64,000 nucleotides of DNA, taken from Candidatus Versatilivorator sp. Its GTDB lineage: Bacteria; Acidobacteriota; Terriglobia; Versatilivoradales; Versatilivoraceae. Position numbers and translations under genes: made by a program. The notes below the pieces were generated by a model. The model was not told the origin of the DNA, made no database searches, and worked only from the letters and a program-made list of their open reading frames with translations. Of the stretch, positions 1-64,000 are shown one piece after another (the first letter of the stretch is position 1; each line of letters begins with the position of its first letter). The stretch covers positions 2,528,001 through 2,592,000 of the forward strand of contig OZ242296.1 of NCBI GenBank assembly GCA_965207735.1, given 5' to 3'.

Positions 1-1
1 G

Positions 2-931
2 CCCCCCGGCGGGTGGCCCGAGATCGGTTCGGTCATTTCCAAGCTGGAAGGGTCCACCCATCCGGCTGTGCCTCCCTACGTGAACCTCACCCCCAAAATG
101 AGGCACCGGCCCTACAATTTCGGACACCCCAGCTTCCTGGGAGTGGCGCACACCCCATTCCGCCCCGAGGGCGATACCCTCAGGGACATGACCCTTCAAG
201 GCATCAGCCTGGAGCGGCTGTCGGACCGCCGGGCGCTGCTTCAGAGCTTTGACCGCTTCCGCCGGGATACCGACCGGAGCGGGAGGATGAAAGGTCTGGA
301 TGCCTTCAACCAGCAGGCCTTCGACGTCCTGACCTCCAGCCGGCTCCTGGAAGCCCTGGATCTGGAGAAGGAAGATCCGCGCATCCGCGAACGCTACGGA
401 GAGGGAACCGCGCAGCATCAGGGGGACGCCGCCCCACGTCTGATGGGGCAGTTCCTGCTGGCGCGCAGGCTGGTGGAGGCCGGAGTTCGCTGCGTCACCG
501 TCAGCTTCAGTTTCTGGGATTGGCACGGCGGCAATTTCAAGCGGGGGCGGGACAACCTGCCGCCCTTCGACCAGGGGGTCAGCGCCCTGGTGGAGGACCT
601 GCATCAACGCGGGTTGGACAAGGACGTCACGGTGATTGCCTGGGGCGAGTTCGGCCGCACTCCCAAGATCAACAAGGATGGGGGGCGGGACCACTGGCCG
701 CGGGTATCCAGCGCCCTGATGGCGGGCGGGAGCATGCGCACCGGACAGGCGATCGGGACCACCAATCGACTGGGAGAAGAACCCAAGGAGCGCCCGATTC
801 ACTTCCAGGAAGTCTTCTCCACCCTCTACCACAACCTGGGCATCGACGCCGCCAGGACCCATATCACCGATCTGAACGACCGGCCGCACTTCCTGGTCGA
901 CGGCTACCGCCCCTTGCCGGAAGTCATTTGA
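2..931 (+). CDS. DUF1501 domain protein, 5'-truncated by the window edge
   Basis: Frame is open from position 2 ([10 protein letters not shown]...). Motifs [18 protein letters not shown] and [17 protein letters not shown] are typical of DUF1501. Close paralog of 2292..3632. Confidence 0.9.
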
Positions 932-966
932 CTCCGGTGGGCGATTGAGTGCCGGAGGCTCGGGTT

Positions 967-1866
967 TCAGCTCTTGTCGTCCGTCTTCCTTCCATATAAC
1001 ACGTCAATCTCGGCCTTCAGTTGGTCCGCGCTTGCCTGAATCGCCTCGTCGGGGTGCTCCTGCAAGCTGGCGATCGTCAGGTTGAGCGCCTTGTCGGCCT
1101 GGTGCAGGAAGATGGAATAGTTCTTGACCTCGCTCAATCCCTCCCGGCCGAACAGCTTCTGGTTGTCCAGGATACATTGAGCCACCGTCAGAAGCGCCCG
1201 GCTCGGAACCAGCTCCACCGATCCCTCATCCAAGGTCGCGCGGGCCTGGGCCAGGTCCTCCCCCGAGTCCAGAAATCGGGCCAAGGTTCGGGCAATTCCC
1301 TTGGGAAGCTCGACGACTTCGACCTCCTCTTGCTGTTCCGAATCGAGCATCGTGCCGCTCCTCACCTCCTGCAACTGGTCCGGCCCCTGCTCCGAATCGT
1401 CGACCGGCCAGGACGATTCCAGGGCATAGGTGGATTCGGGCGAGTGCCTCTTCAGAAAGCGGTCGCAGGCCTGGTACAGGATCAGCGCCACACTCTTTCG
1501 CTTGCGGTGGTAGTTGAAAGCCATGGAGCGCAGCTTGCCGTACTGCTGGGGATCTGCTTCCATGCCGGCCAGGTAGGCATCGGCAATGTTGCGGAACCCA
1601 TCGCTCTGGCCGGCCAGCAGGACGATGTTCAGAAGCCGGGCTTTGGCGGCCTGTTCACTCTTGGGAAACCGCGTCTGCAGAGCCCCCGAGGAATCGAGCG
1701 CCTTTTCGTAACGCCCGTCCGCCACGGCTTTCTTAACCTCGGAAAAAAGATATTCCGGGGTGTTCCTGTCGACCTGAGACTCCTGGCTGCAGCCGGCGGC
1801 CGCCAGACAGACGATGGCGATCAGACTGGCACTGAGGCACGGGTGGAAAGATGTAGGAACTCTCAT
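967..1866 (-). CDS. Hypothetical lipoprotein, helical/TPR-like
   Basis: 299-aa ORF with hydrophobic N-terminus ending LAAAGC (lipobox-like) and GGAG upstream. Confidence 0.75.
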   Translation of the reverse strand: MRVPTSFHPCLSASLIAIVCLAAAGCSQESQVDRNTPEYLFSEVKKAVADGRYEKALDSSGALQTRFPKSEQAAKARLLNIVLLAGQSDGFRNIADAYLAGMEADPQQYGKLRSMAFNYHRKRKSVALILYQACDRFLKRHSPESTYALESSWPVDDSEQGPDQLQEVRSGTMLDSEQQEEVEVVELPKGIARTLARFLDSGEDLAQARATLDEGSVELVPSRALLTVAQCILDNQKLFGREGLSEVKNYSIFLHQADKALNLTIASLQEHPDEAIQASADQLKAEIDVLYGRKTDDKS

Positions 1867-2207
1867 TGGTCAACTCCTTCCATAACGGCTTGGGATGAGC
1901 CTCTGCCGGTTCCATGAAGCGCATCAGGTGAAATCGACAGGGCTGGAGGCTGTTCAGACTGTGCCGGCATGCGAACCCTCGAAGACGCCGAGGGAAACCC
2001 GTAGTACTGGCAAAATGCTGAAAATACACTATTTTCCGTCCACGACCAGCGATCCGCCGAGAAAATGCGGGCCAAGTCCAAGAGCCGGAAACTACCCCGC
2101 CCCGGGGTGCCTGACGTAAAAGCTGAACGGATGTTGAAACGATGTGAAAGGATTCTGACGGATTCCGGTAGCCGCGTCAACCCTTGGCGGGGCATTTGGT
2201 ATCTTTA

Positions 2208-2250
2208 CACTTCCGAGTCGGAAGTGATACATTACCGGGCACTGTATACA
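2208..2250. promoter_or_regulatory. Candidate operators upstream of the DUF1501 operon
   Basis: Palindrome CACTTCCGA-G-TCGGAAGTG (2208-2226) and TGTATACA (2243-2250) in the divergent intergenic region. Confidence 0.35.
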
Positions 2251-2291
2251 TTGGTTTGGATCAGGTAATCGTCTGGGGGAGGCTGAGAGCG

Positions 2292-3632
2292 ATGTTGACC
2301 ATATACGGGCAAGGTCATTCGATGTGCGACGGCATGTCGCGGCGAAATTTTATCCAGATCGGCGCGCTGGGAATGGGTGGACTGACCATGCCCCAGCTGC
2401 TCCAGGCGGAAAAGCAGTCCGGCCTGGGCCGGTCCGGCAAAGCCATCATCATGATTTACATGCCCGGCGGCCCCCCGCACCAGGACATGTACGAACTCAA
2501 GCCGGACGCCCCCTCGGAGATCCGCGGCGAATTTCAGGCCATCAAGACCAAAGTCCCGGGAATCCATGTCTGCCAGCACCTGCCTCGCCTGGCCAGGATC
2601 ATGGACAAGCTGGTGCTGGTTCGAACCGTGGTCGGAGCCGAAAATTCCCACTCCTCCTACCAGTGCATGACCGGGCGCATCAGCGGCCGCAGGGGCAATC
2701 CTCCTCCGGGAGGCTGGCCGGAACTGGGATCGGTTCTCTCCAAGCTGAAGGGTCCCACCGATCCGGCCATTCCGCCCTACGTCAACCTGTCCCACAAGTC
2801 CCGCCACGGCGAGTACAACTTCGGTCGACCCAGTTTCCTGGGTGTGGCCCACACTCCCTTCAAGCCGCAGGGGGACATCAGAAACGACATGACCCTGAAT
2901 GGGGTCAGCCTGGAACGGCTTTCGGACCGCAGGCAGTTGCTGCAGAGCTTCGACCGGTTCCGCCGCGACGTGGACCGGACCGGTTTGATGGAGGGTCTGG
3001 ACAGCTTCCAGGAGCAGGCATTCGATGTCTTGACCTCCAGCCGGCTGCTCAAGGCCCTGGATGTCGAGCAGGAAAGCTCCAAGCTCCGCGACCGCTACGG
3101 CAGAGGCTCCCCCAAGCTGGAACGAGACGCGGCTCCCATGCACATGGACCAGTTCGTGGTGGCTCGCCGGTTGGTGGAGGCGGGTGTCCGCTGCGTGACG
3201 GTGAGCTTCGGGTATTGGGACTGGCACAGCGACAATTTCAAGAATGGGCGCTACTACCTCCCGGCCTTCGACCAGGGAGTCAGCGCCCTGGTGGAAGACC
3301 TCCATCAGCGAGGACTCGACAAGGATGTTTCGGTCATTGCCTGGGGTGAGTTCGGCCGCACTCCCAAGGTCAACAAGGATGCCGGCCGCGACCACTGGCC
3401 GCGCAACTCCTGCGCCCTGATGGCCGGAGGCGGCATGAGAGCCGGCCAGGCCATCGGTTCCACCAACCGACTGGGCGAGGAACCCAAGGAAAGACCGGTC
3501 CACGTTCAGGAGATCTTCGCCACGCTCTACCACAATCTGGGCATCGACGCCAACAAGACTCACATTACCGATCTTGCCGACCGCCCCCATTACCTGGTCG
3601 ACGGCCACATGCCCATGCCGGAAGTGATCTGA
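2292..3632 (+). CDS. DUF1501 domain protein with Tat-like leader
   Basis: Start moved to ATG 2292 (MLTIYG..CDGMSRRNFI). Motifs GGPPHQDMYELKP and [16 protein letters not shown]. Confidence 0.9.
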   Translation: MLTIYGQGHSMCDGMSRRNFIQIGALGMGGLTMPQLLQAEKQSGLGRSGKAIIMIYMPGGPPHQDMYELKPDAPSEIRGEFQAIKTKVPGIHVCQHLPRLARIMDKLVLVRTVVGAENSHSSYQCMTGRISGRRGNPPPGGWPELGSVLSKLKGPTDPAIPPYVNLSHKSRHGEYNFGRPSFLGVAHTPFKPQGDIRNDMTLNGVSLERLSDRRQLLQSFDRFRRDVDRTGLMEGLDSFQEQAFDVLTSSRLLKALDVEQESSKLRDRYGRGSPKLERDAAPMHMDQFVVARRLVEAGVRCVTVSFGYWDWHSDNFKNGRYYLPAFDQGVSALVEDLHQRGLDKDVSVIAWGEFGRTPKVNKDAGRDHWPRNSCALMAGGGMRAGQAIGSTNRLGEEPKERPVHVQEIFATLYHNLGIDANKTHITDLADRPHYLVDGHMPMPEVI

Positions 3633-3651
3633 TTACAAAGGTGGGTTAGCA

Positions 3652-6210
3652 ATGGTGACCATCCCTCGGTTCATCCTTCCCGGGGTCACCAGCCTGAGCC
3701 TGGCATTGGTCCTGCTTCTCCCGGTTGTTCCCGCACGGGGGCGAACCCCTCGGTCCACCCCTGCCTCCAATGCCAACTCGCTGGTAGCGTTGACCCTGGA
3801 GACCGGTCGGCCCGGTTCTCCCGATCCCGGCGCGGTGGCATGGCTGCGGGGTTCGGAAGCACGACAGCAGCTCCTGGCGACGGGACGCCTGCGCGATGGA
3901 AGCCTGGTGGACTACACTCGCCAGGTCCGCTACGAGTCCCGGCCTCCGGGTATCGTCTCCATCGACACGACCGGCTTCGTGACCCCGTTGGCCAACGGAT
4001 CGGTTCGGGTTACGGCAAGGCTCCCCCAGGGGCTTGCCGCCGGCACTCGCCTTGAGGTCCGAGAGATCGGCCAATCGAGGCGTGTCAACTTTCCCAACGA
4101 GATCGTTCCCATCTTCACCAAATCGGGATGCAACAGCGGCGGTTGCCACGGCAAGGCCTCGGGTCAAAACGGCTTCAGGCTGTCGCTCTTGGGCTTTGAG
4201 CCCCAGGACGATTTCGAGTATCTGGTCATCGAAGGACGAGGGCGCCGCCTGTTTCCGGCCGCGCCCGACCGGAGCCTGCTCCTGCTCAAGGCCACGGCGG
4301 CCGTCCCTCACGGCGGCGGCCTTCGGGTCGAACGGAACTCGCCGGCCTTCGACCTGCTCTCTCGCTGGATCAGGCAAGGCATGCCCTACGGAGGACCCAA
4401 TGACGCCAGCGTGGTGGGAATCCAGGTCCTTCCGGACCATCGGCTGATGTCTCGCCACCAGGAGCAGCAACTCCTGGTGACCGCAATCTATTCCGACGGT
4501 TCCAGCAAGGACGTGACCCGCCTCTGCCAGTACGAGTCCAACCAGAAAGAGCTGGCCGAGGCTAGCCCTTCGGGACTGGTGCGGGTCGGGGAACAGGCCG
4601 GTCAATCGGCGGTCATGGTCCGATTCCAGGACCGGGTGGCGGTCTTTCGAGTGACGGTCCCTTACGGCGGTCGGGTGCAGGAGGGACTACCGGCGGAAGG
4701 CTTCATCGACCGGTGGGTGCTCAGCAAGCTCCAGACGCTGGAACTGCCGCCGTCACAACCCTGCGACGACGCCACCTTTCTGCGCCGTACCTCCATCGAC
4801 ATCACCGGCCGCCTGCCCACCCCCGGCGAGGCCAAAGAGTTCATGGCGGACCCCGATCCCGACAAGCGCCGGAAGTGGGTCGATCAACTGCTGGCGAGTC
4901 CGGAATACGCCGACTATTTCGCCAACAAGTGGAACGCCATCCTGCGCAACAAACGGCGGGACCAGCGGTCGACTCGGGGCAATTTTCTGTTCCATGCCTG
5001 GATTCGCCGAAATCTCCTGGAAAACAAGCCCTACGACCAGTGGATGCAGGAGATCGTGACGGCTTCCGGGGAAATAGGCCGCAATCCGGCCGTGACCTGG
5101 TTCCGGGAGGTCAAGAGCGTCGAAGACCAGGTTCAGGACGCGGCCCAGATTTTCCTGGGCGTTCGGCTGCAGTGCGCCCGTTGTCATCACCATCCCTACG
5201 AACGATGGAGCCAGCAGGACTACTACGGGTTTGCCGCCTTCTTTTCCCGCCTGGCGCGCAAGCCGGGGACTCAAGCCGGGGAGGAGGTTATTTTCCATGA
5301 CCGCGGAACGGCAGCCGCCATCAATCCCAAGACCAAGCTGCCGGTGATGCCCACGGGGCTGGGCACGGATACCTTCGCCATCTCCCCCGACCAGGACCCG
5401 CGGCAAGTCCTGGCGGATTGGATGGCCGACAAGGACAACCCCTTCTTCGCTCGCATGCTGGTGAACCGCTACTGGAAGCATTTCATGGGACGCGGCCTGG
5501 TGGAACCGGAAGACGACATGAGAGGCACCAACCCCGCCACCAATCCGGACTTGCTGGATGCTCTCGCCAGCCATTTCATCCAAAGCGGATTCGACCTGAA
5601 GGAGCTGATCCGGACCATCTGTCAATCCAGGACCTATCAACTCAGTTCCCATCCCAATGACGAGAACGCGGATGACACTCAGAATTTTTCCAGGTACTAC
5701 CCCAAGCGGTTGACAGCCGAGGTCCTGCTGGACGCCATCGACCAGGTGACCGATGTCCAAACCGAATTCCCCGGGCAGCCCAGTGGAACGCGGGCCTTGC
5801 AGCTACCCGACGACAGCTTCAACGCCGACTCCTACTTCCTCACGTTGTTTGGCCGACCCAACAACGCCAGCGCCTCCGAGTCCGAGCGAACCCATGACGC
5901 CAACCTGGCCCAGAGCCTCCACCTGTTGAATTCTCGCAAGATCCATGAAAAGGTGAGCGATCCGCATGGGCGAGCCGCCCGTCTGGCCAACGATCCCAGT
6001 CTGACCGACGAAGAGAAGGTCCGGGAACTCTACCTGTGGACGTTGTCGCGGCTGCCCGAAGCGGAGGAAACGGAGATGGCATTGAGCTACATAAGAAAAA
6101 GGGCTCAAGCTTCGGAAGCCGCCGCGGCCTCGCACAACCGGTTGGAAGAGGCCTATCAGGATACCCTCTGGGCGCTGCTGAACACCAAAGAGTTCCTTTT
6201 CAACCATTGA
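3652..6210 (+). CDS. DUF1549/DUF1553 protein with Ig-like (Big_2) domains
   Basis: Signal peptide; CNSGGCHG..GQNGFRLSL, DDATFLRR..DITGRLP, CARCHHHP, VNRYW.HF.GRGLV, LLNTKEFLFNH. Confidence 0.9.
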   Translation: MVTIPRFILPGVTSLSLALVLLLPVVPARGRTPRSTPASNANSLVALTLETGRPGSPDPGAVAWLRGSEARQQLLATGRLRDGSLVDYTRQVRYESRPPGIVSIDTTGFVTPLANGSVRVTARLPQGLAAGTRLEVREIGQSRRVNFPNEIVPIFTKSGCNSGGCHGKASGQNGFRLSLLGFEPQDDFEYLVIEGRGRRLFPAAPDRSLLLLKATAAVPHGGGLRVERNSPAFDLLSRWIRQGMPYGGPNDASVVGIQVLPDHRLMSRHQEQQLLVTAIYSDGSSKDVTRLCQYESNQKELAEASPSGLVRVGEQAGQSAVMVRFQDRVAVFRVTVPYGGRVQEGLPAEGFIDRWVLSKLQTLELPPSQPCDDATFLRRTSIDITGRLPTPGEAKEFMADPDPDKRRKWVDQLLASPEYADYFANKWNAILRNKRRDQRSTRGNFLFHAWIRRNLLENKPYDQWMQEIVTASGEIGRNPAVTWFREVKSVEDQVQDAAQIFLGVRLQCARCHHHPYERWSQQDYYGFAAFFSRLARKPGTQAGEEVIFHDRGTAAAINPKTKLPVMPTGLGTDTFAISPDQDPRQVLADWMADKDNPFFARMLVNRYWKHFMGRGLVEPEDDMRGTNPATNPDLLDALASHFIQSGFDLKELIRTICQSRTYQLSSHPNDENADDTQNFSRYYPKRLTAEVLLDAIDQVTDVQTEFPGQPSGTRALQLPDDSFNADSYFLTLFGRPNNASASESERTHDANLAQSLHLLNSRKIHEKVSDPHGRAARLANDPSLTDEEKVRELYLWTLSRLPEAEETEMALSYIRKRAQASEAAAASHNRLEEAYQDTLWALLNTKEFLFNH

Positions 6211-6344
6211 ACCTCTTGCCGGGTTCGGCCCCTGCGCCAAACCGGTTGACGTCGGGCTGGGACGCCCATTCGCCGGCTGTTTTCCGGAATGGCCGGATCC
6301 GGTAGAGAGATGATCGACCCGCATCCGGAGGGGGAAAGTTCTCC

Positions 6345-9143
6345 ATGAAACCCGAGAATTCAAATTCGATGGCGCGGCTGCGATCGATGGCGCTGCTGTT
6401 GTTGGGAGCCGCCGGTCTCTGGCAGACGGCGGGAATGCCCGCTTGGGGCCAACTGCCTTTTCTGCGGCTGATGACGGCCTTCCCTTCCGGAGGAAAGCAG
6501 GCCTCGGCCGTTGAGGTCACCGTCACCGGCAACAACATGGACGGCGTCGACCGCCTCCTGTTTTCCCACTCGGGCATCACCGCCTCCCCTCTGATGAGCG
6601 AGAGCACCTTGCTTCAGCCGAATCCACGCCCGGTTCCCGGCAAGTTCACGGTCACCATCGCCCCCGACGTGCCCCCGGGAATCTACGAGTTGCGCATGGC
6701 GGGGCACTTCGGAGTGTCCAACGCTCGAGCCTTTATGGTCGGAGACCAGGAAGAATCGCTCTCGGAGGAAGACAATCACTCGCTGCCGAAGGCCATGAAG
6801 ATTCCTCTGGGAGTGACCGTCAACGGCCACAGCGATGAAGGCGCCGCCGATTTCTTCACCTTCGAAGCCGAGCAGGGACAGCGTATTGTTCTGAATGTGC
6901 TGGCCCAACGATTAGACTCCAAGCTGGATGCGACCCTGGCCATCTGCGACGCCTCGGGGCGAGAGATCTTGAGCGATCGGGATACCTACCGCCTCGACCC
7001 GTTCCTGGACTTCACTGCGCCGGCTGCCGGCCGGTACGTCGTCAAGATATTCGACTACCTCTATCGAGGCGGGCCCGAGTATGCCTACCGCCTGTCGGTG
7101 GGAACCCAACCGCATATCGCATACATCTTTCCGCCGGCGGGACCGCCCGGAAGTCGTCAACCTTACGTGCTTTACGGGCAAAATCTCCCCGGCGGCAAAC
7201 CCTCCTCCGTGCTCAACGCCCAAGGAATTCCCCTGGAGGAGAAAACCCTCGATATCACCCTCCCGCGGGACGCTCATCTGCTGCCTGCCAACTCCTTCCT
7301 GGAACCGAGACAGATTGTGGCGGGAGGAATCGACTATCGATTGAGTTCTTCCGAAGGTGTCTCGAACGCCGCCAACCTCGGTTTTGCCACGGCTCCCGTG
7401 GTCCGGGAAGTGGAACCCAACAACCATCCCGAGTCGGCCCAGAGGGTTGCCCTTCCCTGCGAGATCCAGGGGCAGTTTTTCCCCGCGGCCGACCAGGATT
7501 GGATCGTCTTCGAAGCCCAAAAGGGCGCCGGCTACTGGATTGAAGTCTTCTCGCATCGTCTGGGTCTGCCCACGGACCCCGTGGTGGTGCTGCAAAGATT
7601 GTCCATCGATGCGGAGGGCCGGGAGCAGCCGGAGTTGGTGACGAGAGCGGACGATGACAACTCCTTTCTGGGCGACGAGCGCTATAACACCGGAAGCCGC
7701 GACCCGATCTTCCACTTCAAGGCCGAGCATGACGGCCGCTACCGGCTCAAGATTCACGATCTGGCGGCCGCCCGGGAAAGCCGCCCCTCCCATCTCTACC
7801 GGCTGTCGATTCGGCAATCCGATCCCGACTTCCACCTGTTGGTGGCTACCGACGATCCCGGAGGCTCCAACGACGACGGCATCATCTGGGAACCCCTGCT
7901 GCGGTTGGGAGGAAAGACCCGCATGAACGTCATGGCCATCCGGCGCGACGGATTCGAGGGCGAGATCGATCTTGCGGTCAAGGGATTGCCCCCCGGGATC
8001 AGCTTCCCCGGCGCCACCATCCCGGAAACGAGCAACGGGACCTATCTCTACTTTGAGGCCTCTCCGGAGGCAGCCGGCTGGACCGGGACCGTGCAGGTGA
8101 TCGGCAGGTCAAGGATCGATGGCAGGGCGGTTGAGCGGCAGGCGCGCCACGTCACTCTGGTCTGGAACTCCGGCTCGCTGAGACAGGCGGGCGCCCAATC
8201 CCGGGTCGTTCGGAATCGAACCCTGGCGGTCAGCCGAAGCGAGTTGGCGCCCCAGCTTCCTGAGTTCCGGATCGAGAAACAGGCGTGGGATGTCCCTTTG
8301 GAAGGCAATTTGGAAATCCCCTTTCAACTCGCTCGTCGTTCCCTTCTGCCGGGCGAATTGAGGCTGCGCCTGGGAACGCTCGACGGGCTGAGGGAAGGCA
8401 CCACCAAGCTGGTGGTGGACGACAAGAGCAGCGAGGGAACGCTGGTCTACAAGGTCACCAAGCGCGGAAACGAGTTCAAACCCGGGAAATACACCTTTTC
8501 CGCGGTGGCGATGAGCCAAATGACCTATCGCAACCAACCCGAAGCGGTGGTGCAAGCACTTCAGGACACGGTGCGGCTGCAGAAACTGTCGGAACAGAAA
8601 TCGGCGATGGCCGGGCGAGCCACCGGGAAGGCATCTCCCCAATTCAGGGCGGAACTGGCCGCTCAAGCCAAGGAGGCCGAGAGGGCGCGCAGGGCAGCCG
8701 AGAAGCGCTTGCGGGAGGCGATTGCCAAGGCATCCCCTCGAAAAGTCAGGATGGCGGCCCATTCCAGAGCCCTGGATCTGACCATCCATCCCTCGCCCAT
8801 TCTCCTGACCACACGGGAGAGGGTGTGGCACACCCGGGCCGGGGCCAACCTGGAACTGCCCCTATCGATCGAGCGCCTGTTCAACTACACCGACCCGGTT
8901 GAGATCGGTCTTGAGGTTCCCATCCACATCGTCGGGATCGAGGCCGAGTCGGTGACGATTCCAAAGGGCGAGACGACCTCTTCCCTGTTTGTCCGGCTGG
9001 CTGCCGATCTGGACCCCGGCGACTATCCACTGAAGCTCGAGGCAACGCTTCAATTGAACGAGCAGGAGATTCAAGTGGAAGAACCGCTGACGATCCGCGT
9101 GCGCCCGGTTCGCAATCAGACCTCGCTCGGACACCGTCCATGA
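6345..9143 (+). CDS. Secreted PPC (pre-peptidase C-terminal) repeat protein associated with DUF1501/DUF1549
   Basis: Signal peptide; FPSGG and FPPAG starts, EVEPNN, DFFTFEA..GQ, DPFLDF.AP..GRY repeats; coiled-coil segment near the C-terminus. Confidence 0.8.
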   Translation: MKPENSNSMARLRSMALLLLGAAGLWQTAGMPAWGQLPFLRLMTAFPSGGKQASAVEVTVTGNNMDGVDRLLFSHSGITASPLMSESTLLQPNPRPVPGKFTVTIAPDVPPGIYELRMAGHFGVSNARAFMVGDQEESLSEEDNHSLPKAMKIPLGVTVNGHSDEGAADFFTFEAEQGQRIVLNVLAQRLDSKLDATLAICDASGREILSDRDTYRLDPFLDFTAPAAGRYVVKIFDYLYRGGPEYAYRLSVGTQPHIAYIFPPAGPPGSRQPYVLYGQNLPGGKPSSVLNAQGIPLEEKTLDITLPRDAHLLPANSFLEPRQIVAGGIDYRLSSSEGVSNAANLGFATAPVVREVEPNNHPESAQRVALPCEIQGQFFPAADQDWIVFEAQKGAGYWIEVFSHRLGLPTDPVVVLQRLSIDAEGREQPELVTRADDDNSFLGDERYNTGSRDPIFHFKAEHDGRYRLKIHDLAAARESRPSHLYRLSIRQSDPDFHLLVATDDPGGSNDDGIIWEPLLRLGGKTRMNVMAIRRDGFEGEIDLAVKGLPPGISFPGATIPETSNGTYLYFEASPEAAGWTGTVQVIGRSRIDGRAVERQARHVTLVWNSGSLRQAGAQSRVVRNRTLAVSRSELAPQLPEFRIEKQAWDVPLEGNLEIPFQLARRSLLPGELRLRLGTLDGLREGTTKLVVDDKSSEGTLVYKVTKRGNEFKPGKYTFSAVAMSQMTYRNQPEAVVQALQDTVRLQKLSEQKSAMAGRATGKASPQFRAELAAQAKEAERARRAAEKRLREAIAKASPRKVRMAAHSRALDLTIHPSPILLTTRERVWHTRAGANLELPLSIERLFNYTDPVEIGLEVPIHIVGIEAESVTIPKGETTSSLFVRLAADLDPGDYPLKLEATLQLNEQEIQVEEPLTIRVRPVRNQTSLGHRP

Positions 9144-10711
9144 CGCGGTTCCTCCAGTCCCCCCATTCCGCCCCCCGGCGCAGACGCCCGTCCAACCTGT
9201 CCGTACCGGGGCGTCCGGCGATTCTTTGGCTGGCCCTGCTCTGGATCGTTGCGGCCGCTCCCATCCGGGCTCAGCTCGAGGAGGACAAGGATGCGGACCC
9301 GGACGGAGCCATTCCCATCGCGGTTCCGGAACGGCAGGAGCCAGTCAGCTTCAACCGGGAACTCCTTCCAATCTTTCAGGCTAAATGCCTGGCCTGCCAC
9401 AGCAAGAGCCTGGCTCTTGGAAACGTGGTCCTGGAAGACAGGCAACTGATTCTCTCCGGCGATCGAGCAGAACCGCTGGTCGTTCCAGGCAACGGCGCCG
9501 ACAGCCTGTTGCTCCAGGTGGCCGCCCATCTCCGCCAACCCTTCATGCCGCCCGAAGGGAATGCCGCCGAGGCAGCGCCCCTGACCCCTGAAGAGCTCGG
9601 TCTCCTCAAACTGTGGATCGACCAGGGCGCCCGACAGAGCAGCACCACCAGTCTCTTACCCAGGCTGAAGTGGAAGGCCATTCCGGGAGCCTTGAACCCT
9701 GTCTACAGCGCCGCCATCAGTCCCGACGGCAACTACGCCGCCTGCGGACGCTCCAACCGGATTCTCGTTTACGACCTGGCCTCGGGCCAACTGGCGGCGC
9801 GGCTCATCGACCCCTCATTGAACCAGGGCGACCTCTATGGGGAACCGGGGGTCAGCCACCGGGATATGGTTCACTCGCTGGCCTTTAGCCCCAAAGGCGC
9901 CCTGCTGGTTTCGGGAGGCTACAGGACCCTGAAATTCTGGCGGCTGCAGACGTCGGGCCAGACGCCAAACCCGACTGAACCGCTTCAAGGCGAGCAGGAA
10001 GTATCCTGGGTGCTGGAGCGGGAGGTCGGATCGGCGGAAGATCCAGGGGAGCTGCTGGGCAGGGTAACGGCATTGGCCTTCAGTCCCGATGGCCAACTGC
10101 TGGCCACCGGAAGTGGAGACCCTTCCAGAAGCGGGGAACTCAAGATCTGGCATGCGCAGAATGGAACACTCGTGGGAGCCGCTAGCGATGCCCACAGCGA
10201 CACCATCCTCGGCCTCGAATTCTCGCCGGACGGCCGCTATCTGGCGACTGCCTCCACCGACCGATTTGCCAAAGTCTTCGAGGTCGAGAGCCGCCAATTG
10301 GCCAAGACCTTCGAGGGACACACCCACCACGTGCTGGACGTGGCCTGGAAAGCAGACGGCAAGATCCTGGCCACTTGCGGCGCCGACGGCGACATCAAGC
10401 TTTGGGATTTCGAAACGGGGGAACAGAAACAGACCATCAGCGGCTACGAGAAAGAGATTACTTCCCTGAGCTTTATCGCCGATAGCGACCGATTGTTGAT
10501 CAGTTCCGGGGATCCGGTCGTACGCCTGGGGGAACGACGGCTGGGCGGCGTGTCCTCCTTCGTCCACGTTTCGGCGGTGAGCAGGGATGGCCGGACGGTG
10601 GTGGCCGGAGATCAGGCCGGCCGCCTGCTGGTGTGGCGTTCCCCCGAGGTTCAGCCGCGCTTCGTGCTTGAGCCGGAGGCGGAACCAACTGCCGGCCCTT
10701 CCGGAAAGTAG
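9140..10711 (+). CDS. Planctomycete-type cytochrome c domain plus WD40 repeat protein
   Basis: SF...LPIFQAKCLACH heme motif, MPP..WIDQGA, then repeated FSPDG..LAT and GHTHHVLDVAW blades. The true start may be slightly downstream. Confidence 0.88.
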   Translation: MTRFLQSPHSAPRRRRPSNLSVPGRPAILWLALLWIVAAAPIRAQLEEDKDADPDGAIPIAVPERQEPVSFNRELLPIFQAKCLACHSKSLALGNVVLEDRQLILSGDRAEPLVVPGNGADSLLLQVAAHLRQPFMPPEGNAAEAAPLTPEELGLLKLWIDQGARQSSTTSLLPRLKWKAIPGALNPVYSAAISPDGNYAACGRSNRILVYDLASGQLAARLIDPSLNQGDLYGEPGVSHRDMVHSLAFSPKGALLVSGGYRTLKFWRLQTSGQTPNPTEPLQGEQEVSWVLEREVGSAEDPGELLGRVTALAFSPDGQLLATGSGDPSRSGELKIWHAQNGTLVGAASDAHSDTILGLEFSPDGRYLATASTDRFAKVFEVESRQLAKTFEGHTHHVLDVAWKADGKILATCGADGDIKLWDFETGEQKQTISGYEKEITSLSFIADSDRLLISSGDPVVRLGERRLGGVSSFVHVSAVSRDGRTVVAGDQAGRLLVWRSPEVQPRFVLEPEAEPTAGPSGK

Positions 10712-10750
10712 TCTGCCGGCTACCATCCCGTTCCATCCCGCGCCGACTCC

Positions 10751-11677
10751 ATGATCACCTCGTTTCTGCTTGCAGTGGGCCGCACCTTCGCGGATGCGCT
10801 GCTACCCCCCATTTTCTTTGCCGGACTGGGAGTACTCACCGACCGGCTGTTGCACTTCGAGCTCCGTAGCCTGAGCCGTTTGTGTCTCTACATCCTGTCG
10901 CCTGCACTCCTCTTCTCTTCCCTCATGAAGGTGGAGGTCACCCTCGTGCAGGCGGGGCAAGTGGTTGCCTTCGTTTTTCTGGTCCTGACGGGCATGGCGT
11001 TGCTGGGTTGGATCTATGCCAGGCTCCGCCGCATGGATGGACCCACCACCGGCGCTGCCGTCATGGCGGCATCCTTCTTCAACGCCGTCACCCTGGGATT
11101 CCCCTTCGTGCTGTTCGCCTTCGGCGAGGAGGGGCTGCGCCTGGCCGCTGTCCTGGTGGCAACCAACTCTCTGCCGCACAACACCTGCGGCCTGTTCCTG
11201 GCTGCAAGGGGCATGCACGGAACCAGGCAGTCTCTTTGGAAGCTGGCTCGGATGCCGGTTCCCTACGCCATTCTGGCCGCCCTGCTTTTGCGCGCCTTCG
11301 AAATCCCATTGCCGGCCTCCGTCTTCGACCCCATCGATATCCTTGGCAGGGCGGGGATACCGGTATTGTTGATCACCATCGGAATGGAAGTGGGCCGCAT
11401 CCCGCTCCGGATGAACCACTCCGATGTCTGGGGAGTGGTTGTGCTCAGGCTCCTGGTCGGTCCCTTGTGGGCCTGGTGGGTCGCCTCGCTTGTCGGCCTG
11501 GGGGGCTTGTTGGGTCAGGTAGTGGTGCTGCAGGCAAGCATGCCGACCGCGATCATGCCGATCGTTTTCGCCCGAGAACTTGGAAGCAACGTTTCCTTCG
11601 TCTCCCGGGCGGTACTCTTCTCCACCCTGTCCAGCATCCTGACCCTTTCTCTGGTGCTGGCGATGGTCCGCCTCTAG
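10751..11677 (+). CDS. AEC (auxin efflux carrier) family transporter
   Basis: 308 aa, about 10 hydrophobic segments; PALLFSSL, N...LGFP..FAFG and QASMPTA motifs. Confidence 0.85.
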   Translation: MITSFLLAVGRTFADALLPPIFFAGLGVLTDRLLHFELRSLSRLCLYILSPALLFSSLMKVEVTLVQAGQVVAFVFLVLTGMALLGWIYARLRRMDGPTTGAAVMAASFFNAVTLGFPFVLFAFGEEGLRLAAVLVATNSLPHNTCGLFLAARGMHGTRQSLWKLARMPVPYAILAALLLRAFEIPLPASVFDPIDILGRAGIPVLLITIGMEVGRIPLRMNHSDVWGVVVLRLLVGPLWAWWVASLVGLGGLLGQVVVLQASMPTAIMPIVFARELGSNVSFVSRAVLFSTLSSILTLSLVLAMVRL

Positions 11678-11695
11678 CCCGCATTTCTCACCCGG
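11674..11695 (+). repeat. Solo copy of the MITE terminal repeat CTAGCCCGCATTTCTCACCCGG
   Basis: 21/22 identical to 57375-57396; its TAG is the stop codon of the AEC gene. Confidence 0.75.
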
Positions 11696-11777
11696 GGTAT
11701 GATAGCGACCATCCCGGGAGCACCAATCAGCGACCCGGTTTCATCGTCACACAATCTCGTCCCTCAGGAGAAATATA

Positions 11778-12554
11778 ATGAATGTTCGCGAGCTGTTCGA
11801 TCTTTCCGGTTGCACGGCCATCGTTACCGGGGGCACCGGACTCTATGGAACTCCCATGTCGGAAGCCCTGGCCGAAGCCGGGGCTCATGTGATCATCGCC
11901 TCCCGCAACAAGTCCCGCTGCCAGGAATGGGCGGCTCGACTGGTGGACCGGGGACTGAAGGCCAGCGGCGAAAGTTACGATCAAGGGAGCGAGGAATCGA
12001 TACTGGCATTTAGCGAGCGAGTGCTGGAGCAACAGGGCTCCGTCGATATTCTGGTCAACAACTCGGTGGGACGTTCCATGCGGAGCTATGCAGCCCCTCT
12101 GGATGACTGGAGGCAGTCCATGGAGGTCAATGGCACGGGACTCTTCGCCATCTCCCGAGCCTTTATGGATCCCATGATGAAGAGAAAAAAGGGGACCATC
12201 ATCAACATCGGCTCTGTTCAGGGTGTGGTTGCCCCGGACTTCAGCAACTATGCCGGCACCAATATGACCACGCCGCCCGACTATCAGTTTCACAAGCACG
12301 GCCTGGTGGGACTTACCAAGTATTTGGCGGCTTGGGCCGGGCCCCATGACGTTCGAGTGAACGCCATTTCACCGGGAGGATACAACCCGGAGGTGGCTAC
12401 CGAACCCTTCCTGTCGCAGTACAACCGTCGCGTCTTTCTGGGGAGAATGGCGGAATACGACGATATCAAAGGCGTGGTGCTCTTCCTGGCTTCCGAGGCT
12501 TCGCGTTACATCACCGGGCAGAACATCGTGCTGGACGGCGGCTATTGCACCTGA
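11778..12554 (+). CDS. Short-chain dehydrogenase/reductase (SDR)
   Basis: TGGTGLYG Rossmann motif, LVNNS, YQFHK (YxxxK), RVNAISPGG, YITGQNIVLDGG; AGGAG RBS. Confidence 0.93.
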   Translation: MNVRELFDLSGCTAIVTGGTGLYGTPMSEALAEAGAHVIIASRNKSRCQEWAARLVDRGLKASGESYDQGSEESILAFSERVLEQQGSVDILVNNSVGRSMRSYAAPLDDWRQSMEVNGTGLFAISRAFMDPMMKRKKGTIINIGSVQGVVAPDFSNYAGTNMTTPPDYQFHKHGLVGLTKYLAAWAGPHDVRVNAISPGGYNPEVATEPFLSQYNRRVFLGRMAEYDDIKGVVLFLASEASRYITGQNIVLDGGYCT

Positions 12555-12583
12555 GGGCGCCCGATCGAATCCCGGAAAGTTCA

Positions 12584-13497
12584 GCTTGTCTGAAACAACC
12601 GACAAGAGACAAAAGAAAAAGACTTATCCACGAAGGGGCACGAAGAACGACGAAGGGGCACTAAGGCGTTGAGGTTGACCGCGACGGGGTACCAAGGTCG
12701 CGAAGGGATGATCGATTTCTGATTGTTTCACTCTCGAATGATCCGCACGGCAGGGCGGGGGCCCGGCTTGCCTGAAACAACCGAAAAAAGACAAAAGAAA
12801 AAAGACTTATCCACGAAGGGGCACGAAGAACGACGAAGGGGCACTAAGGCGTTGAGGTTGACCGCGACGGGGTACCAAGGTCGCGAAGGGATGATCGATT
12901 TCTGCTTGTTTCACTCTCGAATGATCCGCACACCAGGGCGGGGGCGGGACTTGCCTGAAACAACCCCCTGTGCCGGGTGGCTCGAGATTGGTTCAAAGTC
13001 AGGCACGGGTAGGTTTTTGATTCCCATGGATGCACAGGATTTTTTCCGGAGACGGCTGGCTTGTATTCCTGGACATCCGCAAATCCGCACGCGATCATCG
13101 CCGGAGTCAGCGTTTCGTGCGTAGCGTCCCGTCCTGGTTATCCTGTGCATCCTGTGCATCCATGTTCAATTTATAGTCCTTCTCGATTGATCTTCCCCGT
13201 GGCGGGCCTTGGCTGGGCCCAACGCCCCGATTCCCAGTCAGCCTCCCGTGCAGCGGCCTCTGGTCCCATGAATCCTCTCTCTTGGGTTGCCGCTCAGTTT
13301 CCCTGCGATGGCGCACCCGGGTGGGCATTCGCCCCTGACGCCGTGACACCAACGTCACAATATTGCAGAAGCACCCGGGCGCCGCTCGTCATTGAAGGAG
13401 CTCCATCCCTATTCGTGCCTATTCGTGTTCATTCGTGGTTCGTCTTTTTTAACGATTGGGTGTTTTTCCTGGAATGATCCGCCCGGCAGGGCGGGGC
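12584..13497 (+). repeat. Modular repeat array 1: two near-identical 182/183-bp units plus a third unit with the same ends and different interior
   Basis: TGAAACAACC at 12591, 12773 and 12956. The unit end GAATGATCCGC(A/C)..CAGGGCGGGG recurs at 13472-13497. Confidence 0.9.
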
Positions 13498-14637
13498 TCA
13501 GCCAACCAGGCCCCTGAGTACCTCCTTGCAACGGCGGGCGACCACTTTCTCCTCACCCGGCTCCAGCATCCATGAACTCAACTCCAAGCGATTCCCCACG
13601 GTGGGAACGGGGGAGAGCTCAATTCGCGGTTCACCCTGCCGGAGCGCTTCCAGGAATTGCTCCTTGCTGAACTTGAGAACCCGGTCGTCCCATTCAATGG
13701 CCAAATGGGGAACCTGGCTGGAGATGACCGGCACGAAGTGGCTGGTTGTGATTCCCGGAATGCCACCAAAGGCCTCGCCAATGACCTCGAGCTGCCGCTC
13801 CCAACGTCTCCAATCGGCCTGGTGATCTCTTTTCAAGTAGAGTTCCAGGGCCTTGCAAAGACCGGCGATCTCCTCCTTGCCAACCTTGGACACCCGGCCG
13901 ATGCGGTCGGGATTGGGGGATGCGTTCAGAAAGGCAGCCCGAATCAGATCCTTGCGCCCCAACAGCAGACCGGACGATTGCGGCCCCCGGATTCCCTTGC
14001 CACCGCTGAAAGCCGCCAAATCAAATCCTAACCCGATCAAGTCGGTGAGATTTTCCACCGGTGGAATATCGGCCGCGGCATCGACCAGGCAGGGCACCCT
14101 GGCATTCCTGGCGATTTCAACATACTCCTTTCGTTGGATCTGCCCTCGGTGCTGGGCCATATTCAAGAAAAAAAGCATGGCAGTCCTGGAGCCGATGGCG
14201 GCTTCCAGTTCCCGCCGGCTTTCGACCTCAATCAACCGGACTCCAACGTTGCGAATGGCGTGGTCGTATTCCACCCGATGGGATTTCTGAAGGACGACTT
14301 CGTTCTTCATTCCCCGAGTGTCCGGGAGACGGCTCATCTTATCTTCGTCACACCCGGTCACACTGGCCGCGGTCCCCAACGTCAGCGCAGCCGCGCAGCC
14401 GCAAGTCACCAAAGCCGCCTCGGCGCCCAGCCAGGCGGCGATCTCTTGTCCTGCAGCTTCTTGCAGTTCCTGGATGGAGACGTATTGTGCGGAGGCCTCC
14501 TCCATGGACCGGAGCACCCGCGGAGCCATGAGGGAACCGCCGTACCGGGTGTAGCTGCCTCCAGCGTTGATGAAGGGGCGGAGACCCAGTCTTGCGTATA
14601 TTCCGGCTTGCTTGGATGGTGGGTTGGATTGAGCCAC
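13498..14637 (-). CDS. SelA-like PLP-dependent enzyme (DgaE-like / selenocysteine synthase-related)
   Basis: IY..LG.RPFINA.G, VDAAAD, FSGGKGIRGPQSSG (PLP lysine), KVGKEEI. The start at GTG 14637 is inferred; the ORF track extends to 14865. Confidence 0.8.
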   Translation of the reverse strand: MAQSNPPSKQAGIYARLGLRPFINAGGSYTRYGGSLMAPRVLRSMEEASAQYVSIQELQEAAGQEIAAWLGAEAALVTCGCAAALTLGTAASVTGCDEDKMSRLPDTRGMKNEVVLQKSHRVEYDHAIRNVGVRLIEVESRRELEAAIGSRTAMLFFLNMAQHRGQIQRKEYVEIARNARVPCLVDAAADIPPVENLTDLIGLGFDLAAFSGGKGIRGPQSSGLLLGRKDLIRAAFLNASPNPDRIGRVSKVGKEEIAGLCKALELYLKRDHQADWRRWERQLEVIGEAFGGIPGITTSHFVPVISSQVPHLAIEWDDRVLKFSKEQFLEALRQGEPRIELSPVPTVGNRLELSSWMLEPGEEKVVARRCKEVLRGLVG

Positions 14638-14908
14638 GATGTTCCGAACCCTTTCGCCGAGAAACTCCTTGCTTCTGAAACCGACTTGAAAGTAGCACAG
14701 TTTCCGCCGGGCTACAAAGGCGCGGAACCGGGACTTGAAGCTATTGAGGATCGAGCGATGCCTGTTGAAGGAACTCAGGGACGAATTGGCATTTCCGGGG
14801 GACTGGTCGGGAAATGATGGGGCGGATTTGGTCTCTTGCCAATGGAAGAAATGAAGGCGGGACACCGAAAATCCGGAAGCCCCACCTTCAACTGGAACCG
14901 AGTGCTCC

Positions 14909-15481
14909 TCAGGACTTCTGCACGACCAGCTTATTGGTCACCGAGAACACTCCTGCAACCCCAGAGGCCTTCAGAAAGGCGAAATGCTTGTCCGACTCAC
15001 TGATGACCGTGCCAACCAGGGTGACGTCTCCCTTGTTCACAATGATGCCGATGGCATCGTAATCGCCAAGGCTGTAGGGGAAAAGGCGGCTGCCTCCATG
15101 GTAAAGCTCCCGGTAGACCGCCAGTCGAATCTGGTCGTCATTGGGAGAGTTCGGCAACACCTCGATATCGTTCACGACACTGGAAACTTCCTCGATGCCC
15201 TGAACGACCCTTCCCGCGGCATTCTTCAGGCTTGGACTGGTGACCTGGCCAATCAACCGGACCTCATCGCCATCGAGCTGGAAGGCGAGGTGATCAAAGA
15301 CGGTGAAGTAGGGAAGCATCACCAGTTCGTGCCGAATTTTTCTCTCCAGCGGCCTCTGGTCCTGGACAACGGGGCTCTCAACTTCGGTTTTTGCTTCTAT
15401 CAGGTCGCCGGCCCGAGACGCCAACGGCACGCTGAGGAGCACCGCCACCAAAAAAGTCGTGACTTTATGTTTCGTTTTCAT
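14909..15481 (-). CDS. Dual BON-domain secreted protein
   Basis: Signal peptide; IRHELVMLPYFTVFD, V.L.GQV, VVNDIEVLP, IIV..GDVTLVG, GVFSVTNKL; GGAGG RBS. Confidence 0.88.
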   Translation of the reverse strand: MKTKHKVTTFLVAVLLSVPLASRAGDLIEAKTEVESPVVQDQRPLERKIRHELVMLPYFTVFDHLAFQLDGDEVRLIGQVTSPSLKNAAGRVVQGIEEVSSVVNDIEVLPNSPNDDQIRLAVYRELYHGGSRLFPYSLGDYDAIGIIVNKGDVTLVGTVISESDKHFAFLKASGVAGVFSVTNKLVVQKS

Positions 15482-15600
15482 GTTTTTTCGCCCTCCTTAT
15501 TGAATTCAGGCCTCGATTCCGACCAAGGGTGAATCGCTTCAAGGCCCGCTTGCTCAGGCACTCAGGCGGCCTGCTCTCCACCCGGTGCGATTGACATTTC

Positions 15601-15665
15601 TATAGACGCAAGTTTGGCCGCAAGCGATGTAAAGAGTCGGTAAACCCCATGTAAAGTTTTGTGAT
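15601..15665 (-). promoter_or_regulatory. CpxR-like four-box operator/promoter, site 1 (BON gene)
   Basis: GTAAA-6-GTAAA-6-GTAAA-5-GTGAT at 15629-15665, preceded by CAAGCG and TATAGACG. Same layout as the sites at 18668 and 20208. Confidence 0.75.
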
Positions 15666-15767
15666 CGCCCCGTCGGGGTCGCCGCCGCTTCGGCATGTCA
15701 GGAAGATAGGAGTTGGAACGGCAAATTCGGCGTAACCGGCCGGTAAGCCCCATCGTTCTACCTTCAG

Positions 15768-17582
15768 ATGTCGGAGAATTCCCCACCAGCCGGAACGGAA
15801 CCGAAGGATTACCCCTTCACCCAAAGGAGCTTCCCCGTGTGTCAAAAACGGTATTTTCAGATGATGGCGGCCGTTTCCCTGGTCCTGTGGTCGTCAAACC
15901 TGCACGCCGATTGGACTCGCTTTCGCGGCCCGAACGGCGCCGGTGTGAGCACTGAAAAGGGACCCCTCCCCATCCACTGGAACGGAACCCGCAACCTTCA
16001 ATGGAAGATCCCGCTGCCCGGACCGGGTTCCTCCAGTCCCATCGTGGTCGGCGACAAGGTCTTTGTGACCTACTGGTCGGGATATGGAATGGATCGCAGG
16101 AATCCCGGTGAGCTGAAGCAACTGCGCCGCCATCTGATCTGCATCGATCGCCGCACGGGCAAGACCCTCTGGTCCAAAGCCATCAAGGCCCGACTGCCGG
16201 AAATCCGTTACGGCAGGAGGATCGCTGAACACGGCTATGCCACCCACACACCGGTTTCCGATGGTGAGCACGTCTATGCCTTCTTTGGCAAGAGCGGAGT
16301 CTTTTGCTTCGACATGGACGGAAAGCAGGTCTGGCAAAGGCACGTGGGCATGGAATCGGATCCTGTTGGCCGCGGGTCCGCTTCAAGCCCCATAATCTAC
16401 AAGCACCTGCTCATTGTCACGGCCAGCGCCGAAAGGGAAGCCCTGGTCGGCCTGAACAGGAAGACAGGGGAAGAAGTCTGGAGGCAGGAGGCGGCGGGCT
16501 TGAACGCCACCTGGGGAACTCCCGCGTTGGCCCAGGCCGGACCCAACCGGACAGACCTCGTGATCGCTGTCCCCAGAGAGATCTGGGGGCTCAATCCGAA
16601 CACCGGCAGGCTGCGTTGGTATTCCTCGGGGCTGCGATCTTCCAATGCCAACTCCAGCGCGATTTCCCAAGGCGGCATCGTCTTTGCCGTCGAGTCGGGT
16701 GCGGGCGGCGGCGGCGGGATAGCCGTCCGTGCAGGGGGAACGGGTGACGTCACCGGGTCTCGCGTAGTCTGGTCTGCCCGTCACGCCAACCGAACGGCAA
16801 CACCCATCTTCTACCAGGGGCGGCTCTACACCTTCTCGAACCAGATCGTAACCTGCATCGACGCCGCAACCGGCACGGAGATCTTCAAGGCTCGCCTAAG
16901 GACCAACGGCGCTGTCCCGGCAACTCCGGGCAGCTTCAGAAGAGGTGGCGGATTTGGAGGCGACTATGCATCTCCCGTCATTGGCGACGGCAAGATCTAC
17001 TTTGTGACGCGCTCCGGGCAGGTCTTCGTGCTCAAGGCCAGTGACCGACTCGAGGTCTTGGGGGTCAATCACATGGGCGAAGAGGGCGAGGATTTCAGCG
17101 CCACGCCGGCCATCAGCCAGGGCCGCCTTTTCCTGCGCTCCAACCGAAACCTTTACTGCCTCGCACTCAGGGAGGATCCGGCCAGCTCCGCCAGGCAACG
17201 GCCTGAAGCCGCCCCTGCCCCTGCTCCGGAGGTCCGGGAAGTGCCGCCACCTTCGGCCCCACCGCCCGGACCGGGCCGATTCGGGGGCCGGCGGCGGGGC
17301 CGCGGCGGTTTCGATCCTTCCTGGATCTTTCAGCGTCGCGACGCCAATGGCGACGGCAAGCTCAGCGGCGAAGAGATTCCGGAACGAATGCGCGGCAACC
17401 TGGAAAGGATGGATACCGACGGTGACGGCGCGGTGACCCTGGCCGAGTTCCGGCAGGCAATGAGTCAGATGCGCGGGAGAAGCCGCGGTCGTTCTCCCGA
17501 CCGGGAAGGCGGGAGATTCGGCGGAAGGAATCGACGTCAGGGACGTCCCGAGAGGCCCCAGCGTCCCGAAATGGAAGGCTGA
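15768..17582 (+). CDS. PQQ-like (BamB-type) beta-propeller protein with C-terminal EF-hand pair and Arg/Gly-rich tail
   Basis: ADWTRFRGPNGAG, GPGSSSPIV.GD, ATPAI..GRLFLRS; EF loops DANGDGKLSGEE and DTDGDGAVTLAE. The start may be ATG 15861. Confidence 0.85.
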   Translation: MSENSPPAGTEPKDYPFTQRSFPVCQKRYFQMMAAVSLVLWSSNLHADWTRFRGPNGAGVSTEKGPLPIHWNGTRNLQWKIPLPGPGSSSPIVVGDKVFVTYWSGYGMDRRNPGELKQLRRHLICIDRRTGKTLWSKAIKARLPEIRYGRRIAEHGYATHTPVSDGEHVYAFFGKSGVFCFDMDGKQVWQRHVGMESDPVGRGSASSPIIYKHLLIVTASAEREALVGLNRKTGEEVWRQEAAGLNATWGTPALAQAGPNRTDLVIAVPREIWGLNPNTGRLRWYSSGLRSSNANSSAISQGGIVFAVESGAGGGGGIAVRAGGTGDVTGSRVVWSARHANRTATPIFYQGRLYTFSNQIVTCIDAATGTEIFKARLRTNGAVPATPGSFRRGGGFGGDYASPVIGDGKIYFVTRSGQVFVLKASDRLEVLGVNHMGEEGEDFSATPAISQGRLFLRSNRNLYCLALREDPASSARQRPEAAPAPAPEVREVPPPSAPPPGPGRFGGRRRGRGGFDPSWIFQRRDANGDGKLSGEEIPERMRGNLERMDTDGDGAVTLAEFRQAMSQMRGRSRGRSPDREGGRFGGRNRRQGRPERPQRPEMEG

Positions 17583-17597
17583 CTCCACTCTCCACTC

Positions 17598-18590
17598 TCA
17601 GGAGCGGCGCTTCAACCGGGGACGGTCGTCATCTTCCGGTTGCGGTTCGTCCTCCACTCCGACCTCGCCGGAGGTTCGGCGCTTCAGGCTGGGCCGCCCT
17701 TCTTTCTCTCCCGGTGAGGGTCTCCTGGCATTATCCATGGCGATGAGCCTGGCCTTGATCCTGTCAAACTCGGTGGTGTTGATCACGTACTGGTCGCGTT
17801 CCGGCAGAATCGTTTCAATGTTCGCCTGAGTCTTCTTGATCCGCTTGTGGGTTGGAGGATGGGTCGAGAAGGCCGTGGCCAGCTTGCCCCGCTTTTTCTT
17901 CTTCTGAGCCTGCAGTTTCTCAAAGAAGGATACAAACCCAATGGGGTCGTAACCGGTTTTGTACATGTACTGAAGACCCAGGTAGTCCGCCTCGTTCTCG
18001 GCCTTGCGGCTGAACCGCAGGAATTGCATCGGAATCAGGAAGCTGGATGCATTGTAGATCGCCGACGCGATCCCTCCGCTGAGAAAGATCAGGGGGATCA
18101 TGGCGTAGTTGGCTATGGTGGCCTTGGTTTGCTGCTCGGTGGCGTGGCGGGCGGTCACGTGGGCAATCTCATGGGCCATTACCCCGGCAATTTCCGATTC
18201 GCTGTCGGCGGCGGTGATCAATCCGCTGTTGACGTAGAGAAAGCCTCCGGGTAGGGCCATGGCATTGATCTCTTCCGAGTCGATCACCTTGATGGTAAAG
18301 GGCACCTTGGCGTCGGAATTGCGCACCAGGTTCTGGGCGATCCGGTTCACATACTCGGTGACTTCAGGATCCTCGACCAGCTTGACTTGACGTTCGATCT
18401 GCTGGGAAAGCTGACGGCCCAGAGCCATCTCCTTCTCGATTGAAATGATATTCAAGTTCCCCTTGTTGACGTTTCGATTCCCTATCTCGTCCAGGTCGGA
18501 GTTCTTGGGGGCCTTGGCAAACGACGGTACGCCGCCGACAAGACTCATGGTCAAACAGGGTGTGATCACATATTTCTTGAGAAACTGCAT
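17598..18590 (-). CDS. M48 family metalloprotease (BepA/HtpX-like), secreted
   Basis: INAMALPGG, AHEIAH (HExxH), FSR.AE.EAD, STHP; start ATG 18590 after AAGGAGG. Confidence 0.92.
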   Translation of the reverse strand: MQFLKKYVITPCLTMSLVGGVPSFAKAPKNSDLDEIGNRNVNKGNLNIISIEKEMALGRQLSQQIERQVKLVEDPEVTEYVNRIAQNLVRNSDAKVPFTIKVIDSEEINAMALPGGFLYVNSGLITAADSESEIAGVMAHEIAHVTARHATEQQTKATIANYAMIPLIFLSGGIASAIYNASSFLIPMQFLRFSRKAENEADYLGLQYMYKTGYDPIGFVSFFEKLQAQKKKKRGKLATAFSTHPPTHKRIKKTQANIETILPERDQYVINTTEFDRIKARLIAMDNARRPSPGEKEGRPSLKRRTSGEVGVEDEPQPEDDDRPRLKRRS

Positions 18591-18639
18591 GAAGCCCTCC
18601 TTCTCGGGATTCACGTCCCGTAGATTACTTGCCTACAGG

Positions 18640-18704
18640 ATCAGATGCCGATCGAGGCACAAGCGAGGTAAAGAGTCGGTCAACGTTACGTAAAGATTCG
18701 TCAA
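18640..18704 (-). promoter_or_regulatory. CpxR-like four-box operator/promoter, site 2 (M48 gene)
   Basis: GTAAA-6-GTCAA-6-GTAAA-5-GTCAA at 18668-18704, preceded by CAAGCG. Confidence 0.75.
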
Positions 18705-18789
18705 GACTGGAGACTCTCCCCCAATGGCCTTGCGGAAAGACCACTGGGAGAGTTCCCTCGACTATCGGGCCAGGCGGATCGCCGTCAGG

Positions 18790-19380
18790 TCAGCGAGCCG
18801 GTTCCTTCAGGTAGACCAGGGTTTGAGTTCGCTCCCGGGGTCCGCCAGTGGTGGTTCTCACCACGGTCATGGTCTTGCCGTCATCGGAGAGGCTGCGAAC
18901 CTCCTTCACGTCCATCGGCCCCATGCGGGTTTCCATGCTGGTTTGAGTAACCAGCCGATTCCCTTCCCAATGGGTCCTCGAGGGTATGGACATGCCACCG
19001 AATCCCGGGTTGGTCGACTCTTTTCCGTCCGTGGTGAAACTGGATGTCCGGACCCGCTCTTCGCCCCCGAAATTCATCGATTGCTTGATGACGAGCTGCT
19101 GCTCCTTGTGATCGATGGTCAAAGGGCCTCTCGTACCTCCCCGGCCCCTGCGACCCATGCCGCGCCGGCCGGGACCTCCGCTTCCCTGGCGGGCGCCTTC
19201 ACCTGGCCTGCCGGCGCCGAAACGGCCGGAGCCAGGACCGCGGCCGCCACGGCCCAACTCACTTCTCTCGGGATCCAGCGTCCAGGTGCCGGAGAAGTTG
19301 GGCTTTTCGCCCGCCAGCACCACCAGGGACAGCCCCAAAAACAGGATCACCGAAAAGGTAATTGCTCTCTTGGTTCCCAT
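18790..19380 (-). CDS. Secreted hypothetical protein with lipocalin-like beta-barrel motif and Gly/Arg-rich insert
   Basis: Start ATG 19380 after GGAGGA; signal peptide; PNFSGTWTLD, WEGNRLV, LSDDGKTMTV, LVYLK. Confidence 0.75.
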   Translation of the reverse strand: MGTKRAITFSVILFLGLSLVVLAGEKPNFSGTWTLDPERSELGRGGRGPGSGRFGAGRPGEGARQGSGGPGRRGMGRRGRGGTRGPLTIDHKEQQLVIKQSMNFGGEERVRTSSFTTDGKESTNPGFGGMSIPSRTHWEGNRLVTQTSMETRMGPMDVKEVRSLSDDGKTMTVVRTTTGGPRERTQTLVYLKEPAR

Positions 19381-19484
19381 CGCTTCCTCCCCTTTTTCAA
19401 TTTCACTCCTGGTTAATCGCCGAAAGTTGGCGTTCGACCTTCTCCAGTCCGAGCCCGGACCGCCTGTCGCGGCCGGGCCAATAA

Positions 19485-19516
19485 GGTTGGGCCCGACCTG
19501 AGAGTCGGGCCCAACC
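19485..19516. repeat. REP-like perfect hairpin (13-bp stem)
   Basis: GGTTGGGCCCGAC-CTGAGA-GTCGGGCCCAACC between two co-directional genes; no U tract. Confidence 0.6.
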
Positions 19517-19561
19517 CGTCGCTTCCAGAATGGCACACTGCGCCGTGGCGATGTCCAGGGA

Positions 19562-20107
19562 TTACTCTCCGCCAGGGGAGTCGCCGGATCGCTGGTGTCG
19601 CCGTTGCTTGCGCTTTTCCCAGCGGGCTTTTCGCTTCTCTTGAATCGAGCTCCATTTCTGCTGCTGCTCCGGCGTCAGGACATTCTTGAGATCCAACCGC
19701 GTCTTGGCGCCGATGGCCACCAACTGGCCCTGGAGCTTGCCCTGCTGGGTGGCCAACGTGTCGATCTTGGCCGTCTCCCCTGCCTTGACGGCTTCGCGCA
19801 GGGCCTTGCGGCCGGACCGCAACTGCTTGCGGATCGGTTTGGATTGATCCCGGGCAGCCGTTCGAATCTTCTTGATGTCGGCCTGTTGGGCTTCGGTCAA
19901 GCCCAGGAACTCGGCCATCATCGCACCCCGCATCCCGATCCTGCCCTTGCCGCCGGGGCCTCTCCCCCGACCGCCTCCACCCCCGAAGCCTGCGAACTGG
20001 CCAAAGGCGGATTCCACCAGCAGAATCGACGCCAGGGCGAAAACCGAGACCATCACTCCTCTTGCCAGAATCTTTCCCGTTTGGGACTTGTTCGAAACTT
20101 GAAACAT
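19562..20107 (-). CDS. Spy/CpxP family periplasmic chaperone
   Basis: Two LTxxQ motifs (LGLTEAQQ, VLTPEQQQKW), signal peptide, AAGGAGG RBS; divergent from the cpxRA-like pair. Confidence 0.9.
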   Translation of the reverse strand: MFQVSNKSQTGKILARGVMVSVFALASILLVESAFGQFAGFGGGGGRGRGPGGKGRIGMRGAMMAEFLGLTEAQQADIKKIRTAARDQSKPIRKQLRSGRKALREAVKAGETAKIDTLATQQGKLQGQLVAIGAKTRLDLKNVLTPEQQQKWSSIQEKRKARWEKRKQRRHQRSGDSPGGE

Positions 20108-20179
20108 TTGAGTTTCCTCCTTTTCTGGAATTTTCAAGAGCCCCAACTGCAACCTTGCTCCTCGCCTGACTCTTACCCC

Positions 20180-20244
20180 TATATACGTCGCTCCCCGCCA
20201 AGCGGGTGTAAAGAGTGCGTCAGGGTTCTGTAGAGTTTTGTCAA
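20180..20244 (-). promoter_or_regulatory. CpxR-like four-box operator/promoter, site 3 (spy/cpxP - cpxR intergenic)
   Basis: GTAAA-6-GTCAG-6-GTAGA-5-GTCAA at 20208-20244, preceded by CAAGCG and TATATACG. Confidence 0.75.
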
Positions 20245-20339
20245 TCCGTTTCTAGACAGTTGAGCTCTACCGATCCAAAACAGTACCCTTAACTGTTCCG
20301 GGGTACCCCGGACGGCGCCATCCACTCATCGAGGTCACC

Positions 20340-21044
20340 ATGGATCGTTTGCTGGTCGTCGATGACGACACTGAGCTCTGTTCGCTGGTCACCAGGTATC
20401 TGGAAGCGGAGGGGTTTGAGGTGGACTCGGTCAACCACGGACAGGAGGGCATCGAACGAGCTCTCTCGGGCGAGTACTCCCTGGTGGTTCTGGATGTGAT
20501 GTTGCCCGGCCTCAACGGATTCGACGTCTTGCGGCGCATTCGAGCCGAATCGCGTGTCCCGGTGATCATGCTGTCGGCCAGAGCCGAGGACGTAGAGAGA
20601 ATCGTGGGGCTCGAGATCGGAGCCGACGACTACCTGGCCAAGCCCTTTAACCCTCACGAACTGGTTGCGCGGATCCGGGCCGTTTTCCGCCGCTCCCGGC
20701 CCGACAGAAAGCCTGACCCTGAAAACATTCGCCATCCTCTCCTGAAGGTGGGAGACATCGAACTGGACAAGAATGCCTGGAAGGTCATGCAAGACGGTCA
20801 ACCGGTGGTGCTGACCACGCTGGAGTTCAACCTCCTGGAGATGCTGCTCAGGTCGGCCGGACAGGTGCTGCCTCGCGAGGAACTGGTGCAAACCCTGCTG
20901 GGACGCGAGTTCGACCCATTCGACCGCAGCATCGACATGCACGTGAGCAACCTGCGCAAGAAACTGGGCCGTCACGTCAATGGAACGGAACGGATCAAAT
21001 CGGTCCGCGGCGTCGGATACGTTTTTCCCAACCCCGCGACTTGA
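20340..21044 (+). CDS. cpxR: OmpR-family response regulator, CpxR-like
   Basis: VDDD, LDVMLP, GADDYLAKPF, PFDRSIDMHVSNLRKKL, VRGVGY. Confidence 0.85.
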   Translation: MDRLLVVDDDTELCSLVTRYLEAEGFEVDSVNHGQEGIERALSGEYSLVVLDVMLPGLNGFDVLRRIRAESRVPVIMLSARAEDVERIVGLEIGADDYLAKPFNPHELVARIRAVFRRSRPDRKPDPENIRHPLLKVGDIELDKNAWKVMQDGQPVVLTTLEFNLLEMLLRSAGQVLPREELVQTLLGREFDPFDRSIDMHVSNLRKKLGRHVNGTERIKSVRGVGYVFPNPAT

Positions 21045-21069
21045 GAACGGGGAAAAGAGTACCGAAATC

Positions 21070-22521
21070 ATGCGCAGTCTCGTACTGAAAATTTTCATCT
21101 GGTTCTGGGCAGCCATGGCCCTGGTCGGCATGGCCCTCTATTTCTCCACCGCAGCCACCATGTCGGAGCAGGCCGAGATTCAAGAGCGTCAATGGATTGG
21201 GATAACCGTGCCCCTGGTTGCGCAAACGGCGGCTGATATTTTCGAAAGGGACGGCCCCTCGGGGCTGAACCGATACATCAATCGGGTCAATCGGCGGCGG
21301 CGTTTCAACGTCTCCTTCCTCAATGCAGAGGGGGAGGTCCTGGCCGGACCCGATCCCTCGCCCGCTGTCGGCAACCTGGCCTCCCGGGCCGCAAAAAGCA
21401 GCGACCGCCTGGTGGAGATTGTTCAGGGAGAACGCCTGGTGGCTCAGAGCGTGGTTTCGACCGGAGGGCGCCGGTTCGTCCTGGCGGCAGGCATCCGGGC
21501 CCGATTTCCAGGAAACCCACGCGGACGCCCCCGGCGGCCGCCACCAATCCTGAGAGCCCTGGGGATTCTGGACGCTGACATCCAGACCCAGATGCTTCGC
21601 ATCCTGGCCGTATTCTTGACGGCCGGACTGGTCTGCTACGGCCTGGCCTGCTATCTGACCGCTCCCCTGAAGAAACTTCGGGCCGCGACCCGGAAACTGG
21701 CGGACGGGGACCTGGCTGCCCGGGTTGGAAATGCCCCGGGCGGGCGGCAAGACGAACTGACCGAACTCGGCCACGATTTCGACCAGATGGCCGCGCGTAT
21801 CCAGACCACGGTGGGTGCTCAGCGCCGTCTGTTGAGCGACATCTCCCACGAGCTACGCTCCCCCCTGGCGCGGCTCAATGTGGCGCTGGCGCTGATTCGC
21901 CAACGCATCAAGGGTCGGTCCGACAACGAATTGGACCGCATTGAGCTGGAAGCGGGACGCCTCAACAAGCTCATCGGCCACCTGCTCACCCTCAGCCGCA
22001 TCGAAAGCGGCAGCATGGAGGCCGCTCGCGACGACATTGCCTTGGACCAACTGCTGGCGGAGCTGGTGGCCGATGCCGAATACGAAGCCCGTGGCTCGGG
22101 AAAGAGCGTTCGCATCCTCTCCAGCCAGGCCTGCGTCGCCATCGGAAATCGGGAGCTCTTGAGAAGCGCCATCGAGAATGTGGTCCGGAACGCCGTCTAC
22201 TACACCGCGGACAAGACCGCGGTCGAGGTTGAGCTGAAACCGGGCGGGGAGCAGCCGGACACGGCCGTGATCACGGTTCGCGACCATGGAGAAGGAGTGC
22301 GCGAGTCGGAACTCGGCGAGATCTTTCGACCCTTCTACCGGGTGGCCGCGGCCCGGGAAAGACAGAGCGGCGGAACAGGACTGGGGCTGGCCATCACCCG
22401 GAAGGCCATACAGTTGCACAACGGCTCCGTAGCCGCTTCCAACGCCTCCGGAGGAGGGCTGCGCATTGAGATACGACTGCCCGCCCGTCCAGGCACCACA
22501 GATACAGCCGAGCCCCTCTGA
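21070..22521 (+). CDS. cpxA: HAMP sensor histidine kinase, CpxA-like
   Basis: Two TM segments, HAMP domain, LLSDISHELRSPLARL H-box, ENVVRNA, DHGEGV, GTGLGLAI; start ATG 21070. Confidence 0.85.
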   Translation: MRSLVLKIFIWFWAAMALVGMALYFSTAATMSEQAEIQERQWIGITVPLVAQTAADIFERDGPSGLNRYINRVNRRRRFNVSFLNAEGEVLAGPDPSPAVGNLASRAAKSSDRLVEIVQGERLVAQSVVSTGGRRFVLAAGIRARFPGNPRGRPRRPPPILRALGILDADIQTQMLRILAVFLTAGLVCYGLACYLTAPLKKLRAATRKLADGDLAARVGNAPGGRQDELTELGHDFDQMAARIQTTVGAQRRLLSDISHELRSPLARLNVALALIRQRIKGRSDNELDRIELEAGRLNKLIGHLLTLSRIESGSMEAARDDIALDQLLAELVADAEYEARGSGKSVRILSSQACVAIGNRELLRSAIENVVRNAVYYTADKTAVEVELKPGGEQPDTAVITVRDHGEGVRESELGEIFRPFYRVAAARERQSGGTGLGLAITRKAIQLHNGSVAASNASGGGLRIEIRLPARPGTTDTAEPL

Positions 22522-22663
22522 TTGTGGTAGATGTTTCGCCGCGCCGACTCGGCGGCAAGCGTACCTCCTTGACAGATCCGTCTCCGAAAGGATATCTGTG
22601 AGGGCTGGTCGCGTCCCCTGCGACGGGCGGATCAAACCGGTTGATACAAGCGGCGTCAATACA

Positions 22664-23443
22664 ATGGGCGACATTCTCCTGACACGACGGGAAGAGGACA
22701 TCGCAACCGTCATTCTCAACCGTCCGGAAAAGCTGAATGCACTCAGCCGGGAGTTGTGGCTGCGGGTGGGACAGGCGATGCGGGACCTTTCCTCGGACGA
22801 GTCCCTGCGCTGCATTGTCCTGCGTGGGGCCGGGGCGAGGGCCTTCTCGCCGGGGGCCGACATCTCCGAGTTTTCGGCACACCGCTCCAATCGCCAGCAG
22901 GCTCGGGACTACGGAGCCCTGATCCAGGAAGCGATGCAATCCATCAGGGACTGTCAGCACCCGGTCATCGCCATGATCCTGGGAGTCTGCGTTGGCGGCG
23001 GTCTGGAGCTGGCTTCCATGTGCGACCTCAGGATCTGTGGAGAGTCCAGCCGCTTTGGAGTTCCCGTCAATCGAATCGCCATCACCATGGCCTACCCCGA
23101 GATTCGGGCGCTCATCGACCTGGTGGGTCGGGCAACGGCGCTGGAGATTCTCCTGGAGGGCCGGGTTTTCGGAGCTCAGGAAGCCAAGGCCAAGGGCCTG
23201 GTCACCCGCGTCGTTGCGGACAGCGAGGTCGAAAAGGAAACCTACGCCACCGCCCGCCGCATCGCGGACGGAGCCCCCCTGGCCAACCGCCTGCACAAGC
23301 GATTTGCCTACCGCCTATTGGATCCCGAGCCGTTGACCCCGGCCGAAGTGGACCAGGGTTTCGAAATTGTCGGCACCGAGGACCACCGGGAGGGATACCG
23401 GGCCTTCCTCACCAAGACCAAGCCGCGCTTCAAGGCCCGTTGA
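22664..23443 (+). CDS. Enoyl-CoA hydratase/isomerase family protein
   Basis: LNRPEKLNAL, GADISEF, GVCVGGGLELA..CDLR; start ATG 22664. Confidence 0.9.
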   Translation: MGDILLTRREEDIATVILNRPEKLNALSRELWLRVGQAMRDLSSDESLRCIVLRGAGARAFSPGADISEFSAHRSNRQQARDYGALIQEAMQSIRDCQHPVIAMILGVCVGGGLELASMCDLRICGESSRFGVPVNRIAITMAYPEIRALIDLVGRATALEILLEGRVFGAQEAKAKGLVTRVVADSEVEKETYATARRIADGAPLANRLHKRFAYRLLDPEPLTPAEVDQGFEIVGTEDHREGYRAFLTKTKPRFKAR

Positions 23444-23445
23444 CC

Positions 23446-24714
23446 ATGAACCCACAGTCGAACTCCGCTCGTACCGGTCCTCTGCTCGGCATGAAAGTCC
23501 TGGAAGCCAGCCACGTCATGGCCGGTCCCACCTGTGGATTGATGCTGGCCGATATGGGAGCTGACGTTGTCAAGGTGGAGCGCCTCCCCGGAGGCGACGA
23601 CACCCGGCGAGCCGTCCCACCTGAAATCCAGGGAGAATCGGCTGCCTTCATGATGATGAACCGCAACAAGCGTGGCGTTGGACTCAATCTGAAGTCAGAG
23701 AGAGGGCGGGAAGTCTTCCGCCGCCTGGCCGGCAACAGCGACGTCGTTATCGAAAACTTCCGCAAGGGCGCGATGGAGTCCTTGGGTCTGGGCTATGACC
23801 GGCTGAAGTCGGATCATCCCGGACTCATCTACTGCTCCCTTTCGGGTTTCGGACAGACCGGGCCCTATGCCGACCGGGGAGGATTCGATCTGATTGCCCA
23901 GGGAATGAGTGGATTGATGAGCATTACCGGTGAAGGACCCGGCCGGGCTCCGGTAAAGGTGGGGGCGCCCATGACGGATATCACCGCCGGCATCCTGGCG
24001 GCCCTGGGCATCGTCGCGGCCTATGCTCACCGGCAGCGTACCGGAGAGGGACAACTGGTGGACACATCTCTACTGGAGGCAGGAATCGTTCACACCTACT
24101 GGCAGTCTGCAATCTACCTGGCGACGGGTGTCTCCCCGGCGGCAATGGGATCGGCCCATCCCCTGATGGCTCCCTACCAATCCTTTGAAACCCGGGACGG
24201 CTGGGTCAACATCGGCGCCGCAAACCAGGCCAACTGGGAGCGGTTGCTGGAGGTTCTCGGCGCTTCCGAACTGGAACGCGATCCGCGATTCGCCGACAAT
24301 GCCGGACGCATGAATCACCTGGCCGCGCTGGTCGAGCAGTTGACTCCCTACTTTCGTTCCCACACCACCGCGTCATGGCTGGAAAAGTTTCAGACGGCGG
24401 GAATTCCGGCCGGACCGGTGCTCTCCATCGCAGCCATGCATGCCGACCCGCAAGTGCAAGCGCGCCGGATGGTGACCGAGGTTCCGCACAGCCGGTTGGG
24501 TCAGGTAAAGACCTTGGGGGCGCCGGTCAAGTTTTCGGCGACGCCGACTTCGTTGACCCGAGGAGCGCCCCTGCTGGGAGAGCACACCCGGGAGGTGCTG
24601 CGCGAAGTGGGTTACAGCCAAGGGGAGACCGAAGCCCTCGAAGCCGAAGGCGCCATTCTGAGCACAGAGATCCAACATCATGGTCAAACGAAAATTCGGC
24701 TGGACCAACGTTGA
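23446..24714 (+). CDS. CaiB/BaiF (class III) CoA-transferase
   Basis: GPL.G.KVLE, LADMGADVVKVE, NRNKR, GFDLIAQGMSGLM, APLLGEHT; start ATG 23446. Confidence 0.92.
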   Translation: MNPQSNSARTGPLLGMKVLEASHVMAGPTCGLMLADMGADVVKVERLPGGDDTRRAVPPEIQGESAAFMMMNRNKRGVGLNLKSERGREVFRRLAGNSDVVIENFRKGAMESLGLGYDRLKSDHPGLIYCSLSGFGQTGPYADRGGFDLIAQGMSGLMSITGEGPGRAPVKVGAPMTDITAGILAALGIVAAYAHRQRTGEGQLVDTSLLEAGIVHTYWQSAIYLATGVSPAAMGSAHPLMAPYQSFETRDGWVNIGAANQANWERLLEVLGASELERDPRFADNAGRMNHLAALVEQLTPYFRSHTTASWLEKFQTAGIPAGPVLSIAAMHADPQVQARRMVTEVPHSRLGQVKTLGAPVKFSATPTSLTRGAPLLGEHTREVLREVGYSQGETEALEAEGAILSTEIQHHGQTKIRLDQR

Positions 24715-25531
24715 GGTTCCGACTATCGGCCAGGGGACCTGGATGATTGAGGGCAGCCAGGCCCAGGAGCAGCGGGCTGTGGCGGCCCTGCGGCTGGGGC
24801 TCGACCTGGGACTGACTCACATCGATACCGCCGAGATGTATGGCAACGGCCGGGCCGAGGAGTTGACCGCGGAAGCCATCCGGGCCAGAAGGAGCGAAGT
24901 CTTTCTGGTGAGCAAGGTGCTTCCCTACAATGCCTCCTACGACGGGACTTTGAGGGCCTGCGAGCGAAGCCTGAATCGACTTGGAACGGACACTCTGGAT
25001 CTCTACCTGCTGCACTGGAGCGGCCGCCACCCGATCCGGGAAACCATGAGAGCCATGGAAACCCTGGTCCAACGGGGTTGTATCCGATTTATCGGAGTCA
25101 GCAACCTGGACTTGGATGAATTGAAAGAGGCCCAGCGAGCCCTTCGCCATGAACGGCTGGCCTGCAACCAGGTTCTCTACCACCTCGGGGACCGGGGCAT
25201 CGAGTACCGGCTTCTCCCCTACTGCGCCGAGCAACAGATCGCCGTGGTGGCTTACAGTCCCTTCGGCCATTCCGGCTTCCCCTCGCCGGGCGGCAGGGGC
25301 GGAGAGGTTTTGGCCGCCATTGCCCGAAACCACGGGCGAACGGCCCGGCAGGTGGTGCTGAATTTTCTTGTCCGCCGTCCGGGAGTGTTCACCATTCCCA
25401 AAGCAAGCCGGAAGGAACATGTGCTCGAGAACAGTCAATCACTGGAGTGGGAACTCTCCGGCGAGGACCTGAACGCCATCGAGGAAGCCTTTCCCGCGCC
25501 CGACCACGAGGTTCCGCTCGGCATGCTCTGA
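24680..25531 (+). CDS. Aldo/keto reductase
   Basis: IGQGTW, IDTAEMYG, VSKV, DLYLLHW, IGVSN, AYSPFG, IPKA. Confidence 0.93.
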   Translation: MVKRKFGWTNVEVPTIGQGTWMIEGSQAQEQRAVAALRLGLDLGLTHIDTAEMYGNGRAEELTAEAIRARRSEVFLVSKVLPYNASYDGTLRACERSLNRLGTDTLDLYLLHWSGRHPIRETMRAMETLVQRGCIRFIGVSNLDLDELKEAQRALRHERLACNQVLYHLGDRGIEYRLLPYCAEQQIAVVAYSPFGHSGFPSPGGRGGEVLAAIARNHGRTARQVVLNFLVRRPGVFTIPKASRKEHVLENSQSLEWELSGEDLNAIEEAFPAPDHEVPLGML

Positions 25532-25557
25532 CCCCATCGGGTGGCAGTTCGCATTTC

Positions 25558-26331
25558 TCAGCCGAGCACCTCCCTGAAAGCGGACAGTGATTCGGACAGC
25601 ATCCTGCGCTTCAGGTTGACATCCACCCCCACAAAGAAGAGGCGGACCCCCAGCCCTCGATACTGCTGAGCCTGTTGGGGATTCCCTCCGCCCGCCGCCA
25701 GGATTTTTCCACTGCGGCGGCCTGCGGTCAGGACCCGTTCGATCTTGGGAGCCAGAGCCCGTTTGGCCTCCGGGCCGAATAGGTCCAGGCTCACTGACCA
25801 ATCCATTTCTCCCACGGTCAGCATGTCGATCCCTTCAACCTCGAGAATGTCATCCAGGGCCTGGTAGCCTTCATCGCTTTCGATCATCACCATCAGGGAA
25901 GTCCCCCGGTCGGCCTCGCGGAGAGCTCGGCGGGGATCGGTTCCAAGAGTGAAGCCGGTGCCGGCCGAGGAAGTCGACACCCCTCGCTCCCCCAGCGGGG
26001 GAAACTTGCCCAGCCGCACCAGCCGGGCGGCCTGGGCGGCGCTCCTGACATCGGGCAAGGTCAGGATTTCCATACCTCCATCCAGAAGACGCTGTACCTG
26101 CGTCCGCGTCAGCTCGGGAATGCGGGCCATTGGCACCATGCCCAGATGAGTAATCGTGCGGCCGAGCCTGAGCACCTCCGCCGTCGATTGCGGGCCGTGC
26201 TCAAGGTCGAGAAAGACCACCGAGTAGCCCAGCTGGGCCATCAGCTCCAGGTCGATCATGGTGGTATCGCGGCAGATGACCCCGTAGAGAATTTCCTCTG
26301 TTTTCAGCAACTCTTGCAGGCGGCCGCTCAT
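25558..26331 (-). CDS. HpcH/HpaI aldolase family protein
   Basis: LDLEHGP, ARIPE, LDGG, FPPLGERG, VMIES, G..DWSVSL. Confidence 0.88.
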   Translation of the reverse strand: MSGRLQELLKTEEILYGVICRDTTMIDLELMAQLGYSVVFLDLEHGPQSTAEVLRLGRTITHLGMVPMARIPELTRTQVQRLLDGGMEILTLPDVRSAAQAARLVRLGKFPPLGERGVSTSSAGTGFTLGTDPRRALREADRGTSLMVMIESDEGYQALDDILEVEGIDMLTVGEMDWSVSLDLFGPEAKRALAPKIERVLTAGRRSGKILAAGGGNPQQAQQYRGLGVRLFFVGVDVNLKRRMLSESLSAFREVLG

Positions 26332-26559
26332 TGATTCCTTCCTTTCTTTATTTGTTCAAGGAATTTACTCCTGAGACAGGACACTATACACAACAGCCGG
26401 AGGTGATCCTTGCAATCCCACGGGGGGCTGGCGTAAAGTCCAATCCGCCGCGTTACTCACCCAGCTATCCGACCGCGCCGATCGACCGGCCCCGACGACC
26501 GCGGAAACGGGACGGGAGGAGCGGCTCGATCGCCTTGGTCAGCACCGAAAGGAGCCAGA

Positions 26560-27342
26560 ATGTTTCAACTCTCCGTCTGCGAGGGCACTGTCTTCCCGAA
26601 TCTCCCCTTTCTGCAGCGGGTCCGTGAAGTCTCGGCTGCGGGCTTCTCGGTGGAACTCTGGGGCTGGGAAGATGAGGCGCTGGACGCCATCGCGGCCGAT
26701 CCGGAGATTCAAATCGCTTCCATGCCCGGATGGGGGCCGGGCAGCATGGTTCACCCCGACGGGGTGGAGACCTTCTTGGAAGGCGCCAGGAAAAACCTGT
26801 CGGTGGCCCGGAGAATCGGATGCAGGAACCTGGCCGTTGCTTCCGGCGAACTTGACCGAAAGGGCCGGGTGGTGCACCCCATTGCCGAGCATCCCGCCGA
26901 CCTTTGGATCACCGCCTACCGATGCCTCTGCGAGCTGGCGGAAATCGCCGAAAAGGAGAATGTGTCCTATAACTTCGAAGTGCTCAATACCAAGGTCGAC
27001 CACGCCGGCTACCCCTTCCCCCATTTGGAAGACGGGGCTCGACTGATCCGGCAGGTCAACAGCCCGCGGGTTCGGCTTCTCGTCGATGTTTACCATGCTC
27101 AAGTGGAGGAAGGCAACGTCACACAAGCGATTCGAGACCATCGGCAGATCATCGGACACGTGCATGTGGCGGATGTCCCCGGGCGCCACGAGCCGGGCAC
27201 GGGGGAAATTCATTACCCCCGGGTGGCTGCCGCCCTTCGGGAGATCGCCTATAGCGGCACGGTGGGACTGGAAGCCTTTCCGGAGGGCGACAGCCATCTG
27301 GCCTTGGAGCGATTTCGCCGAGTCTTTTCTCAACTTGCCTGA
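26560..27342 (+). CDS. Hydroxypyruvate isomerase-like TIM barrel protein
   Basis: GFSVELW, EVLNTKVDHAGY, DVYHAQVEEGN, HVHVADVPGRHEPGTGEI.Y, VGLE. Confidence 0.88.
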   Translation: MFQLSVCEGTVFPNLPFLQRVREVSAAGFSVELWGWEDEALDAIAADPEIQIASMPGWGPGSMVHPDGVETFLEGARKNLSVARRIGCRNLAVASGELDRKGRVVHPIAEHPADLWITAYRCLCELAEIAEKENVSYNFEVLNTKVDHAGYPFPHLEDGARLIRQVNSPRVRLLVDVYHAQVEEGNVTQAIRDHRQIIGHVHVADVPGRHEPGTGEIHYPRVAAALREIAYSGTVGLEAFPEGDSHLALERFRRVFSQLA

Positions 27343-27503
27343 AACAAACGACAAAAGACAAAGAAAAAGACTTATCCACGAAGGGGCACTAAGGCGCTGA
27401 GGTTGACCGCGACGGGGTGCCAAGGTCGCGAAGGGATGGTCGATTTCAGATTGTTTCACTCTCGTATGATCCGCCCGGCAGGGCGGGGGCAGGGCTTGCC
27501 TGA
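27334..27503 (+). repeat. Single 161-bp unit of the modular repeat, bounded by CTTGCCTGA direct repeats
   Basis: CTTGCCTGA at 27334-27342 and 27495-27503. The interior matches the 12591 unit minus one 20-bp internal repeat. Confidence 0.9.
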
Positions 27504-28195
27504 TAGCCAGAGGGCTCCAGCACCACCAGGCTAGGCCGATCGGTGGAGAAACGGGGGGGCGGCAGCGGGACGGTGTGGTGTCGCACATGGACCAGGGGGT
27601 CTCGCGGGCGCCTTTTCAGAAAGACTTCCACCGGTGTCATACCTCCGTCAATGGGAGGGAGGTAGTAGTGCATGGGGAGAATCCACTTGGGCTGGAGGAT
27701 CTCGATCATCGGATCCAGCTCATCCAGAGTGAGGGTGAGCTTCTCACCGACGATGGCCAACAGGACATCGCAGCGACCGGCAAAGGGAGCCAACTGTCCC
27801 TCGCTGAGCTCATACCCCAGATCTCCCATGTGCAGGATCCACAGGTCTCCGGCCTTGAAGGCATACAAGGCATTGTCATCGGCGCCTTCCGGATGGTCCG
27901 GAGCTTCGGCCGCCTTGACGGTCACAATCGGCTCCCCATTCATCTCAGCCCGACCCCGGCCCTCGGCCAGGTCCAGGGCGTTGATCACCGGAGGATTCCC
28001 TTCGACCATCTGAATGCAGGCATGACCTCGGTCGGTGAGAGAACTGACGATCACCTGGTCAGCCTGCAGGAACGGGACATCCGGACCTCCCAGCCCCACG
28101 GCGGAAGGAGTATAGGGATCCATCACCAGCACCGGTCGATTGTCCCGCCACAGCCTGAAACAGGCCAGTCCTACCCACTCGATCGCCAGCGACAT
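27446..28195 (-). CDS. MBL-fold (Lactamase_B_3-like) protein with repeat-derived C-terminus
   Basis: IEWVG.ACF, MDPY, LHMGDLG, PKWILPMHY. The HxHxDH motif is degenerate (SSLTDRGH). Start ATG 28195. Confidence 0.75.
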   Translation of the reverse strand: MSLAIEWVGLACFRLWRDNRPVLVMDPYTPSAVGLGGPDVPFLQADQVIVSSLTDRGHACIQMVEGNPPVINALDLAEGRGRAEMNGEPIVTVKAAEAPDHPEGADDNALYAFKAGDLWILHMGDLGYELSEGQLAPFAGRCDVLLAIVGEKLTLTLDELDPMIEILQPKWILPMHYYLPPIDGGMTPVEVFLKRRPRDPLVHVRHHTVPLPPPRFSTDRPSLVVLEPSGYQASPAPALPGGSYESETI

Positions 28196-28197
28196 CC

Positions 28198-29205
28198 TCA
28201 GTCCTCTTTCCACAGGCTGCCGGCATCGCTCATCCCGGCCAGTTCCCACCACTTCGGGCCCGGTTCCTTCTCGAACACGATGGGCTTGAGGAAGTCGACC
28301 GATTTCTTCAGCCCCTCCTCGACGTTGAGGTACTCACACTCCATCTCGATCGACAGGACGTGGTCGTAACCCACAAACTGCAGCGCGGTCACAAATTCCT
28401 TCCAGGCAGACTCCCCGTGCCCCCAACCCGGAATGGTGAAGTTCCAGGGGCGCTGCTCGGGGGTCTCTACCGAGGCGGAGTCGTTGAAGCCCCTCAGCCG
28501 GACATTGTGCGCCTGAATATGAGTATCCTTGGCATGCACATGCTGAACCAGGTCTCCCAGATAGCGGACCGCTTCGCAGGGATCGATGCTCTGAAACCAC
28601 ATGTGGGAAATATCGAAGTTGCAGGCCACCACCGGTCCGATTTCCTGGTTGAGCCTCTTGAGGGTCACCGGGTTGTGAATCAGGTCTCCGCCATGCATCT
28701 CAAAGCAGAGGGTCACCCCGTGATCGCCGGCAATCTTTCCATGCTCCCGCCAATAGGGAATCAAGCGTTTCTCCCACTGCCACTCCACCGTGTCCCGCAG
28801 AAAGGGGAGATCGGCAAAAGTAACCCACACCGGCGTTCGGTCTCCTTCCGCACCTTCGGGAAGCCCCGAAAGCAGCGTCATCCGGCGGATCCCCGCCCAC
28901 TCCATGAGCTGGCAGGTCTGCCGGAACTGCCGGGAATACTCTTGAGCAATCGCCTTGTCGGGCATTAGGGGGGCCCCGTGTCCGATCAGGGCGCTGATCT
29001 CGAGTTGGTTGCGTTCAAAGGCCTCAAGCCAACGGGGGATTTCATCCCGATGGGCTACCAGACGTTCCCGATCGCAGAATTTCCGGTTGCTGGCCAAGCC
29101 GCAGGCGCCGACCTCGATGGCGCCCAATCCGAGCTCGCGGGCATAACGCAACCCCTCCTCGAACTCATACTGCATCAGATTCGATGAAATGACCCCAAGC
29201 TTCAT
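28198..29205 (-). CDS. Sugar phosphate isomerase/epimerase (xylose-isomerase-like TIM barrel)
   Basis: FEMHGG, NFDISHMWFQ, HVHAKD, GYD.VLSIE; GGAGG RBS. Confidence 0.9.
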   Translation of the reverse strand: MKLGVISSNLMQYEFEEGLRYARELGLGAIEVGACGLASNRKFCDRERLVAHRDEIPRWLEAFERNQLEISALIGHGAPLMPDKAIAQEYSRQFRQTCQLMEWAGIRRMTLLSGLPEGAEGDRTPVWVTFADLPFLRDTVEWQWEKRLIPYWREHGKIAGDHGVTLCFEMHGGDLIHNPVTLKRLNQEIGPVVACNFDISHMWFQSIDPCEAVRYLGDLVQHVHAKDTHIQAHNVRLRGFNDSASVETPEQRPWNFTIPGWGHGESAWKEFVTALQFVGYDHVLSIEMECEYLNVEEGLKKSVDFLKPIVFEKEPGPKWWELAGMSDAGSLWKED

Positions 29206-29220
29206 AGCGTTTCCTCCACC

Positions 29221-30750
29221 TTAGGGAACGGGTTCTTCACGGCTCCCGGCGGTCTCATCGGGAAGCGCCGCACGATCCACAAACCGCAGCAGTCTGGCCA
29301 TCACGAAACAGAGAGCCAAAAATATAGCCAGCACCAGGTAGCCCCGAAACTGATCGTAGTCCCAAAGGGCCTTGAGTCCGAAGCTGGTCAGGGCTATGGC
29401 GGAGGCGATGTTGAGGCCCACCAGCCAGCTTCCCATTCGCAAGGGCAGAGGCAGAAAGCGCCGGTCCACCCACAGATTGGCCAGGGCATAGAAGCCGCAG
29501 GAGAGCACGCCGGTGTAGATGCCGGCCGGCGTCACGATATCCAACAGGCGAACCTCGGGATAGAACCGGCTCCACCAAAGTATCAGCACGCCGCCCCCCA
29601 GGGCCCAGAGGATCCAGCCGGTTCTCAGACCCCGCAGCGGCAGTCTGTTCCGGAAGCGTGGCATGGACTTCAAGTATTCGAACAGGACCCGATAGGTGAG
29701 TTCCGGCCCCCCGTACAGGATCCCAAAGAAAGCCAGGAAAACGGCCAGATGATAGAGGGGCAGCAGCCAGGGATGGAGGGTGGTGAGGAAGGCCGCCTGG
29801 TAGGTCAACATCCGGAGGCCTTCCGGCACCTGCTGGTCCGGTTGCAAAATGATCGTCCCGAGAATGGCGAAACAGGCCCCGATAAAAACGACCATGAAGA
29901 AGCTGGCGCTGGTATCGACCAGAGCCGCCCTGAGCCACAGCCGCGCCGGGTGATCCTTGCGTGCCGCTATCCCTTCCAGTTGCTCCGGCGTTGCCGTCTT
30001 GAGATGACTCCGGCCCCACTTCTTCTCCCGCAGGAACGAAAGATATCCCAGATAGTCGTAACTCTGCCCGCCGATGGCGGAGGAATAGACCACCACCTCC
30101 ACCCAGACCGAGCGATCTTTCATCTGAGGCATCAATGAGTACAACCAATCGGGGTAGCTGAGAGTTTGGGGAAAGAACCCTTGAAGCACCTGCCACCACG
30201 GAGGAGCCACGTAGAACACGGCGATAACGATACAAAACACCATCAGTCCCAGAATGATCGTTTGGGCCTTCTCCAGAAATTCATAGCCGCCGAGCGACAA
30301 GAGGGCCATGGCCCCCAAAACCGAGAGGGTTGCCCACAGGTACTGGTCCCCGACGCCGGCGATGGCAGCGCAGATCTGCCCCGTCAGTCCGGTCAGAAAC
30401 GAAAACCAAAGCGGCGTGGCCAAGACGACGATCACTATCAGAAATAGAGGGAACCAGCCGCTGGGCCCGGGGATCTTTCGCCATCGCTCCAAGGGATGCC
30501 CCCCGCTCAGAATCATGTGGCGAATGCTGGTGTAGACGAAGATCCATTTCAGGAATGCCACGAACAGGATGACCCACAGGATGCTGAATCCGAAAATGGC
30601 TCCCCCTCGCGAGGGAAACAGGATTTCTCCGCTGCCCACGGTCACCGAAGCCAGGATGGCCCCGGGCCCGAAGAATCGAATCCATTGCAGGGGATTGGTT
30701 GAGATTAGCGCTCGCGGCGGCGCCGGAAGCTGCGGCTCGGTATCGTTCAT
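29221..30750 (-). CDS. Nramp-like / APC superfamily membrane transporter
   Basis: FGPGAILASVTVGSGE..F..R.GA.FG and about 12 TM segments; ATG 30750 overlaps the upstream stop. Confidence 0.8.
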   Translation of the reverse strand: MNDTEPQLPAPPRALISTNPLQWIRFFGPGAILASVTVGSGEILFPSRGGAIFGFSILWVILFVAFLKWIFVYTSIRHMILSGGHPLERWRKIPGPSGWFPLFLIVIVVLATPLWFSFLTGLTGQICAAIAGVGDQYLWATLSVLGAMALLSLGGYEFLEKAQTIILGLMVFCIVIAVFYVAPPWWQVLQGFFPQTLSYPDWLYSLMPQMKDRSVWVEVVVYSSAIGGQSYDYLGYLSFLREKKWGRSHLKTATPEQLEGIAARKDHPARLWLRAALVDTSASFFMVVFIGACFAILGTIILQPDQQVPEGLRMLTYQAAFLTTLHPWLLPLYHLAVFLAFFGILYGGPELTYRVLFEYLKSMPRFRNRLPLRGLRTGWILWALGGGVLILWWSRFYPEVRLLDIVTPAGIYTGVLSCGFYALANLWVDRRFLPLPLRMGSWLVGLNIASAIALTSFGLKALWDYDQFRGYLVLAIFLALCFVMARLLRFVDRAALPDETAGSREEPVP

Positions 30751-31757
30751 TGGAATCGAACCCTGGCCAGGTAGATGCTGGTCTTGCCTTCGTGTGAGGA
30801 GTAGTAGCTGATCCACAGCAGATCGTCATGCCACACCATTCCCGGGTAGCTGGTGTCCCCACCGCCGCTGGGCAGGGTCAACTCCGGTTCGAAGCTTTCC
30901 GGGGTCATCCTGGACAGGACCGTCTTGCCGTTCAGCCGGCTCCCGGCCCACAAGCTCCCGTCCGGAATTCGAACAAAATTGGGTCCGCCGATGTTGTGCT
31001 CTATCTTGCGGAACTGCCATTTCTTGTAGGGTGGTCGGCTCCTGCCCAGGTAGTGCGGCCGAATCAAGGCGATCATCTCACCGTCCGGCATGACCCGCAG
31101 AGTCGTCTCGCTGACTCCCTTGAGCTTGAATTCGGTCAACCAATGCCAATTCAGGCCGTCGCGAGTCCAGTACAGGAAACCGCGGCGGGGATTGGGAGAT
31201 TCACCCATCTTGGAAAGGCTGTAGGCTTTGCCCTCGTGCCAGGTAGCCCTCCACAACCAATGGTCCTCGGCCAGTAGTCTGCGAGTCGGTGTCCAGCGGC
31301 GGCCGTCCTCGGAAAAGGCGACTCGCGGCGCCCGAGTCACGTAGCCCCACTGCTCCTCTTTGCGGGGATCATCGACACACCCGCCGGCCAGCAACATCAA
31401 GCGGCCGTCTTCCATGACCGAAAGCTTGGGATCGCGCAGGTCCACTCCCTTTTCGCTCAGCAGGGCTGCCGATTCCCAACCCTCCCCGTCCCGGGAAACG
31501 ATAATGCGGACCTGTCCGGGCCTGCCCGACTTCCCTTCCGGCATCACCTCCCGGGTCGGCCGGCTTCCGTGGTAGTCGGCTTCACGAAAGGTGCAAAGCC
31601 ATCGATCACCGAAACGAATCAAGTCGGTGAAGCCGTTGTGGGGCGCCCGATCCCAAATTTTTTTCACCGAGACGAGTTCCGGCTCAGCTCCCGTCAAAGG
31701 CAGGCAGGATCCTGCCAGCAGTCCAGCCACCGACATCAGTCTGATTGCGGATTTCAT
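30747..31757 (-). CDS. Secreted sialidase-like (BNR/Asp-box) beta-propeller
   Basis: Signal peptide; HNGFTDL, FRE, SRDGEGW, DLRDPKL, SEDGRRW, TRDGLNW, GDTSYPG, SYYSSHEG. Confidence 0.82.
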   Translation of the reverse strand: MKSAIRLMSVAGLLAGSCLPLTGAEPELVSVKKIWDRAPHNGFTDLIRFGDRWLCTFREADYHGSRPTREVMPEGKSGRPGQVRIIVSRDGEGWESAALLSEKGVDLRDPKLSVMEDGRLMLLAGGCVDDPRKEEQWGYVTRAPRVAFSEDGRRWTPTRRLLAEDHWLWRATWHEGKAYSLSKMGESPNPRRGFLYWTRDGLNWHWLTEFKLKGVSETTLRVMPDGEMIALIRPHYLGRSRPPYKKWQFRKIEHNIGGPNFVRIPDGSLWAGSRLNGKTVLSRMTPESFEPELTLPSGGGDTSYPGMVWHDDLLWISYYSSHEGKTSIYLARVRFQ

Positions 31758-32000
31758 CGTCTTCCCCCGTTGCATGACCCAGCGCAGACCCACCCGCCAG
31801 CTCAGGCATTCTATGTCTGCCGGCAGTGTTCTTTCAATCACTGTATCTGGAAAATCCGAGCCAAGATCATTAGGATGTCTTCAGAGTACTGACGGCCCAC
31901 GGCGACGGTTCGTTTCTGGCGGCGCCGGCGGGAGTAGGAAGCGAGCCACAACAGCCTGGTGGCGAACAGAAACTCCCTGGCCCGCCTTACACGAGAAGCC

Positions 32001-32729
32001 ATGACCAGACTCAGCGTCAACCTGAACAAGTTTGCACTGCTCAGAAACTCTCGAGGCAAAGACCTGCCGAACCTGGTCGCCATGGCCCGGCGCTGCATCG
32101 AGACCGGTGTCGACGGAATCACCGTCCATCCACGACCTGACCAGCGCCACACCAAATACCAGGATGTGCATGATCTGGCAGCCGTAACCGCTGAGCACTC
32201 GGTCGAATTCAATATTGAAGGGAACCCCACCCCCTTTTTCCTGGACATCGTCAAGAAGGCCGAGCCCACCCAGTGCACACTGGTCCCCGATGCTCCCCGG
32301 CAACTGACTTCCGACCACGGATGGGACCTGCTGCTGGAAGGGAACCGACTCAGGCCCATCATCGCGGAACTCCAACAAGCCGGCATCCGTACAAGCATCT
32401 TCCTGGATCCCGACCTGGCTCAAGTGGATCGGGTCCCGGCAACCGGTGCGGATCGCATCGAGCTCTACACCGAGGCTTACGCGGATGCTTTCGGAGGCGA
32501 CGCCCAGGAGGAAGTGCTTCGCAAATACAAAAGCGCCGCGCTCCGTGCCCGGCAACTCGGCTTGGGCGTCAATGCAGGACACGACTTGAACCTCAAGAAC
32601 CTGAGCCTTTTCCTTACCATTCCGGGAATCCTCGAGGTTTCCATCGGCCATGCCATTGCCGTGGATTCCCTTGACTTTGGCCTGGAGAATTGCCTCCACC
32701 GGTATCTCAAAATCGTTCAAGCCACCTGA
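32001..32729 (+). CDS. pdxJ: Pyridoxine 5'-phosphate synthase
   Basis: LSVNLNK.ALLRNSRG, GITVHPRPDQRH, NIEG, TLVPD, IELYT, VNAGHDL, EVSIGHA. Confidence 0.96.
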   Translation: MTRLSVNLNKFALLRNSRGKDLPNLVAMARRCIETGVDGITVHPRPDQRHTKYQDVHDLAAVTAEHSVEFNIEGNPTPFFLDIVKKAEPTQCTLVPDAPRQLTSDHGWDLLLEGNRLRPIIAELQQAGIRTSIFLDPDLAQVDRVPATGADRIELYTEAYADAFGGDAQEEVLRKYKSAALRARQLGLGVNAGHDLNLKNLSLFLTIPGILEVSIGHAIAVDSLDFGLENCLHRYLKIVQAT

Positions 32730-32929
32730 TCAAGGCCGCCAGCTATTCCCCTCTATCGCACTCCAGTTGCCCCTTCCGGACCCGAAGACGGCGCCCTCCC
32801 ACGAGAGGACCCGTGACATGTCGGAAATCTTCTGTTCACATGCTTCGGCGCTAAAGCCCCACGGCTATTGGATCTACACGGTCCGTACCGCCAAAACCCC
32901 CTCCCAGTGGGCTATTCCCTCGATCCGAT

Positions 32930-33124
32930 TGTGGAAAACCCAGTGTTTTCGGGGTTTCCGGCGGAATCCTCTCAAACAGGAATCCGAATTTTGTTATATT
33001 TTATTAAAGCATTTGTTTTCAGTAACTTACACCAATACACCCATTTGTGTGCAGCTTGGTCTTTTTCATTGCTAATCAACAAGTTCCAATCCTCATGCCC
33101 TACTTTTCCACAGGTTTTTCCACA
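32930..33124. other. Candidate replication origin (DnaA boxes, IHF-like site, AT-rich tract)
   Basis: TTWTNCACA matches at 32930-32938 (minus), 33104-33112 and 33116-33124. AT-rich tract ~32987-33030. AATCAACAAGTTC at 33074-33086 resembles WATCAANNNNTTR. Confidence 0.5.
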
Positions 33125-33381
33125 AGAATTGTGAATTGACTGAACTTGCGTTTCCATTGCCACTGTCCCATACCGGCGACAGTGATCGCAACACTTGCCC
33201 TTGCCTCGAGGAAAGTGCCGGCTTGGCACATCCCGGCCAGCCCGCAGTCTATACCCCTTGAGTTCCGTCCAGGAATTCGAGGCAGCGCCGTCATGACCGA
33301 AAACCCGGTAAATCGCGCACCTCAAGAAGGGTAGCGTTCTGGTGGAGGCCGGTGACCAAGTCCGGGAGGGGAAAAGAGATT

Positions 33382-33455
33382 TGGCTGGGAGGCAGGGATT
33401 CGAACCCCGATAGGCAGATCCAGAGTCTGCTGTCCTACCGTTAGACGACCTCCCA
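33382..33455 (-). tRNA. tRNA-Gln (CTG)
   Basis: Minus strand TGGGAGGTCGTCTAACGGTAGGACAGCAGACTCTGGATCTGCCTATCGGGGTTCGAATCCCTGCCTCCCAGCCA folds as a cloverleaf with anticodon CTG, GTTCGAATC T-loop and encoded CCA. Confidence 0.97.
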
Positions 33456-33684
33456 GAAGGTGGGAACTGCCGGCAAGAATTTACATCCGACTCGACCCGC
33501 CGGTTTTAACATCTCCGCAAACGGTTGTCAACGCTCACCAACACGCTCACCAACACGCTTGGGTAGCATGTGAAGTGACCGGTGTCAGCAGCACGGGTTC
33601 GCGACAGTCCATGCAGATTGGAAAGACTTGACCACTGAGCCATAATGGGTCCGGCGCCCGTCCCCAACCTGGAGAGCCTCGCCC

Positions 33685-34284
33685 GTGGAAACCGGAACAC
33701 ACCAAGACGCGCCGGCCAAATCCATCGAGACCGAAGTCAAAATCGAGTTGGCCGACCTCCGGAAGGTGCGTGTTCGAGTCCTTCAACTCGGTTTCCGGAT
33801 CCGAACGCCTCGAGCCTTCGAGGATAACTGGATTTTCGACCTGCCGGACCGGTCCCTGGCTCGGCGCCGCCAACTCCTTCGGGTACGATCCTTCGCCAAC
33901 CGGGCCTGGATCACTCTCAAGACCCCTTCCCGTCGTTCCACCCGCTACAAGATTCGACAGGAACTGGAAACCGAACTCGGCGATGCCCAGGTGGTCCGGC
34001 AGCTATTGAGAAGTCTCGGTTTCGAACCCAGCTTCCGTTACCAGAAGTTTCGCACCGTCCTCGAGCCCTCCAAGCCCTCCAGAAAGAAACTGACGGTGAC
34101 CATCGACGAAACGCCTATCGGCAACTTTCTCGAAATCGAGGGAGCGGCCCGAGACATCCTGGGTTTGTCGGCCAAGCTCGGTTACACGCCCACCGACTTC
34201 ATCCAGGACAGCTATTGGCAGCTCTACCGGAAGCGGCGACCCAGATCTTCCGGAACCTCCATGATCTTCCGGAGGCGAGGTTAG
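33685..34284 (+). CDS. CYTH domain protein (class IV adenylate cyclase-like)
   Basis: IETEVK (ExExK), LLRVR, R.ELET, YQKFR, DETPIGNFLEIEG, SYWQLY. Confidence 0.9.
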   Translation: METGTHQDAPAKSIETEVKIELADLRKVRVRVLQLGFRIRTPRAFEDNWIFDLPDRSLARRRQLLRVRSFANRAWITLKTPSRRSTRYKIRQELETELGDAQVVRQLLRSLGFEPSFRYQKFRTVLEPSKPSRKKLTVTIDETPIGNFLEIEGAARDILGLSAKLGYTPTDFIQDSYWQLYRKRRPRSSGTSMIFRRRG

Positions 34285-34409
34285 CCCACATTTCTTTCTG
34301 CCGGGGGAGAGGATTTCTTGAATGATCATTCCCCGAGCGCCGACCCGGGGTTCCAGCACGCCGCGAAGGCGGCGGTAGCAGGTAGGCGATCCCCGGTGAC
34401 GAGGGCGGT

Positions 34410-35078
34410 TTACCGCCGGGGCTCCCGGTAGAATCGAAGAACCCGGCGGACGTACTCGCGGGTTTCAGCGAAGGGTGGGATTCCCCGATAGTTCCGTACG
34501 GCTGAAGGGCCGGCATTGTATGCCGCCAGCACCAGCACGAGGTCCCGGTTGAACTCACCCATCAGGTGCTTCAAATACCTCACCCCTGCTTCGACGTTCT
34601 CCTCGGCATCGAAAACGTCCTCGACGCTATAGGCCGAAGCGGTTGCCGGCATGAGCTGCATCAGCCCACTGGCGCCCTTGTCGGACACCGCCATAGGATC
34701 GAAATTGGATTCCGCGCGAATGATCGATCGCACCAGTTTTTCGTCCAGGCCGTGCCTGCGGGAGACTCGCCGGATAACCCAATCGAGGTCCCCGCGAGAG
34801 AGCGGTGTCGGGGGGCTCGGTCCGACCGGCACTGCCTGCGCCTCGGAAGGCGGCGGTTCCCGGTGGAGCGGGACGACACGTTCGATCCAATTGGCGGGCA
34901 CCTCCAGCCGGCCTTGGCCGGGGAGAAACAGGATGGCCCTGTCCGCTCCCATCCGGTGGCTTTCGATAGTCATCGCGCGACCATTCCTGAAGTAGACCAG
35001 CTCTGCGGCGGACAGGCTGGCCGCAGATCCACACAGCATCAGCGCCAGACCGATCTTGGGTATCCAGGACGATCCCAT
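34410..35078 (-). CDS. Lytic transglycosylase (SLT domain), secreted
   Basis: IRAESNFDP.AVS.KGA.GLMQLMP, LAAYNAGP, ETREYV; start ATG 35078. Confidence 0.92.
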   Translation of the reverse strand: MGSSWIPKIGLALMLCGSAASLSAAELVYFRNGRAMTIESHRMGADRAILFLPGQGRLEVPANWIERVVPLHREPPPSEAQAVPVGPSPPTPLSRGDLDWVIRRVSRRHGLDEKLVRSIIRAESNFDPMAVSDKGASGLMQLMPATASAYSVEDVFDAEENVEAGVRYLKHLMGEFNRDLVLVLAAYNAGPSAVRNYRGIPPFAETREYVRRVLRFYREPRR

Positions 35079-35101
35079 GGAAGACTCCTGTGAGGGAATG
35101 G

Positions 35102-35935
35102 CTAGAGAACGAACCGGTGAATGGCCCGGGCGACACCCAGATCGTTGTTGGATGCCGTCTCGTAGAATCCCCTGTCCTTGAGCGCCGCCACGCCGTTGGC
35201 CATCACCACGCCCAACCCGGCGTATTCCAGCATTTCCAGATCGCTGTGATTGTCTCCAATGGCCATGATTTCCGTGGACCGAATGCCGCGAGAGCGCGCC
35301 AAATGGTCCAGAGCAGAGCGCTTGGAACAATCCTTGTTCAACACATCGATGATTCCCAGGTCCTTTTCCCGGTAGTATGTCCTGGCGATTCTGACCTGCT
35401 TCTCGAAACCCGACTGCTTGAGGCGGCCTTCCACAGCCTCCATCAAGTCGAGCGGACCGCTGAACATGATCTCGATCAAGTCATCGTCAATCTCGCTCTG
35501 CAGTGACTCCACCTGGATCGTCACCCCTGGCACCTTGTTCAGATAGTGGTGCAGTTGCCCGTTCGTCCGGGGTTGGGAACACACCACCAGCTGCCCCGCG
35601 GCAGGCCGGTCCTTATGCAAGACCGTGCAATGGGTGTAGCCGGCGGTGGCGGACAGTATGGCGGTCGCTACCTCGGGCGCCAGAAACCACCGGGCCAGGC
35701 GCCGCGACTGAACCGGGCACACGATCATGGCTCCATTGTTGACGATGAGCGGCGAAGACAATTCCAGCGCTTCGGCGACCCAGACGGCAGCGCCGAAGCG
35801 ACGGCCGGTCGCCAGAATCACTTCGACTCCGCGTTTCCGGGCCTGGCGGATCGCTGCAACATTTTCCGCCGGCACTCGACTGGAACTATCCAGAATGGTT
35901 CCATCGATGTCAGCAGCGATCCACTTGAGCGGCAT
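35102..35935 (-). CDS. Cof-type HAD-IIB hydrolase
   Basis: DIDGT, ATGR, SK, AIGDNHSDLEM...GLGVVMAN; start ATG 35935. Confidence 0.92.
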   Translation of the reverse strand: MPLKWIAADIDGTILDSSSRVPAENVAAIRQARKRGVEVILATGRRFGAAVWVAEALELSSPLIVNNGAMIVCPVQSRRLARWFLAPEVATAILSATAGYTHCTVLHKDRPAAGQLVVCSQPRTNGQLHHYLNKVPGVTIQVESLQSEIDDDLIEIMFSGPLDLMEAVEGRLKQSGFEKQVRIARTYYREKDLGIIDVLNKDCSKRSALDHLARSRGIRSTEIMAIGDNHSDLEMLEYAGLGVVMANGVAALKDRGFYETASNNDLGVARAIHRFVL

Positions 35936-36173
35936 TGGGTCTCCGCGCCTGTCGAAAGACCCGAAATCATACCACGAGGAACCCGAGGCGGACTGCAAGG
36001 CGGGGAATCGTAGAAAACTCTTGGGCCTATAGACCGCTCCGGCAGCCAAAATGCTCCCCCTGAAAAGAGCTTGCCCCGAAAAAATGAAAACACTAAGATA
36101 CCCAACCGCCCGAATCCCCCGTGGAAGCCCTACCGTTGCTGGAACTCCCTTGCGGGATTCCAGCCTTTCCAGA

Positions 36174-38657
36174 ATGCCGAGGAATCAATTAGCGCTCGCC
36201 CTCCTGCTGGCCGCCGGCCTTGCGGTCTCATCATTCTCCCTCAGGTTGGTGGCCGGTTCGCGGGGCGCCCCGCCCCAATGGGCCAAGATCGACGGCGTCG
36301 TGCGGCAGGCCATCGACCATGGCCGGATTCCCGGTGCGGTGGTTCTCGTGGGACAAGCCGACAGGATCCTATTCGAAAAGGCCTATGGCCATCGCTGCCT
36401 GGAACCGCGGCTGGAACCGATGACCCTGGGAACCCAATTCGACCTGGCCTCCCTGACCAAGGTGGTGGCCACCACCCCGGCCGTCCTGAGACTGGTTCAA
36501 GAGGGAAAGGTGAGGTTGGACGATCCGGTATCCAAACATCTGCCGGACTTCGGCCGGCGCGGGAAAGAGACCGTTACCGTCCGGCAGCTGCTGACCCACT
36601 ACTCCGGATTGGCGCCCTTTTTCCGTCTCGAGGCCAAGACGCCGGGCGCTGTCTCAGCCGTCATCGACAAGATCCACCATTCCGATTTAGCCGCCAAACC
36701 GGGAACCCGATTCGTCTACAGCGATCTGGGATTCATTCTCTTGGGCAAGTTGATAGAGGTTCTCAGCGGAGACCCCCTGGACCGGTTCGTCCGCTCCCGG
36801 TTCTTCTCCCCGCTCAAGATGGCCGGCACGCGATTCAATCCTCCCCCCGGCGACCGCCATAATGTCGCTCCCACCGAAAAAGGAGATGACGGGATTTGGC
36901 TGCGAGGTCAGGTCCATGACCCCCTGGCATCCATCATGGGAGGGGTTGCCGGACATGCCGGCCTCTTCTCCAACGCCCGCGACCTCTCCCGCTATTGCCG
37001 GATGCTGCTGAACCAAGGATCGCTGGAGGGCGCCACCGTGCTGCATCCCGGAATGGTCCGGAAAATGGCCTCCCCGCAGTCTCCCCCGGGCAAATCGGAC
37101 ATTCGAGGATTGGGGTGGGATATTCAGTCCCGTTACTCGTCGGCCAAGGGTGCCTACTTCTCGGCGCATTCTTTCGGGCACACCGGCTTTACCGGAACTT
37201 CCCTTTGGCTGGATCCCGAAATTCAGGCCTATCTCATTGTTCTGACCAGCCGTCTCCACCCTGACGGCAAGGGCGACGTCCGAGCCCTGCGCAAAGAGAT
37301 TGCGACCATCGTCGGCGAGGCGCTTTCCCCTGCAGCGGGTCACGAGGCTGCACAAGCCAAGCCCATCCTGATTCAACCCCAAATTCAATTTCAGCGGATG
37401 GACGGGTTCGGTGTCAGCGGGTCCAACGGCTCCGCCAGCGAAATCGACGATCTCCCTTCGGCACAACGTCAAAAACTCTTCGACCTGCTCTTCAGCGCCA
37501 AGGAGGCAGGCCTGAACATCCTCAGAAACGAAATCGGGTGGACCGGACAACCAATCGCCATCACCGCCCGCTTGAGACTTACAGGCCTCACCTTTTCGTT
37601 CGGAGGAGACGAACGGGAGAAGTCCCAATTCTCGCTGCTTCGCCAGGCAGGGAAACGTCAGGAAATCCTGTTGAGCAGTTGCGTCTGGACTCCCCCGCCC
37701 CTTTGGAAGAGCAATCGGGCAGTGGACGGTTCGGGGTCGCTCCTGGCTCAACACTACAAGGACCTGGCCGGATACCTGGCGGGGTACATCGAGTACTATG
37801 AGAAACTGCGTGGCCAACCCGTCCACCTGGTGAGCTTGCAGAACCGCCCCGACAGCAGGGACGCTCCCTTTGGCTGCCGGTATGGGCCGGACGAACTGAA
37901 GACTCTGGTCAAGATCGTGGCAGAGAGGTTCCGGCAGAAAAAAATCCGGACCCGACTGATGGTTCCGGAGTCCGGCTGGATGGAGGCGCTACCCTTCCTT
38001 GCAGCCCTGTTGGAGGATCGAAAGGTTCGGCCTTTGCTCTCCCATGCCGGAGTGCAATCCTCAGCGGGGCCAAGCCAAGGTGCCGATGCCGTCGACCAGC
38101 TCGTACGACGACATAATCTCAAACTGTGGCAGACTCAATTCGCAACTCCGGCCGGCAACGGGGATGAAATGGATGAGGCCCTGGACCTGGCCCAAACCGT
38201 CATTGGCGACCTCTTGCGGGGGTGTCGCGCCTGGCTCTACGGCACCCTTTTCGCCACAGATGCCCAGCCGGGTCGTCTGGGCCTGCTCGAACGCACCAGG
38301 ACCGGATACCGCGTTCCCAAGCGTTTCCGGGCCCTGACCCAATTCAGCCGGTTTATCCCCAGGGGCGCCGTCCGGGTGTTCACAAGCGGAGGCGACACGC
38401 CGGTGGTGGCTTTCCGGAACTTGGCTGACCGTCAGTTGGTTGTGGTTCTGGTGAATCCCGAAGAGGAAGCGGTCGACCAGGCAATCGAGTTCCGCGGATT
38501 CAGGCTGGAAGGTATCGAAGTCTTCAGAACTTCAGCGAACGAGAACAACCGGGCTGTCGAACTGGCTCCGGAAGCCGGATCCAAACAGCGCCTTACCCTT
38601 GCTCCCAAGAGTATCAATACCTTGCGGGCCTCGCTAAAACGGGTGTCCTCCGACTAG
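36174..38657 (+). CDS. Serine hydrolase (beta-lactamase-like) fused to a GH30-like domain
   Basis: Signal peptide; FDLASLTK (SxxK), LLTHYSG, YSD, GHAGLFS, GHTGFTG. C-terminal half has FQRMDGFG, GLNILR, WTPP..WKSN, QFSRFI..GAVR. Confidence 0.85.
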   Translation: MPRNQLALALLLAAGLAVSSFSLRLVAGSRGAPPQWAKIDGVVRQAIDHGRIPGAVVLVGQADRILFEKAYGHRCLEPRLEPMTLGTQFDLASLTKVVATTPAVLRLVQEGKVRLDDPVSKHLPDFGRRGKETVTVRQLLTHYSGLAPFFRLEAKTPGAVSAVIDKIHHSDLAAKPGTRFVYSDLGFILLGKLIEVLSGDPLDRFVRSRFFSPLKMAGTRFNPPPGDRHNVAPTEKGDDGIWLRGQVHDPLASIMGGVAGHAGLFSNARDLSRYCRMLLNQGSLEGATVLHPGMVRKMASPQSPPGKSDIRGLGWDIQSRYSSAKGAYFSAHSFGHTGFTGTSLWLDPEIQAYLIVLTSRLHPDGKGDVRALRKEIATIVGEALSPAAGHEAAQAKPILIQPQIQFQRMDGFGVSGSNGSASEIDDLPSAQRQKLFDLLFSAKEAGLNILRNEIGWTGQPIAITARLRLTGLTFSFGGDEREKSQFSLLRQAGKRQEILLSSCVWTPPPLWKSNRAVDGSGSLLAQHYKDLAGYLAGYIEYYEKLRGQPVHLVSLQNRPDSRDAPFGCRYGPDELKTLVKIVAERFRQKKIRTRLMVPESGWMEALPFLAALLEDRKVRPLLSHAGVQSSAGPSQGADAVDQLVRRHNLKLWQTQFATPAGNGDEMDEALDLAQTVIGDLLRGCRAWLYGTLFATDAQPGRLGLLERTRTGYRVPKRFRALTQFSRFIPRGAVRVFTSGGDTPVVAFRNLADRQLVVVLVNPEEEAVDQAIEFRGFRLEGIEVFRTSANENNRAVELAPEAGSKQRLTLAPKSINTLRASLKRVSSD

Positions 38658-38923
38658 TCCCGATGAACGCCTCGCTCCCGCCCGGCCGTGTGGATCATAC
38701 GAGCGTGAAACAACGAATCTTCATGGCTTGTCGGGAACGAGTACCCTGTCGTGCCAAGCCGGTTTTCTACTCATTGAACATGGATGCACAGGATGGACAG
38801 GATTATTAAACCGAAGTTCCTCCCATTTTACACCCAAAAAATCGCCTTAAGCCATTTGTTTTCTTGGGGAAGAGGATTGAGGCGTGTGGAGTGTTGTTCC
38901 CATGTATATGATTAGCATTTATC

Positions 38924-38957
38924 TTGACATGATAGTTGTATGTGATATCGTAGTCCC
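38924..38957 (+). promoter_or_regulatory. Sigma70-type promoter of the transposase, probably leaderless
   Basis: TTGACA-16-TATCGT, then 6 nt to ATG 38958 with no SD; repeated in copy 2. Confidence 0.55.
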
Positions 38958-40679
38958 ATGTACGTCGAAACCGTCCCCAACCGCAACTCTCCCCCTGCCA
39001 TCCTCCTGCGCGAAGGCCGCCGTGAGGGTAAAAAGGTCCATAAACGCACCCTGGCCAATCTCTCCCATTGGCCCAAGGACAAGATCGAGCGCCTCCGGCG
39101 CGTGCTCAAGAACGAACCCCTGGTCCATCCCGACCAACTCTTCGCCATCGAACGCTCCCTGCCTCATGGCCACGTCGAGTTGCTGCTGGAAGTGGTGCGG
39201 CAGCTGAAGCTGCCGGCGCTGATCGATTCCCGACCCTCTCCCCAACGGGACCGGGTCTTGGCCATGATCCTGCAGCGTCTGCTCTATCCGGCCTCCAAGC
39301 TGGCCACCACCCGTCTTTGGCACACCACCACGTTGGGTGAGGAACTGTCCCTTGAGGACACCGACGAGGACGATCTCTATGAGGCCATGGACTGGTTGCT
39401 GGAGCGTCAGGACCGGATTGAGCGCAAGCTGGCCAAGCGGCACCTGGCGGAAGGGGATGCGGTGCTCTATGACGTCAGCAGCAGTTACTACGAAGGCCAG
39501 ACCTGCTCGCTGATGCAGTTCGGCCACAACCGGGACGGCAGGCGGGACCGGCCCATGGTGGTCTACGGGGTGCTGGCCGACCAGATGGGGCGGCCGCTGT
39601 CGGTGCAGGCCTATGCCGGCAACACGGGGGATCCGACCACGGTGGGGGATCAGGTGGAGAAGGTGCGGGGTCGGTTTGGTCTGGAGCGGGTGGTGCTGGT
39701 GGGGGACCGCGGGCTGCTGACCGAGACGCAGATCAGCCATCTGAAGCGTCATCCGGGAGTGGGGTGGGTCTCAGCCCTGCGCCACCACCAGATACGCCGT
39801 CTGGTGGAGAGCGAGGCGGTTCAGCTCTCCCTGTTCGACGAGCGTCATCTGGCCGAAGTCCGCAGCCCGGACTATCCGGGCGAGAGGCTCATCGTCTGCC
39901 ACAACCCGCTGCTGGCCGAGCATCGGCGGCGGAAGCGGGAGGCTTTGCTGACAGCCACCGAGGAGGCGCTGGCCGGAATCGCCCGCCAGGTGGCCAGACG
40001 GACCCGCACGCCCTTGTCGGCGACCGAGATCGCCGAGAAAGTCGGCCGGGTCAAGAACCGCTTCCAGGTGGCCAAACACTTCCGGACCCAGATCGCAGAC
40101 GGGTCCTTCCACTATGAACGGCGCACCGACGCCATCATCCGGGAGGCGCAACTGGACGGGTTCTACATGCTGAGGACCAGCGAGCCAGCCGATCGCCTGC
40201 CAACAGCCGCGGTGGTGCGCCGCTACAAGGACCTGACGCGGGTGGAGCGGGCCTTCCGCTCCCTCAAGACCGTCGACCTGCACATCCGCCCCATCCGTCA
40301 TCGGGTGGAGAGCCGGGTGCGGGCTCATCTGTTCCTGTGCCTGCTGGCCTATTACGTTCAGTGGCATCTGCGGCTGGCCCTGGCTCCGTTGCTGTTCGAT
40401 GACGAGGAGTTGGAAGCGGAACGGGCACGGCGAGACCCGGTGCTGGCGGCCCAGCCGTCGGACTCCGCCAAACGGAAGAAGAGCAAACGCCTCACCGAGG
40501 ACGGCTTGCCGCTGCAGAGCCTGGAGACGTTGATGGCGCAGATGGCGACGCGGGCCCGCCACCAGTGCCGATTGCCCTCCGAACCCGATGGTCCGCGAGT
40601 CCAGCGATTGACCGAGCCGACCCCGCTACAGCAAAGGGCCTTCGAGCTCATCAGGATGTTCCCAGGCAAGACAACCTGA
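38958..40679 (+). CDS. IS1634-family DDE transposase
   Basis: RTLANLS, LYDVSSSYYEG, FGHNRD.RRD, GNTGD, VGDRG, VERAFRSLK, RPIRH....RVRAH; 573 aa. Confidence 0.93.
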   Translation: MYVETVPNRNSPPAILLREGRREGKKVHKRTLANLSHWPKDKIERLRRVLKNEPLVHPDQLFAIERSLPHGHVELLLEVVRQLKLPALIDSRPSPQRDRVLAMILQRLLYPASKLATTRLWHTTTLGEELSLEDTDEDDLYEAMDWLLERQDRIERKLAKRHLAEGDAVLYDVSSSYYEGQTCSLMQFGHNRDGRRDRPMVVYGVLADQMGRPLSVQAYAGNTGDPTTVGDQVEKVRGRFGLERVVLVGDRGLLTETQISHLKRHPGVGWVSALRHHQIRRLVESEAVQLSLFDERHLAEVRSPDYPGERLIVCHNPLLAEHRRRKREALLTATEEALAGIARQVARRTRTPLSATEIAEKVGRVKNRFQVAKHFRTQIADGSFHYERRTDAIIREAQLDGFYMLRTSEPADRLPTAAVVRRYKDLTRVERAFRSLKTVDLHIRPIRHRVESRVRAHLFLCLLAYYVQWHLRLALAPLLFDDEELEAERARRDPVLAAQPSDSAKRKKSKRLTEDGLPLQSLETLMAQMATRARHQCRLPSEPDGPRVQRLTEPTPLQQRAFELIRMFPGKTT

Positions 40680-40726
40680 GATTCCTGATTGATGATTGAA
40701 GATAAAGGAGTTATCTTGTCGGTGGA

Positions 40727-42655
40727 CCGAAGTTCCTCCCATTTTACACCCAAAAAATCGCCTTAAGCCATTTGTTTTCTTGGGGAAGAGGATTGAGGCG
40801 TGTGGAGTGTTGTTCCCATGTATATGATTAGCATTTATCTTGACATGATAGTTGTATGTGATATCGTAGTCCCATGTACGTCGAAACCGTCCCCAACCGC
40901 AACTCTCCCCCTGCCATCCTCCTGCGCGAAGGCCGCCGTGAGGGTAAAAAGGTCCATAAACGCACCCTGGCCAATCTCTCCCATTGGCCCAAGGACAAGA
41001 TCGAGCGCCTCCGGCGCGTGCTCAAGAACGAACCCCTGGTCCATCCCGACCAACTCTTCGCCATCGAACGCTCCCTGCCTCATGGCCACGTCGAGTTGCT
41101 GCTGGAAGTGGTGCGGCAGCTGAAGCTGCCGGCGCTGATCGATTCCCGACCCTCTCCCCAACGGGACCGGGTCTTGGCCATGATCCTGCAGCGTCTGCTC
41201 TATCCGGCCTCCAAGCTGGCCACCACCCGTCTTTGGCACACCACCACGTTGGGTGAGGAACTGTCCCTTGAGGACACCGACGAGGACGATCTCTATGAGG
41301 CCATGGACTGGTTGCTGGAGCGTCAGGACCGGATTGAGCGCAAGCTGGCCAAGCGGCACCTGGCGGAAGGGGATGCGGTGCTCTATGACGTCAGCAGCAG
41401 TTACTACGAAGGCCAGACCTGCTCGCTGATGCAGTTCGGCCACAACCGGGACGGCAGGCGGGACCGGCCCATGGTGGTCTACGGGGTGCTGGCCGACCAG
41501 ATGGGGCGGCCGCTGTCGGTGCAGGCCTATGCCGGCAACACGGGGGATCCGACCACGGTGGGGGATCAGGTGGAGAAGGTGCGGGGTCGGTTTGGTCTGG
41601 AGCGGGTGGTGCTGGTGGGGGACCGCGGGCTGCTGACCGAGACGCAGATCAGCCATCTGAAGCGTCATCCGGGAGTGGGGTGGGTCTCAGCCCTGCGCCA
41701 CCACCAGATACGCCGTCTGGTGGAGAGCGAGGCGGTTCAGCTCTCCCTGTTCGACGAGCGTCATCTGGCCGAAGTCCGCAGCCCGGACTATCCGGGCGAG
41801 AGGCTCATCGTCTGCCACAACCCGCTGCTGGCCGAGCATCGGCGGCGGAAGCGGGAGGCTTTGCTGACAGCCACCGAGGAGGCGCTGGCCGGAATCGCCC
41901 GCCAGGTGGCCAGACGGACCCGCACGCCCTTGTCGGCGACCGAGATCGCCGAGAAAGTCGGCCGGGTCAAGAACCGCTTCCAGGTGGCCAAACACTTCCG
42001 GACCCAGATCGCAGACGGGTCCTTCCACTATGAACGGCGCACCGACGCCATCATCCGGGAGGCGCAACTGGACGGGTTCTACATGCTGAGGACCAGCGAG
42101 CCAGCCGATCGCCTGCCAACAGCCGCGGTGGTGCGCCGCTACAAGGACCTGACGCGGGTGGAGCGGGCCTTCCGCTCCCTCAAGACCGTCGACCTGCACA
42201 TCCGCCCCATCCGTCATCGGGTGGAGAGCCGGGTGCGGGCTCATCTGTTCCTGTGCCTGCTGGCCTATTACGTTCAGTGGCATCTGCGGCTGGCCCTGGC
42301 TCCGTTGCTGTTCGATGACGAGGAGTTGGAAGCGGAACGGGCACGGCGAGACCCGGTGCTGGCGGCCCAGCCGTCGGACTCCGCCAAACGGAAGAAGAGC
42401 AAACGCCTCACCGAGGACGGCTTGCCGCTGCAGAGCCTGGAGACGTTGATGGCGCAGATGGCGACGCGGGCCCGCCACCAGTGCCGATTGCCCTCCGAAC
42501 CCGATGGTCCGCGAGTCCAGCGATTGACCGAGCCGACCCCGCTACAGCAAAGGGCCTTCGAGCTCATCAGGATGTTCCCAGGCAAGACAACCTGAGATTC
42601 CTGATTGATGATTGAAGATAAAGGAGTTATCTTGTCGGTGGGTCAGGAACTTCGG
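40727..42655 (+). mobile_element. IS1634-family element, copy 2 (complete, 1929 bp)
   Basis: IRL CCGAAGTTCCT at 40727; IRR AGGAACTTCGG ending at 42655, followed by ATTAAA matching 38805-38810. Confidence 0.92.
40874..42595 (+). CDS. IS1634-family DDE transposase (same translation as copy 1)
   Basis: Same 573-aa protein, offset 1916 bp. Confidence 0.93.
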   Translation: MYVETVPNRNSPPAILLREGRREGKKVHKRTLANLSHWPKDKIERLRRVLKNEPLVHPDQLFAIERSLPHGHVELLLEVVRQLKLPALIDSRPSPQRDRVLAMILQRLLYPASKLATTRLWHTTTLGEELSLEDTDEDDLYEAMDWLLERQDRIERKLAKRHLAEGDAVLYDVSSSYYEGQTCSLMQFGHNRDGRRDRPMVVYGVLADQMGRPLSVQAYAGNTGDPTTVGDQVEKVRGRFGLERVVLVGDRGLLTETQISHLKRHPGVGWVSALRHHQIRRLVESEAVQLSLFDERHLAEVRSPDYPGERLIVCHNPLLAEHRRRKREALLTATEEALAGIARQVARRTRTPLSATEIAEKVGRVKNRFQVAKHFRTQIADGSFHYERRTDAIIREAQLDGFYMLRTSEPADRLPTAAVVRRYKDLTRVERAFRSLKTVDLHIRPIRHRVESRVRAHLFLCLLAYYVQWHLRLALAPLLFDDEELEAERARRDPVLAAQPSDSAKRKKSKRLTEDGLPLQSLETLMAQMATRARHQCRLPSEPDGPRVQRLTEPTPLQQRAFELIRMFPGKTT

Positions 42656-43126
42656 ATTAAATGAAGACGAACCACGAATGAACACGAATAGACACGAAGA
42701 CGGATAGACCTCCTTGGGTTCGACGATGTCTTTTTTCGGTTGTTTCAGGCCAGCCGGGCCTCCGCCCTGGTGTGCGGATCATGCATAGAGTGAAACAATC
42801 GGAAATCGATCAACCCTTCGCGAACTTGGTACCCCGTCGCGGCCAACCTCAGCGCCTTCGTGTCCCTTCGTGGTCCTTCGTGCCCCTTCGTGGATAAGTC
42901 TTTTGTCTTTTGTCTCTTGTCGGTTGTTTCAGGCCAGCCGGGCCTCCGCCCTGGTGTGCGGATCATGCATAGAGTGAAACAATCGGGAATCGATCAACCC
43001 TTCGCGAACTTGGTACCCCGTCGCGGCCAACCTCAGCGCCTTCGTGTCCCTTCGTCGTTCTTCGTGCCCCTTCGTGGATAAGTCTTTTGTCTTTTGTCTT
43101 TTTTCGGTTGTTTCAGACAAGCCGCT

Positions 43127-44842
43127 CTATGTCACTGCCCGGCCTCCATCGGCCAACAGCAGGCTTCCGGCATGGGCGACCAGGTCGGCCAGGTCGATCT
43201 CGGTGATCTTGCCGGTGACACGTTCCACCCACTCCACCTTTCCCAGGGCCAGCTTCCGGCTGCCGAAATTGATTCGAAAAGGAATCCCTACCAGGTCGGC
43301 ATCCTTGAACTTGACCCCGGGACGCTCATTCCGGTCGTCCAGCAGAACCTCGACTCCCAGTTCCTGCAACTTGCGGTAGGCCTTCTCGGCTTCCTGCACC
43401 ACGGCGGCGTCCCTGGCATTGACCACGCAGATCATGCAGTCGAAGGGGGCAATGGAACGTGGCCAGATGATTCCGTCGTCGTCGTGGCCGCTTTCGACGG
43501 CGGCTGCAAGAATCCTTTCGACTCCAATCCCATAGCTCCCCATGACAACGGGAACCTCCCGCCCCTGTGAGTTGAGAACGGTGGCTCCCATGCTCTCCGA
43601 GTACTTGGTTCCCAGCTTGAAAATATGCCCGACCTCCAAGGCCTTGTGGATATTCAGCGGGGAGCGGCATCGGGGGCAGGCTTCTCCCGCCTGGACCACA
43701 CGCAAGTCAAAATACTCGGCCTGGTAGTCCCGCCCGGGAGTCACACCGGAGAGGTGAAAGTCGTTCCGGTTGGCCCCACAGGTCAGATTCCGTCTTCCCT
43801 GCAGGGCATGGTCGGAAAGAATACGCAGGCCCGCAACCTTTACCGGACCCAGCGAACCGGCATCTGCGCCCGCCACCGCCAGAATTTCCTCCGGCAGGGC
43901 CGGGCGGGCTTCGCCCCCCAGCACCGCATGCAGCTTGGCTTCATTGAGTTGGTGGTCGCCTCGCACCAGAACCAGCAAGGATTGGTCCCCAAACCGATAG
44001 ATGAGGGACTTGATCTGGCGGGAAGCCGAAACTCCCAGAAACCGCACAATGTCGTCAATGGTTTTCTGGCCGGGGGTGGCGACCGGCTGGGGTGTTTCGG
44101 GCCCGGCTTCATCCTGCGCCGGTTCCAGTTCCGAGGTCGCCTTTTCCAGATTGGCCGCGTAACCGCAGGCGCAGTAGACAACCATGTCCTCGCCTGCCTC
44201 AGTCAGGACCATGAATTCATGAGACTGGCTCCCACCCATCATGCCACTGCTGGCTTCGACCACGCGATACCGGAGCCCGCAACGGTCGTAGATTCGACAA
44301 TAGAGGTCGTAGTGCTTTCGATAGCTCCGATCCAAGCCCTCCCAGTCGACATCGAACGAGTAGGAGTCTTTCATGGTGAACTGACGCACACGAAGCAAGC
44401 CCGACTTGGGCCGAGGCTCGTCCCTGAACTTGGTCTGGATCTGGTACCAGATCTGGGGCAGTTGGCGATAAGAGCGGAGCTCGTTGCGGGCGATGGATGC
44501 AAAAACCTCCTCATGCGTCATGCCCAGGCACATGTCCCGGTCGGAGCGGTCCTTGAGACGAAACATGTTCGGCCCCATGCCCTCCCAACGGCCGCTTTCC
44601 TGCCAGATTTCAGCCGGGTGCAGGGCGGGCAGCGCGAATTCCTGGGCGCCCATGCGATCGAGTTCGTCCCTGATGATCCGGGTGATCTTGAGCACCACCC
44701 GCTGGGCCAGGGGCAGGTAGGAATAAATCCCCGAGGCCAGTTGCCGAATGTATCCCCCGCGTAGGAGCAGAATATGGCTCGGCACCTCGGCCTCGGCAGG
44801 GGCTTCTCTCAGAGTAGGGATAAAGGCTTGGCTCCAGCGCAT
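43127..44842 (-). CDS. proS: Proline--tRNA ligase (bacterial type with editing domain)
   Basis: [62 protein letters not shown]. Confidence 0.97.
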
Positions 44843-45202
44843 TCCGACTCCTCAAATGGAATGTCCAACCCGTTGGACCGTCGGCGCTCGGCGCGAAGGG
44901 CTACCGAATTGTTCCTGCACAGCGCCGTTCGATGTCCCGCTAAGCCCATGGATCTTCCCACTGACAACCGGGCAAATGAAGGACGACGTAGAAGATAGCA
45001 TATTTGACGGCAAAAGATTCGGAGCCGTCCTGAATTCCCGAAAAGCCCCACCAGAAGCGGGAAGAGAGCCAATTCCCTTCTATAATTGGTTTGTCAGCAT
45101 CCGGTTTGTTGGTTAACATTTGAACTCGGAGATGCTGGTCCCGGACGCGTGCGAACCCGGCCCGGCGTGGCGGCAACCATCCATTCTCAGAGGGCACTGT
45201 CC

Positions 45203-46483
45203 GTGACGATCAACCCCGAACTCGAAAGAAGCCTTGCCTGCGTCGACCCGCGGGTTTCCGAGGCCATCGACCGGGAAACCCGGCGTCAAGCCAACCAACT
45301 GGAACTGATTGCCTCCGAGAATTTCGTGAGCGAGGCCGTCCTGGAAGCCACCGGGAGCGTGTTCACCAACAAGTACGCGGAGGGCTACCCCGGTCGGCGC
45401 TACTACGGGGGCTGCGAGTTTACCGACGTGGTGGAGCAGTTGGCCATAGACAGGGCCAAGCAATTGTTTGGCGCAGAACATGCCAACGTGCAACCCCACT
45501 CCGGAACTCAAGCCAACGTAGCGGTATACATGACGGCGTTGAAGCCCGGGGAGACCATTCTCGGAATGGATCTGTCCCACGGGGGGCACCTCACTCACGG
45601 CCATCCACTGAACTTCTCCGGCAGAATGTATGGCATCGTTCCCTATGGGGTCCGCAAGGACACGGAAACGATCGATTACGACGCCCTGGCTGCACTGGCC
45701 CTGGAGAACCGGCCCAAGCTCATCGTGGCTGGAGCCAGCGCCTACCCCCGCGAAATCGACTTCAAGCGAATGGGGGAGATCGCTCGCCAAAGCGGCGCCC
45801 TGCTGATGGCCGACATGGCCCACATTGCCGGCCTGGTGGCCGTCGGGGAGCACCCCAGTCCGGTTCCCCACTGCGATTTCGTGACCACCACCACCCACAA
45901 GACCCTGCGGGGACCGCGCGGCGGCATGATCCTCTGCCGGAAGGCTTATGCCAAGAACCTGAACCGCCTGCTGTTTCCGGGGACCCAGGGCGGGCCCCTG
46001 GTGCATGTCGTGGCTGCCAAGGCCGTCTGTCTTCAGGAAGCCCTGCAACCCGACTTCGGGCGTTATATCCGACAGGTCAAGCGAAATGCCTCGGCGCTGG
46101 CCGCCAGCATTCTGGAGAGCGGCTACCGGCTGGTGTCCGGGGGAACCGATACTCACCTGATTCTGGTCGATGTCTTCTCCAAGGGAATCACCGGCAAACA
46201 GGCGGAACTCGCCCTGGACCAGGCCGGAATCACCGTCAACAAGAACACGATCCCTTTCGACACCCACCCCCCCCTGGTGACCAGTGGGATACGATTGGGC
46301 ACTCCCGCGCTCACTTCCCGGGGCATGGGCGAATCCGAAATGCACCTCATCGGCCAGTGGATCGGAGAGGTGCTGGACCAGGTTGAGGACGTAGAGGTCC
46401 GGAAGAAGATCCGTTCTCGAGTCGGAGAACTCTCGGAGCAGTTTCCCCTCTACGCATCCAGGCTGGCTCCTTCCGCGGTCTGA
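45203..46483 (+). CDS. glyA: Serine hydroxymethyltransferase
   Basis: [55 protein letters not shown]; start GTG 45203 inferred. Confidence 0.97.
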
Positions 46484-46627
46484 AGGCAGGTCTGAGACTT
46501 CTCAGCGCCGGATTCCGACGCTCTCGACCGGATCAACCCCCATTGCACCGGGTCGCCGGATCCGGGATAAATCGAAATAGTCGCACCGTCGGAGAACGCA
46601 CTGCGTTTCCCGGCAAAGGTAGCCGAA

Positions 46628-47257
46628 ATGATATTTGAACAGGTAGCCGTGGGGCCCTTGCAATGCAACTGCTACATACTGGGGTGTGAAGAATCGCGAG
46701 AGGCACTGGTGATAGACCCCGGGGACGAGGTGGAATTGATTCTTCCTCTGATCGAGAAGCATGGCTTGAGGGTCAGGTATCTGCTCAGCACTCACGCCCA
46801 CCTTGACCACGTGGGAGATCTGGAGGCGATGAAGGAGCAGACAGGCGCACAGGTTCTGTTGCACGAACGAGATCTGACCTTGTACCAAAACCTGCCGATG
46901 CAGGCCTCCTGGATGGGGCTGTCAACGCCACCCACCACCGAGATCGACCATTTTGTCCACCAGGGCGATCGCGTCTCATTCGGGCGGCACTCCGGCGAAG
47001 TACTCTTCACTCCGGGCCACACGCCCGGGAGCCTCTGCCTGCACCTCCCGGAGCAAGCAGGCCGGCTGTTTGCGGGAGACACACTGTTTCAAATGGGTAT
47101 CGGAAGAACGGATCTCTGGGGAGGCTCCTACAAGGACATCATCGAATCCATACGGAACCGTCTCCTGCAACTGGACGACAGTACCCTGGTTTACCCCGGC
47201 CACGGTCCAGCCACGACCATCGGGGAGGAAAAACGACTCAACCCGTTTCTGAAATAG
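46628..47257 (+). CDS. MBL-fold hydrolase (YcbL/glyoxalase II-like)
   Basis: THAHLDH, TPGHTPG, GDTLF..GIGRTDL, PGHGP.TTIG.E. Confidence 0.92.
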   Translation: MIFEQVAVGPLQCNCYILGCEESREALVIDPGDEVELILPLIEKHGLRVRYLLSTHAHLDHVGDLEAMKEQTGAQVLLHERDLTLYQNLPMQASWMGLSTPPTTEIDHFVHQGDRVSFGRHSGEVLFTPGHTPGSLCLHLPEQAGRLFAGDTLFQMGIGRTDLWGGSYKDIIESIRNRLLQLDDSTLVYPGHGPATTIGEEKRLNPFLK

Positions 47258-47418
47258 AATCGACCGGGGCGGCTACCCCCCTGCCCCCCGAACGCAGGCG
47301 CACGACCCGCATTTCTCCCGGGGCCGCTGGGAGCATCCTGAAAAAAGATAGTTTTCAGGAGTCGTTGGGAAGACTTGCGAGAACAGACAGCGGGACAGTC
47401 TCCGGAACGTCGGGGCTC

Positions 47419-48333
47419 TCAAAGGACGGATCTGACCGCTTTTTCCAGAGTTCCCCGATCCTGGTAGTTGACGAAGTGGTGGCGAATCAACCCGTCCTCA
47501 TCCACCAGAAACAGACTGGGGAACAACTGGATCCCTCCGTAGGCCTCCTGAACTTCCGCGGAAAGATGACCCACTGGAAAATTGATCTTGTGCTTGTCCA
47601 GATAGGCGGCACGCTCCGAATCCGGGTACCCCAGGTCCAAGACCCGGTCGGCATTCAGACCGATGACGGTAAAGTTCCGCGGTCCGAACTGTTCCTGCAG
47701 GGAGACCAGGTGGGGAGTGATCTTGACGCAGGGGGGGCAGTGGGTAAACCAGAAGTAGACCAGGCGGGTCCCTTGGCTGGAATCGAGGCTGAGCTCGTCC
47801 CCGTCCAGAAGCCGGACGGTGAATTGCGGCGCCTTCTTCCCTTCCCAACCGGCGATGGAGCGTTCGATGACCTCGTTGAACCGGGGATCCGCCTGGATTC
47901 GCTCCAGGTCCACCGAGGCAATCTCGCCGCTTTCCGGGTCTCTCTTGAAAAATTGGGGCACCCTCCGATCGTACTCGACGATCCGGAGAATCACGTCGAC
48001 CTCACCCGCGACCCGCAGGTTGAATTGCTCGGCGATTTCGCGAAGCCGGGGCGGTTTTTGGTTGGCGGCATAGTATTGGGCCACGAAGTGAGGCACCTTG
48101 AAGAAAATGTTATAGAGCCGACTGAGGACCCTGCGCTCCTCGGGCTCGGTGAAACGCTGGTGCAGCTCCGTAACCAGCACGGGCCGGCCCGGCTCGAGGT
48201 GGGTCTTCAGAAATCCGATGATCCTCTCCTCGGCGGCCCGTTCCCTGTCTTGAAGGTCGTCCGACGCCGAGGTTCCGACCAAGAGGAACAAGCACAGGCC
48301 CAACGTCATCATTTGCTTTAAGATCCCGATCAT
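47419..48333 (-). CDS. TlpA-like thioredoxin-fold disulfide reductase with N-terminal extension
   Basis: Signal peptide; APQF, YFWFTHCPPC, YGGIQLFP.LFLVD. The start may be 48312. Confidence 0.82.
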   Translation of the reverse strand: MIGILKQMMTLGLCLFLLVGTSASDDLQDRERAAEERIIGFLKTHLEPGRPVLVTELHQRFTEPEERRVLSRLYNIFFKVPHFVAQYYAANQKPPRLREIAEQFNLRVAGEVDVILRIVEYDRRVPQFFKRDPESGEIASVDLERIQADPRFNEVIERSIAGWEGKKAPQFTVRLLDGDELSLDSSQGTRLVYFWFTHCPPCVKITPHLVSLQEQFGPRNFTVIGLNADRVLDLGYPDSERAAYLDKHKINFPVGHLSAEVQEAYGGIQLFPSLFLVDEDGLIRHHFVNYQDRGTLEKAVRSVL

Positions 48334-48399
48334 TTCAACCTCTTTCGCGACGCTCTCAATGATTATGCAACAAAGACAGGCGCACTGCCAGGGGGAAGG

Positions 48400-48792
48400 A
48401 TGTCTCCAGTGGACTTAGCAAGCAAGCCTCACCCGGACGACTTCTATCGGGGACTGGAACTCTTCAACCGCCGTTTCTATTACGAATGCCACGACCTTTG
48501 GGAGGAGGTGTGGGCCGAGGCCAAAGGCAAGGAAAAGCTTTTCTATCAAGCCCTCATCATGTCGGCGGTGTCGCTCTACCACTACGGCAACGAGAATCTG
48601 GAAGGAGCACTGAGCTGCCACCGCAAGTCAAGGGAGCGGTTCCGCCAACTCCCCGACCGCTTTATGCGCCTCGATATCTCGCAGTTCGTGGCCGAGATGG
48701 AGGCCTTCTACCACGGCCTGTCCGCCGAGCATACCCGTTGGAACCAGGAACTGCGGGACAGACCGCGCCCCACCATTCAACTGGATAGCTGA
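48400..48792 (+). CDS. DUF309 domain protein
   Basis: GLELFN...YYECHDLWEEVW, FYQALI...V.LYH...N..GA. Confidence 0.88.
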   Translation: MSPVDLASKPHPDDFYRGLELFNRRFYYECHDLWEEVWAEAKGKEKLFYQALIMSAVSLYHYGNENLEGALSCHRKSRERFRQLPDRFMRLDISQFVAEMEAFYHGLSAEHTRWNQELRDRPRPTIQLDS

Positions 48793-48813
48793 GCCGGGCT
48801 TAAGCACCATCCC

Positions 48814-49914
48814 TCACGCAGCGGCGACACGGTCGACCGGCCGGTAGAGAGTGTCCCGTTCAATCGGTTCCCGACCCGATTCCCGGATGAGGTGCTCGAT
48901 TTCCGCGCGCGTCAGGCCGACGGGAGTCTGAGCCCCCGCCATGTGAACGATCTTTTCTTCAACCACCGTCCCATCCAGGTCATCGGCCCCATAGTGAAGT
49001 CCAATTTGGGCAGTCTTGGCCCCGATCATGATCCAATAGGCCTTGATATGGGGGAAATTGTCCAGCAGGAGACGACTGACCGCGATGGTTCGAAGGTCCA
49101 GCATGGCGGTAGGCGCCGGCAGATGATCCAGTTGCGTATTCGCCGGGTGGAAAGCCAGCGGAATGAAACATTGAAATCCCCGTGTCTCGTCCTGCAACTC
49201 CCTCAACCGGATCAGGTGGTCGACTCGATCCTCCACGGTTTCCACATGTCCGTAGAGCATGGTGGCATTGGACTTCAATCCGCAGAGGTGCACCCTCCTG
49301 GCGATCTCGAGCCAGCGTTGGCCCGACACCTTGTGGTCACAAATGAGGTCGCGGGGACGCTCGGCAAAGATCTCGGCCCCTCCCCCGGGGCAGCTGTCCA
49401 TTCCCGCCTCCCGAAGAGCCTGTATGGTCTCATCGACGGACAACTTGGCCCGGCGGGACAGGAAATCGATCTCAACCATGGTGAAGGCCTTGAGATGAAC
49501 CTTCGGAAAACGTTCCTTCAATCCACGGAGAAGGTCGGTGTAGTAGGAGAAGGGTAGATAGGGGTGAAGGCCACCCACGATGTGAAACTCGGTCACCGAC
49601 TCGCTATACCCCATGGAGGCGTGATGATAGGCCTCCTCCAGCGACATGGTGTAGCCGCCCTTGCCGGGTTTGCGGGCAAATCCGCAGAACTTGCAGTCAA
49701 CCACGCAGACGTTGGTGGGATTCAGATGGCGATTGACGTTGAAATACCCGACGTTCCCATTCCATTTTTCCCGAACCCGGTTGGCCAGAGCCCCCACGGT
49801 ATGGAGGTCCGAAGTCCGATAAAGCGTGACGCCTTCCTCGAACGACAATCTCTCCCCGGAGAAAACCTTGTCGCTGATCCGTGAAAGCTCGGAGCTCATT
49901 TGACGAGTGTTCAA
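48814..49914 (-). CDS. mqnE: Aminofutalosine synthase (radical SAM, futalosine menaquinone pathway)
   Basis: NRHLNPTNVCVVDCKFCGF, EFHIVGGLHP, HLKAFT.VEI, PGGGAEIF, NATMLYGHVE, FIPLAFHP.NT, HIKAYW. Confidence 0.9.
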   Translation of the reverse strand: MNTRQMSSELSRISDKVFSGERLSFEEGVTLYRTSDLHTVGALANRVREKWNGNVGYFNVNRHLNPTNVCVVDCKFCGFARKPGKGGYTMSLEEAYHHASMGYSESVTEFHIVGGLHPYLPFSYYTDLLRGLKERFPKVHLKAFTMVEIDFLSRRAKLSVDETIQALREAGMDSCPGGGAEIFAERPRDLICDHKVSGQRWLEIARRVHLCGLKSNATMLYGHVETVEDRVDHLIRLRELQDETRGFQCFIPLAFHPANTQLDHLPAPTAMLDLRTIAVSRLLLDNFPHIKAYWIMIGAKTAQIGLHYGADDLDGTVVEEKIVHMAGAQTPVGLTRAEIEHLIRESGREPIERDTLYRPVDRVAAA

Positions 49915-50093
49915 CTGCCGACCCTCCCTCTGATCTGCCCGCGAATGCTACCGCGGAACCCCTAACTCCATTATGATATAGACGTTAGATGGTAGCGGAT
50001 TCCGGAGATCGTGTCACGAAATCATTGATCATCGCAAATGCGCACCGGACCATCGCCCGAGCCTGATTCCTGTGCAGCGGCGTCACGGTCTGT

Positions 50094-50175
50094 TAATCCT
50101 GTCTATCCTGTCCATCCATGTTCTCTTGGTATTTTTTCGTGCCCCTTCGTCGTCCTTCCTGTCCCTTCGTGGATA
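50094..50175 (-). repeat. Dispersed short-period modules of the modular repeat family
   Basis: ATCCTGTCTATCCTGTCCATCCATGTTC matches 13140-13167 and 38777-38803. TTCGTGCCCCTTCGTCG...CCTTCGTGGATA matches the CCACGAAGGGGCACGAAG module. Confidence 0.7.
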
Positions 50176-50214
50176 TCTCTTGGTCCTTCGTGAGTCGAGA
50201 GCCGACGAGTCCTA

Positions 50215-50238
50215 CCCCTGGTCGGAAATGCGGGTTAG
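50215..50238 (-). repeat. Degenerate solo copy of the MITE terminal repeat
   Basis: Minus strand CTAACCCGCATTTCCGACCAGGGG versus CTAGCCCGCATTTCTCACCAGGGG at 57375 (3 mismatches in 24). Confidence 0.6.
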
Positions 50239-50300
50239 TGGTGGAAAACCGGTGTCCGCCAGCCTATAATTACGGCTGATTCCGACTCCAGAGGAGCAGC

Positions 50301-52913
50301 ATGCGAGGCTGGCTTCCGGTGCGAACCGTTCAGTGTCTTGCAGTCCTGGCTATCCTGGGAATCCCCTCCCTGGCCTATGCCGCCGCCGATTCCACCGCTC
50401 AGGCGGCTCATGCCATCTTGCAGAAGCATTGCCTCTCCTGCCACGGAGCCGGCCAGATGTCGGGTCTGGACCTGAGGCAAAGAGAGACCCTGCTGAAAGG
50501 AGGCAGCCGCGGTCCGGCCGTCGTTGTCGGCGATGCCACCCAGAGCCTGCTCTTCCGTTCGGCCGCCCATCTCAGCGAACCCAAGATGCCGCCCGACAGC
50601 CGCCGGCCCTTGCCCCAGGGAGATCTGGCCATTCTGAAGGAATGGATTGAAGCGGGTGCCCCATTCCCCGAAGAGGGGGCTGCGACCGGGGAACCCTCCT
50701 GGTGGTCGTTGAAGAAGCCGCGGCGGCCCCCTCTCCCCGAACTGGCTGAGGCCCCGTCCAATCCCGTCGATGCCTTCATCCTGGCCAAGCTGCGGGAGAA
50801 GGGACTCGAACCGGCTCCGGCGGCCGACAAGGCCACCCTGCTTCGACGGGCCTACTTCGACCTGGTGGGTCTGCCGCCGACTCCGGCCCAGGCGGACCGA
50901 TTCCTGCGGAACACCTCCCCCGACGCGTTCGAAGAGTTGATCGACGAGCTGCTGGCTTCCTCCCACTATGGCGAACGCTGGGGGCGGCACTGGCTGGATG
51001 TGGTCCGCTACGCCGACAGCGCCGGGTTCGAAGGCGACGTCTTTTACCCGAACGCCTGGCGATACCGGGACTATGTGATCAAGTCCTTCAACGAGGACAA
51101 GCCCTACGACCGCTTCGTCCAGGAGCAGATCGCCGGGGACGAGCTTTTTCCGAACAACCTGGAGATGGAGGGTTTCTACGACATTTCCCCGGAAAAGCTG
51201 GAACACATGGAAGCCAGGATCGGAACCACGCTCTACACCTTCGGACCGGAAATCCAGGAATCTCACCTGGATGCCGAACGGCTGCGCTACGAACGGCTCA
51301 CCGACGCGGTCGACACCACCGCGGCGGCCTTCATGGGGCTGACCCTGGAGTGCTCGCGCTGCCACGACCACAAATTCGACCCCCTCACTCAGAAGGATTA
51401 CTTTCAGTTGCAGGCCGTCTTCGCCGCCAGTTCCCGCAAGACCATCCCCGTGGTCAGCAGCATGTCCACCGGTCATCGCCGCGACGACTACCACCGCATG
51501 ATTGCGCTGGCCGAAGCCAGAGCCTCCTACCAGAAGTTTGAAACGCAGGTCAAGGACCGGGTCATCGAAACCAAGAAGAAGGACTACCCGCCCGAGGTGG
51601 TGCGCGCCTACGAGGTGCCCATGGAGGAGCGTACCGCCCGGGAGCTGGAACTGGCCGCACCTCTGACCCAGTTCTACATGGAAATGAAGATCGAGGATCA
51701 TCTCGCCGATGAGGAGAAGAACCGCCACGGAAACTACATCCGGAAGCTGGCCAGGGCCGCGCTGGACGTCCCGCTTGCGGACGGTTCGCACCAGGTGAAA
51801 TATGACGGATTCTTCGACGTGCCCTCGGCCACGGTTCTGGGACACCTCAAGCCCGAGCTGGTTCCGGACACGTACCTGTTGAACCGCGGCGAGCTGTCGC
51901 TGAAGAGAGAGATCGTCCAGCCGGGGCTGCCGTCGGTTCTGCGCGGCGGCAGTGTTCCCGACAAGCTGTCCATGGGTCCTCACGGCCCGCGCTACCGCAA
52001 ACATTTCGCGCTCTGGCTGACCCGGCCCACCCATCCGCTCACGGCGCGAGTCATGGTCAACCGCATCTGGCAGGGCCATTTCGGACAAGGCCTCGTCCGC
52101 ACCTCGAACGACTTCGGACGCCAGGGCGACCGACCCTCCCACCCCGAATTGCTGGACTGGCTGGCCACGGAGTTCGTCGATCGGGGATGGAGCGTCAAGT
52201 CCATGCACCGGTTGATCATGCTCTCGGACGCCTACCGGCGGGACAGTCGTTACACCACCACGACCCACCGGCAGCAGGATCCCGAAAACCGTTTCCTGTG
52301 GCGCATGAACCGCCGCCGCCTGGAAGGGGAGGCGGTGTGGGATTCGCTGCATGCCGTCGCCGGCAATCTGAACCCGACCATGGGAGGACGGCCTGCCATT
52401 CCCCCGCTTTCCAAGGTCGAAATGAGTTCCCTGCGCATCAAGCCCTGGTGGGCCGTTTCGGAAGACCCTGCCGCCGGCAGGCGTCGCGGCGTCTACATCC
52501 TGGCCCGGCGCAACTTCACCTTCCCCATGTTCGACAAGTTCGACGTGCCCAACTCCTCGGTGAGTTGCGCCGGACGGGAAGTGACGACGGTCGCCCCCCA
52601 GGCGCTCTGGTCCCTGAACAACGACGCCTCCTTCAGGCAGGCCCAAGTGCTGGCTGACCGGCTGGTTGGCGAAGCCGGCGCCAGTCCCGCCGACCAGGTG
52701 GACCTGGCCTGGAGGCTGGTGCTGGCCCGGCCGCCGTCGGCTGAAGAAAGGCAGGAGGCGATCACGCTTTTGTCGCGACTGGCTTCAAGCAATGGAAGTC
52801 AGGCATCCCACCCCTCCGGCGAAGATACTGAAAAAACGACCGGGCACAGGGATGCCTTGACTCAGCTTTGCTTGACGATGTTCAACTTGAGCGAGTTCTT
52901 CTACATCGATTGA
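50301..52913 (+). CDS. PSD1-type protein: Planctomycete cytochrome c + DUF1549 + DUF1553
   Basis: Signal peptide; CLSCH, MPP..WIEAGA, YGERWGRHWLD, CSRCHDHKFDP, VNRIWQGHFG.GLV, RRLEGE, NLSEFFYID. Confidence 0.92.
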   Translation: MRGWLPVRTVQCLAVLAILGIPSLAYAAADSTAQAAHAILQKHCLSCHGAGQMSGLDLRQRETLLKGGSRGPAVVVGDATQSLLFRSAAHLSEPKMPPDSRRPLPQGDLAILKEWIEAGAPFPEEGAATGEPSWWSLKKPRRPPLPELAEAPSNPVDAFILAKLREKGLEPAPAADKATLLRRAYFDLVGLPPTPAQADRFLRNTSPDAFEELIDELLASSHYGERWGRHWLDVVRYADSAGFEGDVFYPNAWRYRDYVIKSFNEDKPYDRFVQEQIAGDELFPNNLEMEGFYDISPEKLEHMEARIGTTLYTFGPEIQESHLDAERLRYERLTDAVDTTAAAFMGLTLECSRCHDHKFDPLTQKDYFQLQAVFAASSRKTIPVVSSMSTGHRRDDYHRMIALAEARASYQKFETQVKDRVIETKKKDYPPEVVRAYEVPMEERTARELELAAPLTQFYMEMKIEDHLADEEKNRHGNYIRKLARAALDVPLADGSHQVKYDGFFDVPSATVLGHLKPELVPDTYLLNRGELSLKREIVQPGLPSVLRGGSVPDKLSMGPHGPRYRKHFALWLTRPTHPLTARVMVNRIWQGHFGQGLVRTSNDFGRQGDRPSHPELLDWLATEFVDRGWSVKSMHRLIMLSDAYRRDSRYTTTTHRQQDPENRFLWRMNRRRLEGEAVWDSLHAVAGNLNPTMGGRPAIPPLSKVEMSSLRIKPWWAVSEDPAAGRRRGVYILARRNFTFPMFDKFDVPNSSVSCAGREVTTVAPQALWSLNNDASFRQAQVLADRLVGEAGASPADQVDLAWRLVLARPPSAEERQEAITLLSRLASSNGSQASHPSGEDTEKTTGHRDALTQLCLTMFNLSEFFYID

Positions 52914-52967
52914 CACCGGGGCGGAATTGAAATGCGACCCGGATCTCCTTGGCTTGGGAGGAAAACC

Positions 52968-54422
52968 ATGAATCCCTATTCCTGCAACCGCCGCGCCACC
53001 GTCAGTTCGCGGCGTGAATTCCTGACCCGTTCCGGGCTGGGATTCGGAGGACTGGCCCTCAACTGCATGCTGCAGGCGGAATCGGCGAGTGCCGATGTCC
53101 CGGCCGCCGCGGCCTACAATCCCCTGGGCGTCAAGCCGCCTCACTTCGCGGCCAAGGCCAAGAGCGTCATCTTCATCTTTCTGCAAGGTGGTCCCAGCCA
53201 ACTTGAAACCTTCGATCCCAAACCCGAGTTGCAGAAATATGACGGTCAGTATCTTCCTCCCAGTTACTTGAAAAAGGGCATCGGCCTGGCGCAGATCAAG
53301 GCGGACGAATCCAAGCTGATGGGGACGCGGCGTATATTCAGGAAGCACGGCCAGTCCGGGCTGGAAATCTCCGACCTGTTTCCGAAACTCTCGCAATTCG
53401 CCGACGACCTTGCGGTCATCCGCTCCTGCTACCACGAATCCTTCATCCACGGTCCCGCCATCACCATCATCCATACGGGGTCCCTGCTGATGGGACAACC
53501 CAGCATGGGGGCCTGGATGCTGTACGGCCTGGGCAGCGAAACCGACAATCTGCCGGCCTACCTGGTGATGGCCGACGACTACATGCGCAACAGCAAGTCG
53601 GTGATCGGATCGGGCTTCCTGCCGGCCGTCTACCAGGGCACCGTGCTTTCCACCCAGGGAGCGGCCCTGGAGAATCTGCAGCCTCCCGGCCTGGTCACTC
53701 GGGAGAACCAACAGGCCATCCTGAGCCAACTGAAGCAATGGAACCAGCGGCACTTGGCCGACCGCCCGGACGACAGCAGCCTGGCGGCTCGGATCAAGAA
53801 CTACGAATTGGCATTCCGCATGCAGATGGCCGGTCCCGAATTGATCGACCTGAGCCGGGAACCCAAGCACATCAACAAGTTGTACGGCCTGGACACCAAG
53901 GAGACCGCCAACTTCGGAAGGATGTGCCTGCTGTCGCGCAGGATGGTCGAGCGCGGCGTTCGCTTTGTCCACCTCTACAACAGCGACTGGGACGGGCACG
54001 GAGAGTGCGACAAGAACCATCGTGAAAATGCCATCAAGACGGATGGCCCGGTGGCCGGTCTTCTGGCGGACCTGAAACAACGGGGCATGCTGGAGAGCAC
54101 CCTGGTGGTTCTCACCGGCGAGTTCGGCCGCACCCCCATCATGCAGGGAAAGGAGGGGCGGGACCACAGCCCCTACGGCTTCTCGGTGGTCATGGCCGGA
54201 GGAGGCATCAAGGGAGGCAAGGCCATCGGGGCCACCGATGAGCTGGGTTTCTACGCCGCCGAAGACAAGGTCCATGTCCACGACATGCATGCCACCATGC
54301 TCGAACTGCTGGGACTGGACCACCGCAAGCTGAACGTCAAGGTTTCCGGACTGGAAAAACGCCTGACCGGCGTCGGAGAGGACGGGAACCACAGCGTGGC
54401 CAAACGGCTGCTGGCCGGTTAG
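52968..54422 (+). CDS. DUF1501 domain protein with Tat leader
   Basis: SRREFL, AKAKSVIFIFLQGGPSQLETFDPKP, RRMVERGVRFV, GEFGRTP, GRDH; GGAGG RBS. Confidence 0.92.
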   Translation: MNPYSCNRRATVSSRREFLTRSGLGFGGLALNCMLQAESASADVPAAAAYNPLGVKPPHFAAKAKSVIFIFLQGGPSQLETFDPKPELQKYDGQYLPPSYLKKGIGLAQIKADESKLMGTRRIFRKHGQSGLEISDLFPKLSQFADDLAVIRSCYHESFIHGPAITIIHTGSLLMGQPSMGAWMLYGLGSETDNLPAYLVMADDYMRNSKSVIGSGFLPAVYQGTVLSTQGAALENLQPPGLVTRENQQAILSQLKQWNQRHLADRPDDSSLAARIKNYELAFRMQMAGPELIDLSREPKHINKLYGLDTKETANFGRMCLLSRRMVERGVRFVHLYNSDWDGHGECDKNHRENAIKTDGPVAGLLADLKQRGMLESTLVVLTGEFGRTPIMQGKEGRDHSPYGFSVVMAGGGIKGGKAIGATDELGFYAAEDKVHVHDMHATMLELLGLDHRKLNVKVSGLEKRLTGVGEDGNHSVAKRLLAG

Positions 54423-54487
54423 CCGGCTCGGAAGTGCAGACCGGCGCCGGCGCGGTGGATCCACCGGTTCAAACTAAAATTAACTCG

Positions 54488-54994
54488 ATGCGTTTCCCAG
54501 CTCTTTGTTCGCTCCTGCTTTTTCCCGCCGTGCTGCTCGCGGCCGACGAGGAGCCGCCATTCTACGAGGGGAGAATGCGGATTCCCGTGGCCCTCGCCAC
54601 GGCCGACGGCATCCGGCTGCCGGCCGGACGCTATCGCCTGGAAGTCAAGGGTGAGGCCCCGGCCCGCAGGCTGAAATTCTCCTTGAACGGGACGGTGAAG
54701 GCCGTGGTCCCGGAGTCGGGCGGACAGAATCCGGCCCTGGGCTCCGCCGAGGTTCCCCTGGTGGGGACGCACCTGCTCCGTTCTACGGCGGTCAAGCTGG
54801 CCCCTGCCAAGGAGCGTCAGTTCAGCCAGACGGGCATGGCCCGCTATCAGGAGGAGAAGCACCTCTGGGACGGAACCATGAGAGTCTACCTGTCCCCGAA
54901 GGACGGCGCCGTGTACTTCATTTTTCAGGAGCGGCGGAAAAAGCGGCACTGGAGCCGCTCCAACTTCAGGTTGCAGCGGAATCCCTCCCCCTGA
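54488..54994 (+). CDS. Secreted hypothetical protein
   Basis: Signal peptide MRFPALCSLLLFPAVLLA, LPAGRY motif; lies within the DUF1501 operon. Confidence 0.7.
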   Translation: MRFPALCSLLLFPAVLLAADEEPPFYEGRMRIPVALATADGIRLPAGRYRLEVKGEAPARRLKFSLNGTVKAVVPESGGQNPALGSAEVPLVGTHLLRSTAVKLAPAKERQFSQTGMARYQEEKHLWDGTMRVYLSPKDGAVYFIFQERRKKRHWSRSNFRLQRNPSP

Positions 54995-55029
54995 AACCCC
55001 CCTTTTTCGAGCCCAGGGAGTCACCCGGA

Positions 55030-57378
55030 ATGCGGCACGGCACCTACCGGCAGGCAGTTGCGGCTGCAGTGACCATCACTCTTGCCGCCCTGCTTTCGCA
55101 AACCTGGGCGGAACCCTCCGCCCCCTCTGTCGCCGCCCGGTCTGACGACCGCAAGCCTGCTTGGTGGTCCTTCCAAAAGCTCCGGCGGCCCCAGATCCCC
55201 CGGCCGGGGAACGGCAGCCAGCCTTCCAATCCCATCGACGCGTTCGTGTTGGCCAAGCTCCGGGAGAAGCGTCTCGAGCCAGGCCCCGCCGCCGCCAGGT
55301 CGGTCCTGTTGCGCCGGGCCACCTTCGATCTGTGGGGTCTGCCACCGACTCCCGCCCAAGCCGAGCGCTTTCTGCGGGATGACTCGCCCGAGGCCTACGA
55401 AAGACTCATCGAGGAGCTGCTCGAGTCGCCCCGTTACGGGGAACGCTGGGGGCAGCACTGGCTGAATGTGGTCGGGTACGCCGACAGCAGATCCGACTCA
55501 GAGGACTACCATCCCAACGCCTGGCGCTATCGGGACTACGCGATCAAATCCTTCAACGACGACAAGCCCTACGACCGCTTCGTCCAAGAGCAGATCGCCG
55601 GAGACGAGCTTTTCCCGAACAACCTCGAACTGGAAGGCTTCTACGACCTCTCTCCCGAGAAGCTGGAGCACCTGGAAGCCTGGATAGGAACCACCATCTT
55701 CGCCGTTGGGCCGGGAGGCCGAGAGGGGCATCTGGATGCGGAAGTCTCGCGGTACCGCTGGCTGACCGAGGTGGTGAACAAGACGGCGTCCTCATTCCTC
55801 GGGTTGACCCTGGAATGCGCCCGTTGCCACAACCACCGATCCGACCCTTTCTCCCAGGAAGACTACTTCGGGCTGCAAGCGATTTTTGCCGCCAGCCGGC
55901 CCTCAACCATTCCGGTTGTGGCCTCGACCACCCTGGGCCACCGCGACGAAGCCTATCATATGGCGATTGCTCTGGTGGAAGCCAGAGACGCTTACCTGCG
56001 GTTTGCAAGGCAGGTCAGGGATCGAGTCGTCGAACCCAAGAAACGGGACTATCCCTCGGAAGTGGTTCATGCCTACGAGATTCCCCTGGAAGCGCGATCC
56101 GCCCGAGAGACGGAATTGGCGGCTCCGTTGGACCAATTGCACCGCGAGCTGAATATTGAAGAGCACCTTACTCCTGAAGAGACCGAACGCCACCGGGAGC
56201 TGACCCGAAAACTGGCCAAGGCGGCCGTGGCCATTCCTGCCAAGGGATTGGCGCACAAGGTTGACTATGATGGGTTTTACGATGTGCCGTCAGCCACGGT
56301 GCTGGGTGGAGTGAGGACGGAGTTGATTCCTGAAACTCACCTTTTGAACCGCGGGGAGCCGGCACGCAAGAAACACCTCGTCCACCCCGGTCTTCCCCGG
56401 ACCCTCAGGCATGACGCCGGCCCGGCCGAGTTGTTCCGGGAAGCCAATGGCCACCACTACCGCAAGCAACTGGCCCTCTGGCTGACGCGGCCGACCCATC
56501 CTCTGACCGTCCGGGTCATGGTCAACCGCATCTGGCAGGGTCACTTCGGACAAGGCCTGGTGCGCACTGACGACGACTTCGGTCCCCAGGGCGACTCTCC
56601 CGTCCATCGGGAACTGCTGGATTGGCTCGCCTGCCGATTCGTGGATCAGGGTTGGAGCGCGAAGTCCATGCACAGGCTGATCATGCTGTCAAACACCTAT
56701 CGAAGGGACAGTCGCTTTTCCACGGCCGGCCATCGGCGGCAAGATCCCTCCAATCGCTACTGGTGGCGCATGAACCCACGGCGGCTGGAAGGCACAGCCG
56801 TTTGGGATGCCATCCACCAGGTGTCAGGCGCCCTGAATCTGAAGATGGCAGGTCGGCCGGCAATCCCGCCCCTGGCGGAAGTCGAAGGGACTACCCCTCG
56901 AATGACGTCCCGGTGGCCCGCCTCGGACGATCCGACGGCGGGCCGTCGGCGCGGGGTCTACCTTCTGACTCGACGAGCGCCTCCACGGTTCCACCATACG
57001 ACTGCCGCCCCGGCTTCCAACGGCTGCCCTGCCAAGGATGCCGGCAACGAAAGTCCTCTGACTGTCTGGAAACTGAACCGCAAGGGCCTTTACCAGCAGG
57101 CCCGCAATTTGGCTTCCCGTCTGGTGCGAGATGCGGGTAAGGACCCCTCCCGCCAGATCGACCTGGCCTGGCAACTGACCCTGGCGCGGGCCCCCAAGGA
57201 TGAAGAGAAACAGGAAGCGCTGAACCGGTTGAATCGACCGGCCTCGAACAATCAATCTCTGCCGGAAAACGGATCCCTCCCGGAGGGTCCGGGTTCGCTC
57301 GATCCGCCGCAAGCCGCGGCACTCACCCGCCTCTGTCTGAGTCTGTTCAATCTCGAAGAGTTTGTCCGTATCGACTAG
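55030..57378 (+). CDS. DUF1549/DUF1553 protein lacking the N-terminal cytochrome c; paralog of 50301..52913
   Basis: Long near-identical blocks (KPYDRFVQEQIAGDELFPNNLE.EGFYD.SPEKLEH, ALWLTRPTHPLT.RVMVNRIWQGHFGQGLVRT); CARCH. Confidence 0.9.
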   Translation: MRHGTYRQAVAAAVTITLAALLSQTWAEPSAPSVAARSDDRKPAWWSFQKLRRPQIPRPGNGSQPSNPIDAFVLAKLREKRLEPGPAAARSVLLRRATFDLWGLPPTPAQAERFLRDDSPEAYERLIEELLESPRYGERWGQHWLNVVGYADSRSDSEDYHPNAWRYRDYAIKSFNDDKPYDRFVQEQIAGDELFPNNLELEGFYDLSPEKLEHLEAWIGTTIFAVGPGGREGHLDAEVSRYRWLTEVVNKTASSFLGLTLECARCHNHRSDPFSQEDYFGLQAIFAASRPSTIPVVASTTLGHRDEAYHMAIALVEARDAYLRFARQVRDRVVEPKKRDYPSEVVHAYEIPLEARSARETELAAPLDQLHRELNIEEHLTPEETERHRELTRKLAKAAVAIPAKGLAHKVDYDGFYDVPSATVLGGVRTELIPETHLLNRGEPARKKHLVHPGLPRTLRHDAGPAELFREANGHHYRKQLALWLTRPTHPLTVRVMVNRIWQGHFGQGLVRTDDDFGPQGDSPVHRELLDWLACRFVDQGWSAKSMHRLIMLSNTYRRDSRFSTAGHRRQDPSNRYWWRMNPRRLEGTAVWDAIHQVSGALNLKMAGRPAIPPLAEVEGTTPRMTSRWPASDDPTAGRRRGVYLLTRRAPPRFHHTTAAPASNGCPAKDAGNESPLTVWKLNRKGLYQQARNLASRLVRDAGKDPSRQIDLAWQLTLARAPKDEEKQEALNRLNRPASNNQSLPENGSLPEGPGSLDPPQAAALTRLCLSLFNLEEFVRID

Positions 57379-58494
57379 CCCGCATTTCTCACCAGGGGGC
57401 ATGAACATGGCGCAGGATTTTTCCCTTCAGCGCGTGCTCGCGACCGAAGAGCGTAGCGGTCACTACGCGCGAGGGAGCATGTGCGCGCTGAAGGGAAAAA
57501 GACAAGCCAGGGCATGCCCAGCGCAGTCTGTTACCCGCAAGCCCTTACCATGGAGCCAATCAAAGTACTGAAGATAAACTACTTGTCGTCATGGCACCAG
57601 CGACCTGGGTAGAGTCGAGGACTGGCGCGTTGACTATAGGGTCCGGTGGCTATTCCGTCGCTTTCGCTTCGGGCCTCAGTCCGGCTCCCTTATCACGTTT
57701 CCAGTCCCCGCTCTCCGAACCGGACGTGCGGTTTTCCCGCATCTCGGCTCTCCAGTGGGATCATGCGTCTCGCACACAGGTCCCCGCTCGCATCCGTGGA
57801 CGACTCCTATGGGATTGGCACCCGTCCCCCACTCCATCCACTTCCGCTCCCGGGTTGCCGCCAGGCCTGTTGATGCCCTGACGACGCCGTCCTCCTCCGA
57901 CGACCCTTTCACTTTTGCATGTGATGCTTCCGGAGTCTCCGGCCCTTTTTTGGTCGGGGTTTCAGGCTTTCGCCACTCCCGGGACCCTTCCCCCTTCGGT
58001 CACCGCTCCTCACCTGAGGCCCCTTCCCTCCACCGGTATTACCCGGCTTCTCCGGTACTACAGGCCTCTCCGCCACCCTGTCGGCCTAGACTGACTCTCG
58101 CGAGCTTCCGGTTCGGTGCGTGCCTCACCACCCACAGGGCTTCCCATGTTGCTGCCTTCTTCCCCTTCCATGCGTGCCAGCGCCACTACCCCGGCGGGTC
58201 CAAAGGGGTGCCCGCGTCGCTCGCTTCCCCCTCCGTCTTCGGCCTTCCCCATTTCTCAGGTGGGTCGGCCCCCGCATTGCCCGTTTCGAGGCCTGCTCGA
58301 CGTTCACTCGCGTTCCGGCCCGCATGCTCGCTGAACCGCCTTAAGCGGCCCTTTGACACCAGAGGGCTTCAGACCATATCGTTACCTCCATGATCCGCCC
58401 TGGCTGCTACCAACCGGAGCGACAGTTGTTGGACGGGTTTCGCACCCGTTGGAAGAAGGCGCCTTTCCATGGCGCACTGAGAAATGCGGGCTAG
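57375..58494. mobile_element. MITE-like element (~251 bp without the intron) with 22-bp terminal inverted repeats, interrupted by a group II intron
   Basis: Left end CTAGCCCGCATTTCTCACCAGG. Removing 57609-58477 rebuilds the exact inverse on the right. Internal 17-bp stem at 57418-57434/57484-57500; no transposase. Confidence 0.82.
57609..58477 (-). ncRNA. ORF-less group II intron (IIB-like), 869 nt
   Basis: 5' end GTGCGCCATGG. Domain V GAGCCGAGATGCGGGAAAACCGCACGTCCGGTTCGGAGAGCGGGG. Extended domain VI ends CTCGACTCTAC. EBS1-like loop TGAGAAAT; no RT ORF. Confidence 0.92.
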
Positions 58495-58528
58495 CCCGCA
58501 TTTCTCACTGGGCTCGCGTAAGGGGGGG

Positions 58529-59578
58529 TTATCCTTCGAAGGTAATGACTGTCTTGAGGGCTTGGCTCTCACCCCTGGCCAGGGAGGTCATGGCCCGAGG
58601 CGTTTCATTCAGGCGACAGCGGCCCTCGATAAAGGTTGCCAACTCCGACTTGATGTCGGGCAGAATGGCGACGGCCTTCGCAAAGTCGCTCCGATCGAAA
58701 CCGTAGGTCCCCACCAGGCATACCTCGTTGCTGACCGCATCCTGCAACGGCAATGAGACTTCCTTGGCAAGATTCCCGATCAGCAGCAGAGTTCCTCCGG
58801 CTTCCAGCAGAGACAGGCACAGGGAGAACGACTCCCGCGTCCCGACGGCATCGATCACAACCTCCGACCGTCCCGCCAGGAGGGATTCGACTTTCCCCGC
58901 TTCCCTGGCCGGGTCTCCGGAGGAATCCACCGGAACGGCCCGAGCCCCGAACTCGGCGGCGCGATCGGCCTTCTCGGCCACCGTGTCCAGCACCACCGTC
59001 CGGGAAAGTTCCCTGGCACGCGCCATCAGGACCGCCGCCAGCCCGATGGTCCCGGCGCCGACGATGGCCAGCCGGGCCGGACGCACCCCAAGCCTCTCCA
59101 AACGCCGCCACCCACGGGTCACTACGGCCAGGGGCTCGGCCAGGAGTCCGATTTCGGGCGGAATCCCCGAAGGAAGCAGAATGGCGTTCTCTGCCGGAAC
59201 AGCCAGGAACTCGGCCATGGCTCCGCGCTTGGCCAGGTTGACGCCGATCATCTTCTTGTTGAGGAAGGAGGGGTCTCCCTCGTCGGGGTCCGGGGGCGCA
59301 TGGGCGATGATATTGTAGATGGTCACAGGATCGCCTATTGCCGGAGAGCGGACGCCCTCTCCCTGGGCAACCACCTCGCCGGCGGCCTCGTGTCCCATGA
59401 CCATGCCGGGCGCCCGCCGGCCGCTCTCCCCGGTGAACCCATGGACGTCGCTGCCGCAGATACCGACAGCCTTCATCTTGACCAGGACCTCTCCTGGCGC
59501 CGGTTCCGGCTTGGGCAGTCTCTCCAGCTTCATGTCCCAGGGAGCATGAAACACCACGGCTTGCATGAATTCCGGCAT
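58529..59578 (-). CDS. Zinc-dependent (MDR) alcohol/sugar dehydrogenase
   Basis: GICGSDVH, GHE.AG.V, LAEPLAV, GAGTIG, VIDAVG. Confidence 0.9.
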   Translation of the reverse strand: MPEFMQAVVFHAPWDMKLERLPKPEPAPGEVLVKMKAVGICGSDVHGFTGESGRRAPGMVMGHEAAGEVVAQGEGVRSPAIGDPVTIYNIIAHAPPDPDEGDPSFLNKKMIGVNLAKRGAMAEFLAVPAENAILLPSGIPPEIGLLAEPLAVVTRGWRRLERLGVRPARLAIVGAGTIGLAAVLMARARELSRTVVLDTVAEKADRAAEFGARAVPVDSSGDPAREAGKVESLLAGRSEVVIDAVGTRESFSLCLSLLEAGGTLLLIGNLAKEVSLPLQDAVSNEVCLVGTYGFDRSDFAKAVAILPDIKSELATFIEGRCRLNETPRAMTSLARGESQALKTVITFEG

Positions 59579-59789
59579 CGGTGTCTCCAGAGGCGGTTGA
59601 AACCCACAACGCTTTGGGACCCATAGTGTAACCCATTACGACTTGACTCGCTCCCGGGATCACAGTAGCCTGAACCAAATCAGGTGACGGCGTTGCCGGC
59701 ACCCCCTTTCGAATACCGAACGGAATGGCGATCAACCCGACAGGGGAGATCGACCCTCGCAAAACCAAAGCTTCTCAGGTGATCAAGGA

Positions 59790-60662
59790 ATGAGAAACGG
59801 AATAGCAAGGACAGCGAAGCGAATGGCCGGTGTGCTCGCGGTGACGGCGATTGCACTGGTCGGAACACTTCAGGCCCAGTTTGACTATCGAGCCAAAGTG
59901 GTCAAGATCGAAGACCTGACGCATGACGTGCGCCGGGTCGGAATGCAGTTGGAAAAGTCCGAGGGATTCTCCTTCACGCCCGGACAATACGTCTTTGTCA
60001 ACATTCCGGAGTACTACGTCAAGCAGTGGAACCAGAAGTACGGCACCGATCACGAACAAGTCTTGCGTCCTTATTCCTTCGCCTCCAGCTCCAGCAAGCT
60101 GCCCCGGTTCGACTTGATCATCAAGTGGGCCCGCCCCCCTCGCGACAAGGATGTTCCCCCGGGGGTCGCGTCCAGCTTCGTGCACCAGCACCTGAGAGTG
60201 GGGGATGTCCTCGAAATCACCGAGCCCACGGGAGATCTCTACCTGCGCGCCGACACGGGCGAGCCTATCGTCATTGTGGCCGGCGGCTCGGGGGCGGCGC
60301 CCTTCGTTTCCCTGCTGGAATATTTTTTTGAAAGGGAATTCGACAAGAACAACGAGATCTACTTTTTCTTCGGCGTTCGAAGCAAGCGCGATCTCTTCCT
60401 TCACGACCGCTTCCTCGCCTGGGACAAGAGCAAACCCCGGTTCCACTACATCCCCGCCCTATCCCATCCCCGACCGGAAGACAACTGGGAGGGAAAGACC
60501 GGTTACGTCCAAATACCCCTGAACGAGCGCATCGAGGGACCCACGGGAGCTCACGCCTACCTGGCAGGCCCCCCGATCATGATCAAGTTTGTTGAAGAGG
60601 TGCTCCGATCCAAGGGAATTACCAAGGACCGGACCCACTACGACGAAATCGAAGCCCGGTAG
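59790..60662 (+). CDS. FAD/NAD(P)-binding FNR-family oxidoreductase (NqrF/DmpP C-terminal-like) with apparent signal peptide
   Basis: FTPGQYV, RPYSFAS, PPGVASSF, AGGSGAAP, FFFGVRS, ALS.P..EDNWEG.TG. Confidence 0.85.
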   Translation: MRNGIARTAKRMAGVLAVTAIALVGTLQAQFDYRAKVVKIEDLTHDVRRVGMQLEKSEGFSFTPGQYVFVNIPEYYVKQWNQKYGTDHEQVLRPYSFASSSSKLPRFDLIIKWARPPRDKDVPPGVASSFVHQHLRVGDVLEITEPTGDLYLRADTGEPIVIVAGGSGAAPFVSLLEYFFEREFDKNNEIYFFFGVRSKRDLFLHDRFLAWDKSKPRFHYIPALSHPRPEDNWEGKTGYVQIPLNERIEGPTGAHAYLAGPPIMIKFVEEVLRSKGITKDRTHYDEIEAR

Positions 60663-60687
60663 CTGAAGCCCTCATTCCTCCACCCGT

Positions 60688-62157
60688 TTGGCGTCCGTGG
60701 CTTCTCCGACCTACCACATCGAACCCATTTCCCTCACCTGGGACCCTCATCGGCTCGTCCGGGCGGCCGAGCCCGGAGGAGCGTTGCTCGACAGCGGACC
60801 GGGTTACGGCTCCTTCGGCAGATTCTCGTTCTTTGGCTGCGAGCCGTTCCTGACCGTGACGGCGCAAGGTGCGTCGGTCCGGATCGTTGGAGAACATCGC
60901 CGGCAGCTCATGAACGGCAACCCGATTCAGATCCTCTCCCGATTGATTCGGGAACAGACCGTTCCCACCCAGACGCCGGCGAGCCACGATTCCCACCTGC
61001 CTTTTCGGACCGGGGCAGCCATCGGGTTCATTTCCTATGAGTTGGGCCGCCTCATGGAACCCTTCCCGCGCCGCTCCAAAGAGGACCCAAGCCTGCCCGA
61101 GCTGCAGTTTTTCTTTTACGATGCCTTGCTGGCCCACGACCACAGCATGAACCAAACCTGGGCCATCGTCCGCGACCGGCCCCGGGCCGGAAAGCGGTTG
61201 CAATCCACTTTGGACCGAATCCAGCAGGCCGATCCGACCGGCTCCCGGCCGCATCGTCCCAACCGATCGAGCCGGGAAACCTGGACGAGCAGCCTGACCT
61301 ACGACGGCTACTCGGCGGCGGTGAGAAAAGCCCGGCGTTACATTGCCGCCGGAGAGATCTACCAGGTCAACCTGTCGCAGCAACTGTGGTCCCGCTGCTC
61401 CCTGACGGCGCCGCAACTCTACCAGCGACTGCGCCAGACCGGAGCCGCCCCCTTTGGAGCCTACCTTCAGGGAAGGCATTGGACCGTTCTGAGTCTGTCG
61501 CCGGAGCGGTTCCTGCGCTACTGGCCCCGTCAGCGGCACATTCAGACCCGGCCCATTAAAGGGACCCGGCCCCGCGGCGCCTCGTCCGAGGAGGATCAAC
61601 AACTGCGGCAAGCACTGTTGCAGAGTCCCAAGGACGCCGCCGAGCATGTCATGATCGTGGACTTGGAACGCAACGACCTGGGACGGTTGGCCCGTTACGG
61701 AACGGTGCGGGTCAGCGATTTCCGCCGACTGGAGACCTTTCCGACGGTCCACCACCTCACCTCCACCATCGAAGCCAGGCTGAGACCGAATTGCCGATTG
61801 GAAGATCTGATTCAGGCCACCTTCCCCGGCGGGTCCGTCACCGGAACTCCCAAAGTACGCGCCCTGCAGGTCATCGACGAACTCGAGCCCCAGCCACGAA
61901 GCGTCTACACGGGAAGCATCGGCTACCTGGCATTCGATGGGAACCTCGACCTCAACATCGCCATTCGAACACTCATCCTGAAGGACGGTTGGGCTCGCTA
62001 CTCGACGGGTGGCGCCATCGTGGCCGATTCCCGGGCCGATGACGAATACCTGGAAACACTCCACAAGGCGCGCCCCTTTCTGAGCGCCCTGGATCTGGGT
62101 GAGCCCTCGCGCCATGGCCCGAAAAGCACCGCCCTCGACCGCCAACGTGGATTGTAG
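60688..62157 (+). CDS. pabB: Aminodeoxychorismate synthase component I / anthranilate synthase I family
   Basis: LLDSG, GFISYELG, GEIYQVNL, SPERFL, TRPIKGTRPRG, KD.AEHVMIVDLERNDLG, FPGGSVTG.PK, LNIAIRT. Confidence 0.85.
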   Translation: MASVASPTYHIEPISLTWDPHRLVRAAEPGGALLDSGPGYGSFGRFSFFGCEPFLTVTAQGASVRIVGEHRRQLMNGNPIQILSRLIREQTVPTQTPASHDSHLPFRTGAAIGFISYELGRLMEPFPRRSKEDPSLPELQFFFYDALLAHDHSMNQTWAIVRDRPRAGKRLQSTLDRIQQADPTGSRPHRPNRSSRETWTSSLTYDGYSAAVRKARRYIAAGEIYQVNLSQQLWSRCSLTAPQLYQRLRQTGAAPFGAYLQGRHWTVLSLSPERFLRYWPRQRHIQTRPIKGTRPRGASSEEDQQLRQALLQSPKDAAEHVMIVDLERNDLGRLARYGTVRVSDFRRLETFPTVHHLTSTIEARLRPNCRLEDLIQATFPGGSVTGTPKVRALQVIDELEPQPRSVYTGSIGYLAFDGNLDLNIAIRTLILKDGWARYSTGGAIVADSRADDEYLETLHKARPFLSALDLGEPSRHGPKSTALDRQRGL

Positions 62158-62231
62158 ATTTGTGGATTGAAAGCCGACATTTCCTGCCATTGGCGGGAGA
62201 GGAAGGCCGCCTGAACCGCGATCCGGGTCGG

Positions 62232-62266
62232 TTGCTAGCCGCCAACCTTTCCCTTAATATAGGACC
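62232..62266 (+). promoter_or_regulatory. Sigma70-type promoter of rel, probably leaderless
   Basis: TTGCTA (62232-62237), 17-nt spacer, TAATAT (62255-62260), then 6 nt to ATG 62267. Confidence 0.55.
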
Positions 62267-64000
62267 ATGATTCGCTTTGAAGAGGTGTTGGCCAAAGTCG
62301 AGCGATCCCATCCTTCCGACGATCTGGAGGTGTTGAGGAAGGCCTATCGCTTTTCGTCCAACAAGCACGATGGACAGTCCCGTGAATCGGGCGAGCCTTA
62401 CTTCAACCATCCTCTGGCGGTGGCCGATATCCTGGCCGATATGAAGCTCGACGCCAGTTGCGTCAGTGTCGGACTTCTCCACGACGTCGTGGAAGACACG
62501 GTCGTTCCATTGGAGGAGATCGAAGACAAATTCGGCAGAGACATTGCCAACATCGTCAATGGACTCACCAAGATCAACCAGTTTCACTTTTACTCCAAGG
62601 AAGCCCGGCAAGCGGAGAATTTTCGCAAGATGTTCCTGGCCATGGTGGACGACATCCGGGTCGTCCTGGTCAAGCTGGCCGACCGGCTCCACAATATGAG
62701 GACTCTGGAATTCCTTCCGTTGGAAAGGCGGCAGCGCATCGCCCAGGAGACCATGGAGATCTACGCTCCCATTGCCCACCGGCTGGGCATGGGCAAAATC
62801 AGGGGCGAACTCGAGGATCTTGCCTTCGCCACGCTGGACCCCGAGGCGCATGGGCACATCAAGCATGATATCGAGCAGAAAAGGAAGGTCCGACAGAATC
62901 TGCTGGAGGAGATCAAGAACAGGCTGACCCACCAGCTCCAGGAACACGAAATCCCCTGCACCCTGGAATCCCGTGTCAAACGAATCTACAGCGTCCATCA
63001 GAAGATCAGACGCCAGCGGATTTCCATCGAACAGGTCTACGACCTGCTTGCCGTGCGCATCATTACCGGCTCGGTCAGAGACTGCTACGCGGCTCTGGGC
63101 ATCATTCACAACCTCTGGCAACCGGTGCCGGGAAGAATCAAGGACTTCATCGCCATTCCGCGACCCAACATGTACCAGTCGATCCACACCTCGGTCATTG
63201 GCCCCCAGGGGCAACCCTTCGAGGTGCAGATTCGCACGGTCGAGATGCATCGGGTGGCCGAGGAAGGCATCGCCGCCCACTGGAAATACAAAATGGGCCG
63301 CGGCATGGACGACAAGGACGACCAGCGCTTTCTCTGGCTGCGGCACCTGGTGGAATGGCAGCAAGAGATGCAGGATCCCAGCGACTTCCTGAGCACCCTC
63401 AAGATCGATCTCTATCCCGAGGAGGTGTATGCCTTCACTCCCAAGGGCAAGGTGATCATTCTTCCACGGGACGCCACCCCGGTCGACTTTGCCTATGCCA
63501 TCCACAGCGAAGTGGGGGCATGTTGCGTCGGCGCCAAGGTGAATGGCCGCATCGTGCCGCTCAGATCTCGACTCAAGAACGGCGACATCGTTGAAATCCA
63601 GACTCAAACCGGCCACGTGCCCAGCCGAGACTGGCTGTCATTCGTCAAGACCTCACGGGCGCGCAATAAAATCAGACACTATCTGAACGTCAGTCGCCGA
63701 GAGCGCGCCATTGAGCTGGGCAAGCGCATTCTGGAAAAGGAGGCCAAGCGACTCAAGCTCAACCTGAAGAAACACATGGGAGATGGGTCTCTGCTGGCGG
63801 CGGCCAAGCCCTACCGGTGCGATAAGCTGGAGAAAATCCACTCCGCCCTGGGCTTCGGCAAGATCTCCGGGCGAATGCTCCTGAGCAAGTTGGTTCCACC
63901 GGGTGAGTTGACTCGCGCGGCAAAGAACAAACCCGGTAAGTTCACCTCGGCCGTGAAGAAAGTCTTCGGGCTGTCTTCGGACGGCTCACTCAAGGTCAAG
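62267..64000 (+). CDS. relA: Bifunctional (p)ppGpp synthetase/hydrolase (RelA/SpoT homolog), 3'-truncated by the window edge
   Basis: Absent from the ORF track; translated by hand: MIRFEEVL...R.SGEPYFNHPLAVA...LLHDVVEDT, VKLADRLHNMRTL, YAPIAHRLG, YQSIHT, FEVQIRT, AAHWKYK, TGS domain FTPKG...TPVDFAY.IHS. Confidence 0.95.
   Translation, partial: MIRFEEVLAKVERSHPSDDLEVLRKAYRFSSNKHDGQSRESGEPYFNHPLAVADILADMKLDASCVSVGLLHDVVEDTVVPLEEIEDKFGRDIANIVNGLTKINQFHFYSKEARQAENFRKMFLAMVDDIRVVLVKLADRLHNMRTLEFLPLERRQRIAQETMEIYAPIAHRLGMGKIRGELEDLAFATLDPEAHGHIKHDIEQKRKVRQNLLEEIKNRLTHQLQEHEIPCTLESRVKRIYSVHQKIRRQRISIEQVYDLLAVRIITGSVRDCYAALGIIHNLWQPVPGRIKDFIAIPRPNMYQSIHTSVIGPQGQPFEVQIRTVEMHRVAEEGIAAHWKYKMGRGMDDKDDQRFLWLRHLVEWQQEMQDPSDFLSTLKIDLYPEEVYAFTPKGKVIILPRDATPVDFAYAIHSEVGACCVGAKVNGRIVPLRSRLKNGDIVEIQTQTGHVPSRDWLSFVKTSRARNKIRHYLNVSRRERAIELGKRILEKEAKRLKLNLKKHMGDGSLLAAAKPYRCDKLEKIHSALGFGKISGRMLLSKLVPPGELTRAAKNKPGKFTSAVKKVFGLSSDGSLKVK

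Follow-up and report, generated by a model that had tools for sequence, protein, structure and literature searches.

Gene-less intergenic repeat units of Candidatus Versatilivorator share both ends with a resident IS110 element and are probably moved by its RNA-guided recombinase

Repeat units at three loci of the window

The window, i.e., the whole stretch of 64,000 nucleotides that was analyzed, belongs to a complete genome of 5.26 Mb and 61.9% GC (G000), and it carries arrays or single copies of an intergenic repeat at three loci, each lying between convergent genes. The features concerned are listed below; for repeat units, the strand given is the orientation of the insertion sequence (IS) whose ends they share.

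11778..12554, plus strand: short-chain dehydrogenase, flanking host gene (PF13561, PF00106)
12585..12766, minus strand: class A non-autonomous unit 1, 182 bp; its ends match the autonomous IS110 element
12585..12600, minus strand: right end (RE) of unit 1, with subterminal GTTTCA, left-donor AGACAAG, and AG core (CT at 12585-12586 on the plus strand)
12723..12766, minus strand: left end (LE) of unit 1, with an 8-nt stub, a GC hairpin, ATCATTC (12736-12742), and subterminal TGAAACAA (12723-12730)
12767..12949, minus strand: class A unit 2, 183 bp
12950..∼13497, minus strand: older composite unit; RE intact, LE degenerate, interior a mosaic of other dispersed repeats
13498..14865, minus strand: SelA-like flanking host gene (PF03841), its stop codon lying directly next to the composite unit's LE
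27334..27494, minus strand: single class A unit, 161 bp; precisely absent in the relative G002
43121-42938 and 42937-42754, plus strand: two class A units of the reverse locus, 184 bp each, 97% identical
38670..42753, plus strand: third unit of the reverse locus, a 4084-bp composite with IS1634 inserted
38958..40679, plus strand: IS1634-family transposase, copy 1 (unrelated passenger), 573 aa (NF033559, E 1.8e-94)
40874..42595, plus strand: IS1634-family transposase, copy 2, 573 aa, in a tandem 1916-bp repeat

This layout bears out a preliminary description of the DNA, which had placed two units of ∼182/183 bp before a longer one, the same architecture in reverse elsewhere, and a single unit at 27334. 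The first array runs from 12585 (12584 being flank) to ∼13497, and the reverse array from 43121 to ∼38670. That description was made on the strand opposite to the IS strand; because the IS recombinase gene runs on the other strand, the "start" of a unit in its terms is the IS right end, and the "end" is the IS left end. The inverted pair that it reported, TGAAACAA/TTGTTTCA, was found in all five short units of the window. The RE of unit 1 is identical to that of the IS110 element at 15 of 16 positions and equals the predicted donor and target guides, while its LE agrees with the IS110 LE at 36 of 44 columns (82%; E 3.9e-08; LE profile match, E 8.6e-19), and the class A unit matches the element at these ends only. 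The boundary between units 1 and 2, at 12766/12767, is an RE-LE (donor-type) junction. For the long unit at 12950, the claim of a common start holds, in that the RE is intact, but the claim of a common end does not, since TTGTTTCA is replaced by GGGTGTTTTTC at 13458-13468 and the degenerate LE gives a weaker end match (E 3.5e-07). Among matches to the first half of this unit, 22 of 102 cover at least 70%, and for its second half, 1 of 79 does so (the unit itself); trimer repeats lie at 13140-13161 and 13412-13427.

Two other statements needed correction. The units had been said to carry no open reading frame, whereas two IS1634 transposase genes of 573 aa each lie in tandem within the third unit of the reverse locus. 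This IS1634 pair (38810-42641; the 1916-bp repeats are 100% identical) has ATTAAA on either side, which is probably a 6-bp target duplication, and 16 full-length IS1634 matches were counted genome-wide. Further, the convergent setting holds for all three window loci but not as a genome-wide rule: by crude gene calls, the 122 gaps holding both ends comprise 25 convergent, 66 co-directional, and 31 divergent ones, as compared with a background of 300 convergent gaps in 2404 by the same crude calls (odds 1.8, p = 0.017), and specificity for convergent genes was rejected as a rule. At 8 loci, a host stop codon and the start motif overlap, with the same offset each time; at 27334-27494, the insertion shifts the stop of a minus-strand gene with a metallo-beta-lactamase fold, adding 15 residues relative to G002.

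The repeat population in the genome and the genus

Across G000, an LE profile gave 323 matches at E<0.01 (the best E in a locally shuffled genome was 0.085), a matrix scan gave 255 matches above 18 bits (none above 14 bits in a shuffled genome), and the start motif gave 295 matches. A preceding junction lies within 6 kb for 261 of the 323 left ends, which yields 261 modules. Of these, 148 are class A units (149-197 bp) and 10 are elements with a length of 1673-1685 bp, with many composites besides; 19 units of 60-68 bp (the ≤70-bp class) consist of the two ends only, with no interior. Three modules, at 4726719, 4671493, and 2013048, are probably host genes caught between unrelated ends and not true modules. 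Altogether, the modules form 133 chains, 65 of which hold at least two units. Of 14 genus genomes, 13 have the repeat, G000 among them; a search of 17 other relatives found it in none. An extra CTTGY precedes 17 of 150 starts, as compared with 5 of 1199 in controls.

Unit boundaries are conserved genome-wide, and the units are not fragments of one known IS, in that only their ends match it. Nor are they CRISPR arrays, as had been noted earlier, for the interiors are themselves repeated (148 class A copies) and there are no unique spacers. The 8-bp inverted pair is subterminal, its two halves lying at unequal distances of 6 and ∼36 bp from the ends; this placement, together with empty sites that lack a target-site duplication, led us to reject a classical MITE with terminal inverted repeats. 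The term "cassette system" is better read as MITE-like passengers of one IS than as integron-like gene capture; the arrays are dispersed over the genome as 133 chains.

An IS110 element carries the same ends

All 10 matches to Transposase_20 (PF02371) in G000 lie inside the 1673-1685-bp elements that have the repeat's ends. These IS110 copies are 97.4-100% identical, intact, and with open frames, and in 10 of 10, the right end of another unit stands directly before the left end. The recombinase, taken from the copy in L017, has 468 aa, combines PF01548 (DEDD) with PF02371, and scores 222 bits with NF033542 (cut-off, 140). Among 11 homologs, D36, E84, D121, and S356 are invariant and D124 is nearly invariant; we take these to be the catalytic residues. 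The nearest transposase homologs are from a Terriglobia bacterium and Ca. Versatilivorator sp. (Acidobacteriota). Where passengers have an interior, the autonomous copy has a non-coding leader of ∼250 nt and the DEDD recombinase gene, and the ends that the units share with it are a 16-bp right end and a left end of ∼45 bp. With ∼255 bp upstream of the ATG and ∼25 bp downstream of the stop codon, i.e., a long LE and a short RE, the element is, as judged by its end lengths, of the IS110 rather than the IS1111 group. No sigma-70 consensus that could serve as a junction promoter was found in L017:1900-2800.

The units share both ends with a co-resident autonomous element and lack a transposase, and in the features tested they agree with an IS110-dependent MITE. 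Judging from the sequence, we regard them as gene-less passengers of the resident IS110 element that are likely moved in trans by its RNA-guided recombinase, a reading to which we give a probability of roughly 0.88. On the IS strand, their anatomy is target-AG / LE (hairpin, ATCATTC, TGAAAC), interior, and RE (GTTTCA-AGRCAAG) / flank. The earlier proposal, in which an enzyme encoded elsewhere adds non-autonomous units head to tail at a conserved core, is thereby supported, and of the partners it suggested (RAYT/IS200, IS110, tyrosine recombinase, and GxxExxY), IS110 is the one. Six of the 14 genus genomes contain the cognate transposase; the complete genomes G009 and G011 have the repeat but gave no cognate transposase at E<1e-30, which suggests that the partner may be lost after a burst.

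We consider it highly improbable that the units are moved by another enzyme, whether of RAYT/Y1, IS91-type Y2, integron-type tyrosine recombinase, or GxxExxY nuclease cassette type. G000 does contain one Y1 match, 39 tyrosine-recombinase matches, and 5 GxxExxY fragments, and the interior trimer repeats also occur upstream of a GxxExxY gene fragment; however, only IS110 genes are bounded by the repeat ends, the other ORFs of long modules being IS or intron insertions inside units. A RAYT/Y1 partner seems improbable since the repeat blocks around the one Y1 gene have no end motif, and a GxxExxY partner was rejected since only the 5 fragments exist, although the trimer repeats nearby do supply interior DNA. 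A Y2 search of G000 gave no match, as did its search control. Some 30 tyrosine-recombinase matches of similar length (400-450-aa frames) are scattered over G000.

Guides of the predicted bridge RNA

The guide covariation test followed the logic used for IS621, as laid out in the accessible text of PMC11208160. Homologs were drawn from genome and metagenome contigs, which gave 97 loci with upstream DNA; 43 distinct elements above ∼50% identity were taken, homologs below ∼47% identity being left unscored, and the exclusion of four without the anchor motif, as well as of L031, a close relative of the query, left the covariation set of 38 (alignment A2). Two of the homologous elements, L120 and L114, have the left flank GGTTCGATCCCGGTTAGCTCCAC, which resembles the 3' end of a tRNA or tmRNA.

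In loop 1 of the leader, the seven letters that end in AG matched the DNA before the LE at 4.58 of 5 variable positions, as compared with 2.16 in permutations, 0 of 2000 of which reached the observed value, and those of loop 2 matched the right end at 4.95 of 5 positions (permuted, 2.43), exactly so in 36 of 37 cases. Within-clade permutations agreed with both results. Crossed comparisons did no better than chance, with 1019 of 10000 and 269 of 2000 permutations reaching the observed value. Where both partners had changed between the members of an independent tree pair (19 pairs), the match persisted at 33 of 41 positions for loop 1 and at 18 of 18 for loop 2. Moreover, the loop 1 base after the core equals the first LE base in 34 of 38 homologs. 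The segment at the right-target position showed no covariation with the right flank (1.19 vs 1.21). While a single-sequence fold of the leader was no more stable than shuffles, 17 of 31 pairs in its consensus fold have double changes. From the covariation, we infer that the leader is a predicted bridge RNA, with loop 1 reading the left target and loop 2 the right end, both loops ending at the AG core. Its profile matched G000 only at the 10 autonomous copies, and by this profile, the passengers have no guide RNA of their own. In G000, the target guide and the donor guide are the same, AGRCAAG.

Mobility, targeting, and stacking

Mobility was assessed against 1.6 Mb of G002, where 39 of 124 G000 chains had a unique upstream flank and could be compared. 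The 27334 unit is absent to the base in G002, leaving CAA joined to CTTGCCTGATA, and the crossover falls within the shared CTTGCCTGA. Among the 39 loci, 3 are exactly empty in G002, 1 is off by one base, 1 is imprecise, and 1 lacks exactly the front unit, i.e., differs by a one-unit addition on the right-end side; 17 carry equal or different content, and 16 were left unclosed. The empty sites show precise insertion at the core without target duplication. In the reciprocal test of 39 loci, 1 is empty in G000 under a 2235-bp G002 array of 11 end-bounded segments. In G002, an array at L272:15190-17425 is led by seven 141-bp units, the first ∼80 bases of which are 70-74% identical to the IS right end plus the 3' end of the transposase gene, so that they appear to form a second passenger class derived from the IS itself.

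Unique left flanks in G000 match the target guide at 3.12 of 5 positions, as compared with 1.56 at random CT sites (74 sites), and the AG core precedes the LE at 74 of 99 unique-flank sites. Right flanks have a weak CC bias only. We rejected a structured right target half of the kind found in ISPpu9 and ISPpu10, as the right flanks showed neither hairpin enrichment (26/150 vs 57/400 and 25/150 in controls) nor motif enrichment.

A relative, G008, offers a natural guide swap: its element has the target guide AGGTCAG and the donor guide AGACAAG, and it sits in an AGTGGTC heptamer repeat (L282:300-2070). Left ends follow TGGTYAG in 38 of 86 cases in G008, as compared with 2 of 169 in G000. Short passengers with the relative's left end are numerous in G008 at AGTGGTC heptamer tandem repeats. 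Across the five related genomes, which are non-independent samples, left ends stand directly after a right end in 77/169 cases in G000 (46%), 62/204 in G005 (30%), 36/166 in G002 (22%), 17/93 in G004 (18%), and 9/86 in G008 (10%), where the guides differ. Since both guides read AGRCAAG in G000, the end of every copy would likely be a new target.

The same comparison bears on the possibility that arrays arise with the same IS110 partner through donor-loop/donor-loop or half-match recombination, guide identity being incidental or a consequence. Such routes are described, in the accessible parts of the reports, for IS621 and CazIS110 (10.64898/2026.08.31.748434, 10.1101/2025.10.25.684509), with donor-only and half-match reactions of IS621 in the first of these, and tandem non-coding units with left-donor-only matches have been reported as well (10.64898/2026.08.14.744561). 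Our own data include RE-LE junctions in L051 (guides 0/5 alike) and in L089 despite differing guides, which suggests that donor-donor or half-match recombination may build arrays too. As the general explanation, we nevertheless find it unlikely, because the RE-LE share falls to 10% in G008 from 18-46% in the other four genomes, and the G008 ends follow the other guide (TGGTYAG).

Arrays are polar. Autonomous copies lead 6 arrays, occupy the middle of 2, and close none; composites close 37 and lead 7, and younger units show a weak trend toward the array front (p = 0.07). The 2+1 pattern of the window reflects this polarity, in which intact IS copies take front or middle positions and composites mostly come last. 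In only 6 of 39 adjacent pairs is each unit the first or second nearest relative of the other; from the remaining 33 pairs, it follows that arrays are built mostly from a genome-wide pool; a minority look like local duplications.

Local tandem duplication or gene conversion of a dispersed repeat, through host recombination or slippage, with IS110 merely targeting that repeat, could account for these 6 pairs, for the 95-97% identity of the adjacent pairs in the window, and for adjacent units being slightly more alike than average (0.885 vs 0.869, p = 0.009), and IS621 and ISPpu9 are reported to target REPs. As an account of the system as a whole, however, it is improbable: beyond the 33 pairs of other origin, whole units are precisely absent in G002, the units are bounded by both IS ends, with the donor sequence whose changes track those of loop 2, and unit flanks switch with the resident guide.

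Transposition in trans by the resident IS110 element, the reading that we favor, has indirect support in that unit flanks follow the resident guide. For its course, related systems suggest that any DNA bounded by LE and RE could be excised or copied out as a circle, which would then insert at an AG core after a match of the target guide, the right target half seeming nearly unconstrained. As a consequence, every insertion would create another AGRCAAG target, located at the right end of the copy itself, and units drawn from the genome-wide pool would be added mostly on the right-end side. Chromosomal RE-LE junctions would mimic circle junctions.

A third co-varying segment of loop 1

A third segment of loop 1, made up of the 5-6 letters preceding the conserved CAYT, at a position that could have held a right-target guide, is same-sense with an LE motif just past the hairpin, ∼30 bp from the core. 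With the test anchored on the invariant C, and with the sliding offset applied alike to permutations, this segment matched the LE motif at 4.79 of 5 positions (permuted, 2.60; permuted within clades, 3.48; 0 of 10000 reached the observed value), the motif occurring in 17 different six-letter versions among the 38 homologs. In independent tree pairs, the match survives at 15 of the 16 positions at which RNA and DNA both changed, with one-sided changes at 4 positions in the RNA and at 2 in the DNA; a crossed control gave 1 of 6, with 14 and 14 one-sided changes. Of the eight mismatches at the five variable positions, three would wobble-pair on the bottom strand. In 35 of 38 elements, 33-41 bp separate the core from GAAAC. 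When RNA columns were scanned for complementarity to the third segment, only single columns that follow the two clades came up, and no helix.

We prefer the interpretation that loop 1 would pair collinearly with the bottom strand on both sides of the LE hairpin; alternatively, the third segment may pair with an antisense RNA or share a protein-binding motif with the LE. In the 261 modules of G000, the LE motif reads GTATGAT in 113, GAATGAT in 72, GGATGAT in 34, and GCATGAT in 14, with another or no motif in 28. It is identical to the resident RNA segment in only 72 of 261, most passengers differing at one position, and given the 113 that read GTATGAT, some of the spread may date from an earlier partner. 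We tentatively suggest, at slightly less than even odds, that an AG-core IS110 clade uses a third programmable DNA-reading RNA segment to mark its LE, and that, with targeting dependent on a half site of 7 letters, a guide that drifted onto the right end of its own element could have made one member a polar, self-stacking builder of hundreds of passengers of at least 60 bp.

The co-variation of a third segment with an LE motif beyond the hairpin is the new part. A search covering mostly open-access papers and the main texts of preprints found no published description of a distal LE match or of a guide equal to the element's own end. A large survey (10.64898/2026.10.21.760802) rebuilt donor sites from 25-nt windows, and these might not extend as far as the distal LE motif.

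Interiors and later insertions

The class A interior opens with a trimer repeat that has 101 further occurrences away from any junction, and in the window, interior-type trimer repeats without IS110 ends lie at 50086-50191. L150 has no Rfam match, and the class A unit fold (z=1.62) is no more stable than shuffles; by these two approaches, we found no sign of function in the interiors. RAYT-type REPs are mostly free of modules (71 free, 27 near, and 8 inside).

The length of long modules comes mostly from inserted IS genes or a group II intron. A 391-aa ORF, probably an IS, is inserted in either orientation inside modules at G000 105887-107062 and nine more places, and a 455-aa ORF is likewise inserted inside three modules. 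At L017:2829-4843 (G000 ∼409.3-411.3 kb), a group II intron with a 452-aa RT/maturase lies in the class A trimer repeat, and the motif of its 5' end occurs 16 times, 11 of these after a CCACGAAG-type sequence. We rejected an origin of the repeat ends from group II introns, because the end motif comes without a domain V-like Rfam match, the only intron hits being the true intron inserted in a unit. Interiors may be seen as passive filler, largely other intergenic repeats moved between an LE and a more distant RE, which later insertions of IS elements and the group II intron would have enlarged.

Relation to known systems

The closest precedent is ISPpu9 of Pseudomonas putida KT2440, which the accessible text of its report (PMC12288879) describes as an element of the IS110 group with an AG core and no junction promoter, having a 43-bp left "A box" whose hairpin ends in CAAACA and a 16-bp right "B box" with TGTTTG. 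Its transposase-less relative, MITEPpu9 (the ssr9 module), has the same boxes, forms circles, and is sometimes found in tandem (PMC12288879). The ends described here follow the same plan and lengths (AG core, hairpin LE, short RE, subterminal inverted pair) and likewise have no sigma-70 site at the junction. In contrast, MITEPpu9 is reported with 8 copies, while the ends here number in the hundreds and enclose many different interiors or none at all, and the reported target of ISPpu9 is a REP with a palindrome in its right half, whereas right flanks here lack hairpin or motif enrichment. ISPpu10, too, is reported to target a stem-loop (10.64898/2026.03.19.712850).

IS621, as far as the accessible texts go (PMC11208160, PMC13626964), resembles the present element in its DEDD and Transposase_20 domains, in a long-LE RNA with the target loop first and the donor loop second, in left guides that are same-sense with the top strand, in a dinucleotide core, and in scarless insertion. 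The core of IS621 is CT, whereas the one here is AG on the RNA strand. Unlike in IS621 as described there, the one segment tested here shows no right-target covariation and matches the distal LE motif, the consensus fold has another topology, and the target and donor guides coincide in G000.

Expanded IS110 loci, in the accessible text of 10.64898/2026.08.14.744561, share with our arrays the tandem non-coding units beside IS110, left-donor boundary matches, and repeated local insertion; here, in contrast, most arrays have no transposase, units are two-ended, and the right junction regenerates a guide-matched target half. MITEPpu9/ISPpu9 and tandem IS110 expansion are published precedents. By analogy, the system would work like MITEPpu9/ISPpu9, with scale, minimal size, guide-equals-end stacking, and the third segment setting it apart.

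REP, BIME, and REPIN sequences with RAYT are abundant, lineage-restricted intergenic hairpin repeats in mosaic clusters. The present units differ from them in being bounded by IS110 ends, and the RAYT-type REPs of G000, mostly outside modules, are filler or neighbors.

If our reading is correct, a major intergenic repeat of an uncultured Acidobacteriota lineage is explained as the footprint of one RNA-guided recombinase. The units of 60-68 bp would serve as natural minimal substrates, and the relatives provide a guide swap made by nature. For the biology and engineering of bridge recombinases, the covariation suggests a recognition unlike that of IS621, with left-half targeting and a distant LE match; this scheme bears on how excision substrates are recognized and on why half-matches recombine. 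For the host, the insertions alter gene ends, as in the gene extended by 15 residues, and they provide sites at which IS elements and a group II intron have inserted.

Other repeats in the window

Two paralogous gene pairs, 2-931 / 2703-3632 and 50754-52256 / 55222-56721, have 71-78% DNA identity; the 50301 ORF is of the DUF1549/DUF1553 planctomycete-cytochrome type. Finally, a 42-nt intergenic motif with GTAAA repeats is present in three copies (15621-15662, 18660-18701, and 20200-20241) and is possibly a regulator-binding site.

Follow-up and report, generated by a model that had tools for sequence, protein, structure and literature searches.

The window, by which we mean the whole 64,000-nt stretch of DNA that was analysed and to which the positions in Table 1 refer, contains a MITE lying between a DUF1549/DUF1553 gene and a gene for a Zn-dependent dehydrogenase, and the right TIR of this MITE is split by a group II intron without an open reading frame (ORF). 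The element is short, non-coding and multicopy, and its TIRs are held in common with an autonomous insertion sequence (IS). Its length, initially annotated as about 251 bp, is corrected here to 243 bp plus a CTAG duplication. We regard the two CTAG flanks as a target-site duplication because other copies show direct 4-bp flanks (TTAG/TTAG, CTAA/CTAA, TTAA/TTAA and CCAG/CCAG), and the MITE site, which could be located in 6 congeners, is empty in all 6 of them.

Table 1. Features of the MITE, its flanks and the intron within the window
Feature	Position	Strand	Remarks
Left target-site duplication, CTAG	57375-57378	+	Stop codon TAG of the DUF1549/DUF1553 gene (55030-57378) lies within it
Left TIR of the MITE, 18 bp	57379-57396	+	First 17 bp as in the IS1380 TIR; intron-free; leading-strand template
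MITE body (230 of 243 bp)	57379-57608	+	Long internal hairpin; resembles IS1380 in the TIRs only
Inner 5 bp of right TIR (3' exon)	57604-57608	-	First base C (57608) is IBS3
Group II intron, ORF-less, 869 nt	57609-58477	-	Class F-like; 28 genome copies
Domain VI, long	57611-57714	-	Bulged branch A at 57615; predicted fold
Domain V	57717-57750	-	AGC triad, 5-nt loop GAAAA; Rfam match and fold
Domain IV without ORF	57751-58015	-	Short remnants of RT gene start and stop region; alignments
DII/DIII junction CAGGGTGGCGGA	58067-58080	-	Breakpoint interval of two DI-DII swaps in related ORF-less copies; informative-site test
EBS3, G	58186	-	Pairs with IBS3 C; pairing counts
alpha' GAGCGACG	58215-58222	-	Side-stem loop, complementary to alpha (58417-58424); complementarity and fold
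EBS1 UGAGAAAU	58251-58258	-	Id3 loop; fold and covariation
Candidate EBS2, CGGGC	58279-58283	-	Pairs with GCCCG at -14 to -10; covariation
EBS2 candidate of the initial annotation, AUGCGGGC	58318-58325	-	Forms the 5' side of core stems Id(i)/Id(ii)
Outer 13 bp of right TIR (5' exon end)	58478-58490	-	Lagging-strand template
IBS1	58478-58485	-
IBS2	58487-58491	-	Last base inside the duplication
Right target-site duplication, CTAG	58491-58494	+
Solo third TIR	58495-58507	+	Faces the MITE end head-to-head; free of intron; leading-strand template
Zn-dependent dehydrogenase gene	58529-59578	-	Ends 51 bp upstream of the intron, same strand

The intron and the recognition of its target

The intron had been delimited from the sequence as a minus-strand unit running from GTGCG at 58477 to CTCTAC at 57609, and both our boundaries and the matches to the Rfam models group-II-D1D4-4 (80.8 bits) and Intron_gpII (41.2 bits) agree with this. 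It carries a GUGYG 5' end, an AY 3' end, six domains (DI to DVI), a DV with an AGC triad and a DVI with a bulged A, and DV-DVI folds with a z of -5.3. The description of the intron as ORF-less also stands, as DIV holds no RT ORF and no ORF of at least 100 aa was found on the intron's own strand across the 869 nt; a blastn comparison of DIV with the RT loci returned no match. An alpha' in a terminal loop, a 5-nt DV loop and a long DVI are given as IIE/IIF features in PMC3753933, and the intron possesses all three of these class F traits. In pairwise comparisons with g3 and g2 references, a sibling RT is 45% identical to that of the g3 intron Ni.ha.I1 and 34% identical to that of the g2 intron B.th.I3, and the intron is called class F-like here, at no finer rank.

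Joining of the exons yields the same sequence as a free TIR, in keeping with the initial annotation, and the restored end matches intron-free copies of the element at identities reaching 98% across the full length. The proposed EBS1 was likewise upheld by folding of domain I, which leaves it unpaired in the Id3 loop, and by its covariation with IBS1 over 29 intron types. The same fold argues against the EBS2 put forward alongside it, AUGCGGGC, which falls within core stems where 7 of its 8 nt are paired (unpaired probability ≤0.1); the same letters recur in sibling introns with unrelated targets, and covariation with targets is absent, 251 of 2000 shuffles reaching the observed score. We also discarded a further candidate, the GCGGG located immediately 5' of Id3, since its pairing partner lies in the intron itself and the two strands change in a compensatory manner from one sibling type to another. 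EBS2 is likely instead the CGGGC listed in Table 1, which covaries with targets over the 29 types (0 of 2000 shuffles reach its score), and which a single-sequence fold places in a competing local hairpin. The 29 types are mutually related, and 12 intron starts in which the motifs could not be located were left out of this set. EBS3 and IBS3 form a Watson-Crick pair in 55 out of 66 intron/3' exon cases from related loci, and in C-type introns a G to A change in EBS3 is matched by a C to T change in IBS3. With EBS2 relocated, covariation is seen for each of the three exon pairings.

Distribution of the intron among transposon ends

The autonomous element is a 1698-bp IS1380 with a 455-aa transposase (410.6 against NF033539, cut-off 180), a 19-bp TIR starting with CC and a 4-bp duplication. 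The genome holds 21 full copies with this TIR, 18 of them identical and 14 without an intron, together with 41 short two-ended MITE-type elements whose ends share a 17-bp identity with IS1380. The TIR is all that the two have in common, and the MITE is not an internal-deletion derivative. Equal 4-bp flanks were found for 20 of the 21 IS copies and 25 of the 41 MITEs, many of the latter being the palindrome CTAG. Judging from the shared ends, the IS1380 transposase may mobilise the MITEs.

We found 28 copies of the intron in the genome, at 99.7-100% identity (22 are identical), of which 19 reside in MITEs, 6 in IS1380 and 3 in solo TIRs. The initial annotation had proposed an EBS1-programmed intron aimed at a multicopy transposon end, and all 28 copies are indeed at the TIR target, with none at an unrelated sequence: each is preceded by CCCG(C/T)ATTTCTCA and followed by CC on the 3' side, and the insertion point lies 13 nt inside the TIR common to the IS1380 element and its 243-bp MITEs. 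MITEs are thus occupied as claimed, but so is the autonomous IS1380, and the target is therefore not confined to MITEs. The 13-mer target has 157 exact matches in the genome versus 0.14 expected by chance; 27 of 147 exact sites and 2 of 80 one-mismatch sites are occupied (two 5'-end scars, at 572744 and 331238, were left out of these counts), and 26 of the 62 two-ended elements hold an intron. Among congeners, all 17 TIR-type copies examined, from three genomes, were found at the same TIR position, and the TIR-targeting form exists in at least four genomes of the genus. Targeting of TIRs is not a general trait of the lineage, in that most other RT-intron loci examined show unrelated targets or have flanks too short to judge by; outside the genus an IS1380 transposase adjoins an RT-intron insertion at two loci (L137 and L144) and IS1634 at one (L102).

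The copies are strongly biased with respect to replication. On the lagging-strand template we found 24 of the 28 (p = 1.8e-4), with 4 on the leading, and exact sites are occupied at 24/66 versus 3/81, respectively (Fisher p = 2.5e-7). The origin and terminus were inferred from dnaA and GC skew, which is reversed over roughly 4.0-4.5 Mb; the skew was relied upon for the terminus because a search with the E. coli dif motif brought up no similar site. Given this bias, the copies likely homed one by one.

Sibling introns, mosaic structure and alternative explanations

The genome also encodes 15 RT-bearing sibling introns, all with YADD and 14 with open frames of 456-459 aa, and a domain scan of one sibling RT gave RVT_1 and GIIM, with the endonuclease absent. 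One sibling has the same EBS1 and is located in an IS1380 TIR. Candidate suppliers of both enzymes in trans, as anticipated from the sequence, are hence present as these 15 introns and the 21 full IS1380 copies. The DIV and DV-DVI of the ORF-less intron are very unlike their counterparts in the local RT introns, such that trans-activation would require relaxed protein specificity. Contigs from RNA runs (studies X1, X3 and X4) span the ORF-less DV-DVI with 0-1 differences, and the joints listed (15 of 25 in one case) include none of the lariat or circle type. Since DNA may have been carried over into these runs and contigs do not allow expression to be ranked, they were set aside as evidence. 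From the sequences we consider it likely that the ORF-less intron spreads at the TIR by retrohoming, with an RT/maturase borrowed from its siblings.

Across the genus, ORF-less introns are 97-100% alike in DV-DVI and about 63% alike to co-resident RT introns, which led us to reject an origin by plain ORF deletion from the EBS-matched RT intron of this genome. Their DI-DII halves are 95-98% identical to RT introns with three different targets, each siding with the RT introns that share its target (98.5% for C-type, 95-98% for B-type), and a single ORF-less clade in the DI-DII tree was rejected (p-AU 3e-61; the tested group was chosen after the first tree had been viewed). Informative sites switch parent abruptly, the breakpoints falling within nt 398-411 and 394-407 of the intron, and the count was 0 of 300 permutations in each of three triplet tests. 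The B-type chimera exists as 3 copies at separate sites in one genome (G004), and the C-type chimera is single-copy in the genome of the window besides a 117-nt remnant. A shared 3' end joined to differing DI-DII halves at sharp breakpoints makes retargeting by recombination likely. We think it probable that an ORF-less lineage endures throughout the genus as a portable catalytic 3' half (DIII-DVI) that has repeatedly captured the DI-DII of a co-resident RT intron, reprogramming itself in one step towards a new multicopy repeat and staying mobile afterwards, and that at the TIR it has come to outnumber the autonomous donor 28:1.

The boundaries, the EBS1 and EBS3 pairings, the 28 copies at one target, the sibling RTs, the strand bias and the mosaic are observations derived from sequence, and they suggest the following scheme. 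Read-through transcription, possibly from the Zn-dependent dehydrogenase gene, would yield an intron precursor, and a sibling protein without an endonuclease domain would aid its splicing. The RNP would read the 4-bp duplication and outer TIR through EBS2, EBS1 and EBS3, and, where replication forks leave the lagging-strand template single-stranded, would reverse splice into it, whichever element end faces that way being taken. The old 3' half may have recombined several times, at points close to the DII/DIII junction or towards the end of DI, with RT introns of the same genome; gain of an RT intron's DI would bring gain of its target (the TIR, or two other dispersed repeats in the case of other copies), and the recombined ORF-less intron would then move again. 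We regard this explanation as a whole, namely an ORF-less intron in the IS1380/MITE TIR with sibling-driven retrohoming and mosaic target swaps, as highly probable.

Passive spread is one alternative, whereby one or a few intron entries were multiplied to 28 by transposition or gene conversion, with a split TIR that still functions and an intron that might be immobile at present. An identical pair of intron-bearing MITEs (5027596 and 5213340) is the outcome expected of gene conversion, or of an element transposing together with its intron, equal 4-bp flanks around 21 of the 26 intron-bearing elements are also expected from transposition, and a clade of right-end-invaded MITEs is rejected weakly (p-AU 0.04). 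However, introns are found in the left and right ends of both IS and MITE as well as in solo TIRs, and they are nearly identical while their carrier MITEs differ by several percent. In addition, the choice of end tracks the fork, the lagging-template end being the occupied one in 23 of 26 two-ended elements, left or right alike, whereas element orientation itself is unbiased (10/21 IS, 16/41 MITE); this largely refutes passive spread, which we judge quite improbable. Somewhat less so, though still unlikely, is that the intron is retained for the benefit of the host as a domesticated control that inactivates IS1380 and MITE ends. The proportion of two-ended elements invaded and the persistence of the form in several genomes of the genus would fit such a role, which has been proposed for RmInt1 (PMC5894124). 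Yet two thirds of the IS1380 copies are intron-free and most are identical, indicating recent expansion, and the same 3' half targets non-TIR repeats too.

The least probable of the alternatives is that the differing targets arose by independent ORF deletions or EBS point changes, with no swap of DI. Each ORF-less DI-DII is nearest to an RT intron of the same target, as independent deletion would predict, and mutational EBS divergence is a published route (PMC2882425). Against this, all ORF-less copies have one DIV deletion form and closely similar DV-DVI distant from the putative parents, the parent switch is abrupt, and an RT intron in another genome (G012) bears an ORF-less-type 3' end, a mosaic in the reverse direction.

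If the recombination reading is true, capture of a whole DI-DII offers a one-step route to a new target specificity that avoids coordinated mutations of EBS1, EBS2 and EBS3, and would provide a natural example of both discordant ribozyme evolution, treated as unresolved or as convergence in a review (PMC4424553), and modular retargeting of a non-autonomous retroelement. Insertion may, as first suggested, disable the end that it splits, and identical IS1380 copies, some intact and some holding the intron at one or the other end, form a clean natural test of whether splitting a TIR stops transposition.

Comparison with known systems

Intron homing into transposon ends and the reliance of ORF-less introns on siblings are already known; the probable change of target through a swapped front half is the less familiar part. 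Judged by titles and abstract starts, the papers listed on IS1380 with group II introns, ORF-less introns with MITEs, specialised lineages and chimeric or recombinant introns include no account of DI swapping in ORF-less introns, and Simon et al. 2008 and Dai and Zimmerly 2003 may bear on the subject. RmInt2, a class D intron from Sinorhizobium meliloti GR4, targets ISRm17 at both of its inverted repeats and shows a lagging-strand bias, a mobility pattern that PMC4615759 reports from experiment. It resembles the TIR intron in this, in lacking an endonuclease domain and in its recent identical copies, but it has its own RT and 7 copies, whereas the TIR intron is ORF-less, class F-like, mosaic, and present as 28 copies in IS1380 and MITEs. 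Ni.ha.I1 from Nitrobacter hamburgensis (class F / g3; PMC3552965 Table S2; L209), to whose RT the sibling identity given above extends over 439 aa, shares the order of DI motifs around EBS2/EBS1 and a CTCGACTCTAC end, although it carries an ORF. In Thermosynechococcus elongatus, ORF-less TeI3 introns are mobilised in trans by sibling proteins, as assayed in PMC2882425, and as with the TIR intron the ORF-less copies outnumber the ORF-bearing ones and comprise several EBS families. According to the same source, the ORF-less TeI3 introns go back to a single deletion in a close relative, their EBSs have diverged, and the proteins that serve them have En domains; in the TIR intron, by contrast, the 3' half stands far from that of the local RT introns, and a change of target goes with a change of the entire DI-DII block.

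The intron and the element it interrupts

The minus-strand feature is a group II intron whose boundaries and identity, as first called in the initial annotation, are upheld by its ends, by two Rfam matches, by a DV with an AGC triad and 5-nt loop, and by a long DVI with a bulged A. It contains no RT gene, and its DIV of ~265 nt keeps short traces of the regions where one would start and stop. Because non-palindromic direct flanks (TTAG/TTAG, CTAA/CTAA) identify the outer 4 bp as a duplication, the 251 bp originally given for the interrupted element counts CTAG on both sides, and its actual size is 243 bp. A DUF1549/DUF1553 gene has its stop codon within the left CTAG; among 13 congeners examined, the element was missing in all six where this gene end could be placed, and there a dehydrogenase gene end lies at most 102 nt after it, or overlaps.

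The 13-mer CCCGCATTTCTCA occurs exactly 157 times in the genome versus 0.14 expected, and pairing up of TIR ends gave 62 two-ended elements: 21 IS1380 copies (1697-1698 bp, 18 identical, transposase above the NF033539 cut-off) and 41 short elements of 130-254 bp. IS1380 and MITEs have the first 17 bp of the TIR in common and no other likeness. IS1380-type ends also accumulate at one another's duplication as head-to-head TIRs with one common 4-bp site, a mini-element of little beyond two TIRs being present among these piled-up ends. Ends of IS1182 (NF033551; e.g. locus L206) abut a TIR in 11 of 27 cases, often sharing the CTAG of an IS1380 or MITE end.

Coordinates of features in the window (W) and in the host genome (G000:C1) or other records
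Feature	Location	Remarks
Group II intron	W 58477 to 57609, minus	869 nt; GTGCG start, CTCTAC end
Rfam group-II-D1D4-4	W 58308-58451
Rfam Intron_gpII	W 57609-57752
EBS1	W 58251-58258
EBS2 (likely)	W 58279-58283	CGGGC
EBS3	W 58186
DVI bulged A	W 57615
MITE	W 57379-57608 + 58478-58490	CTAG on either flank; right end interrupted
MITE interior hairpin	W 57420-57500	long, z -4.5; absent from 130-bp variants; may be a separate REP-like insert
Solo TIR	W 58495-58507	third TIR
Free TIR	W 11678	leading-oriented; short degenerate element behind
tRNA gene	W 33385-33455, minus
Head-to-head TIRs	W 58478-58507; G000:C1 3557909/3557914, 4913409/4913414, 2315632
IS1182 ends	G000:C1 677210, 838670, 1212816, 3947349, 4620949, 5027595, 5074255
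Type A RT intron	G000:C1 5004992
Other RT-domain genes (L016-L018)	G000:C1 3462635, 4583245, 4242396	317, 320, 1525-aa frames; not matching the intron
Scars	G000:C1 572744, 331238	TIR, then just first 7-19 nt of intron; deletion scars, that at 572744 being consistent with loss via GCC microhomology
GC skew opposite to replichore	G000:C1 ~4.0-4.5 Mb	possible recent inversion or misassembly
29th ORF-less copy	G000:C1 1135573	type C site
Intron remnant (L051)	G000:C1 4260992-4261108	117 nt, at another type C site; first 84 nt joined to ORF-less last 37 nt across CGGA microhomology
Related intron (L115)	L115:4497-6242	13 nt inside TIR of element with 581-aa transposase (below every NCBIfam cut-off; best IS1380, 53.5 bits)
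Reverse mosaic (L168)	G012:C6:1-2618	RT intron 97% like locus L111, ending in ORF-less-type DVI

The genome holds 15 RT-encoding group II introns, all YADD, with frames of 456-459 aa in 14 and one frame split close to its start; 13 of the 15 are on the lagging template, and the single one scanned for domains returned RVT_1 and GIIM only. Thirteen are of type B, which targets another dispersed repeat, and one is of type C, at a 20-copy repeat. The remaining one, of type A, is located in an IS1380 TIR and has the window intron's EBS1, so that the RT-encoding sibling sought with an identical EBS1 does exist. The sibling proteins are ~82-91% identical among themselves. The RT shows 45% identity to Ni.ha.I1 of Nitrobacter hamburgensis (class F/g3) and 34% to B.th.I3 (g2); its named close relatives belong to Ca. 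Versatilivorator (Acidobacteriota), which makes this the likely group of the host. Together with the IIE/IIF features given in PMC3753933, which the window intron RNA has, these pairwise identities suggest an F-like intron, no subclass being implied.

Target choice and the replication fork

All 28 full copies in the genome (99.7-100% identity, 22 identical to the window copy) have CCCG(C/T)ATTTCTCA upstream and CC downstream, which bears out the proposal that the intron is programmed against this terminal repeat. They lie in 19 two-ended MITEs, six IS1380 copies and three unpaired TIR-like sites; two 5'-end scars were left out of the count.

Taking dnaA (3.54 Mb) as origin and the GC-skew maximum (0.73 Mb) as terminus, the sense strand is on the lagging-strand template in 24 of 28 copies (p 1.8e-4), and exact sites are occupied at 24/66 on the lagging versus 3/81 on the leading template (p 2.5e-7). 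Of the four leading-template exceptions, one maps 37 kb from the terminus and another falls inside a reversed-skew segment, and the sole occupied TIR of the window's three is the lagging-template one. The lagging end was hit in 23 of 26 singly invaded elements, whether left or right, and element orientation to the fork is unbiased (IS1380 10/21, MITE 16/41). Such fork-dependent end choice is expected of independent retrohoming by an endonuclease-less intron but not of spread by transposition of intron-bearing elements; as a point against, two of the intron-bearing MITEs are identical to each other. The intron was also present in 7/7 lagging-oriented TIRs beside an IS1182 left end versus 17/59 of the remaining exact lagging sites (post hoc Fisher test, p 4e-4). 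Possible causes of this excess are a promoter facing outward, a more suitable distal exon, and a preference of IS1182 for invaded ends.

EBS1 was correctly placed, forming an open Id3 loop in the fold. Across 29 EBS1/EBS2 types drawn from related loci, with 12 intron starts left out, its complementarity to the target was 5.81 versus 3.22 shuffled, and that of the segment following CCUCGAAA 4.19 versus 3.10 (0/2000 shuffles reaching either), these types being kin and the fractions therefore not strict probabilities. The EBS2 originally chosen, AUGCGGGC, did not survive: it scored 3.29 versus 3.19 (251/2000 shuffles reach), is base-paired in core stems, and is unchanged among siblings with unrelated targets. 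As the CGGGC segment covaries and AUGCGGGC does not, EBS2 is likely CGGGC, which a single-sequence fold hides in a hairpin. EBS3 is Watson-Crick with the first 3' exon base in 55/66 cases. The initial observation stands on good evidence after correction of EBS2 and of the element's boundary.

T-16 and A-15 each occur in 18/29 lineage targets, and at TIR sites come from the CTAG/TTAA duplication of the IS itself; the protein might read these bases, thereby setting the 13-nt offset. RT introns lie 13 nt inside an IS1380 left end in two Gemmatimonadota records (L137, L144), at the same offset, and 13 nt within an IS1634 end in a Terriglobia record (L102). The remaining related loci are mostly at unrelated targets, so TIR targeting is recurrent, not lineage-defining. 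Paracoccaceae records (L121, L122, L131-L133, L136, L142) carry related RT introns in head-to-tail tandem arrays, some containing 719-nt ORF-less units.

Mosaic introns

The 29th ORF-less copy, 90.5% identical overall, matches the C-type RT intron at 98.5% identity in DI-DII and the window intron at 98.7% in DV-DVI. The ORF-less 3' part was present in 6/13 congeners and in 0/17 other family members searched, and in one congener (G012) it is confined to the terminal 167 nt of an RT intron. All 17 A-type copies read in congeners G005, G009 and G011 are at the identical TIR position, both ends of one G011 MITE being invaded, and five ORF-less copies (G004, G005, G008) carry a B-type EBS, occupy B-type targets and share 95-98% DI-DII identity with B-type RT introns. 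Grouping in DI-DII trees follows target, and the AU test rejects placing the ORF-less copies in one clade (p-AU 3e-61, the tested group having been defined once a first tree was available). The DV-DVI of eight ORF-less copies compared are 97-100% alike, ~63% identical to those of the genus's RT introns and ~80% to that of a Gemmatimonadota intron.

In triplet tests the parent changes abruptly at intron nt 398-411, 394-407 and 320-323 (0/300 permutations each), positions that imply at least two separate exchange events. The chimeras have the new target's exons on either side, and the form seen in G004 exists in three copies at different sites, so they were likely mobile after the DI-DII swap. 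The simplest route would be crossover of dispersed copies within a common stretch, then retrohoming; the mosaics may alternatively have arisen by in-place gene conversion.

Relation to known systems

The target strategy is like that of Sinorhizobium meliloti RmInt2, described as using either inverted repeat of ISRm17 as a homing site, with a bias to the lagging strand (PMC4615759), the two repeats giving twice the targets according to the authors (PMC4615759; PMC5894124). Dependence on other proteins would be comparable to that of the TeI3 introns of Thermosynechococcus elongatus, where ORF-less introns are described as proliferating with driver proteins (PMC2882425), and several near-identical ORF-less copies are reported in B. 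cereus E33L (PMC2504315). One review considers ORF-less introns rare in bacteria and does not settle the matter of RNA/protein reassortment (PMC4424553). The literature searched yielded no account of ORF-less introns being retargeted by a DI swap. Relative to these systems, what is new here is the combination, its scale (26 of 62 two-ended elements invaded, 28 copies) and, most of all, the repeated exchange of DI-DII, whose novelty is provisional.
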